The translations under genes were made by a program, and so were the position numbers. Shown piece after piece: positions 1 through 56,080 of a stretch of 56,080 bases of DNA (positions within the stretch are counted from its first letter, which is position 1; every line of letters begins with the position of its first letter). The stretch comes from Chromera velia. Taxonomy: Eukaryota. The stretch lies in the NCBI GenBank assembly GCA_018398765.1, contig JAHBMJ010000118.1, positions 1 through 56,080 on the forward strand, read 5' to 3'. The notes under the pieces were generated by a model. It did no database searches. It saw nothing but the letters and a program-made list of their open reading frames with translations, and had not been told where the DNA came from.

Positions 1-98
<98 letters not shown>

Positions 99-341
99 AC
101 ACACGGACACACACACACACACGCACACATACACACACACACACATACACACACACACACACACATACACATACACACACATACACACACATACACATAC
201 ACACACACACACACATACACACACACACACACACACACATACACACACACATACACACACATACACACACATACACATACACACACACACACACATACAC
301 ACACACACACACACACACATACACACACAGACACACACACA

Positions 342-440
<99 letters not shown>
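1..440. repeat. (AC)n microsatellite with AT/AG interruptions
   Basis: Continuous acac run with occasional at/ag variants. It may lie in an intron of the minus-strand MCTP-like gene. Confidence 0.95.
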
Positions 441-811
441 TCAGCTTGTCAATAAGAGTTTTCAGAGCTGCACAAATGTGTCCTCTGAGCAACGACAGCA
501 AACGCACAAAGACGGAGGTATCCGACTGGGCACAAATGAGCGTGAAGCGCAAGTAGCAACGCACAGTCAGACATATGCATCCATGCAGGACATCCATGTG
601 CAGTCAGACGCATTTGCTGTTACGCTTTCACATCCGTTCACCACGCACCCACTCAAGCAAACAGAGGGAACGCGAACAAGCAACGGCATTCAGACACAGA
701 CACACAGAGACTCATGCAAGCAGAGACAGAAACACAGCTACGCGGCAGGCACGACGAGAGGGATAACATATGACAAAGCCAGTTTACCTATGCACTCACT
801 CACTCACTCAC

Positions 812-1572
812 CTGCGATCGCAAAGAAAAGTCTCAGCGGGAGCAGGTGGAGGAGAACGGAGAGGAGGACACAAATAAGGGCACAGCTCGCGTGGATTGTT
901 GCAGAGATTTGGACGTCAGCGAAGTTGAACGCGTTGGACAGACGTTCGGCCTTCGAGGCAATCTCCCCACATTTGCTTTGAAAGGTTGCAACCCCATCTG
1001 CACACACACATAGACAGGCAAGCAGCTAAACGTAAATACAGACAGGCACATGCCGACAACCAAAACTGTACATCAGAAAGAAACACAGCGAACACCCTAC
1101 AAAAAAACGATGAATGGAAGCGTTTTGCAACGGACCAACAGAGACGATGACGTTGGCAGCAAACCAGAAGGACGAAATGTGGTGGTGAAAAATCAGCTGT
1201 GCCCCGTGTGTCCGTCTCTCTCCTTCTTTCTGTCTTTCGTCATCTTCTCCTTCCTTTCTGTCCGCATCTCATCATGTGCGGGCGAAGTGCCTCCCAGCTT
1301 TGAGTGGATATCTGAGTGCTTCTCTTCTGTTCTTCTTCTGTTACCTTCTTTGCCATTCAAGTGGCAGAGCAACCATTTTGTTTGCTTTGTTGTCTGAGTG
1401 CCAGATAGTCAGACTGCCTGTCTGCCTGACTGACTGACAGAAAACTTTCCGATACTTCTGCCTCAGAGAGAGTGCGGACGCATCCTCCTCTCCTTGGAGG
1501 TCTCTGTCGTCCTCCCAGAGAAGAACCTGAAAGGTCGAAAGAATCAATCAATCAAAAACAGAAGAACAAGAA

Positions 1573-1616
<44 letters not shown>

Positions 1617-1620
1617 ACGA

Positions 1621-1660
<40 letters not shown>

Positions 1661-3487
1661 GAAACCAAACTCACCGTGCACAAGCGGGTAGGTTAATGCA
1701 AACGCACGCACGCATGCATGCAGGAGGAGAGTCCCTCCCGCAACAAAACAGGGCCAAACGCAGAGAAATTGTGCAAAAACTCTCACTCTCCCACGGATGC
1801 GCTTTGAAAAAAAAAACAGCATGAATGAATGCACATGAATTGTCACGAACGGAAGAGAGAATGAAAAAAAAACAAAGGCGGGCATGCAGCAACAGACTCA
1901 ACCTAAATTCCCTCTCACCGACTCACCCACCCACCCGTCTCCTCTGCAACAAAGGGAGCGGCCGAAGGAGACTCTTGGGGTTCTGTCGAGGAAGGGGGAT
2001 TCCCAGATCTTCCGCCAAGTCACTCAGCCACTTAGGCGTCTCTCTTTGTTTGACTACCACCGGCCTGGGACTAATCGGGGCCTCTGCTGTCTTTGCTGCC
2101 TGTCCCCCGAGAAGCCTGCGTGGGGGGGATCTGCTGACGGGGGGTGTCGTTCTTCCGTTCACGTTCAGTTGCGTGCGTGGAGGGGACGGAGAGACAACGG
2201 ATAGAGATGAATTCGACCGAGCGACAAAAGGACCGTCATCTACCTGCCCCCCTCCAGCATCACTGCCTCTGTAAATCTCTCTCTCGCCGTCTTCTCTTCC
2301 CTCCCCTGCGCTTTCTAACAGGTCCCTCTCCCCCCCTGCGAGCAACCCCCCCGGACGTGTACGCGGAGGGACGGAAGCAGCGGCAGCGACTGCACACGGA
2401 CATAGCGGAAGGAAGAAAGCGCAGACACCTGTACCCTCATCGAACTACAAGCTTTCGACTCAAACAACAGAGCGCCCTTCCCAAACAGCCCACATCGATA
2501 GAACAAAGGAAGGATTACACAGACAGACTACAGAGGCCAACAAAGGAAGGATTACACAGACAGACTACAGAGGCCAACAAAGGAAGGATTACACAGAGAG
2601 ACTACAGAGGCCAACAAAGGAAGGATTACACAGACAGACTACGGGGGCCAACAAAGGAAGGATTACACAGACAGACTACAGAGGCCAACAAAGGAAGGAT
2701 TACACAGACAGACTACAGAGGCCAACAAAGGAAGGATTACACGGACAGACTGCAGAGGCCACCCCCCGTCCTCGCAGGCCCTATGCTTTCACCCCTTTCT
2801 CAAGCGCAACGAGATAAGAAAAACAAAGAAAGAAAGAAAGAAAGAAAGGGGCCCCAAGTAACTTGACCCCCGCCACTCACCCCCCCCATATTCCCTCAAG
2901 AGGAGCCCCTCCACAGAAGGATGTGCCACCCTTGGAGGAGCAGGCAGAGTGAGGAAGTGGGAGGCCACGCCGTTCGAAAGGATGACTGTGAACACCCACA
3001 CAGGCCACATCCAGGGCTCAGCCGTCAGACAGATGAAAGCCCTGCACTCACACACACAAGAGAGAGAGAGAAAGAGAAGAGACGTGAATGAAAGAGAGCG
3101 AAAAATGCCCGTACAATGCCACAGAAAGAAAAGCGGAGAATCCATATGCAGGACGAGAATCCAGAACGTGCTTCCCTCAATCTGTTGATCGCGATTGCAT
3201 TGCTTGTAGTCATCAACAGTAGATCGTTCATTTCACTCGATAGACAAAAACGGATTTCATCAGACTGTTCGCCCCACTTGATGCGAAAGCTGAAAGAAAG
3301 GTCTCGGTGGTCTGTGTTCTTTGGTCGGCTGAGCCAAGTGGCATGAGAGACGACAGTTTTTCTTTCTTTCTTTCTTTCTCTTTCTTTCTTTCTTTCTCTT
3401 TCTTTTTTTCTTTCTTTCTTTCTTTCTTTTTTTTTTCTTTCTTTCTTTTTTTCTTTCTTTCTTTCTTTCTTTCTTTCTTTTTTTTTT

Positions 3488-3518
<31 letters not shown>

Positions 3519-5693
3519 CTTTCTTTTTTTCTTTCTTTCTTTCTTTCTTTTTCTTTCTTTCTTTCTTTCTTTCTTTCTCTTTTTTTCTTTCTCTTTCTTT
3601 CTTTCTTTCTTTTTCTTTCTTTCTTTCTTTCTTTTTTTTTTTCTTTCTTTCTTTTTTTCTTTCTTTTTCTTTCTTTCTTTCTTTCTTTCTTTCTTTTTTT
3701 CTTTCTTTCTTTCTTTCTTTTTTTTTTTCTTTCTTTTTTTCTTTCTTTCTTTCGTTCTTTTTTTCTTTCTTTCTTTCTTTCTCTTTTGGACGGATGCCCT
3801 TCGACGGCCTGAAAAGTTTTTTTTCTTTCTCAGCCCGTCTCGGAACTTCGAGGATCAGACCAAACAAACACAGATGCATATGCAGATCGAGCGAGGGAGC
3901 AAGAGTAAGACATCGAAATTTGCAGACCCCCAAATTGACTGACCAGAGAGCACAAATGAAGATGAGCCCAGGCATGGAGGAAAGAAATATTCGGAGCAGG
4001 ACAGGGAACGGGAGAGCATCTCCGAGACGGAGGAAATTCCGACGAATCGTCAGAATGTCAACTCCAAAATCATCCCCTTCTGCATGCAGGATTCATTCAA
4101 TCGCAGCAAACGAAAGAAACAAAATCAGACAGACAGACCTTTGTGGACGCCACAATGTGTGTAACCACAAAATCAGGCATCGTGCTCTTTACGTATTCTC
4201 TAACACAGTCTCTCTTTTCTTCGCTGTCATTCCAGCGTCTGTAGTCAGCCTGCCCCTGTAGACTTCCTCCCTCATTGCCCTTCTCTTCCCGAGAAAGTCC
4301 GATTCTTTCTCCTGCACCGAAGTCTTCTGACTTCCTTCCTTCTTGACACGAAACGAATCGCCCACTTCTGTCAAGACTTTTATTTTCTCTGCCTTCCCTT
4401 GCAGAAGTCAATCGGTTGACTGCTCCCCTCCCACCACTCACCTTCTCCTTCAGCAGCCCCCTTTTTGTCCCTGCTCTCTCCAGGCTGTCCCTGTTCCCCC
4501 TCTTCGCCCCCAGCCGCAGCGGCACTGAGAGGAACACTCAAAGCCTGCATGCACACATGCACGCATGCACGCTCCAGATTCCTTCCGTACTTCGTTCATT
4601 CCTTCCAGCTTCAACAGAAGTACCTGAACATTTTTCAGGCAACAGCAGGTTCCTTAAGGGCTATCAGGCGAGACAACGTGCATACACACTCGGAAGAGAG
4701 AGCCCGGTCAGTGAGTGTCGAATGATGAAAAGCTTACATGTAAGTCTGGGAGGTTACACACACAAATGCATGCTCCCACCTGCCCTCACGCCTGAATGAT
4801 CGAAGCCCTATCGGGCAGACTAACCTTCAGGGCAGGCACAGCGAGGGAAAAGCTAACGGACAGCTGTAGAACCCCCAACGGAGACCGGGGTCTGGCCATC
4901 GCGCTGCCCTTTGCAAATTTGACCCCTGCCTGCAAGTTCTTTCCAAAGTATCAAAAGCAGAGGAAAACCACCCATGAAGACAGGTAGGAGGAGAGACGAA
5001 AGTTCTCGCACGGTGTGTGCCTTTTGCATGACTCTCAAGAAAAACTTGAAGACACATTGATAGGAGATAGATAAAAAAAACAAAAAAGAAGAAAGACAAG
5101 AGGAGGGCGTCCCTTTCAGAATTGCCAGCACAAGTCAAGAAAAGAAAACACACACAAATCAAGAGAAGAAAGAAAACACACACAAATCAAGAGAAGAAAG
5201 AAAACACACACAAATCAAGAGAAGAAAGAAAACACACACAAATCAAGAGAAGAAAGAAAACAAAAAAAAAGAAATCCGAAGGAAGGACCCATGCACAGAC
5301 CTCAAATTTGTACACATTCGCCATCAGACCCGCGGTCCTCTCTGCTGCAGACGGGAGGAGGGCCCCTCTCTTGGAGACGGGAAAGAACTCAACCCATTGG
5401 GGGGAACTACCGCCTCCTCGTCTCTTTCTTTGAGGGAGCAAGTGGGTCTCTCTGCAGACATGCACCACCAGAAAGAGAGAGAGAGAGACCGTCATGACAC
5501 GACGCACCGTCATTTGCGAGTGTGTACGGTTCTTCAAACACGAAGATTCAGAAAAGGGAGATAGATGGGCACAAACCAGAAAATTTCACCGCCCTCTGAC
5601 CAATTGGGAGGCAGATCGCGGAGTGAGTGCAGAGGTACACAGAAACAACCACGAGAAACAATCGTTTGCCCTCGTCCATCCATGACCCTTTCA

Positions 5694-5760
<67 letters not shown>

Positions 5761-7418
5761 TGACACACACACACGCACACACACACATGCACACACACAC
5801 ACAGACCCACCCAGGATGCCCCCCGTCAAACGCCGACCACCCGGAGGGAAACACGCAAATTCTCCCAACCACCCGAAGTCTCTGGAGAAGCCTCTCCCTC
5901 TCCACGAGAAGTATGAACAAACTCGACCGGATGTCTCGGATCTGAAATGAAAGAAAAAAAGAACAAGGGAGGCAGGAAGGTTGGAAGGAGGATATGTGAC
6001 AAGGCCCGAAATGTCTGTCATTTTGTACGAAAAGAAACGCACATTGGCGTCAAAAAACACGCCCGACGACAAGGGAAAATGCACGACAGATGAAGGGTTG
6101 GTAAGTAAACGACGAGCAAAGAGGCTGCCGAAGACGAAAACTGAGAAAGAGTCAAGAAAGTCTCAAAAAGAACATCATCCAACTGCCTTCCTGCAAGCAT
6201 TCATCCCCCCAACGAACACACCTTCCCTAACCGACCTCGAACGAGAAGATCGCGCGTCCGTTCTCGATTTTTGCATTCACTCCCTCTCCCCCTCCCTGTG
6301 CAGATGCGAAGACAAACCTCCCCCCTCCCCCCTGCTCCGTCTGGGGCCATGCAACAGGATCCTCTGCCTTCGCCTCCGACCCGTCGATGTGCAGAAGGAG
6401 GGAAGGAGTTCGGGAGGCAAGGGCGCACCCGCACTCTATTGACACCTCAACACGCCCACACACCTCCCGCCGTGTCGCTCCTGTGCCTTCTAGCCTGACG
6501 TGCAGAATCAAAGAGGGACCACCACAGCTTTCTTTCACACAGGTTTGTTTCCGTATGATTCATTTCGAAGTCATTTTTGTAATAATTCCACATTAAAATA
6601 CTCGGAATTCGGCTCTTCCTCAACCGACACCCATGGGAAGAGATGAGCAAGAGAGACGGTGAGAGGCAGAGAATGAGAAAGGGCGGAAATTAGAAGAGAG
6701 AAAGAAATTGAAAACCCGGAAAGATGGAGAAAAAGGGAAAAGATGAGCTCCAGTGAAGCAGACAGAGCGAAGAGTCACAGATGGCCGAAAGGAAAAAGAC
6801 CAACTAAAAGATGAAGGTCTGAAAGTGCGAAGACGGGACGAGGTAAGGATACACAGAAAGAAAAATAAATATCAGGGCAGACTCGGTGCGACAAATGAAG
6901 AGGAAACAACTGCCTGCCTGACGGCGCTCGGTGCAGACTGACCTTCTCAAGGGCAGTCGGTCTCGTCCTGTGAAGGTTTTGGTTTGTCTTCTTCCATTTT
7001 TCTCAAAAAATTGTGCGATTGCCTCATCTACCGTCCTTGGTTCTCGCTCCTTCTCTTTTTCCTTCTCCGTCTCTGTCTTTGGTGGGACGAGTTCTGTCTT
7101 TTCTCTCTCCGGTTCTTGGCTTGACCCCCCATCTCCCTCTTTCTCTTTATCTTTTTCCTTTTCAGAACCAGCTGCTCCTCTGTCTCGTCTGTACAGAGAC
7201 CAGAAACCTGAAGTGGAAGGCGCAGGGGAAGTGGATGTTTGTGGCTTTGTGGTCGTTGCCGTCTCCTTTTCCTTCTCGGTTTCCTTCAGCTGTTCATCCG
7301 TTGCCGTCTCTCCAATCCCTGGACTCTTGGTCCGGCGTTGCTGCTGCGACTGTTCCCTTGCCTGAGACCGTCTGGCTGCGGATTCCTGAACAAGGTTCTT
7401 CACTCTCGAGAGGAACAT
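812..7418 (-). CDS. Multi-exon MCTP-like protein (C2 domain + transmembrane PRT_C-like region); 3' end not located
   Basis: ATG at 7418 (MFLSRVKN...), exon 1 ending at a GT donor after 6943. Further AG/GT-bounded exons at about 6236-6495, 5810-5940 (IRDIRSSLFILLVER...VVGRICV, C2-like), 5300-5430, 4824-4929, 4442-4544, 3944-4080 (ILTIRRNFLRL), 2860-3030 (EPWMWPVWVFTVIL), 1925-2270, 1436-1525 and 812-997. The last reads QSKCGEIASKAERLSNAFNFAD...LLHLLPLRLFFAIA, matching the MCTP/PRT_C pattern. The junctions I checked between the 5300 and 3944 exons are phase-compatible. Confidence 0.72.
2502..2760. repeat. 37-bp minisatellite x7 (aacaaaggaaggattacacagacagactacagaggcc)
   Basis: Seven near-identical head-to-tail units, probably intronic. 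Confidence 0.9.
3357..3787. repeat. (TTTC)n polypyrimidine microsatellite, intronic
   Basis: Degenerate TTTC array that generates the spurious K/E/R-rich and F/L/S-rich ORFs. Confidence 0.92.
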
Positions 7419-7984
7419 CACGCCTGTACGAAGAAATAACTGTCTACCTCCACAAAAATCCAGCACTCAGCCGGACAAGACAACGTCAGAACATCGACGT
7501 GGATGTGCACGAGGACATGTGCGAACAAAAGCTTTCTCAGAACGCGGTTTACCAACTCCTCACTCCTCTCCTTTGTCGTTCAAGGCGAGTCGACCAACGT
7601 TCGAACACAGCTAGTCCTCTCATGTCCTCTCATCCAAATGTCCTCTCATCCAAATGTTGGAAGTTACCTCGTACGCACGCGTATCCTCCGCGCGGAGTAT
7701 ATATAGCTCGCATAGCTCGGCGAGTCTCGCGCGCAATATCGCGCAATGGAGAGCGGAGTACCCCCCCCCGGGAAGGATGGAGGGGCCAAAAGCCCCTGAG
7801 GGGACCCCCCCCCCTTTTTCCGGGGTGATATGGCAGGCCTATTCAAATCCTATTCAATGCTTCGCGGAGCTTCATCCGGCCCTAGCAGATAAAAAGAACC
7901 TGCCAAGAGGTGTGCGCGTTTGTTTGGAATACCAGCTGGCAGAAAAAGTTGGAGATACGTCGCTTTTGCGGCTGCACTTCTGAA
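7419..7984. promoter_or_regulatory. Putative bidirectional promoter/5' UTR region between the divergent MCTP-like and RsmE-like genes
   Basis: About 570 bp between head-to-head ATGs. CpG-rich, with TATATATA near 7698. Positional inference only. Confidence 0.4.
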
Positions 7985-10900
7985 ATGGCGTGTGTCCGTC
8001 TCTTTCTCCAACTGTTGTTCTGTCTTGTCTCTTGTGTCTCTTATGCTGGTGCAGGAGCGACACCGCTCTCTCTGTCGCCTTTTCTGATTCCGCCTCGTCG
8101 AATTCACGAGAAAGAAAAAGTGAAAACGGCCCTGTCACTAAATCGGATCATGTTTGAGAGGGAAGAGTTTGACAACACTTACAGAGTCACGAGACGGCAA
8201 ACAAGAGACGGGAAACGTTACCTCGACATTCTCCTCGAGGTCTCAGACCACAGAGCCCAGCACTGCGCGCGGGTGTTGAGGACAAAAAGCGGAGACACTC
8301 TGCGGATGGGTGTGGTCAATTGTGGAGCGAGGGACGATGCGACTGCCGAGTGGGTCCAGCGCGTGTCCCCCATCGTAGAAGGGGATCACTCACAGAACAC
8401 CTCTTTGGGTGTACAAGTCCAACGGCGAGGGTTCGAAGAGCGGGGCGAAGGGAAGGAAGAACTCGAAGGAAAACAGTACAGGCCTCTGGATCGATGGTGC
8501 CCTGCTGCCACTCACCTGCGTCTCAGCATGCGAGAAGAGAGAGACGGGGAAGGCATAGGACTTTCTCCTTGTGTGAGTGAGGGGACTGAAGGAGGGGTGG
8601 GTGCCGATGGAGATTTGACAGTGTGTGCGGCCTCACGAGAGGAAAATTTGGATATGCACTTGAAAGAAGGATTCAGGAGACGTCTTCAAGGACTTTGGCA
8701 GAGGGCGAAGACGATCGTTGGTCTTCCTCTTCGGCTAGCGGAGGGCACCGCAAATAAAGACGAGCGTGGGGAGAAAGCGGAAGAGGATTGTGGAGGCACA
8801 CCGTGTCCTTCTTTTGCCTCTCCAGCAGCCACAAAGCGTCTCCTCATCTATCCCATGACGACCCTCGAGACTCAATTGTCCTGGCCTCTCCTCTCAGAGC
8901 TTCCCTCAAGTCTGCGTCCCAAAGTGGACCTGCTCCTCTGCCTTCCGAGGGTCTCCTCTCTCAAGAGAATTATCCCGGCAGTCGCATCTCTACAGGCAAG
9001 TCTATCAACAAGGTGAACTGTGTGAATCAATGAAGAGATTGTCAGTAGAGGAATGCGTGGGAGAATGGGCCAGGAAGAACATCCGTCGAAAGAATGATCG
9101 AGTGAATGTGGGACGTAACAAACCACTTTGTTTCAGGTTCCCGCTTGCCACATGTCCTGACTGTGAGGCAACTACGTCTGCTCCTGAGTTGAAAGACGGG
9201 ACCCGAAGCTTTGAGGCACGGAAAATAAGAAAAAGGGATAGCGAATGAATGTGTGAGAGTCCGTGAAGCTCCTTGGAAAGGCAAGAAAGAAGAAGGAAGC
9301 GCGATATAGTAAGATAGGGCTTCTCTTCATTCGCTCTCTCTGGTTTTCTTAACGACTTTTCCTCTCTCTTTCGCTGTGTCGTCCTGCAAAGGGAAACTTG
9401 AGAGAAACACATGAATCAAACACAGAGCGAACAGAGCCTGACGCGCCCTCTAAAAGAAGACAATCTTTCTGCTCACCTGCCTTTCTGTCTGTCGGTCTAT
9501 GGGTCTCCATGACCTTTCGTTTTTCTCTCCATGCCTGCCTTTCTGGTGGCCTTGCTGAAAATTGAATTGCCCACTTCTCTTTTTGACACTTTTGGAAATA
9601 GACAGCACGAAGAGAGAGAAAGAGGAGAACGAAGCAACGGAAAGGAAGAAACAGAGAGCGGCCTACTCTGTCTCTGCGTGCGTCAGTGTAGCTGTGGGTC
9701 GCCTGTCTGTTCGACTGTCCAAATGCATGTTGGCTTTCCCCTTTTGCAGGTGGACCGTCTCTTTTTGTGTGGCGGCTCCCGTGTGGAGCCTCAGTATTGG
9801 TCTTCCCGTGTTATGAGGGACGAGGGGAACCTCGAGCGTATGCTCGTGGAGGGGTGCGCTCAATCTGGAATCGTGCAGAAGCCTCAGTCAGTCAGTTTGT
9901 GTTTCGATACATTCTGACAGTCTGTCAGATCACTCAGTCGGTTGGTGGGTCAGTCAGCTAGGGCAGCAGTCAATTTGTCAGGCAGATCGATCGAGAGAAA
10001 GGGAGTCAGTCAGTCAGTCAGTCAGTCAGTCAGTCAGTCAGTCAGTCAATTAGGTGGTATACAAGGGAAGGGGGCGGCAGAGTGGGTGGGCGCTTTTGCG
10101 GGTGCACGGTGCTGCCTGCTGCTTCAAAGCAAAATGGACTGCCACCTTTCGGTCGGGTTGAAACGAAAGGAAAAGTTCCAAGAACTAAATGATCAAGTAC
10201 CACAAGACAATCGGCACTCGAGCAGACAGACGCACAGCTAGCCACTGCAGGCTGACAGGTGAATGCCTGAAGTTTCACACAAACTTCCGTCAAAAAAGGG
10301 ACGACCCGAAAAAAAGACAATCAAACCAGTCGAAGACATTCAACGGATAACCGCCGCTCTGTCCACAGCAGGGTAAGCATCAAGGGGCCGCTGCTTTTAC
10401 TGCACAAGCGGTTTGTGTGTAGTGCATGCTTCGATCTGCTGAATGCGACATGTGGAACTCCCACCAAGTTATTATACACAACTTGTGTGTGTGTGTGTGT
10501 GTGTGTGTGTTCTTTTGTTGTCTTCTTCGCAGTCAGTCGTCTCTGTTCCATGCCTTTTTGCAGACTCCTCATCCGGCAAAACCTCCGAAAATTCCTCACG
10601 GAAGAGCTAGACGGGTTAGTGCCTCGAGACTCTGCAATCCGCATCGCAGCCCATCCGTCAAGACTGGGGCCTCTGGATTGGAGGGGGTCTGTGTCCTCTT
10701 TCTCTGAGGCTGCAGCGCTTTCGTCGTTGTCTTCTGCTTTGTTAGACGAGAAACCACAAACGGTCGAGAAACTCGGGCAGGGCACGCGGCCTCAGCGTGT
10801 TATTTTAGCAATAGGCCCTGAAGGAGGCTGGGATGAGCCGTCGGAGCTGGATCTTCTGTCTTCAGTGGGCTTCGTGGGTCTCTCTCTTGGGGCATCGACG

Positions 10901-10987
10901 CTCCGCACAAGCACAGCGCTTCCAGTGCTGCTTGCTCTTGCTCATCAATGGGTACAAACAAGTATTGAAACAAAAAAGTCTTATTAA
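7985..10987 (+). CDS. rsmE: RsmE-like 16S rRNA (uracil1498-N3) SPOUT methyltransferase with signal/transit leader; exons 7985-8995, 9750-9886, 10564-10987
   Basis: Motifs LNRIMF, HCARVLR..GDTLRMGVVN, VDLLLCLPR...LKRII, RVEPQYWSS, EGCAQS, LAIGPEGGW and LGASTLRTSTA. The hydrophobic N-terminus resembles a signal peptide. Exon phases join (0, then 2) if intron 1 uses a GC donor. Confidence 0.85.
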
Positions 10988-11153
10988 AAAAAAAACATGC
11001 GTTCATTAGAACTTTTAGAGGTGTTAATTATGGGAAGTTCCTAGTAGCGAGGTATAGCGAGGTTCCTGCGCAAGTTCTTAGCTAGGTTCTTAGAAATTAT
11101 GATACTGCTGAATCCAGTGCTGATTCATGCATATTTCTAATAATCATCAATGT

Positions 11154-11999
11154 TAGGGCTGGGAAAAGGTTCATTGAGAAAAGGTTTAAATCTGAAAAAG
11201 TGAACCTGTTGAACCTGTTTTGAACCTGTTGAACCTGTTTTGAACCTGTTTTGGAGGCCAGACACGCGGCCACTGGCACAAGGCCGGCCAGGCCCGCGCC
11301 GTCCACGGCCCATGTAGGTGAAATAAGGAGCCGGAGCCGCGCGCACAGCAACTGTCCCCAGCCGGTTCAATCTATTGTATCGGACAGACGCATGTCAGCA
11401 TATGTCAGCATCATATGTCAGCATGAAAACTCATGCTGACAGTTGCAGAAGTGAAGAAGTATACATGATTTACCAAGTTTTCCACTTGCAACTTTGAAGG
11501 TCACTGGCAAAGAGGCGGCGGGAGCAGCAGGTCAAAGAGACGGCGGTACACGGAGAAGGAGGGGGGGAGCGGGGGCCGCGGGGCAACCGGTGAGCAGATG
11601 AAAGAAAGAAAGAAAGAAATGCTGTGATACACTGATAGTCTTATATTAACTAAATTGTCATGATTAATATGATCATATAAATTTAATTATGACATTTTCC
11701 ATTTTTTTCAGGCTTTTTTGATTACTAATTTTCGACTATAAACAGTGAATAACTTGAGACTAGCACCTAATATAAGCGTAAATATTGATTTAAACTATTT
11801 AAAAACACTACTAAGGCATAGATTCTATAATAAAACGTTCTAAAAATGCATTAAAGCCTAATTTAAAGGCATAAGATAATATAAAAAAATGAGGTTTCTA
11901 TTAATTAAAAGTGAACCTGTTTTTGAACCTGTTTTTCAACCTGATTCAGGTTCATTACTTCGAAGTGAACCTTGAACCTTGAACCTTTTCCTAGCACTA
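11154..11999. mobile_element. Non-autonomous hAT-like DNA transposon (MITE), 846 bp
   Basis: Left end TAGGGCTGGGAAAAGGTTCA; reverse complement of the right end TAGTGCTAGGAAAAGGTTCA (18/20 match). Clustered subterminal GAACCTGTT repeats at both ends. No transposase ORF and no perfect 8-bp TSD. Confidence 0.72.
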
Positions 12000-12649
12000 A
12001 TCATCATCATAGTACTATATATTTGGCATCAATACCACATCATATTGTTTAAAGAATAAAAAAATATATCGTAATAATGATATGTACAACCTTCATATGT
12101 ACGTACGGACTGCGATGGACTAGGCTACGGAACTAAGATGTTCTATTTTTTTTTATGATGTTTTAATTATATTCTATTATATTCGATCAATTTTTGAAGC
12201 AGTCCCTTAATTCTGTCAATTAGCAACCCTAGCCTAGGCTTCTAAGCAGCCTGCAAAGCACAACATGTAACTCTAAGTGCAAAGAGACTGTTGTTTATTC
12301 AAAGTTTGATAAAAATATCAAGGAAAAAAATAAAATGGTTTTGCGTTGCTTTTCCAATGCCTGTAAAGCCCGCGGCGTTTGTAGGTAAACGCCGCGAGGC
12401 CGCAAAACGGCCCCACTCTGCCGTGGGGCACCCAAAGAGCGCTTTGTGGCGCGCTGTAGAGGAAAGTTTCCTCGAGTCTGCACCGTGTCGCAGAGCGACT
12501 TTCCAAGCTACTCTGTGGAGCCCTGCGACAAACCATTCACAGACTTGTTAAAACACAGTGAAAACATGTATACTAAAGAGCCTTCCGAAAAATTTTGGCG
12601 CCTGCGGCGCAAATTGCTCGTTTTATGAGTATATATTAGCAGGATGAGC

Positions 12650-12728
12650 GGGGGGGGGGGGGGGGGGGGGGNNNNNNNNNNNNNNNNNNNNNNNNNNNNN
12701 NNNNNNNNNNNNNNGGGGGGGGGGGGGG
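12650..12728. other. Poly-G tract with assembly gap (N 12672-12714)
   Basis: Seen directly. A second small N gap lies at 14301-14314. Confidence 0.95.
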
Positions 12729-13677
12729 AGGGTGGGGAAGGGTGTACCGCCGTGGAGGGGCTTGAAAGAGTCAAAATGACGGCTTTACAGGCATTGTGCC
12801 TTTCACCTCTCCCTTTTGTCTTTCTATCGTGCCGTTGAATCCACAAATGATAAGCTGCGCATTGAAAGCGATCGATAAGTTTGCTTTTAGAATCGAGTAG
12901 AATCGACTAACAGGAAAAAACAGAATCTTCAGATAAACTAGGTTAAATCCACCCTAATCCGCCCCTTATGTATGGGGACGCGGTATGCACAACAAAACCG
13001 TCAATCATCACTCTACTTTTTTCACACTATATCTTTAACATATGCATTCGGTTCAGTCTAGAAGTTCAGCGTCAAAACTTAATTAGGCTCTCCATCATCA
13101 CTTTAGTTCCTTAGTGATTGTTCTGGACTGTGGGTTGGGGATAGTTGGGGGCGCTGAGTTGGTGCCCGGCTGCGTGCTCCCCCGGAACACTTCGCGCCGT
13201 TCGAGCTCGAGCCCGAGCCGCGCGGGGGCATGCAGCTATGCCGTGCAGATACGTGCAGGTGTTGAATCCTTTGATTGACGTGCCAACATGATCCAACATG
13301 TGCCAACCCGTTGTTACCATTTGTTGCAGTAAATGGAATGATGTAAAATCATGTTTCACAGAACTGTATATAAGACCACAGGATGCCTATTTACTGTTCT
13401 GCATGAACCAATAGATGTGATTGTGATTGTGTACCCGTTCCCATAAGCCAGACGATCTCGTGCCAACTTCTGGTCTTCCAGTCCGAGGATTCCCCTCCCG
13501 TCTCCTTCTGACAGTTCTGACACCCCCCATTCGTCAGAAAAGAGACGCAGAAACGACTCACACGCCTGCGGAGCTCGAGACCAGCTCCTTTGAAAATCTG
13601 ACGAGAGTGGGCAGCACTCTGCCCCTTTCATTCAGAGGTGCACGAATAGAGTGGGAGACGCGTAGACGGCCAGCACA

Positions 13678-14160
13678 ATGTTGACAGTGCAGAACGCGCT
13701 GCAGACGTCTGTCGTCTGTACGTTCGTTCTTTTTTTGAAGCTCCTGTTCAGTAATCTGTATCTGGGGCACACGAAAAATAAGGCGGGGACGAGGGTGGCA
13801 GAGGACACGTATCAGGAGCAGGGCGGAAATCTGACAGCGGACGAGCATGAGAGACGGAAAGAAGCCCAGGATAGGGCACAGAGAGTCGTGTCCAATGACC
13901 TGGAGAATATTCCGATCGGCCTTTTGGTCGCGTGGGGGTCTTTTGATGCGATTTCATACAGCGTTGTGGCAATGGGGAACGAACTTGAAGCTGCGATTGG
14001 CGCCTTCATAGCCCTCCTCGCAGTCTTCACGGGTTGCAGGGTTCTTCATACGGCCATGTACATGAGTGGAATAGGTTTAGCACGAAGTCTTGTCTATCTA
14101 ATAAGCATTTTGTCCCTTCTGGGTCTGGTGATCCTCTCTATGTACGCTGCCTTCAAGTAA
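13678..14160 (+). CDS. MAPEG-family membrane protein (microsomal glutathione S-transferase / prostaglandin E synthase-like), intronless
   Basis: 160 aa from ATG to TAA with four hydrophobic segments. Motifs LFLKL, R.AED, RAQRVVSNDLENIP and RVLHT..Y are typical of MGST1/PTGES. Confidence 0.88.
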   Translation: MLTVQNALQTSVVCTFVLFLKLLFSNLYLGHTKNKAGTRVAEDTYQEQGGNLTADEHERRKEAQDRAQRVVSNDLENIPIGLLVAWGSFDAISYSVVAMGNELEAAIGAFIALLAVFTGCRVLHTAMYMSGIGLARSLVYLISILSLLGLVILSMYAAFK

Positions 14161-15175
14161 ATGGGTGAAGAGAGAAGGGGGGGGAGAAGAGAGGAGAGAG
14201 TGGTTTGATACGGGGAGAGGCCCTGAATGATCTTTGCCGGATTCAATGGGAATGGGGTGAATGGAGATTCACACAAGTTTGCTTGAAGGAGGAGTCGGGG
14301 NNNNNNNNNNNCANGAGAGGATCAATCATTGCATCTGATTAGGAGGATACGATGAATGCAGCGATCGAAGAACCCTCGTGGTGAATCTGTCTCTGCTCAT
14401 CGAGGTACAACAAAAAGGAATGAGAAGGGGGGGGGTTTCTCGGTCTGCCATGAATTGATTGCTGATTGATTGATTGATTGTTTGTGTGTACAGACATGAT
14501 CATTGGTGCAGATGTGAATGATTGAAGGGTGTCTGTCGCTCCTTCTCTTCTTTTGTCACGCGGTGTTTCCCTTTCTTTCCGGCCTTTCTTTCCCGCTGTT
14601 CCTTCTTTCGCGGTCAGTCAGTCACTCCATGTCACCATGGTGCCTTCCTTCATCTGCCTGCCTGCCTGCATTCGTTTGGTCGACTCAATTGGATTCGACA
14701 CAGTGTACTTAAATAGTGAATTAATTAATCAATTGTCTGACTGAACAGTGGCCTGCCAGTGACCGTATCAATTCTCCAATTACTCAGGCAATACAAACAA
14801 GCAAGCGAGCGAGACCTCCCTTCCGGACCCTATCGGGGAGGGGCACCAGATCGAAAGAAAGTTCCCGACAACAAAGCAAATTCAGAAACGCTGCAGCCAC
14901 ATCTGTCGAGGTCATGTTGATAATTATCAGACCATTCTTATTCATTCATGCATGCAGACATTCATTTGCATTCATCCATCGGATGAGCAAGCTGATACCT
15001 TGATGGAATCAATAGAGCCCATTCGATCGTCTCTTTTTTCTGTCTGTCTGTATGCCCCCCTCTCTTGTTCTGCCGTCTTCCTCTTCCTCCTGCTTCTTGT
15101 TGTCTTCGTCCCCCTTCCCATCATCCCCTGCCCCCCTGTGTATATTTGTGTCCCTGCCTGCCTGCCTGCCTGCCT

Positions 15176-15260
<85 letters not shown>

Positions 15261-15411
15261 TTGCCTTTCTTTTTGGTTATTTGTGGGGAAAGAAAAAGAA
15301 CGGTCATGAAAAGAGTTGTCTGCATGTGAAGAGAGGAAGGTGGGAAAAGCAAATGACGGCTTGTCTCTCTGTCTGTCTGTCTGTCTGTCTGCCTGTCTGT
15401 CTGCCTGTCTG

Positions 15412-15456
<45 letters not shown>

Positions 15457-16201
15457 GTAGCTCTCCCTCTCTCTCTCTCTGTCTGAAAAATAGAAGCAAA
15501 AGAAACTTGTTGTATGTCGGCACTGACTCGGCAGCATGTAGCCTGTCTGTCTGCGCGTCTATCCGTTTTGACTGGTGAGTCAAGAAAAGAAAAGAAAATC
15601 ATTAATCGTTTTCTCCCTAATGCTACTCTGTTTTTCTTTCGCTTATGGCCCTAGTTGTGGCCTTTTCTTTGTTCATCGTCCTGCTTGTCTTCCTTCCTTT
15701 TTTCCGTGCTTCCTGTATCTTTTTGCTTCCTTAGCTCCTTCTTCTGAGTCTTTTCTTTATTTTTTTATTCTCTGTTTTTTTTCTATAGTTTTTTTGTTTT
15801 TTATCTTTCTCCATTTATCTATTGATTTCTCTGAATTTTCTCGATTTGACATGTAAGAAAATTCCAGCTATAGACTGTCTAGACAAAATTTGATTGATTT
15901 TAAAAATTATGATTGACTCAGTGTTTTTTTGCAATTATGCCCTGCAACTGGCTACAAGTTTGAGTAATTCAGGTCAGGAATTTATTAAGTAGTAATTTAG
16001 CTTAGAAATTTAGAGGAATTTTAAAAGTAATTTAAAATAGTAAACTATAAAGTAATTTAGAAAGCTAAATTACTAATTTTGGTTAAATATGGTTTAACTT
16101 AATTTGGATGTCGATTTTTGGTAAACTACAAAGAGTTAGACGTTCAAACTGAAAGCGCTTATAAGTCTACATAAGCGCTATAAGCAAAGTGGCAACATAA
16201 T

Positions 16202-17607
16202 TTAAGTGGACTGCAAACCATGCGGCAGCCAGTGCGGCAGCAGATCCTCAATCATTTTGCGGACCTGCGCCTGAATGGAGTTTGGAAGAGCAGAAGCTAA
16301 ACTCACTAGGCTGCCAGTGGTCCATTGCAAGGCCTCAGAGGGCAACAACCGTCCACCGTTCTCAAGCAGGCATTTGGCGACTTCCCACTCATCGCTCTCA
16401 ATTGCAAGCAGAAGGAGACTCTGCCCCCCATTTTCTCCCTCTTTTTTTTCACGTTTCGTGCATCTGTTACGAGACGGCAACCGTCCCACTCTCTTCTCGG
16501 CTTGGTTGACAGGGACGCCCCGCCCGATGAGGGCTATAGCCCCCTCGGTCCATCTGTGCCGTATGGCCATGCTGAGGGGTGAGGACTCAGGCGGACGTAC
16601 GGGAGCGGGACAGTCACTATCAGCAGACGAGTCGGATTCGGATTCTCCTGAGGGTACAGACGCATCCTCATCGCTGTCGGAATCCACATCCATCCCAGCG
16701 GCGGCGGCGGCGACCGCAGCGGTCGGAGGCGCAAGTGGTACTCCTGGTGCTCCTGTTGGAAGGTCAGCAGAAGCAGGAGCAGCTGCGGGTCCGTTCGGAC
16801 TGTCCTTTCTGTGAAGGCGGCTGAGATGAACTGAGCGAATGATTCCGAGCAGAATGTCTCCCCTGGACTCTCTCACATCACAAATCAACTGAGTCAGTCA
16901 TGAACAGGGCGAGTGGAGCCGGAGGGAACTCGGGGAATGGCCGCCTGGACCTGTCTGCTGCACAAAGCGAAACTTAGAGAGAAACTCAGGCCGGCCCCCA
17001 TCTGCACACATGCAGAGAGAACATGAAAAAAAAATGACTAGCACTCTTTGTTTCAGCTGACAGAGAGGTCTGGGGGATCTTTCGGAAGCTGAATCGGTAC
17101 ACGTGCACAGCCATTGGGGTATGAGTGAGTCGCTCGGGGGTGTCTGAAATACGACAGACAAATAAACAATGGGATGGACAGGTCATGTGAAGAGAACACG
17201 GAAACGATTCCTTCGATTCCTTTTCATTTTGCGACTGGACGTCAATACATCATCGGCAAGATCCGACGATGGCCGGATGAATGGATGGACAGGCAAAAAC
17301 ACAAACAATGCAGTGAGAACGAAATCAGATCAATTCCCCAAGCAGTTCGAAACTTCACCTCAATCGAGGCAACATCTCTTCTGCAGCACTGAACCAAAAT
17401 GCAAAAGCGAGGGTTGGCTGATAGATCTCTTGCCTCCACAAAGAATTCAGAAAGAAAAGAAAGAAAGAAAGAAAGAAAGGAAGAAAGGAAGCAAGCAAGC
17501 AAGCAAGGAAGGAAGGAAGGAAGGAAGGAAGAGAGAAAGAAAGAAAAGAAAGAATGAATGAATGAATGAATGAATGAGTGAATGAAAGAAAGAAAGAAAG
17601 AAAGAAG

Positions 17608-17645
<38 letters not shown>

Positions 17646-17647
17646 AG

Positions 17648-17731
<84 letters not shown>

Positions 17732-17861
17732 GGAAGGAAGGAAGGAAGGAAGGAAGAGAGAAAGAAAGAAAAGAAAGAAAGAATGAATGAATGAATGAAA
17801 GAAAGAAAGGAAGGAAGGAAAGGAAGGAAGGAAGGAAGGAAGGAAGGAAGGGAAGGAAGAG

Positions 17862-17904
<43 letters not shown>

Positions 17905-20794
17905 CCATCTGGCCGACCAACCTCAACGAGAGCGACCACAAGCTGCCACTGCGTGACCAATGATGCCTCCGAGTCGTCGCGTCGGAACTCCCTATCCCAA
18001 AGGACAAACCCAAGAGGAATCTCGAGGTTTCCCCTTCTCACGTTCCGTTCCCCCCCCCCATCTCTATCTGTGTGCAGAATTCCCATCCCGTTCGGATCTG
18101 CCCCCCCGTTTTGGCACATCTGCCGCACCATCTCAACGTCCTTCAACAGGAGTGCGCCCAGCAAGGGAGAGGCCCGAGAGGGGCGACGAAAAGGTCTAGG
18201 AGGGGGTGGGGGCCCCTGCTCAGAATCGGATGCAACAGCCACCCCTGTGCCAGGAGCAGAGGAGAGCCCTGACGTGGCTGGAGTCACTTCAGAAGCAGAA
18301 GTACTGACACTGGCAGAAGCAGCAGTGCCCGTCCCAGCAGTGCCTGCTGTGCCTCGGGCGACTGTGCACACTGCATGGGGGGGAACCTCAAGACGGGGGC
18401 ATCGCGCCCCTCTGTCGATCAGGAGACGGAAGATGCGGGAGGTGAGGGTGGACGCTTGACGGCAGGCCTTTGCGCCGCTGAAGGGGAAACTGAGGGCAAA
18501 CTTTTCGGAGGCTGCCTGCAACGGCACATCAACGACCTCGTGCACAGTGAATGCACCAGAAGAGACATTTGCTACGGGATGAGTATGCGGATTTTGGGGG
18601 ACGTGCAATCGCTTGACTCTCCTTGTGTTCGGACAGGCACCGCCACTAAGGAGCCGGTTGACAGATTCGACTGCAAAAGCCTCAATTGCAGAAAAAAGTG
18701 GAATGACAGCTGCTGGTGGTGCCTGGTCCTGGACCGAAACGCCGTTCTGCAAAAGGAAAACGACGTTCTGATCTAATTGCTTTGAGCACGCGAGAGAGAG
18801 CGGTGTGTGCCCCATTTCTGTGACTTTGCGGAGATTTGCCCCAGCATCTTTGAGCAGTTTGGCAAACTTCAGGGCTTCTACGTCATTTTCTTTCGCCCCC
18901 TCCTCGTCCCACAGAGGAGCATCGCGGAAGGTTGTGCAGGTGACGCGGATGCTTGATGGAAAGGGTTTCTGCACATAGACACAATGCGTGTAGAGAAACT
19001 GCAAGGGAAACTGATACCCCCACCCCCCTTCCCGATCCTCCCTCAATTCGTGTTCCATCAAACCGACAGCGTTGGGGTCTGCTCCTGTCTCGCAAAGGAG
19101 ACGAGCCAGCTCCACATTCTGTGCCCCCATCACATTCAGAAGAGGAGATGCTTGGCTGAGAGGGGGGGGGGAGGATGGATCTGCAGAGTGTGGCTTTTCA
19201 CAGGGGGGAGGGGGGACCCACCGCGCTCCTCGCTCAACGAGAAGCCTCGCAACTCGCTCAGCAGAGCTGCCAGGAGTGCATCCATCGTTTTCACTCCCAT
19301 CCATTCTCCTTGGCCCAGGGGAGCGATTCCTTGTGTTAATGTGGCACACTGCCTGGAGGGGTGAGACGAGAAAGAATTTGTTTCCCCCCACCTCCTTCAC
19401 AATCCTGAGACCGTTCGGGTCTTCTCCCTTATCGAGAAGGAAGGAGACCACAGACTCAGGCCCCCCCTTTTGACAAACCTCGATCAAAGGGGATCGACGC
19501 TTTCCGGTTCTCTCCAATTCTGTGGTCATCATGTTCTTTGAACTGACTGATGCCACACTCGTGTTTGCTTTCCTCACCCTCTCCTCCCAAAGAAAACGAA
19601 CTGTCTCCTTCTTTCCTAGAAAACAGGCGAGCGACAGAGGGGTATGGCCATCCTTTCTGGCCACATCTAGATCAACTCCCACCTCTGCAAGGACACGCAA
19701 AGTTTCCGCACTTTTCTCATCTGCGTCATTTCGTTCCTCAACGTTCATCCTCCCCCTACCTCTCCCCGGGTACCCCCTCCGTAGTATCTGACTGCCTGCA
19801 GCGCAGACCGCCAAGAAAGGCAGTTTTTGTGCCCTCCTTCCCCCTGTCGGCAGGTCTACTCCCCCGGTATTCGTGTCCTGCCGCAGCAACGCTTTCAAAA
19901 CGTCTTTATCGGCAGCACATGCATTTCTCAGACTGTCACGTCCCCCCTCCCTGCTCGACCAAGAGACGCATTGGGATAAACGGCCCACCCCGCACACCCC
20001 GCTTCCCTCGCACGGGAGGCGAAACGCTCCAGTAGAGCGAGGCCCTTGTCACGTGGAAGGTTGTGGGGCCATCCCTTCGTTAGAAAGGATACAAGGGCCT
20101 GGAGGGGGCCGGGGGTGGAAACGTAAACGGCTCCACGATCCCGGTTTGTGGTCTCCTCCCACCCACACAGGTCGACACGCGCCCCTGCATCAAAAAGAAA
20201 TTCTGCACAGTCCAGCTTGCCCGCGTCAATCAGAGCGACAAGCAAGGGAACTGCCTTCCGAGGGACTGAATCCTCTCCTGAGGTGCTCACCCCGACTAGG
20301 ATGTTGGGTCGGTCTGCTCTATCGGAGCAGAGGATCCATGCATCAGGGGTGATGACTTTTGAATCAAGGAGGGACTTCAGGGATTGCCTCGTCATGAAGG
20401 AGACGGCACGGGATGAAACCTCGATTGAGGCGGTAGTGGGTCCCTTTTTGGAGAGAAAGTCGATGCACTTCTGAGAGCCGGGACTCTCTTCAAGTGCCCG
20501 TTTAAGGAGAAAGGGACACCGACCCTCTACCCCAGGTAAGGCCAGCACCTGCTGGAGGGCCTTCACATTGTCACGAAAAATGAAACCGTTCAGAGACTTT
20601 GCCAATTCTGCCCTCTCCAGGGGGTTGTCGAAGTTGGAGCACATACTCCCGAGTCCTAAAGGAGTCACATCGTTTCTCAGAGCGAGCAGTTTCTCACACA
20701 CAGCAGATACCTTCCAAAAGCCCCGAATACCCAAAATCCCATTTGCAAAAAGAATAGGAGGAATGTCCTCCTTACGAGAGGCGTTTGCTTTCAT
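16202..20794 (-). pseudogene. Long ankyrin-repeat protein gene, frameshifted near 19935 (pseudogene or assembly error)
   Basis: ATG at 20794. Ankyrin units (GHTPLSLAC twice, SPLIEVC, SPLQAVC, GADPN, SPLSMAI, QSLLLLAI) span ORF 19928-20794, ORF ~17920-19997 and a last exon 16202-16888. The first two ORFs overlap in different frames with no evident intron. Confidence 0.7.
17449..17904. repeat. AAAG/AAGG/AG/AATG compound microsatellite in an ankyrin gene intron
   Basis: Seen directly. It explains the F/L/S tail of the 880-aa ORF. Confidence 0.92.
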
Positions 20795-22019
20795 TTTCAG
20801 TCGACGATGAAAATCTCGGAAGACTCCGGAGACGGCTATGAGTGGGCCACCAATTTAAGAGCAAAAAGAAGGCTTCTTATTATTGTTACGACCCAAGAAG
20901 GGTTTTCCCAATCCAGCTTTGATCAGGACGCAGAAACACAATGCCCGCTTTCAGACGCGACAAATCATCGAACTCAAATTCTGATATATAATCCAAAAAG
21001 GGTTTCTGACAGTTTAAATGCAGCAGACATATGCAGACATTGCCAGACGTGCAGTTCCGGAGTGCACGCGGCATACCAATTGCATGGGCTCTGTATTGAC
21101 CGATTGCGCGTCCATTTTTTCACCAAAAAAAAAAAAGTGAATTAATTTTGTAAGTAATTTGTATATATTATTGTAATGTCCCTATGGGACATGCCGTGGC
21201 CCCCAGGGGTGAGATAGGGTGAGAGCACTGAGAGGTGCGTCCATGATCATGGTACATGCATGCAACAGGTTCCCCTTCATATATTAATATATGGTGTATG
21301 ACAAAACCCTCAATCACGGTTGTTGGCTGCGCAAAGGCGTAACCGCAGTATCTGTAAATGCCGTAAAGGGCCGGAGACAGCTGGACGGGCTTCAAGACGA
21401 TTGAGAAGAATAAATAAGAAGAGCTCTGCTATTAGATACGTTTGCTAATAAAAAAATTAATTATGTACAGGGACTTCGCTAACACATGGTGTGAACGTGA
21501 ATAAACATGAAAGAGAAAATAACATTGTAACCGCAGCAATATATTACTGATAAATCTTTAACAACTTATTTTTGCTTAAAAAAAAAAAAATCACAGTGCT
21601 CCCCACTTAAATCTACTTACATTTTTATTTTTTATTCACGGAGTCAATATATAGGTCTTTTACATATAGACACACATGCTGTAATGTTTCTTTCATTTAC
21701 TTTCATTTATATTTTGGCCATTCTAGTAGTAGCATAGTAGTATATGTAGTAGCCAAACATTATATACGCCTTCTATTATCAACTTGCTCTTTTAAATCAT
21801 CTAGCTGTGACTAAGACTGTGAGCTAGTCTATAAAATATTTGAACACAACGTTATACAAGTCCCAAACTACACGCTTGCTACACTTGCTGTATTAGTTGC
21901 TATAGTTGATTGTGCTCGCTTACTCACTCACCAACATACTTAGTCACTGACTCACTGAGTTATTCTTGCTTTCCTCACTAATTCACTCACTGACTGTCTC
22001 ACTTGTTCACTCACTTACT

Positions 22020-22825
22020 CCCTCATTTTCCCTGTCTCTCTTTGATCACTCACCCACATGCCCAAAGTTAACGGCTTCCATTAACACCCTCACATCCACA
22101 CGCCCGAACGGCTTTTGTTCACACACTTACTCTCTCTGTCTCTCTTTGTTTATTTCTATTTACCCACAGGCCCTAGCGGCTTAAAGTTCTGTTTACATAC
22201 TGAGTCACATTCCCTCTTAGTAACAGGCTGTCTCTATTTATTCAGGTACTCACACGCCCATGCAAATATCTTCTGCTGACATGCTTGTGCGAGTCCTTGT
22301 CCCTCTTCATTCACCTACATGCCTAACCGGCTCTTGTTCACCTAGCCTGTTCACACCGGTTCACACACTCACTTTCCTTGTCTGTGTTCATGTACCCACA
22401 CTATCGTAACGCCCCAAACGGCTTCTGTTTACACACTTGCTCTCCATATCTCTTTTCATTATTCTTCATTGATTCACTGCATGAGGCCCAAGCGGCTTTT
22501 GTTCACACACTCGCTCTCCTTGTATCTCCTTGTCTCTCTTCATTCACCCACCCACCCAAACGGTTTCTATTCACACACTCACTCTCCCTGTCTCTCTTAA
22601 TTCATCAGTAGGCCCAAGTTGCTTCTGTTCACGTACTTGATATCTCTTCATTCATCTACAGGCCTAGCCATAGGCCCGAGCGGTTTTTGTTCAATGATAT
22701 ACAATTGATCCCTCTTTATTCATCCACGGGCCCAAACGGCTCCTGTTCCTAGCTTCTGTTCACACACTCGTTCTCTTTGTCTCTCTTTCTTCACCCACAC
22801 GCCCAACCGGCTTCTGTTCACACAC
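22020..22825. repeat. Degenerate satellite (core cggcttctgttcacacactcgctctcc...ttcattcacccac..gcccaaa), left arm
   Basis: Recurrent units of about 55-70 bp that continue on the other side of the retrotransposon. Confidence 0.75.
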
Positions 22826-23058
22826 TGTTAGGGTTCGGGCCTGAGTCACCTTGGGAACCCAGGAGAAATCAGGCGGCTTCAGAGCAACCGGGGGAGCAGA
22901 AGATGCAGCTGCAGCAGAAGTTTGAGCCGACTAGCTCGCCATCAGCAAGCTCAGCGCCTTGGCCAGATCCGCCTCCAGTTTAACAATCTTCTGCTCCTAC
23001 CAGCCTGCAGTATTGGAAGCAGAAGAAGAAGACTTATTGCCCGCGTCTGAGGCACCAG

Positions 23059-23575
23059 TGTTAGGGTTCGGGCCTGAGTCAGACATCGGCGCAACAGTCT
23101 GTACACAGGAACTGAGACTGGAGGAAGTAGGCTAGGAAGCAAGCTGACAGCGCTAGGCTAAGTACAAAGCAATGATAGTAGAAGCAGCGTACTCAGAACA
23201 TTCAACGTCAAGAAGTCTGGATCTAGAAGGACTGACCTTAATCCCAGTATTCCGACTTCTATCTTCTCAATCTGTTGCCGTCTACGTTGTGTCGATCGAG
23301 AGGATGCGACTATTCGGATCGACACGTCACATGCACACAGAATCGGCTCTCTCTCAATCGGCTAATTACCGACTGTCATGAATCGGGTCTCTTCGTTCAC
23401 TGTTGTCACGAAGAGGCAATCATTCAATCATTCACGTCTGCATGTACATGAATGAAATCTGCATGCATGCATATATCGACTCGCGCATGCAAATCGTTAG
23501 ATCATCATGGGCGGCGGCGGCGGGCGTCGCGCGTGCAGTGGCCCACACGTCCGTCCACCCCCACGCGCACTAACA
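23059..23575 (-). repeat. 3' LTR (517 bp)
   Basis: Direct repeat of 28936-29452; 15 substitutions by manual alignment. Confidence 0.93.
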
Positions 23576-23688
23576 ATCACCCCCTTCATTCTGGAGGCAA
23601 CACTGCTCGATCGAAAGAACGAACACTCAAATGCAAATCAAAAAAACGAAAGCAATGAAATCATACAATCATGTATTCAAAGAAATCA

Positions 23689-26600
23689 TCATGCATTTCG
23701 CAGGAATTTAGTTTGTCTGTCTGCCCTCTGAAATCCGGTCTCTATCCAGCGAACTGCAGCCCCCAACTCAGCAAGGCATTCAAGAACGTATTCGAGCTCT
23801 CCCTGCATTCTTGGTTCTGACTTACACTGTTTAGATGCTAACTGGTGCAAGAGGGGCTTCTTTCTCCAAAGCTTACTCATGAAATGTGTGATTCTATATG
23901 CAGCTTTCACGCCCTCCCTCATTGCTAACAACTCTGCTGACGTCGTGCTCCCCAGCTTTCTCGCTTCTTTCTTGGAGTACCACGACAAGGTGTTCTCACC
24001 CCCCACCCGAGCGCCCCCACATTGCTCTGTTGCTCAGCACAGAGCGAAGGGTCAACTTCCTCTTCTGAGGGCAAAAGAAGGTCTCGCTCGGTCAGTGGCT
24101 TTCTGGACTGAGGGGGAACAGAAGAAGCGGCTTCCTGCAAGTAACTCCCTTGGTCAAGCAGCATGCGACCCTCAACCATGCGGACAGACATCCCTATGTA
24201 TGCATGAAGGGATCCATCATCCATCCTCACTGGCTCGTCCATTTCGAAAAGAGAACGAATCGCTTGCATTTCCTTCATCACGTCTGGTGCGAAAGCAAAA
24301 AGGTCGTCTACATGCATCACTAACACACCGACTGGCTTTTTGTTCTTGTCTCTCTTGACCAAAATTGATTCAGCTATCTCTTCCCATCCCAGTTCCTTCA
24401 CTCTCTTCTTGAAGTACTGTGTGTACACGCGAGGGCTATCCTTCAAGCCGTAAACAGCCTTCAGGATGCGCACACACACACCAGGACGCAAACCAGGATA
24501 GACAGAGACAGGCAAGTCAGAAGGGAGTCGAAGCCACACCTCACCATTCTTTCCATCGAGAGGGGCTTGGAGGAAAGCAGTTGAGATATCTGCCTTCGCT
24601 GCCTGAAGCCCACGAGAAAGGGCCCACACAAACGCCGCACGGGAGAGAGAGGAGCTTGCAGTGCCAGAGAAGGTTTCCAGGAAGCCGTTGTCTCTGGCGT
24701 CTTGGAAGCCCTTGGCAACAAGACGGGATTTCGTAACCTGCTCCTCCTCCTTCAGCTTCCACGTGCGTACCCACCGGAGAGTGATTGGCTTCACCCCCGG
24801 TCTCGGGTGCTGCGTCTGACTGGAGAGATCAAAGACACCACACAGAGCCCAACGCACCAATTCTTTCTTGTTGGACTCCACATGACTCCCTGCTGCAATC
24901 TCTTCTGGAGTAGCAGGGATATGTCCTTTTGCATTGTTTTCTCTCTTCATCAGTTTTTTTGCTTTCTCTGCCTTCAAAGCCATGCATACGACTTCGAAGT
25001 GTCTATCTAGCGCTTCTGCTTTCCTCACCTCTTCTCTGGCTCTTCTTTCTTTCTTTCTCTGAAAGATGATTGCTTTCTTCTCTTTCCTTCCTTTGCTTTT
25101 CTAATCGAGAAAATCTGTACGGCAGACCTCCTCTTAAATCTGCTCTACGACTGGGTCAACATCAATCGGCATGACATCGACGTCATCAGGCACAGGATCA
25201 GAAGAGACGACAGCATGGTCAGAGGATGGAAGGGACTCTGCAGAAATATCAGGAGCAGACTGAAGAGGAACAGAGGAGGAAGGAGGGTCAGATTCATCCA
25301 AACGAGAAAGAAGGTCTGCTGGAATGCCACCCCCGACAGGAGGATCGAAACGCTCTACTATATCTTGCTGCTTGACATGATGCTCGATTTCTTTCGGCTT
25401 CCATTTTCCCTTATCGTCTTTATTGAATCTGGCTACCTTCAAGCCTCGCTCTTGCTTTGCTCCTTGTCAAACAATGCGACCAGGCCAAAGGGCACCGTCT
25501 GTGTTCTTTGTTAGCACCCACCTGCCTGCTTGGCGGCGGGGATGCTCATTTCCATTTTCATCACGCAGCTGGAAAGGCTCTGTTTCTGGAAAAGAAGAAT
25601 CAGGCTCGACGTCTTCCCCCCCTGAACGCAAATCAACTGCTGGAACACCCGGACTCTCATGGTCATCATCATGGACAGATGAACGCGGCCATCCACCAGA
25701 CTCCTCTTCAACTTTCTTTTCTTTCCTTACCTCTCTCCATTTCTGTACTTCATCCACACCCAACCACTTCTCAAGCCTGACATGCTGTGGATGCATACGC
25801 AAAGGGACCCATCGACCCCCCCGCAACACAACGAGCGAACAGACCTACGGGCCCTGTACCCCCTCGAAGAGTGCTCGCTCACTCTTTGAAAGAGGGTCCG
25901 CTGAACCTGCGGGATCTATCACACGAACCTCATCCCCCATTGCGATTGGGGGCACTCCACACGCATGACCGAAAATCAAAGAATTGGGAGATATGCCTGT
26001 CTTGCTGTAAACGATATCACCTAACTGATTAGCAACGCCGGAGAGAAAGGCAGGCCAAAAAGAAAGAGGAAGATGGAGCTGAATCAAAGTCTTTCTGAGA
26101 AGAGAGATGACAGTCGAGTTCACACGTTCAACATCTGACTGAACCTCAGGGCTGAAAGGGGGACCCCTCTCATGGTGAAGACCCATGTCATCATACGCCG
26201 CTGCGTACCCAATCTCGTCTTCTTCTCCGACGAACTCACCCCCGTTGTCTGTCCGAACGATAAGGGGCTTTCCGAAACCGTGAACCTGCCATCTGCGCAC
26301 CCACTGACGAAGGTGCTGCACTGCGTGGCGCTTTCTGCGAAGTGCAAAGAGAGAAACTTTCTTGACCCCACCACAAACGATCACCGAAATGTAGCGAAAT
26401 CCTCCCACGCCTTTCGTCCGCATCTCCTTCAAGTCATGAAAGATGACTTGGTTGAAGGGGGCGCGCTCCTTTGCATGCTGCGGCTGCTTCGACTTTTCAG
26501 CTGGCTTGTCACCCTTGGCTGCGGATGAGGTTTTCTCTTCAATAGAAAAACGAACACGCTTTACTGCTTGCTTCTTCTCTCCCGACTTTTCCTTTTTCAA

Positions 26601-27722
26601 AATCCCTTTTGCAGGGATCCTTTCCTTTCTCTGATTGACTGACTTGCATGCTTCGCACAAATCCCTCACATCTCTACACTCTTGAGGAGAGAAGGAAAGA
26701 GGCACTCCTTTTTCTTCTAGAGTCTTCTCAAGACGAGCGCTCACGGAATGCGCAAGTCGGGAATGCAACACATAGAGCAGGTGTTGCTTCCTCTCTGCAA
26801 GAAGGGTTTCTGTGGAACGAGCCTCTGCAGAGAGAGAGGAAGAGTAGAAAACTTTCTTCTTCCAGGCATCAAGGGGTGCAGTCATCTGCGCGGCTGCTGC
26901 TGCTTCATCGTTTTGGCAGAGACGGAGGGCTGGCATCCGTCCCAATCGCTCAACGGGGGCCCGAAAGCTCCTGCCCTCGGTGTCAGTCAACCTGACATAG
27001 CTGCGACGCCTCCGTCTCTTCGAAAGGAAAATCTCCTTCTCTGCACAGGGGAGGAGACCTCTGCCTACGGAAGGGTGAATAGCCCCCTCCTCAGGAACCT
27101 TCCTCACCTTCCCGAACTCATCTCGAACAGGGAAGTGGAAGAGGTGCACGTTGTCAGTGACAAAAGGAGACGCTTCGGGGCCACCCTTTGCGGTAAGGTT
27201 AAACTCCATGCGCCTTTTCTTCTGACCGACCGAGTACTTTGCAAACTCCTCATTGAGTAGTCTGAACGTACAGCCGGTGTCTGGCAGCAACTCGTCGTCT
27301 GCATCTGCTTTCGAGAGAATGCGCGCTCTCGAAGTTTTTGTCTGCACACGAAAAGCACAAGAAAGAGAAGGTGTAGCACCCAACTCTTTGGATGCAGAAG
27401 TTGCTGCCGTTGCTGTTGACAATGAATCGACTGACTGGGGGAGCTTAGTGGCCTTGCCTTGCCGAGGTCCATTGAAGCGTCTTGCTTCCCTGACGGATGC
27501 CCTCGGTCCTGCGACCGCTCCCACCGGTAGTGCTCTCCCAGGCCAGTGCATGTTCCGGAACGTCGCCCGAACCATGCGTACATATTCTCTTGGGACCTCT
27601 TGACCCCGGAAATCCTTCACTGCTCCCTTTCCCTGTCGTCCCCTCAAAGAAGAAACAACAAAGGCAGGTTGCAGTCGCTCATTCAGACTGGAGGTCTCGA
27701 AAGACCCACCTGACCGGCTCAA
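23689..27722 (-). pseudogene. pol: copia pol (protease, integrase, RT, RNase H) with in-frame stops and deletions
   Basis: PR LPDTGCT; HHCC LHSRLAH..CEAC; IN FHDLKEM / RTDNGGEF / ERVNST; RT KSRLVAKGFQ, DISTAFLQA, KAVYGLKDSP, HVDD; RH SWYSKK..STTSAEL. One frame from 27722 to about 24000, with stops at about 25845, 25467, 25134 and 25101. A deletion/frameshift falls at the RT-RH junction near 24005. Confidence 0.92.
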
Positions 27723-28963
27723 AAAACTAAATCACAGTCTGAGCCCAAGTCGCTCTCCACCAGATCGGGATAGGAGGACTCGGAATCAGAGCGGTGGGAG
27801 GAGGAAGGTGAACTGCGGGAACGCCGCTCAGCGGGGCGTCCACTCTCCTTCTTCCCCATGGGAGAGTTCTTCTTCTTGGGGCAGCACCGGGCGAAGTGAC
27901 CAGTCTTTCCGCACCCCTCCCACTCGGTCTTGCACTCGCTCTTGGAGGCGGGGCAGTAGTCTGGGCTGCGGTGAACGAAACCGCAGTTGTTGCACCTCGT
28001 TCCCTCTGCTTTGCCTGCAGTCTCTTCAGACGGCTTCACCTGCTGCTTTTTCTTCTTCCCCTTGGGCTTCTTTGCACCCTTCTTTCCGAAATCCCGCTTC
28101 TCAGCGGCACCCCCGAACTCATGTCCACTCCCCGACTCCCTCTTTGAGCCCTTGGACTCAGCACCGTGAAGAGCGGACTTGTAGGCGAGTGCGTCTGCCT
28201 TGCGGTCGGCAAACGGACGGATGTCGGAGTAGGTCAAGGAGTCGATGTCTTTTTTCAACTCCATCGCGGCCTTCTCTGCGATGTCTGTCTACTCATGGGT
28301 GAGGAACAGACGCTTCACGCAGAGCTTCTTCGTGTCCTTGTCCGTTGGAGTGAAGCCCTTGGCACCGGAAGAACGAATGACCTTGTCCAGTCTACGCAAC
28401 ACTTCCTTCAGTGTCTCCCCCTTCTCCTTCTCACGGCGAAGAGAATGGAAATTCTCCTCAGTGATGGTCTTCTCGACAGGCTTGTCCTTCAAGTAGTGAT
28501 TGATCACGGTGTCGAGCAATTTGTCGGTCTCATGACCCTGGGCTGCTGCTGTGTAGACGTCTTTACGGAGCTCTTCAAAGTCCGAAAAGGTATGGAGCAG
28601 GGCGCACTTGTAGATCTCGATCAGGAGGTTGGCATCAGGGTGATACCGGGAGGACAGGAAGAGGCTAGACTGTGTCTTCCAGTTATCCATCCAGTTGTCC
28701 AGGTGGGTAGCCTTCAGCGACTTCACCTTGGGAACCCAGGAGAAATCAGGCGGCTTCAGAGCAGCCGGGGGAGCAGAAGATGCAGCTGCAGCAGAAGTTT
28801 GAGCCGACTGGCTCGCCATCAGCAAGCTTAGCGCCTTGGCCAGATCCGCCTCCAGTTTAACAATCCTCTGCTCCTGCCAGCCTGCAGTATTGGAAGCAGA
28901 AGAAGAAGACTTATTGCCCGCGTCTGAGGCACCAGTGTTAGGGTTCGGGCCTGAGTCAGACAT
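27719..28963 (-). pseudogene. gag: copia gag with Cys/His knuckles and one in-frame TAG (28289-28291)
   Basis: ORFs 28289-28963 and 27719-28264 share one frame. Motifs CNNCGFVH...C and C..CGKTGHFARCC. Confidence 0.88.
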
Positions 28964-29452
28964 CGGCGCAACAGTCTGTACACAGGAACTGAGACTGGAG
29001 GAAGTAGGCTAGGAAGCAAGCCGACAGCGCTAGGCTAAGTACAAAGCAATGATAGTAGAAGCAGCGTACTCAGAACATTCAACGTCAAGAAGTCTGGATC
29101 TAGAAGGACTGACCTTAATCCCAGTATTCCGACTTCTATCTTCTCAATCTGTTGCCGTCTACGTTGTGTCGATCGAGAGGATGCGACTATTCAGATCGAC
29201 ACATCACATGCACACAGAATCGGCTGTCTCTCAATCGGCTAATTACCGACTGTCATGAATCGGATCTCTTCGTTCACTGTTGTCACGAAGAGGCAATCAT
29301 TCAATCATTCACGTCTACATGTACGTAAATAAAATCTGCATGCATGCATGTATCGACTCGCGCATGCAAATCGTTAGATCATCATGGGCGGCGGCGGCGG
29401 GCGTCGCGCATACAGTGGCCCACACGTCCATCCACCCCTGCGCGCACTAACA
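28936..29452 (-). repeat. 5' LTR (517 bp); contains the gag ATG at 28963
   Basis: Starts TGTTAGTG and ends CCCTAACA on the minus strand, followed by C-TGGTGCCTCAG (PBS-like). Confidence 0.93.
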
Positions 29453-30140
29453 CACACTCGCTCTCCTTGTATCTCTTTGTCTCCCTTCATTCACCCACAT
29501 GCCCAACCAGCTTCTGTTCACATACTCGCTCTCCTTGTATCTCCTTATCTCCCTTCATTCACCCACACGCCTAAGTGGCTTCTGTTCACACACTCGCTCT
29601 CCTTGTATCTCCTTGTCTCCCTTCATTCACCCACATGCCCAAACGGCTTCTGTTCACACACTCGTTCTCCCTATCTCTCTTCACTCATCCATAGGCCTAA
29701 GCGGCTTCTATATGTTTCTATTCACACACTTGATCTCTTTTCATTCATCCACAGACCTAACCAGCGGCCCAAGCGACTTTTCTTCAATGACACACAATTA
29801 ATCTCTCTTCATTCATCCATAGGCCCAAGCGGCTTCTGTTCACATACTCGTTCTCCTTGTCTCGCCCGCACGCCTAAACGGCTTTTGTTCACAAACTCAT
29901 ACATACTCATAAACACGCTCGCTCTCTCCGTTTCTCTTCATTCATCCACCTGCAGGCCTAAGCGGATTCTGTTACTGCACACACTTCCTTTCCATGCCCC
30001 TCTTTCTCCATGCACCCGCACGCCCAAACATTCACCCACACGCCCAAACGGCTTCTGTTCATACACTTGCTTACCTAGCTTTATCCACAGGCCCAAACAG
30101 CTTCTGTTTACATCTCTCCCTCTTGAACTTACTAAGCGCT
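29453..30140. repeat. Degenerate satellite, right arm
   Basis: Same ggcttctgttcacacactcg units as 22020-22825. The interrupted unit reads through the TSD. Confidence 0.78.
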
Positions 30141-31420
30141 AAACCCATATGCGGTGAGCCTCTCCACAACATTTCAAAGTGAATACTGCAGCATCCACAG
30201 TGACACACACTATATATAGACAGTATTTTATGTCCCAAATCCTCAAGTGGAGGTAGAAGGAAGTCAAGAAAAAAAAGTGCTGAAGAACGACAAGAGGGGC
30301 CAAGTAGAGAGAAAGAAAACGGGCAAAAAGAGGTTCCTGCAGATCAAATTAACCGTTTTTCCTCTTTGTCAAGCGTACTCAGTCATGGTGCAGCTTACTC
30401 CTGATTCTGTAAGGCGGCATGTCTTAACTTGCCACTGAGCTTGGTGGTATATATAGTCAAACAACGGAGCAATTCAGAATAGCTTCACTTAGATGGTGTG
30501 CTTTATTACCTTCCTTGAAAACTACACAGATGATTAAATCTATATACAATTCCCCTCCATGTGTGTTTTTGCATGTGTACCGATACATCAAGGTTCGATA
30601 AAAGGTGCATGTTCGCCATGCATGCGCTGTACAGTTACATGCCGGGAAGCGCGGGTCCCGAAAGGCAAATGTAACCCAATTTATTGGTAATTCGACTTTT
30701 TTTTTCCATAGGTGCGGCCAAGGGCCTTAACAGATACCATGGCCGGGGGCCACGGCAATACAAGTGCGTGCGCGCGCTTTGCGCGCGGAGGTGAGTGAGT
30801 TTGGCAGTGCATGCGTGCATGAGACGCTGTTGATCGATTGTGCATGCCGTATTTTTTGAAGAGAGACGCACTATGCCAAACTCATTATAATCTTGACTGA
30901 TCCCGTAATATATTTTATTCCATGCGTGCATGGCTGCGGATTTATATTAATATATATATTGTCAGGCCTCTCAGTTTGGTCCGCGCCGGATTGAAAATAT
31001 TAATTGGATGAACTGAAATTTTGGACGGGCGCATGCAGCCTGTGTCAAATTCGGCGACGATATAATAATTTGCCGTCGTTCAATTTTCACAATATATAGG
31101 ATATTATCACTTACGTTATAGCTAGATTTTCATGACCGCGAACGTTATAGCTAGATTTTCATGACCGCGAATTCAATGACAAATTGCATGCATATCTTTA
31201 ATTACTTGACATGCAATTAAGGTCGGTCCGACTGGAAGTCGACCAAGACACTGAGGCCTCACACCTAGCTACTCTGCGTTCTGGTGACACTGTCACACGC
31301 AGCTCAGTGTAGACATATATATATAACTGAAGGCCAACGGTCTTTGTCTGCATAGCCTTCGTAGAGTAGCAGTGCAGTTTGGTCCACGTTATATATATAT
31401 ATATATTTCTCTCATGCAAC

Positions 31421-32933
31421 ATGACAGAAAAAATTCTGATTATCTCCGGCGTGCCCAGTGGAACTGGCGGCTAGTACACGCAGCTGAAATCTCAAAACGA
31501 CGGCCGGATGGCTTTCAAGAACCAGAGCTCGAACCTGTACCTCTACTGGAAGAACTTCGCAACCGGAGGGATGGGCTGGCACATCTCCGACCAGCTGGGG
31601 GGGACGGGCATCTATACCTACTGTGATGAGGATGTGCCTGACCCCCGACAGACCAAGGCCCCCTTTAAGGGGTGGAATCTGGAAGAGAACAACTTTGTTG
31701 ACTATCCCGCGACGATCAAGGAGATGGAGGTCGGGGGAGGTGCAACAAAGAAAGCCGCCCCCCGCATTGTGCTGATGGGTCGCGAAGGCCCCAATTCGCT
31801 CATCAATGGGGGGTATGAGAAACTGAAGGAGGACTACAACAGCAGACCTGCCTACAAGTTCGGTCCCTACAACGGCAAGGAACTGTTTCTCTTCTTCAAG
31901 CAGGGAGTGTGGCGTGTTGCCGACTCCCTTGGTGACGACGCCAAGTATGCCTCCAACCCCGACATGTCCGCCCTTCTTCCTGAACAAATGGACGAACCCT
32001 GGGATATCGCGGACGGACCCCGGATGGTCAAAGACAAAAGTCTGCGTGTTGAGGTCTGGTCCAAAAAGCGCTGGACAGCTTCTGAGGTTCGTGACGGCTA
32101 CATCGACCATGAATTCAAACCTTGCCAGAAGTCGGTGGGGTTCAAGGAACCGACCTCATGGATGCGGGCCTCGCAGCTCTGCTACGACAAGGGCATACCG
32201 TACACGCAGCTGTTTGAGGGAGTGGACCCGGGCGACCTCATTCAAGGCGACCTGGGAAATTGCTGGTTGATAGCCTCAATGGCCGCAGTCGCTGAGTTTC
32301 CGTGGGCCATTAAGAGGCTCTTCAAGACGAACCAGTTCAACCCAACAGGAAAATACGAGATCCAGCTCTACGACGTGACAAAGAAGGCCTAAGTCTGGTT
32401 TACCATTGACGACTACATACCCTGTGAAGAGATGCAATGGTGGATGAAGAAGGGGAGGCCGAGGTTCGCCAAACCGGTTGGCAACGAACTCTGGTGCATG
32501 TTGCTCGAGAAAGCGTTCGCCAAATTTTTCGGCAGCTACGAAAGTCTGGTGGGTGGTATCTGCAGCGTTGCATTTCAGTGTCTCACAGGGTCTGCCGAGC
32601 AGTTTGTGTGGGACAAGGAGGGGGGAAAGTTGAGGTGGGAAAGGGGAAGAGTAGCGGTGGAGGAGCAGACCAGAAGGAGAACCATAGTGACGACATTCGA
32701 GCCAGACCAGTTTGCAACAGACGAGGAACTTTTTGAGGTCTTCCGGGAATACGACAAGAAGCACTTCATCATCTCATGCTCTATCTCTGCTGGTGAGCCT
32801 CAGTCGCATGCATGCGGTCCTCTCCTCTGTTGTTCTAGCTCGATCGCCAATGTGGTGAGTGAGGCCATGCACCGCTTCGATCCTCTGTACACCCACTTGC
32901 GTGGACTCTCTCTCGCCCGTTCTGTCGCTCTCA

Positions 32934-33018
<85 letters not shown>

Positions 33019-33196
33019 TGTGTGTCTGTGTGTCTGTGTGTGTTTGTGTGTGTATGTGTGTGTCTGTCTGTCTGTCTCCCTCTCCCTTTCCCTCTCCCTC
33101 TTTTTCTCTCTCTCTGTTTTCCTGTCTCCCTGCCTCTCTCTCTCTCTCTCCCTCTGTCTGTCTGTCTGTCTGTCTTTCTGTCTTTCTGTCTGTCTC

Positions 33197-33227
<31 letters not shown>

Positions 33228-33273
33228 GAAAGGAAGCGATTCGGAAAAAGTGAAGTGAAGAAAAGACGATATA

Positions 33274-33339
<66 letters not shown>

Positions 33340-33631
33340 GTTGACGATATAGTCTGTCTGTGTTGTCTGTTGTGTTCATGAAGAAAAGAAGGGAGAAGAA
33401 GAAACATATAGTCTGTCTGTCTGTCTGTCTGTCTCTCACCTTTCGGGCCCCCTGCCCACGTTGTTTGATTGTTGGTACTGTTCTTTTGTCTTTGTTCTTT
33501 CTTTCTTTTTGTCTGTTGTGTTCATGAAGAAAAGGACGGACAAGAAGAAGAAACATATAGTCTGTCTGTCTGTCTGCCTGTCTGTCTATCTGTGCGTCTG
33601 TCTGCCTCTCTGTGTGTCTGTCTGTCTGTCG

Positions 33632-33670
<39 letters not shown>

Positions 33671-34342
33671 GCGTCGTCCATCCACATCCGTGCAGGGGAG
33701 GAAAAGACCCGCCCCGACGGACTGGTGGAGGGACACGCGTACTCGATGCTCCAAGTCGCCAGCCTTCCCCACCACGGTAGGTTGAAGCTCTGCAAACTGC
33801 GTAATCCATGGGGAGGAGGGGCGACGCACGAGTGGAACGGAGACTTCTCCGACACCTCCAGCGGCTGGGGGGATCAACTGAGCGGCCTCCGGGAAGAGCT
33901 GAAGGCCGTGATTGAGCACGATGGAATATTCTGGATGACCTGGTCAGATTTCACGGGCATCTTCAACCACGCGTGTATGTCTCCACGTTCCATGGCGAAA
34001 GAGAGTGTGGAGTCTGCAGCTGTGGGGTCTTCTGCGTATCTCAACGGCCCCGGAATGAAGGAAGACATGGGGTGGGACAAGAACGACGAGAAGGCAGAGT
34101 GGGATGACAAGGGGTTGGAAGAACCAAAGGGGGACTGGAAGGAGGAAGACTTGCAGCCACAAGCGGGGGGACAGAATGTGGAGGACCACTTTACGGGAGA
34201 GGGCGAGTACGAAGACCCGGCGGACTTTGATGACGGAGGGAACAAGAAAGAAGGAGGGAAGTCGACGCACAATGTTATCGAAGGCGAAGCCAAGGAAGCA
34301 AAGGAGGTTGGGCCCCCCTCAGTGAAGGTGCCAGCTGTTTAG
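31421..34342 (+). pseudogene. Calpain-like (CysPc, peptidase C2) gene, exons 31421-32792 and 33696-34342, with in-frame TAG (31472) and TAA (32390)
   Basis: Catalytic motifs QGDLGNCWL, GHAYS and LRNPWG, plus LWCMLLEKAFAK.GSY and DGIFWM. The phase-1 GT-AG intron joins correctly. The frame continues across both stops. Confidence 0.88.
32936..33670. repeat. CT/GT/GTCT compound microsatellite in the calpain intron
   Basis: Seen directly. Confidence 0.9.
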
Positions 34343-35215
34343 AATGTTAACAACAAAACGTCTTGTTGTGAACTGATGTAAATTCATAAATATGTCAATT
34401 TGATCGATAATTAAATTGATTCAGTGGTTGAATCAACTAGGTTCAGCAATTATATAAATTACATAATTATATACATATACATATATACATGTCAAATCAC
34501 AGATCGAATAAACTATATGCTTGAAATTGTTTGAGTTAGAGCTCTAGCTAAGAGAGGACTAGAGATTTGTCAATTGATTGACTGAAAAATCTAGTGAAAA
34601 ATAGTCTGAAATATTTTTGTCCTTTAGTCTCAATTTAACTCAGGATCATCAAATCAAATTTTAATCAATCTAGTTAACTATGATATATGCTTTTTCTATG
34701 CATCATGCAGTTGAAGTTCAAGATTATTAGTCTAATTGAAATAGTCTGAGATACTAGTACTACTACTAGTATATAGTCAAAAATAACCCCAACCTGAGCA
34801 ACCTCGCCCTAAACATAAATTTTCTCCCTAGTTTCCTCCTGTAATGATTGCTACTAGAACTGTTAGTAGTTAGAACACTAGTTATCACTATAGATAATCA
34901 TAATTAAAATTGATTTGACTATGTCATTATATATATTTTTTTTTAATGAATCATTTGAATGATAGCACTAAAATATTTTTGGTTTGGCGGCTTTGGCCGG
35001 GTTTGGTTTTAATCAAAAGTATAGTCGCGTCTATAAATGAATTATTAGAATTAATGAATAAATGAATCAATGAATGATTTAATTAATGAATGCATAGCTC
35101 GTGAAGACTGTAAAATATGTTTAAGTTGTATTTCAATGAGCGTGGGTGTTTCTTTTATCTTTTATACACAGCTTCTTTCAGCGCTATGAGTGCGTTAACA
35201 CCTGATCGAGCGAGC

Positions 35216-36562
35216 TCAGCCCAGCATCGAGAGAACATCGTCAACATCCGCCCGTGTCTGCCGTCTCTTGAATTCCCGAAAGTTGCTGCCTGCGGGGGAT
35301 GCCGGCATCCCTCCTGCTCCTTGCCCTCCTTCAAGAACCCCTGAGGCAGACAGCGTGGCCCTCCTCACTCCCCCCCCAGTAGAGGATGACAGCAAAGCAT
35401 TGATCTCGGCCTTGAACCCCCTACTCACCTGAGGGCTGACTGACGACAGACGGGAAGCGCTTCTTCTTGAGGCAAAACTGGACCGCAGCCTCTTCGGAGA
35501 GAGGGGCCCCGACAGCAACGTCATACTATCCTCCCCTCCCTTCTCGGGCTCATTCCCGGCAGGAGGCGAACTCAACCACAGGGAGCTGCTGGATTTCTGC
35601 AAAGACCCTCTTCCCCTTCCTTCCTTGAACTTGACCACAGTCGGGCTACGGACTTCTAGGGCTTCCTCGAGCTGGTCCAGTTCCAGTCTGCTGGTGTTCC
35701 TTCGAAGGGCCCCGGCGGCACCTGAGGGACTCTGCTGGGCCCCCGACACCTGGAGGTCCTCGAATGCCGGGAGAGTGAAGTTTTTCTTGAATCGCATAGA
35801 GGAGGGGGACAGAAGGTCCAGCTCAGAGAGGTGGGCGAGCTCCCTCTGGTCAACAGAGAGCCGCACACGAGACCGAGCAAACCCATCGCCCTGCACACAC
35901 ACAGGAGGATTCAACATGTGAATGCGTTGGTCGTCGTATGCACATATACACACACTCACACGCTCGTGAACCCATAGACAGAGACAAAGGAGGGGGCTGG
36001 AGCGGGAAGCGGGCAGTCCTAAAATGAATTCAGTGTCTCTATGTAAAAGAACACGCACATATCCCACGTGGCTCACGAAGGGCTGTAACAGCATGTGCGT
36101 TCTTGACATAACTTTTTCGGCCCGACTTTCAGCTACACATGAATCAGGAAACGCAGACACCGTGTGTCTTCTTCGAGCCGTCACTGCGGTTTGAAAACAT
36201 GGAAATCGAGTCCGAACAATTCAGTCAGAGATTCTCTGCAACAGATCGGAGGACAAAAACCACATGCCTGGACGAAGTGTTGCGCAACACTTGTTCTGTA
36301 CCGTTGCAATGAGCAGGACTGGTTGGGCACACAGCGCAGTGAGAAAAGAGTATGGTATGCACTGACTTCAACTTACATCATCTTGCGACGCACCGACCTG
36401 TATGTCAAAGAATCGCCTAAGGTCCTTATGCAACACCTCCTCCTGGCTGTTTAACAGGATAGAGATCTGAGACCGAAGGTGAGCACAACGGGCCGGAAAG
36501 GTCGGCTTGTAAACATCCACAGCTTTCCCCTGGAGGGATAGGGGCCTCTCCTGTGCCTGCAT
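35216..36562 (-). CDS. Hypothetical Ser-rich protein, at least two exons (about 36377-36562 and 35216-35892)
   Basis: MQAQERPLS...GASQDD ends at a GTAAGT donor; a tgtgcag acceptor precedes GDGFARS...VDDVLSMLG-stop. GC-rich and coding-like, but no domain recognised and the start is uncertain. Confidence 0.5.
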
Positions 36563-37399
36563 CTTTACAGGACTCTGCGAACAAAGCGAGGGAGCGGGAC
36601 CTCTGTTGATCGATTGTTCTCTGTAGTTGTACAGGTTTGACTTTCACTGAACAACACTGTCTGACAGTCTGTCTGACGCTGACAGACTGATCAAATCAAG
36701 TCCGAGACCTTAGTCGCCAAACTACATGTGCGAATCTGCAATTTCGTAAAGGTAGATATGTGGACTTTACGACTCGCTCAGAACGGAGGAATGTCCGACA
36801 GATGCTCCCATCAATCACGGAGTCTGCTGTAATCTGCATGTTGGAGTGCGTTGATTGCATGACATTGCACCGTCTACGCCCGCTGGCGCAAAATTTTTTG
36901 AAACGTGCCCACCTGCATGCGCGAGAGCGCGCACATATGCACGAGCGAATTCCCGCCACAAATGCACATGCATGCATGCATGCAAGCACGCGATCGCGCG
37001 ACTATATCGCGACTATATAAAAAACCATGCAGGCATGCATGCATGCAGGCCGGACAAAAAAAAAAGAAATGATAAATATGAAATTCGATTGTCAGCTAGA
37101 TCCTGCATCAACTCGATCTCTGCCGACTGAAAGAAAGCCACGTCTGATCATGCTTCAGACAAGGAAGGCAGGAACACCACTAAGACCGTACCAAGGGTGA
37201 TTTACAAGCAGTAAAGAAGAAATATTCCATCGGACTGCTTGGCAGGGAGACGGCCTCCAAATCTTTCGGTCCTTATTCGGCCGTATCGGTTCGCCCATCG
37301 CCAACAAGAACGAGCCCCCTTTGCCATCTACAGCCTGACTGATAGATACCGCAACCTACCATTGACCAGCGACAAGCATCGACATCACAGTACAGCAAG

Positions 37400-40300
37400 A
37401 TGGCCCTAACAAAGGTGGGTTGTGCTAACTGAATTTATAAAGGAAAACGCATGCATTTTTTGAGACGGCTGTCTTAACTGGTCGTTCATAGAGACATATA
37501 CAGTGTGTGAAGTCCATTTCTGGTTCATCCACACCTCTTCAAAAGCGTGTAACCATGCAGGGAGGCATTGACGAAGAATGGGGCACAAAGCTCTATCGAC
37601 GTGCTTCAGACCGAGGGGGATCATGTATCGAGAAGAGTGAGGGAGTGAGTGAGTCTGCATGCATGCGTGAGGACCAGAGAAGCAAAAGGGACAGAATAAC
37701 CCCCCGTTTTTTTTTTTCTGCGTGTGAGTGCAGCAACGAGGTCTTTCCTCCGCCTCGGCCTTTCTTTTCCTCGCGACACTTCTCTTCCTCTGTGCTCCTG
37801 TAGTACAGACAAGACTAGTCACGGTGAGTCACGGAGAAAATAACATCGATTTTTTCAGGTCATCAAATTGGCAGTGGAGGTGCATGAGGAAGAATGACAG
37901 CTAGACGCACAGCAATCGAAAAGATCAAATTCCAAGGCATGACTGTGAGCTAACCTGAAGTTTCCAGCTCCGATGGGCACAAAGTAAAGGATCTGCATGC
38001 AGGGCCCACTGCAGCCCTTTTTAAATTATGCATGAAGCTTTGTTGCGTGAACGTGAATGAATCACTAGACCACTGACCGTATCCTGCGAAACATGCACAA
38101 AGGCACGCAAGCAGTCAGACCTGCAGGTTGGAATAAATGCTTCACTCACTTTTGTTGTCTCTCACGAAAGCATGTCATTCTGAACTCTCTCCTTTACAGA
38201 CACATGCATGCACTCAGGGTAATGACTCCCCGCATTCCCTCCTCGACGGGTTGCCTTAACTGCAGGTAAGAGATCGACGTTCCTCCTCCGCCTCTCTATC
38301 GGACAGCTCATTGGACTCGATGCCCGAGTTGAAGGAGAGAGTGGATGACCAGATCAAATTGGACAGTGAGAACCTGTCGCTGTCCATAGCCTCGGACGAG
38401 GAGAAGCAGAAGCTGACCAAGAAAGCACTCACAGAGGCCAACGCGGAAATCGTGAAGTGCTTTGATGAGAAGAAGAAGGCCGGCAAGGAGGACGAGAAGG
38501 AGAGTCCGTCTTTGTTGAAAGAGGAGGATCTGCACTTTGACTCTGCTGCATCTTCTGAAGATAAATTGATGCTCGTTCTCTTCTTCAGACTCTCCGAGAA
38601 GTTTGCGAGATTCACAGTGGACGGACGGATTCCTTCTATCGCCTTTTTCTTCTCTCGCTCGAAAGGCCAAAAAGACCACGACCTCCTCACTCTCTCGACT
38701 TCTTTTCTGGACTCCAACGGTTTCTCCTTCCACGATACAGAGCCGTCTCCTTGCCAGCTGGTTGTGCAGACTCCGGGTAGTCACAGCAAGGCAGACACCA
38801 AGAGGTCCGGAGAGTGAGAACATATGTGAAGAGCAAACCTTCCTGTCCTTGTGTGAAAACGCGAATGGAAGGATGAAAAGAATCCAATTCATGCGTGTAG
38901 AAAGAAGGGAGAGCAAACAACGGCCAAGGTGAAATTACTTTGCACGTAGAAAAAGGCAGCGGCTTCTCTTTTGATCTAATTGTATTTCCCCCCCTTTCTT
39001 TCTTGAATTGGAAACGCCATTGAAATGTCTCTCTCTTCTTTGCGGGGGGGTGCATGCATGCAGGCCACTGATTCAGCGCGCAGTGAGAGAGCTCGAGGAG
39101 AAGTTGCACAACGACATCGACAACCCGCTTTTTGCTTCGGATCCTTTTGTGGACACAGAGGTAGGTCCATTCTTTGGTTGCATGGTGCATGGATCCTTCG
39201 TCGTTGCTCTGGAAGGAATTTCCGTACGTTGATTTTGCCGTGTCTGTGTGTCTGTGTGTGAGTGTGTGGGCGTGTATGATTTCTTTCTTTTATCAGAGAG
39301 AGAGTCGGTCGGCCAGTCAGCCTCCCTCTTTGCCTCTTGCTCGGTCTCTCTATCCCCTTGCCTGAATCAATTGCACACGGTTCTCCTCTCCCCTCCCTTT
39401 TCTCTGTCGAGTGCACTGCAGGACGAGGACACCCTCGCTGGCGTTCCGGCTGCCCACAAGAAGGGGAGAAGCGTGACGGCGGCAGACAAGGCTTGCCCTG
39501 CCGACACGGTGAAACCCCAAGTGCGGAAGGTCTTTGAGGCCTCAACGAGGGTCGTGAAGGGAACAGAGGTGTGCTTTGGTTTTTTACAGAGTATGCATAA
39601 TACAGTTAAATCAATGCATGCACAGTTCGGAGGTCTTTGAGGCCTCAACGAGGGTCGTGAAGGGAACAGAGGTAGGTCAGACAGTCAGTCAGTCAGTCAG
39701 TGCATGGCGGGGGGGCCGTCGGTGAAGTGTGCATGAGCGGATTCATTAATTGGTTGGTTGGTTGGTCGAGCATCTGAAGAGACGGACTTCGACGGTTGTC
39801 AGTCCAGAGGTGAGCTAGGAAAATGTTATATTTTCTAGAAGCAAGGAAAGGGGGCGACGTCCAGCCATCATTTGGGCGGGTCCAGGCCGTTCCGTTCTGC
39901 TATATTGTGTGCTGTGGGAAGATGTTTTTTTCTTTCACAAACGAGAGAAAGGTTCAAATACATTCTTGAAAGCAGCGTGTACAACAAACTTGATAAAGAG
40001 CACGAAGCAACAGAGGGATTCCAATCCCTTTCCGCATACGACAAATCAGAACCGCATCTTCTCACAGTCTTGATTCAAAACTTTCTCAAACACTGTTTCT
40101 GGATTGACTCCATTCCCGCTTCTCAAATAAGTTCCTAATGTCACATGACATAAATCATCAAACCAAATAGACCGTAATTCGCCGAATAAACAAACTGACT
40201 CTGACGCAGGTCAAACTCTTCTTCAGCCTCGACGCATCGGTCAACGGTACCGGATCTCCTGACACGACAAGCTTCCATGAGGTCAGACTGTCAGGCTGCA

Positions 40301-40438
40301 TGCCCGCATGCATACATGCATGGCTTTCCATAAATTTGGGAAGGAAGGAAGGAAGGAAGGAAGGAAGCAAGGAAGGAAGGAAGTGCCTTGCAAGACCGGG
40401 TTCATTTTCTTAATTGAGTTCATGCTCCCACAAAGCTC

Positions 40439-40491
<53 letters not shown>

Positions 40492-41322
40492 GAAAGGAAG
40501 GGGCGGGCGACCGGGGGCGAAAAATGGGAAGCGGATGGGCCTGTGTCCTTTGAGTGAATTTAGAAGGTCTGGAAGTCGATTGGGGAAAACGCAGGCGGGC
40601 TGGAAAATATGTTTGAAGACCAAGAGGCAAGAGAATCAAACAACACGCAAAGGCGACCCCCTTGTGTGACAATCAAATAACGAATTAGTGTATTGGTCAA
40701 AGTGGATTTATTCAGATTGATCCGTCTGATGTTTTCCTCTCGCTGCCTCTCGATCACCTCGTTGTGTTGCAAAGTGATCGAATGTCTCCCTCAGGCTCTT
40801 CAAATAAGAGAAAATCACTTTTTTATGAAACGGAAAACAGCGACAAGTAAGGTCGTTTACTTCTTCCAATAGTGTAAACTCACAATACTCACTTCATGCG
40901 TTGATTTGTCCTTTTCTCTTCTACATTTTTTTTCTGATTTCTTTCTTTCACAATGCGCATCATTCCTCGTAGAATAAATAAGCAGTGCATGTAGTTAGTG
41001 AAAGGCTAAACGAAACACTCGTGCAATGCATCACTGAACGACTGTTCCTTCCTTCCTTGCAGGCGACGGTTTTCTTCGGGTCGATGTCAGAAGAGGACGA
41101 CCCAGAGATCTCGATGCCTGTCAAGGTGAATTGCCAGAAGGTCTGTTTGTTCATTCGTTCAGTCAACGACTGAAAATCATTTTTGTTTTATCATCTTGCC
41201 TTTTACTCTTCAGACTTTTCCTTCCTCCATTTTACTCTCTTTTGAGCACATGCATCTCTGTTTGCCTGTGTGCCTTACTTCTTATGCTCCCTTCCTTGTT
41301 TGGCCTCTTCCTTCGTTGATAT

Positions 41323-41361
<39 letters not shown>

Positions 41362-44300
41362 CAATTTCTCTTCAGGACATCTCATTCAGTGAGTGGCTCC
41401 GCTGCTACCGCCTTTTCCTTTGCGAGAGGCCTATGGCATCAACAACCTCTAGGAAACCTTCTTCTTCTGAAGAAGAAGAAGAGCAGACGGGGGGGGTGGA
41501 GGAGACGGCAACGGGAGCTTTTGTGCAGCAGAAGGAGAGGGAGAAAAGGCAAAGCAGTCGAATGCCGAAAGGATTGGAATTTCTTGATCTCGGGATGCAC
41601 AGGGAGAACAAAGAGATGAAAAACAAAAAGTCAAACACCGTCAACACAGATCAAAAGAGGTCCGCAAATTCAAATCTGCTGGTTTTTCTTTTCGTCCCCC
41701 CCTGTTTGTTTTCTTTCTCTTCAACTAGAATACTTTGGAGGGCTTTTCATTGAAAAAGAGTCGAACGGCCTGATTCTCATCCACAATAGGTAAAAGAGAG
41801 CTTTTCTTTTCTCGCCCCTCCCTGAGTTGCTGGACTGATTTTATTGCCTTTTCCTTCACTTCAGGTGGCGCGCCATGGCGAGGAAGGTTGAGTACCTCTC
41901 CGACTTTGTGCACGAACACAGAGAGGTCCTCAAAGGACTCCCGAGCGCATTCGATCCTCGAACTGGACTGTCAGTCAGTCCGTCACTCAGTCAGGCCGTC
42001 GGAGCCAATGTGATTAATCGTCTTCCGTTTGGTTTTTCAGAGTCTCGACGCTGGGTTTCTTTGTACATTTTTGCATGCTTGTATCTCGCTGCTCAACTTT
42101 CTGTGTTTTGCTTCCTTCTGCGTCTTTGCATTTCGTTGTCAGGAGTTTGTCTTCGGTCGGTCGCTCTGAAGCCAGAAGGAAGGCCGCCTCGCCTCTTCCT
42201 GTCCCCTCTGGGTTTGTGTTGCTTCTTTTGTCTGTCTGTATGTATGTATGCGTGAGCTCGCGAATGGCGAATATATTTTTGGGTGTTTGAATTAATGTTT
42301 TCTTTCTTTCAGAGGAGCGCTGACTCGAGAGGCCGCCGAGAAGCTGTCCGACTGCTTTCCCTCATATGCCGTGAAGGACCAGGGACAGTGTGGGTCCTGC
42401 TGGGCAGTCGCGGCAACCTCCGCGTTGGCAGATAGGGTCCGTGGGTGGGTGGGTGGGTGGGTGGGGGGGAATCTGACGAGAGGATGATCGAGTGTGATTT
42501 TGAGCAGTTTTGTGAGGGGTGCCGCTTCTTTGTGTGCGGTTTTGTGCTTTTGGTTATTGTGTGCTTCTTTTTCTTTTTCTGCTATCCACCCCTCTTTACT
42601 CTCGCATGACTCTTTGGACGTGGTGGTCTCCTTCGTTTTGATCGATCCGCATGACGTTTAAGAAAGTATCTCCATCCGTATCATTTGGCCTGAAGCCTTT
42701 GCTGCGTGCGAAATTACAGAATGCTTAGAAGAAGGAAACAGCTAAACGACATTGATATGGTAGTTCTAAGTACAAACAGTTTAATTCCGGTGCTTTAAAT
42801 TCTGAAATTAATCCTGCATGCAGCAATGCATAAAGGACAAGGGCACTTTGATCGACGGGCATGCGCACTCGTTCTCGACTGAGCAGGCGATCTCCTGCGG
42901 ATTCAACCACAAACCCTGCCAGGGGGGGTTCCCCACTGACGTGTACATGGAGGGAGTCAGAGACCCTCTCCAATTAGAGGCAAATTATCCCTATGTCTCC
43001 AAGTAAGTGGGTCTGCCTGGTTTTTCTGTCGAAGAATCCCTAGCTCTTTCATTCACAAGCTACCTGACTGACTGTGAAACCACCAATTCGATCACCTATT
43101 TATCTGCTGAACATTTGACTGTCGGCCAACCTACCTGTATGTCGATCTATCTGGATCTATCGATATTTCCATGCGTTCGTTTTCCTCTCAATTTCCAGCC
43201 CCAGCTTGAGTTCACGATGTTACTCAGATGCTCTTCCCGCTAGAACGCCGATCATATCTGAAGAAGCCGTCCTCCGATGCACAAGCGTTATTCTAGTGAC
43301 TGACTGACTGTATGATGCATGCAGATGCGACCGAGCCGAGATGGGAGTTGTGCAGCCGATGCACTGGAGCAACTGCAAGGCCCTCGCGTCGATGCCTCTG
43401 ATCACTCGGCCCTGTGAGTGCCAGCACGAGAGCCTGGATCCCGACTTCAAAGAGGGGGTATTCGGGGCTCAGTGCAGGGAGAAGACCCTGGCCAGAAAGC
43501 ACTATCCGTACAAGGTCGGTCGGACATCCTAGCTGTCGTTCAGCGGACATCCCGTCGTTTTTCTTTTTCCTTTTTTGTTTCTATCCGTACAAGGTCGGTC
43601 GGACATCCTAGCTGTCGTTCAGTGGTGCCAGTGGGACGAGGCACTCGTTGGCTGACAAGTGTGGAGGGAATACTGCTGCTCTAAATGAACCTATCTGCCT
43701 CATCAATTGGTTTGTCAGAGAAGGAGAAACAAGTCACACTGAAGTCTTCCGCGAAATAAAATTAAGGTCCCACTCTTTTGCTTCTCCTTAATGTATCTTG
43801 AGGGTGAAAGCGAGAGTCAGCAGGTAGGTAGGCGAACATAAACATTACTATTCGCATACACACTGATTTAATCATCAAATGACTGCAGGTAGAGGACTAC
43901 TTCCACATCGCCTTCCCCGAGTGTCAGGAAGTGAACGCTCCCCGCAGGTGCAGAGAGAGAGTGGTGGACAAGGGCCTGAAGAGGCCTGTCTCCATCAGGA
44001 ACGTCGAGATGCACATCCAGGCACAATTGGTTTACAACGGCCCGCTGGTGGCCACCTTTGTGGTGTATGAGGACTTTGACTTCCATGTCAAGAATGGACA
44101 CAAGGTGAGGGAAGAGAAGGGAAAGAGAAGAGAATCGTCGTTCCTCTAGACTCCTTTGGTGATGCATTGATATTTTGCTTTTGTCGGTTGCTGTTTGTGA
44201 CTCTGTCACTCTGTCAGTGACCGTGACAAAAAGGAGGCGTCGACAAATGAGGGTAGGCGTCCAGTGTAGGTGGCCTCTCCTTCTTCCGGGGAAATGAACT

Positions 44301-45322
44301 TATGCAATTTTACAAGACGGGTTCTCCCCTTCGCTACATTTTTTTGAGCCGCATTTTCTCTGCTTTACGGATACAATTCCCTCACATTCTAGATAAAATG
44401 ATTGTGTATATTTCTCGAACGAACAAAAGTCCACGCATGTACCCTCCTCTCCAACTCCCCCCCCTCCGACAATTACCCAACCATGCAGGTTTACCGGTGG
44501 GACGGCCGGTCTCCCAAGAAAGGCATGCACGCAGTCGAACTGGTAGGGTACGGGACGGAAGGAAGAACAAAGTACTGGCTGGCAAAGAACTCATGGGGAG
44601 AGGAGTGGGGGGACGGGGGGTATTTCAAAATCGTCAGAGGTACGCAGGTCCTTTTTTTTTGTTGCTTTCTTTCTTTTTTTCTTTCTTTCTTTCTTTCTTT
44701 CTTTCTGTCTTTCCTTCGTTTCATCTGAAGGAGCTCTCTTCTTCATTTGGTTGAATCGGGTGGCCGCTCGAGGTCTGGAAGGATGGCAAAGAAACTCCGA
44801 GGGAACGCTTTTCAAAGGGTCAAATGAAGAGATGGACGATCACGCAGTGATCTCACTTGAGAGTTCTTAACCTGTCATCGCTATGAAAAAAGACAAGTGG
44901 GAACGCATGAGCGAAGGCAGCAGGAAGTGCACTTGCTTATGTGAACGTGTGTGTGTGTCTTCTCGAACGCAGGGGAGAATCATGTCGGTATTGAGGAAAG
45001 AGTCAGTGGAGCCTATATGGCAGGGGCAGCTGATGCTCCTCGAAGAGAGCACCCAGAAAAGGACTCGTATGCAATGGAGGTGAGTGAGTCAGTGAGTATT
45101 TCTCTCTCTCTTTCAATGCAGTCATGCAATACCAAACAAAACACCTTTGCTGGTCGTCTCTCTCCGTTCACGGGCCGCAGCACCTGAAAGATTTCGATGT
45201 TGTTTTTGCTTAGAGAAGCTGCTCGAACCAGCGTCAGAGTTCCTTCCTGGCTGAGTGTCGTCGTGTCTACCCCCTCTTCCAATCTTGTGCCTCACCCCCT
45301 TCCCTTCCGCCGTCATTCTCCG

Positions 45323-45364
<42 letters not shown>

Positions 45365-46837
45365 TGCATGTGTGTGTCTCTGCTTCCTTTTGTTTCTTTC
45401 ATCGGCTCGGCCACCCATGATACGACAACCACTTATTGCCTGTATGTGCAGTTGGAGGTGATGGACATCTCTGCCTTTGTAACAGCGGGGAGATCAGGAA
45501 AGCACCGGACGGGTGTCTACATGAAGTGCCAACCCGAGTGCGAGATCAACCAGGCGTACAGAAACCAAATGGCCGGGGCCAGGGTCACAGAGGAAACCTC
45601 AAACACAGAACCGGAAGGGGTATGTATTTGTGTGTTTTCAGTTTGTTTTGTCTTTCTGTCTGCATCTTTGTTTCTGCCTTTTCCTCTCTCTTTTCCTGTA
45701 TATCTCATTTGTCTCTCTTCCCACCTTCAGTTTCTAAATTTGTCCTTCAGCCAGAACAAACACAGGTCCATCGACGAACTCTATCATCACTACAGTCACC
45801 CTCTTCATGCATCGTATTTCCCTCGAGTGCAACCATACAGAGAGTGCGTGCATGCTGGGAGGGAGACAGCATGATTTAATTGCAGCAGGCCTTGAAAGCA
45901 AAACACTCACTCACTTAAGTTCTTTTCCCTATCTCCCTCACTCACACACTCCCTCCCTCCTGTTGGAGATCCCTCCATCCAGGTCGGTTCCACCAAGCTA
46001 CGCATTGACCTCAACCCTCAGAGCTGTGGGAAGTCCGGGCACAAGAGGGCAGTGATCGCTTTGCAGCAGAAGGCCTACAAGTCTGCTAAGCGATTCTACG
46101 TGGTCAGTCAGTCACTCGCAGTCAGTTAGTCAGTGAGCCAATCAGTCGGAAAGTCAGTCAGTCAGTCAATCAGTCAGTCAGTCAGTCAGTTAGTCAGTCA
46201 GTCAGTCAGTCAGTCAGTCAGTCAGTCAGTCGGAAAGTCAGTCGGGTGATCAAGTGACCAGAAGATGCAGAGACCATAAAAGAGACGATGAAAGTTTGAC
46301 AAGCAAGTTGATTAAAGAATGTCAGGAAACGAACAAAGAGCAGGAAGGAAAAGGAGCAAGAGACGGCCAGATAGAAAGGGCGGAGTTGATTGATGAAGAA
46401 CACATGCATGCTAGTGGCCAGTCGGTATGTATGTCTTCTGCTCTTGCATGCGATTCAAAGGGCTCTTTGACCGATTGATCAAGGCAGTCTGTGGGGAATA
46501 CGTTGAGCGACTCCGAGGACCTTCTGCAAAATGCTCAGGAACCGCAAACTAAAACAGTAAATCAATGGGCTGGATCGATCGCCTTATGAGTCTCACTTGA
46601 AGCTCACTAAAGATTCTCGTCATAACATTCAACTATGTGTGCCGCTGTCTGTTTGCATTTGTTTGTCCGCAGATTGATTACTTCTGTGATGACTATACGA
46701 TCCAGCACAGACTCACAGAGAGAAGCTGCCAGGAAAAGACGGACCGTTCTGTGAAGGGCAGGTCCCTGCAGACTCTGTCGAAGACCTGTTGGAACACCCA
46801 ACTGATGGTCATCAACGAGAAGTTCCTTGGAAATTGA
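37400..46837 (+). CDS. Large secreted cathepsin-B-like papain-family (C1A) cysteine protease with long N- and C-terminal extensions; many exons
   Basis: MALTK (37400-37414) | signal-like [26 protein letters not shown] (37734-37823) | 38266-38813 | ... LPSAFDPR (~41938) | [11 protein letters not shown] (Cys 42398-42400, missed by the ORF track) | CQGGFP | [14 protein letters not shown] | HAVELVGYG...[20 protein letters not shown] | ENHVGIE. The final exon and stop at 46837 are tentative. Confidence 0.85.
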
Positions 46838-47484
46838 GTGAAAGAAACTGAGTGAGGGAATGGAAAGAGAAAAGAGGAAGGCGATTTCTGTCATTCATTT
46901 GATGGTTGACAGATGGAGAAGCGAGGTGGAAACGGATAAGTTTGATTGCTAAGACTAAGAGAGAAAGCGAAAGAAAAGCCTGCAGAATGGGGATCGGGCA
47001 GGGTAGGATGAAATTCTTTCAAGGCTATCATGCAGTTTTGCTTAATCGTGAACCGCAATACGCTCTCTGTAGCAGGCAGACTGAGAAAAAAAGGGGATCG
47101 GGAAGGGACACGTCCGGGAAAGAAGGGCACAGGGTTGGGTAAGGAACATGAGAAAAAGTTGGGTAAGTCACGGGAATAGAGCATTCCGTTTTATTTTATC
47201 GGACTGCGTCCATAAGTTTAAGGGGAAACAGCGTTGATGTACGTTCTGTCGTACGCTGTCGAAGCATTTCAGTTTGAATAAGAAAGACGTCGGAAGAGCA
47301 ATTGAAATAAATTGAAGCGAAAGATTACAACAAGGAAAGTATCAGGTGGAAAGGGCATAAATTTGAGGCAAAAGTTTGGTTTTACTATTTAGATGCACAC
47401 GAAAAATACGTTTTCCTAATTTCCAATTTGAATTGAATCCTAATTTTCCAATTTGAAACAATTTAAATTTATTTTTTTTTTTCT

Positions 47485-47515
<31 letters not shown>

Positions 47516-48293
47516 TCTCTCTCTCTATGTATATATATATAATATAATATAATATAATATATTATTATATATATATGTCAAAAACTTAATGTAGAAACAA
47601 GTTGTATTTCAAGTAGGTTTTGCGTCTAAACATTTTAAAACTCAAAAGTTTTACATTTGAACACCAATTAGTTTCATATCTATACATCATTTAAGTTAAA
47701 AAAATTGAACTAGAAATAGAATTAGATTAAAATTTGGATTTCAAAATTGAAATTGCAATTTTCCAATTATATATATTTAATTCTTACGTATTTTTCGATA
47801 AATTGGATTAGGTGCTTCTTACGTATGAAAAAACAAAAAACAAGGTAAGCTATAGGAAAGAAGATGAAAAAAGGGAATAAAGATGAGAAGAATTAAAGAA
47901 AAAGAGAAAAAAAGAAAAGAAAGATACTGCAAGAAGTAACAAAAAGTCTATTTCTATAAAGCCTTCAAATAGAATCAAACTTAGGATGCTCGATACAGAC
48001 TCCTCATAGCTCCTTGCATGCAGAGTAGGAAAGCCTTGCTGACAGTCGCTGCGCAAATTTTTGGTCGGTCAGACCCAAATGAACCGATGATTAATGGAAT
48101 GTGGTACGACTTGGACTCTTGGAGTCTGCCGAGAACACGTGTAGCGCTCCTGTTCCTTTTCAAAAGAAACATGAAAAGAGGCTCCCTCTACAACACTCTG
48201 ACGTCGCGCTGCAGGCGGGGCGATCACTTAGTCTGAAAGCATAGTCGCAAAGCTCACTTGTTCGTAACCTCTTCGAGTCGTGTCAACCTTCGT

Positions 48294-49169
48294 TCATTTG
48301 CCAGAGCGTTCTTTGCGTGGTCGAAATCCAATTTGAAAGTTGTCTATCCCCAGATACTCATCATACTCACCGAAGCTTGTTCCCTTAAGAGAGAGAGCCG
48401 TGAGATACTGAAGTCTGTCCGCTGCCTCTTTCTGTTCTTTGAGCCTGTGTGCGTCAACAAACTCCTGCCGCTCGGCGCGGCTAAAGGCACCAGGTTCGGT
48501 TATCTTTTTGATAAGTCTCAGCCGATCCGTCTTTCGGATCATGTATCCGTGTTCTGCCCATCTGTTTTCCTGATCCATCAGCGGGTACATCCACGCAGCG
48601 ATAGCATTCACCTCTTCGCGTCTTGTGTACCCCAGATACCAGCAACTCTTCCGGGCGCCGATGTTTGTACGGCTGTAACTCCCGTTTAGCACCTGCTCCC
48701 CAATGGCACTCCTGATCTCTGTCAACAACTCTTTGCTGCCTGACACAAACGAAAGAGAAGGGTATGGACCCGAAAAGCCGGCGCACCCGTCGCCCTCAAA
48801 TATAGCTCTGACCAACTCGGAGAGAAGAGATGGCTCGATGCCCTCTGGCATCAACACATCAAAGGACTTCCTGCCTGGCTCACACTTGAGAATGGTGCGG
48901 GCGTCTCTCGCGAGTTCGGACGAATACGGACGCAAACGCGCATAGGCTGCTCCGTCGGAGCAATAAAATTTGATAGGGTGCTCAGAACCCAGCTCCTTTC
49001 GAATGTGAGCAACCCACTTGCAGTCGAGATGTTTTTGGGTCCAATTGAGGTAATGAGGACCGACATACCCATCAGACATCAACGCACCCCATACCCAGGC
49101 TTGCTTTCCACTGCGGATGCCGTCTCGGAAGTAGCTCTGGTTGACGAAATACCTTCGAAGTCCGCCCAT
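48294..49169 (-). CDS. Free-standing double-motif LAGLIDADG (DOD/intein-type) homing-endonuclease-like protein, intronless, 291 aa
   Basis: Motif 1 AWVWGALMSDG and motif 2 LVRAIFEGDG lie about 90 aa apart. They are preceded by YFVNQSYF and followed by LSFVSGSKELL and WMY...RK, the pattern of bacterial/phage free-standing LAGLIDADG proteins. ORF is intact from ATG to stop. Confidence 0.82.
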   Translation of the reverse strand: MGGLRRYFVNQSYFRDGIRSGKQAWVWGALMSDGYVGPHYLNWTQKHLDCKWVAHIRKELGSEHPIKFYCSDGAAYARLRPYSSELARDARTILKCEPGRKSFDVLMPEGIEPSLLSELVRAIFEGDGCAGFSGPYPSLSFVSGSKELLTEIRSAIGEQVLNGSYSRTNIGARKSCWYLGYTRREEVNAIAAWMYPLMDQENRWAEHGYMIRKTDRLRLIKKITEPGAFSRAERQEFVDAHRLKEQKEAADRLQYLTALSLKGTSFGEYDEYLGIDNFQIGFRPRKERSGK

Positions 49170-49906
49170 TTTTCTTCACTGATTTCCCGCGGAGACGGAC
49201 ACAAAGGAGAGAGGATACGTAGACGGTTCAGCGTCAGAGCCTGAGAATTTTAGAGACACCAAACAACATGTGACTGTCAGAAACATTGGTGACGGCTGAT
49301 TATGCCACTGATGAGTGCCTGCCATGTGCCTGCCACACACACACAATCTGCCGCTCATCTCCATATACAGGCCCGAGGCGTTCCACACATCTCCGGTTGA
49401 AATCGGTTGAATCCCCGTCACCCGGCGGGCCCGATTCATCTTGCTTCGATACGTACCATTCGAATCGTACCTGCACGTACCTTGCATGCTTCCGTTCAAT
49501 GAAAAATGATCATGCATTGTCGATGCATTGTCGTTTTTTTTTTTTCTTTCGTTTCTCATGTTTTTTAATTTTTTTTTTTTTTTTAAGCAAGGAAGAGTTT
49601 AAAAAATTGCATGTTGCATGCATGCATGTTCTTTCGTTGCATTCTTCTTTAGTGTCTCTCTGGTCCTGTGTATATATACATGCATAGTGTCAGACTGTCT
49701 CTGAGAGTCTGCAGTGAAAAGCAGGAGCGTGACTTTCCCATAAAAGATTATTTCCCCTAGAAGAGCCTCGCTCCCTACCTCTTCAGTCGATACGCGGACT
49801 CCACAGTTCCTGTCAGACTCAATTGGGTGTTCGAATACTTAAAGACATTGAGGCCGAAGCGGATCTTTTCAGGTTCTGCTCGCACAAAAGCAACTGTTGC
49901 AAGACT

Positions 49907-56080: not shown

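What the first reader, a model, noticed from the sequence alone, without database searches (positions are those of the whole stretch)
48294..49169. Intact free-standing LAGLIDADG homing-endonuclease gene in a nuclear intergenic position
Seen: both motifs keep the acidic catalytic residue (..SDG, ..GDG). The ORF is intronless in an intron-rich region, and I see no surrounding rRNA/group I intron, intein splicing motifs, TIRs or organellar DNA. Established: LAGLIDADG genes normally sit in introns, inteins, organelles or phage; free nuclear examples such as yeast HO/WHO are rare. Inference: a horizontally acquired, possibly domesticated nuclease or an undescribed homing element.
Basis: partly seen in the sequence, partly recalled or inferred. 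Interest (0 to 1): 0.78.

Follow-up and report, generated by a model that had tools for sequence, protein, structure and literature searches.

The report
Phage-type meganuclease gene in protist nucleus
A protist, likely the alga Chromera, carries an intact, unspliced, transcribed nuclear gene for a phage-type LAGLIDADG protein predicted to cut DNA; its closest named relatives are a multi-copy family in foraminifera, so it is likely a captured selfish enzyme now kept by eukaryotic hosts.

Summary
48294-49169(-) encodes a 291-aa two-motif LAGLIDADG protein: PHROG 4645 E=6e-12, AlphaFold pLDDT 89, and the 22 best PDB fold matches are all LAGLIDADG. D33, D127 and K101 are intact. The gene lies between a papain-family protease gene and a GRDP-like gene, with no intron, intein, rRNA or WHO-like target fragment. 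DNA depth is single-copy, and RNA contigs from a second strain cover it unspliced with the frame intact.

New here: it belongs to a distinct clade (99/94 support) with its own C-terminal helical tail. The only named members (5 of 28 looked up) are foraminiferal transcripts. Most rows of the foram-containing subclade have mitochondrial-like leaders; this copy has none and branches earlier. Short DNA matches suggest a diverged second copy in this genome. The host is likely Chromera velia (inferred).

Best reading (0.42): a horizontally acquired meganuclease kept for a host role. Rivals: a selfish intergenic homing gene (0.3) or a passenger insertion (0.2). Cleavage, target and location are untested. 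I found no description of the family in six literature searches.

The parts
48294..49169 (-). ORF, 291-aa monomeric two-motif LAGLIDADG protein (P0001)
49068..49091 (-). LAGLIDADG motif 1 (residues 27-34) with predicted catalytic D33
   Evidence: D in 28 of 29 family rows that cover the column
48786..48812 (-). LAGLIDADG motif 2 (residues 120-128) with predicted catalytic D127
   Evidence: G-D-G in 39 of 39 family rows
48297..48557 (-). Family-specific C-terminal helical tail (about residues 205-291), shared with the foraminiferal family and absent from the phage and bacterial relatives tested
   Evidence: Tail HMM built without P0001 gives 18.3 bits against a best of 8.9 in 1000 shuffles; best of 53 viral/prokaryotic loci is 1.9 bits
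49170..49398 (-). 5' leader of at least 229 nt, unspliced in RNA contigs. It holds six upstream ATGs, four of them in frame and closed by a TGA at 49176-49178. It supplies no targeting peptide unless the TGA is read through.
47990..48293 (-). Likely 3' UTR, reached by RNA contigs of X4, X5 and X6 (ends at 47990-48022)
49400..49755 (.). Short divergent intergenic region shared with the right-hand gene; holds two overlapping TGCATGCA motifs (49615, 49619), a motif found 33 times in the window; likely a host-type promoter
   Evidence: the promoter role is inferred
47577..47960 (.). AT-rich (24% GC) stretch downstream of the gene, likely a dispersed repeat; link to the insertion not shown
   Evidence: depth 79.9 against 27 and loose ends at 47627 in X1
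43325..47390 (+). Left neighbour (tail to tail): spliced papain-family, cathepsin-B-like protease gene, probably one transcript; stop at 46835-46837, 3' UTR to about 47390
   Evidence: joints, translation, PF00112 E=2.5e-17
49823..50428 (+). Right neighbour (divergent): 201-aa ORF, GRDP-like by Atlas features (score 0.87, a lead only)

Best explanation
This is an intact, unspliced, transcribed nuclear gene for a two-motif LAGLIDADG protein that was likely acquired horizontally, is predicted to be an active rare-cutting DNA endonuclease, and is probably kept for a host role rather than for its own homing. Shown: the ORF, the fold, the conserved active-site residues, single-copy depth, transcription without splicing, presence in two strains, and membership of a clade whose named members are foraminiferal. 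Inferred steps: (1) a phage-type HTH-LAGLIDADG gene lost its N-terminal HTH and gained a C-terminal helical tail; (2) this leaderless form entered eukaryotic nuclear genomes, perhaps through a virus; (3) here it came under a host-type divergent promoter; (4) the 33-kDa basic protein (pI 9.2) would bind a long asymmetric site as a monomer and cut both strands using D33, D127 and Mg2+, starting recombinational repair, most likely in the nucleus because it has no leader; (5) in the foram-containing subclade a basic leader was added later, which would redirect copies to mitochondria.
For: Constraint: P0001 keeps the family residue at 37 of 46 columns that are at least 80% conserved, but at only 31 of 169 variable columns, on a terminal branch of about 1 substitution per site. 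Residence: GC 52% and GC3 58%, against GC3 53-72% in four window ORFs; no viral genes beside it. One contig in each DNA run matches only the motif-2 helix and the tail helix at >=85%, which suggests a diverged second copy. The second strain (X4-X7) carries the gene with no stop or frameshift listed. Host role in the family: 17 of 26 rows with a complete start have a leader of 12 aa or more, and 14 of these 17 have at most one acidic residue, against a mean of 3.5 acidic residues in the first 30 of 78 outgroup rows. A nuclear gene whose product goes to mitochondria cannot home, yet these copies keep both catalytic aspartates. No target-gene fragment lies near the gene.
Against: No activity, target or localisation was measured. 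No close orthologue exists among 1.84 billion representatives (best 40% identity), so any host role is lineage-restricted. The constraint could have acted in the donor before transfer. Listed strain differences in the ORF are 4 replacement and 2 silent (pN/pS about 0.57, P=0.40 under neutrality) against 5 and 3 in the neighbours, which is uninformative. This copy lacks the leader, so the mitochondrial argument applies only to its relatives. The leaders were judged by composition, not with a targeting predictor.
Confidence: 0.42

Rival explanations
1. It is a selfish free-standing homing gene. It would cut alleles that lack it, at a site in or near a neighbouring gene, and be copied in by gene conversion during sex, like the intronless homing genes of phages.
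For: Invariant catalytic residues with variable DNA-binding strands; patchy distribution; no introns; multiple divergent copies in foraminifera and a likely second copy here; no leader; 51 of 53 viral and prokaryotic relatives lie in stop-to-stop frames of 500 aa or less, that is, not in long intein-bearing frames.
Against: No empty allele in the two strains seen, which is too few to exclude one. No WHO-like duplicate of a neighbour's 3' end. Host-like base composition. Relatives with leaders suggest that the family persists without nuclear homing.
Confidence: 0.3
2. It is a passenger: a virus-derived or prey-derived gene that inserted, is transcribed from the neighbour's bidirectional promoter, and has not yet decayed.
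For: The strain SNP ratio does not differ from neutral. Six upstream ATGs could suppress translation. Giant viruses carry free-standing proteins of similar fold (BFVD ranks 3, 5 and 8). No orthologue was found.
Against: Host-like base composition, no flanking foreign genes, an intact frame in two strains about 1% apart, and a second copy alike only in conserved protein patches. The SNP test has almost no power.
Confidence: 0.2
3. The protein works as an RNA maturase or nucleic-acid-binding factor, like OTP51 or intron maturases, rather than as a DNA cutter.
For: LAGLIDADG folds are reused in this way (OTP51 passage). Both myzozoan and retarian mitochondria have fragmented rRNAs.
Against: Both catalytic aspartates and K101 are nearly invariant in the family. 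There is no PPR domain and no leader in this copy. The word 'intron' occurs only once in the Retaria mitogenome paper, and none of the passages I saw describes mitochondrial introns.
Confidence: 0.06
4. The ORF is a contaminant or a chimeric join.
For: No single Logan contig links the ORF to both neighbours; contigs break at simple repeats (47456-47577 and 49524-49642), and both DNA runs may be the source of the assembly.
Against: Depth over the ORF contig is 27.1 against 23.7 and 35.6 on the flanks in X1, and 13.9 against 10.8 and 17.1 in X2. The ORF contig carries the host TGCATGCA motif. A second strain shows about 1% differences in both this gene and its neighbours.
Confidence: 0.02

Closest known systems
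Free-standing phage/bacterial LAGLIDADG_3 endonucleases (PHROG 4645, Pfam PF14528), also seen as folds in giant viruses
   Same: Two-motif monomeric core, the same N-terminal segment before motif 1, acidic motif ends, stand-alone ORF.
   Different: Only 25-36% identical. P0001 lacks their usual N-terminal HTH or zinc-binding extension, has a family-specific C-terminal tail, and sits in a eukaryotic nuclear locus.
Foraminiferal LAGLIDADG family (EukProt Bolivina argentea, Nonionella stella); not found in print, noted in earlier scan reports
   Same: One clade (99/94); hhalign probability 99.95, E=4e-38 over residues 3-261; shared tail and CEPxRKxFD-type segment.
   Different: At most 40% identical. 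It branches outside the 20-row subclade (98/92) that holds every named foram row, has no leader, and is at low copy number in a host that is likely an alveolate.
Yeast HO and WHO elements (PMC7282813 and bioRxiv 10.64898/2026.08.13.744650; abstracts and outlines seen)
   Same: Stand-alone nuclear LAGLIDADG genes; a precedent for both homing and domestication.
   Different: WHO and HO are intein-zinc-finger fusions, and WHO elements carry a replacement 3' end of FBA1. Neither feature is present here, and the ancestry is phage-type rather than intein-type.
OTP51 (plant nuclear PPR plus two LAGLIDADG motifs; passage in PMC8393795) and bacterial WhiA
   Same: Host genes built on a LAGLIDADG fold; WhiA structures are among the fold matches.
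   Different: No PPR domain here and the catalytic acids are retained; that WhiA lacks them is recalled, not from a call.

Membership tests
LAGLIDADG endonuclease superfamily (two-motif monomer) | Two LAGLIDADG helices, each followed by an alpha-beta-beta-alpha-beta-beta-alpha domain | tested here: met
   Model pLDDT 89; VIA-align Z 16.1, rmsd 2.6 over 179 residues to PI-PfuI, and all 22 chains with Z>=8 are LAGLIDADG-fold
LAGLIDADG endonuclease superfamily (two-motif monomer) | Acidic residue at the end of each motif | tested here: met
   D33 and D127 present; conserved in 28 of 29 and 39 of 39 family rows
LAGLIDADG endonuclease superfamily (two-motif monomer) | Pfam LAGLIDADG_3 gathering score | tested here: not met
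   16 bits against a cut-off of 22.5; PHROG 4645 matches at E=6e-12
Homing endonuclease (functional) | Site-specific cleavage of an element-free allele and gene conversion | not testable with these tools
   No assay; no empty allele in the two strains seen
Intron-encoded homing endonuclease | Embedded in a group I/II or archaeal intron of a host gene | tested here: not met
   0 Rfam matches at E<=1 in 44000-54000; RNA contigs show no splice around the ORF
Intein-encoded endonuclease | In-frame fusion with Hint domains and exteins | tested here: not met
   The stop-to-stop frame is 293 aa and is filled by the nuclease and its tail
WHO/HO elements | Intein-zinc-finger fusion protein | tested here: not met
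   No Hint or zinc-finger match in Pfam; 291 aa only
WHO/HO elements | Carries a replacement 3' end of the target gene beside it | tested here: not met
   blastn and tblastx of 47300-49800 against the window found only short low-score matches
Foraminiferal-type nuclear LAGLIDADG family | Clade with the foram proteins, apart from phage and bacterial relatives | tested here: met
   99/94 for 27 rows against 20 outgroups; 0.93-0.98 in a 144-row FastTree
Foraminiferal-type nuclear LAGLIDADG family | C-terminal helical tail | tested here: met
Foraminiferal-type nuclear LAGLIDADG family | Basic, acid-poor N-terminal leader (most members) | tested here: not met
   Six residues precede the domain; the in-frame TGA upstream is retained in the second strain

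The most novel reading that the evidence does not exclude
An undescribed family of phage-derived, catalytically intact meganucleases has colonised protist nuclear genomes across SAR lineages by horizontal transfer. The leaderless copy here is the early, nucleus-acting stage: a free-standing homing gene or HO-like recombination initiator in a photosynthetic relative of apicomplexans. Foraminifera then added mitochondrial leaders and expanded the family into a diverse set of nucleus-encoded cutters aimed at mitochondrial DNA, for example to settle mitochondrial inheritance or conflict.
Probability: 0.25. Interest if true: 0.82.

Novelty: new variant of a known kind. Interest (0 to 1): 0.58.

Why it matters
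Stand-alone nuclear LAGLIDADG genes with intact active sites are known mainly from yeasts (HO, WHO), and those derive from inteins. This is a second, phage-derived route into eukaryotic nuclei. It links a likely chromerid to foraminifera and appears to capture a step before a mitochondrial leader was gained. The gene can be tested directly, because it is small, the host is probably culturable and a cleavage assay is routine. The family would also be a source of compact, highly diverged meganuclease scaffolds.

Tried and rejected
No whole genome was held, so copy number and the second copy could not be read directly. The single-sequence fold failed (pLDDT 36); the alignment-based fold was used. 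PDB sequence searches gave nothing relevant, and NCBIfam gave only a spurious weak hit. Word-indexed searches are insensitive for this family: one search returned only the query, and one search returned 8 hits and missed most known members. Locus scans found no family member with DNA context: viral contigs gave 0 with P0001 and 49 distant loci with A2, metagenome contigs 1 and prokaryotic genomes 4. The best of the 53 viral and prokaryotic-genome loci scored 111 bits on the family HMM, against 209 for P0001. The run search listed no holder on record as RNA; RNA status was judged from spliced contigs. X10 did not cover the gene or most of the region, which is no evidence either way. Strain SNP ratios were uninformative. 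A spliced-on presequence was looked for and not seen: contigs of four runs cross the upstream region without a joint. TIR or transposon context was rejected. A bacterial promoter was rejected (1 site against 1.9 expected). An AU test did not reject P0001 as sister to the whole family (p=0.43), so no donor or direction is claimed. Ancient SAR inheritance with many losses was considered less likely than transfer but is not excluded. Literature searches found no description of this family in the listings; the library lacks most subscription papers. 12 of 16 supplements of PMC4501334 had no 'LAGLIDADG' or 'homing'; files 13-16 were not searched.

Full report
Observation. The minus-strand ORF 48294-49169 gives a 291-aa protein. 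Pfam LAGLIDADG_3 is sub-threshold (E=0.015), but PHROG 4645 matches residues 5-196 at E=6e-12 and the ESM Atlas places it among LAGLIDADG clusters by features and by structure. A model built on a 35-row alignment reached pLDDT 89 and pTM 0.89. All 22 of 48,161 PDB representatives with Z>=8 are LAGLIDADG folds; the best is PI-PfuI at Z 16.1, rmsd 2.6 over 179 residues, and the next unrelated chain scores 3.8. Foldseek agrees. Its best viral matches are free-standing phage proteins plus three giant-virus proteins.

Locus. The gene lies tail to tail with a spliced papain-family protease gene and head to head with a GRDP-like ORF (a lead only). There is no Rfam match, no room for intein domains, no convincing inverted termini, no copy of a neighbour's exon and no second remnant in the window. 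Two DNA runs hold the ORF with no differences and at the depth of the flanks (27.1 against 23.7 and 35.6; 13.9 against 10.8 and 17.1). Their contigs break at simple repeats on both sides and they may be the source of the assembly, so the joins themselves are not independently shown.

Transcription. The runs X3-X7 are only guessed to be RNA. In X4-X7 the neighbours' contigs skip GT..AG introns (8 joints), so these are RNA. They cover the LAGLIDADG gene in unspliced pieces between 47990 and 49377. X3 covers 48095-49398 in one 1328-nt contig with no differences, but it shows no splice joint in the region, so its RNA status rests on the guess. Contigs do not give the strand or level of the RNA. 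X4-X7 differ from the window at about 1% of sites in this gene and in both neighbours, which indicates a second strain that carries the gene. The six listed differences in the ORF are four replacements and two silent, with no stop or frameshift; the neighbours show five and three, so this says nothing about selection. The 5' leader of at least 229 nt has six upstream ATGs; four are in frame and end at a TGA three codons before the start, which the second strain retains.

Host. Window GC is about 49%, the spliced introns are 363-580 nt, TGCATGCA occurs 33 times, the DNA runs assemble to 196 and 201 Mb, and the protein is in UniRef and EukProt. This fits Chromera velia (193.6 Mb, 49% GC; PMC4501334, passages and supplementary file 10). 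That TGCATGCA is typical of apicomplexan-related genomes is recalled. The species is an inference; no call named it.

Relatives. phmmer over 1.84 billion representatives gave 416 hits at E<=1e-3, of which 150 were listed; the best is about 40% identical. About 45 of the listed hits form a separate group. I looked up 28 of them: five are named, all foraminiferal EukProt transcripts (three Bolivina argentea, two Nonionella stella), and 23 are unnamed ENA, Logan or NCBI contigs of 0.8-27 kb. A search with one Bolivina protein returned 13 of 134 candidates, seven of them EukProt entries at 44-100% identity, so the family is multi-copy there (species not shown for five of them). These transcriptomes come from wild cells and could include other organisms (my own knowledge). 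In a 144-row FastTree, P0001 falls in this group (0.93-0.98; 14 partial or spurious rows left out). In a 48-row IQ-TREE (27 family rows, P0123 and 20 outgroups chosen by me), the family has 99/94 support. P0001 lies outside the 20-row subclade (98/92) that holds all named foram rows, beside a six-row subclade (100/99) whose five rows with a complete start have no leader. An AU test does not reject P0001 as sister to the whole family (p=0.43), so neither donor nor direction is shown. A tail HMM built without P0001 scores its tail at 18.3 bits (best of 1000 shuffles 8.9) and none of 53 viral or prokaryotic loci above 1.9. The tail is therefore a shared derived feature.

Constraint and leaders. 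P0001 keeps 37 of 46 strongly conserved family columns, against 31 of 169 variable ones; D33 (28 of 29), D127 (39 of 39) and K101 (39 of 39) are near-invariant. Of 26 rows with a complete start, 17 have a leader of 12 aa or more and 14 of those have at most one acidic residue. This resembles mitochondrial presequences by composition only. P0001 has no leader. On the tree the leaderless state looks ancestral, which is an inference. At 85% likeness, one further contig in each DNA run matches two short parts of the ORF in order, about 59 nt in the tail helix and 34 nt in the motif-2 helix, at single-copy depth. This suggests a diverged second copy that I could not read.

Mechanism. By established LAGLIDADG chemistry (my own knowledge), a two-motif monomer with both aspartates binds about 20 bp and makes a staggered double-strand break. 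I favour a captured nuclease kept for a host role (0.42), because the relatives with leaders keep their active sites although they could not home in the nucleus, and because this copy looks long resident. Selfish intergenic homing (0.3) fits the invariant active site, the patchy spread and the lack of a leader, and two strains cannot exclude empty alleles. A transcribed passenger (0.2) cannot be excluded, because the constraint may predate the transfer. A maturase role (0.06) and contamination (0.02) are unlikely.

Comparison and novelty. It works like a free-standing phage LAGLIDADG endonuclease. It is not an intron-encoded or intein-encoded enzyme and not a WHO/HO element (abstracts and outlines). 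OTP51 is the nearest precedent for organelle-directed reuse (PMC8393795 passages). Foram mitogenome papers (PMC13421374 and PMC10127745, passages) describe reduced genomes with fragmented rRNAs; LAGLIDADG appears once, in a reference title, in the first, and 'endonuclease' does not occur in the second. Six searches (listings only unless named) found no description of this family; one listing (PMC7593156) reports a mitochondrial homing gene inserted in a nuclear genome. Two earlier scan notes describe what appears to be the same family in other genomes; they are AI notes and not independent support. Verdict: a real gene, a new variant of a known kind, interest 0.58.

Noticed in passing
window 48391-48449 and 48793-48826 (approximate): One extra contig in each of DNA runs X1 and X2 matches these two patches at >=85%, suggesting a diverged second copy of the gene elsewhere in the genome.
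   Followed up: partly
window 49176-49364 (-): An in-frame upstream ORF of up to 62 codons ends at a TGA three codons before the start; read-through would add an N-terminal extension with a short hydrophobic stretch. No evidence of read-through.
   Followed up: partly
window 47340-47960: AT-rich stretch (24-31% GC) split by poly-C and AT microsatellites; raised depth and loose ends in X1 suggest a dispersed repeat; no long ORF under tables 1 or 4.
   Followed up: partly
window 23925-29008 (-): Ty1/copia-like retrotransposon: RVT_2 E=1e-20 and rve E=4e-6, with gag-like ORFs upstream.
   Followed up: no
window 31475-34342 (+): Calpain-family protease gene (Peptidase_C2 E=6e-14), interrupted by long microsatellite-rich stretches.
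   Followed up: no
window 13666-14160 (+): MAPEG-family membrane protein ORF (E=1e-14).
   Followed up: no
window 53840-54928 (+): Cys-rich ORF ending in tandem 14-residue repeats.
   Followed up: no
window 45452-46837 (+): The papain-family gene appears to continue into a C-terminal extension of about 150 residues over three exons; whether it is one transcript with the protease exons is not proven.
   Followed up: partly
proteins P0016, P0028, P0035, P0039, P0057, P0088 (and P0051): A well-supported leaderless subclade of the family from unnamed ENA/Logan contigs; its host or viral source would show how the family travels.
   Followed up: partly
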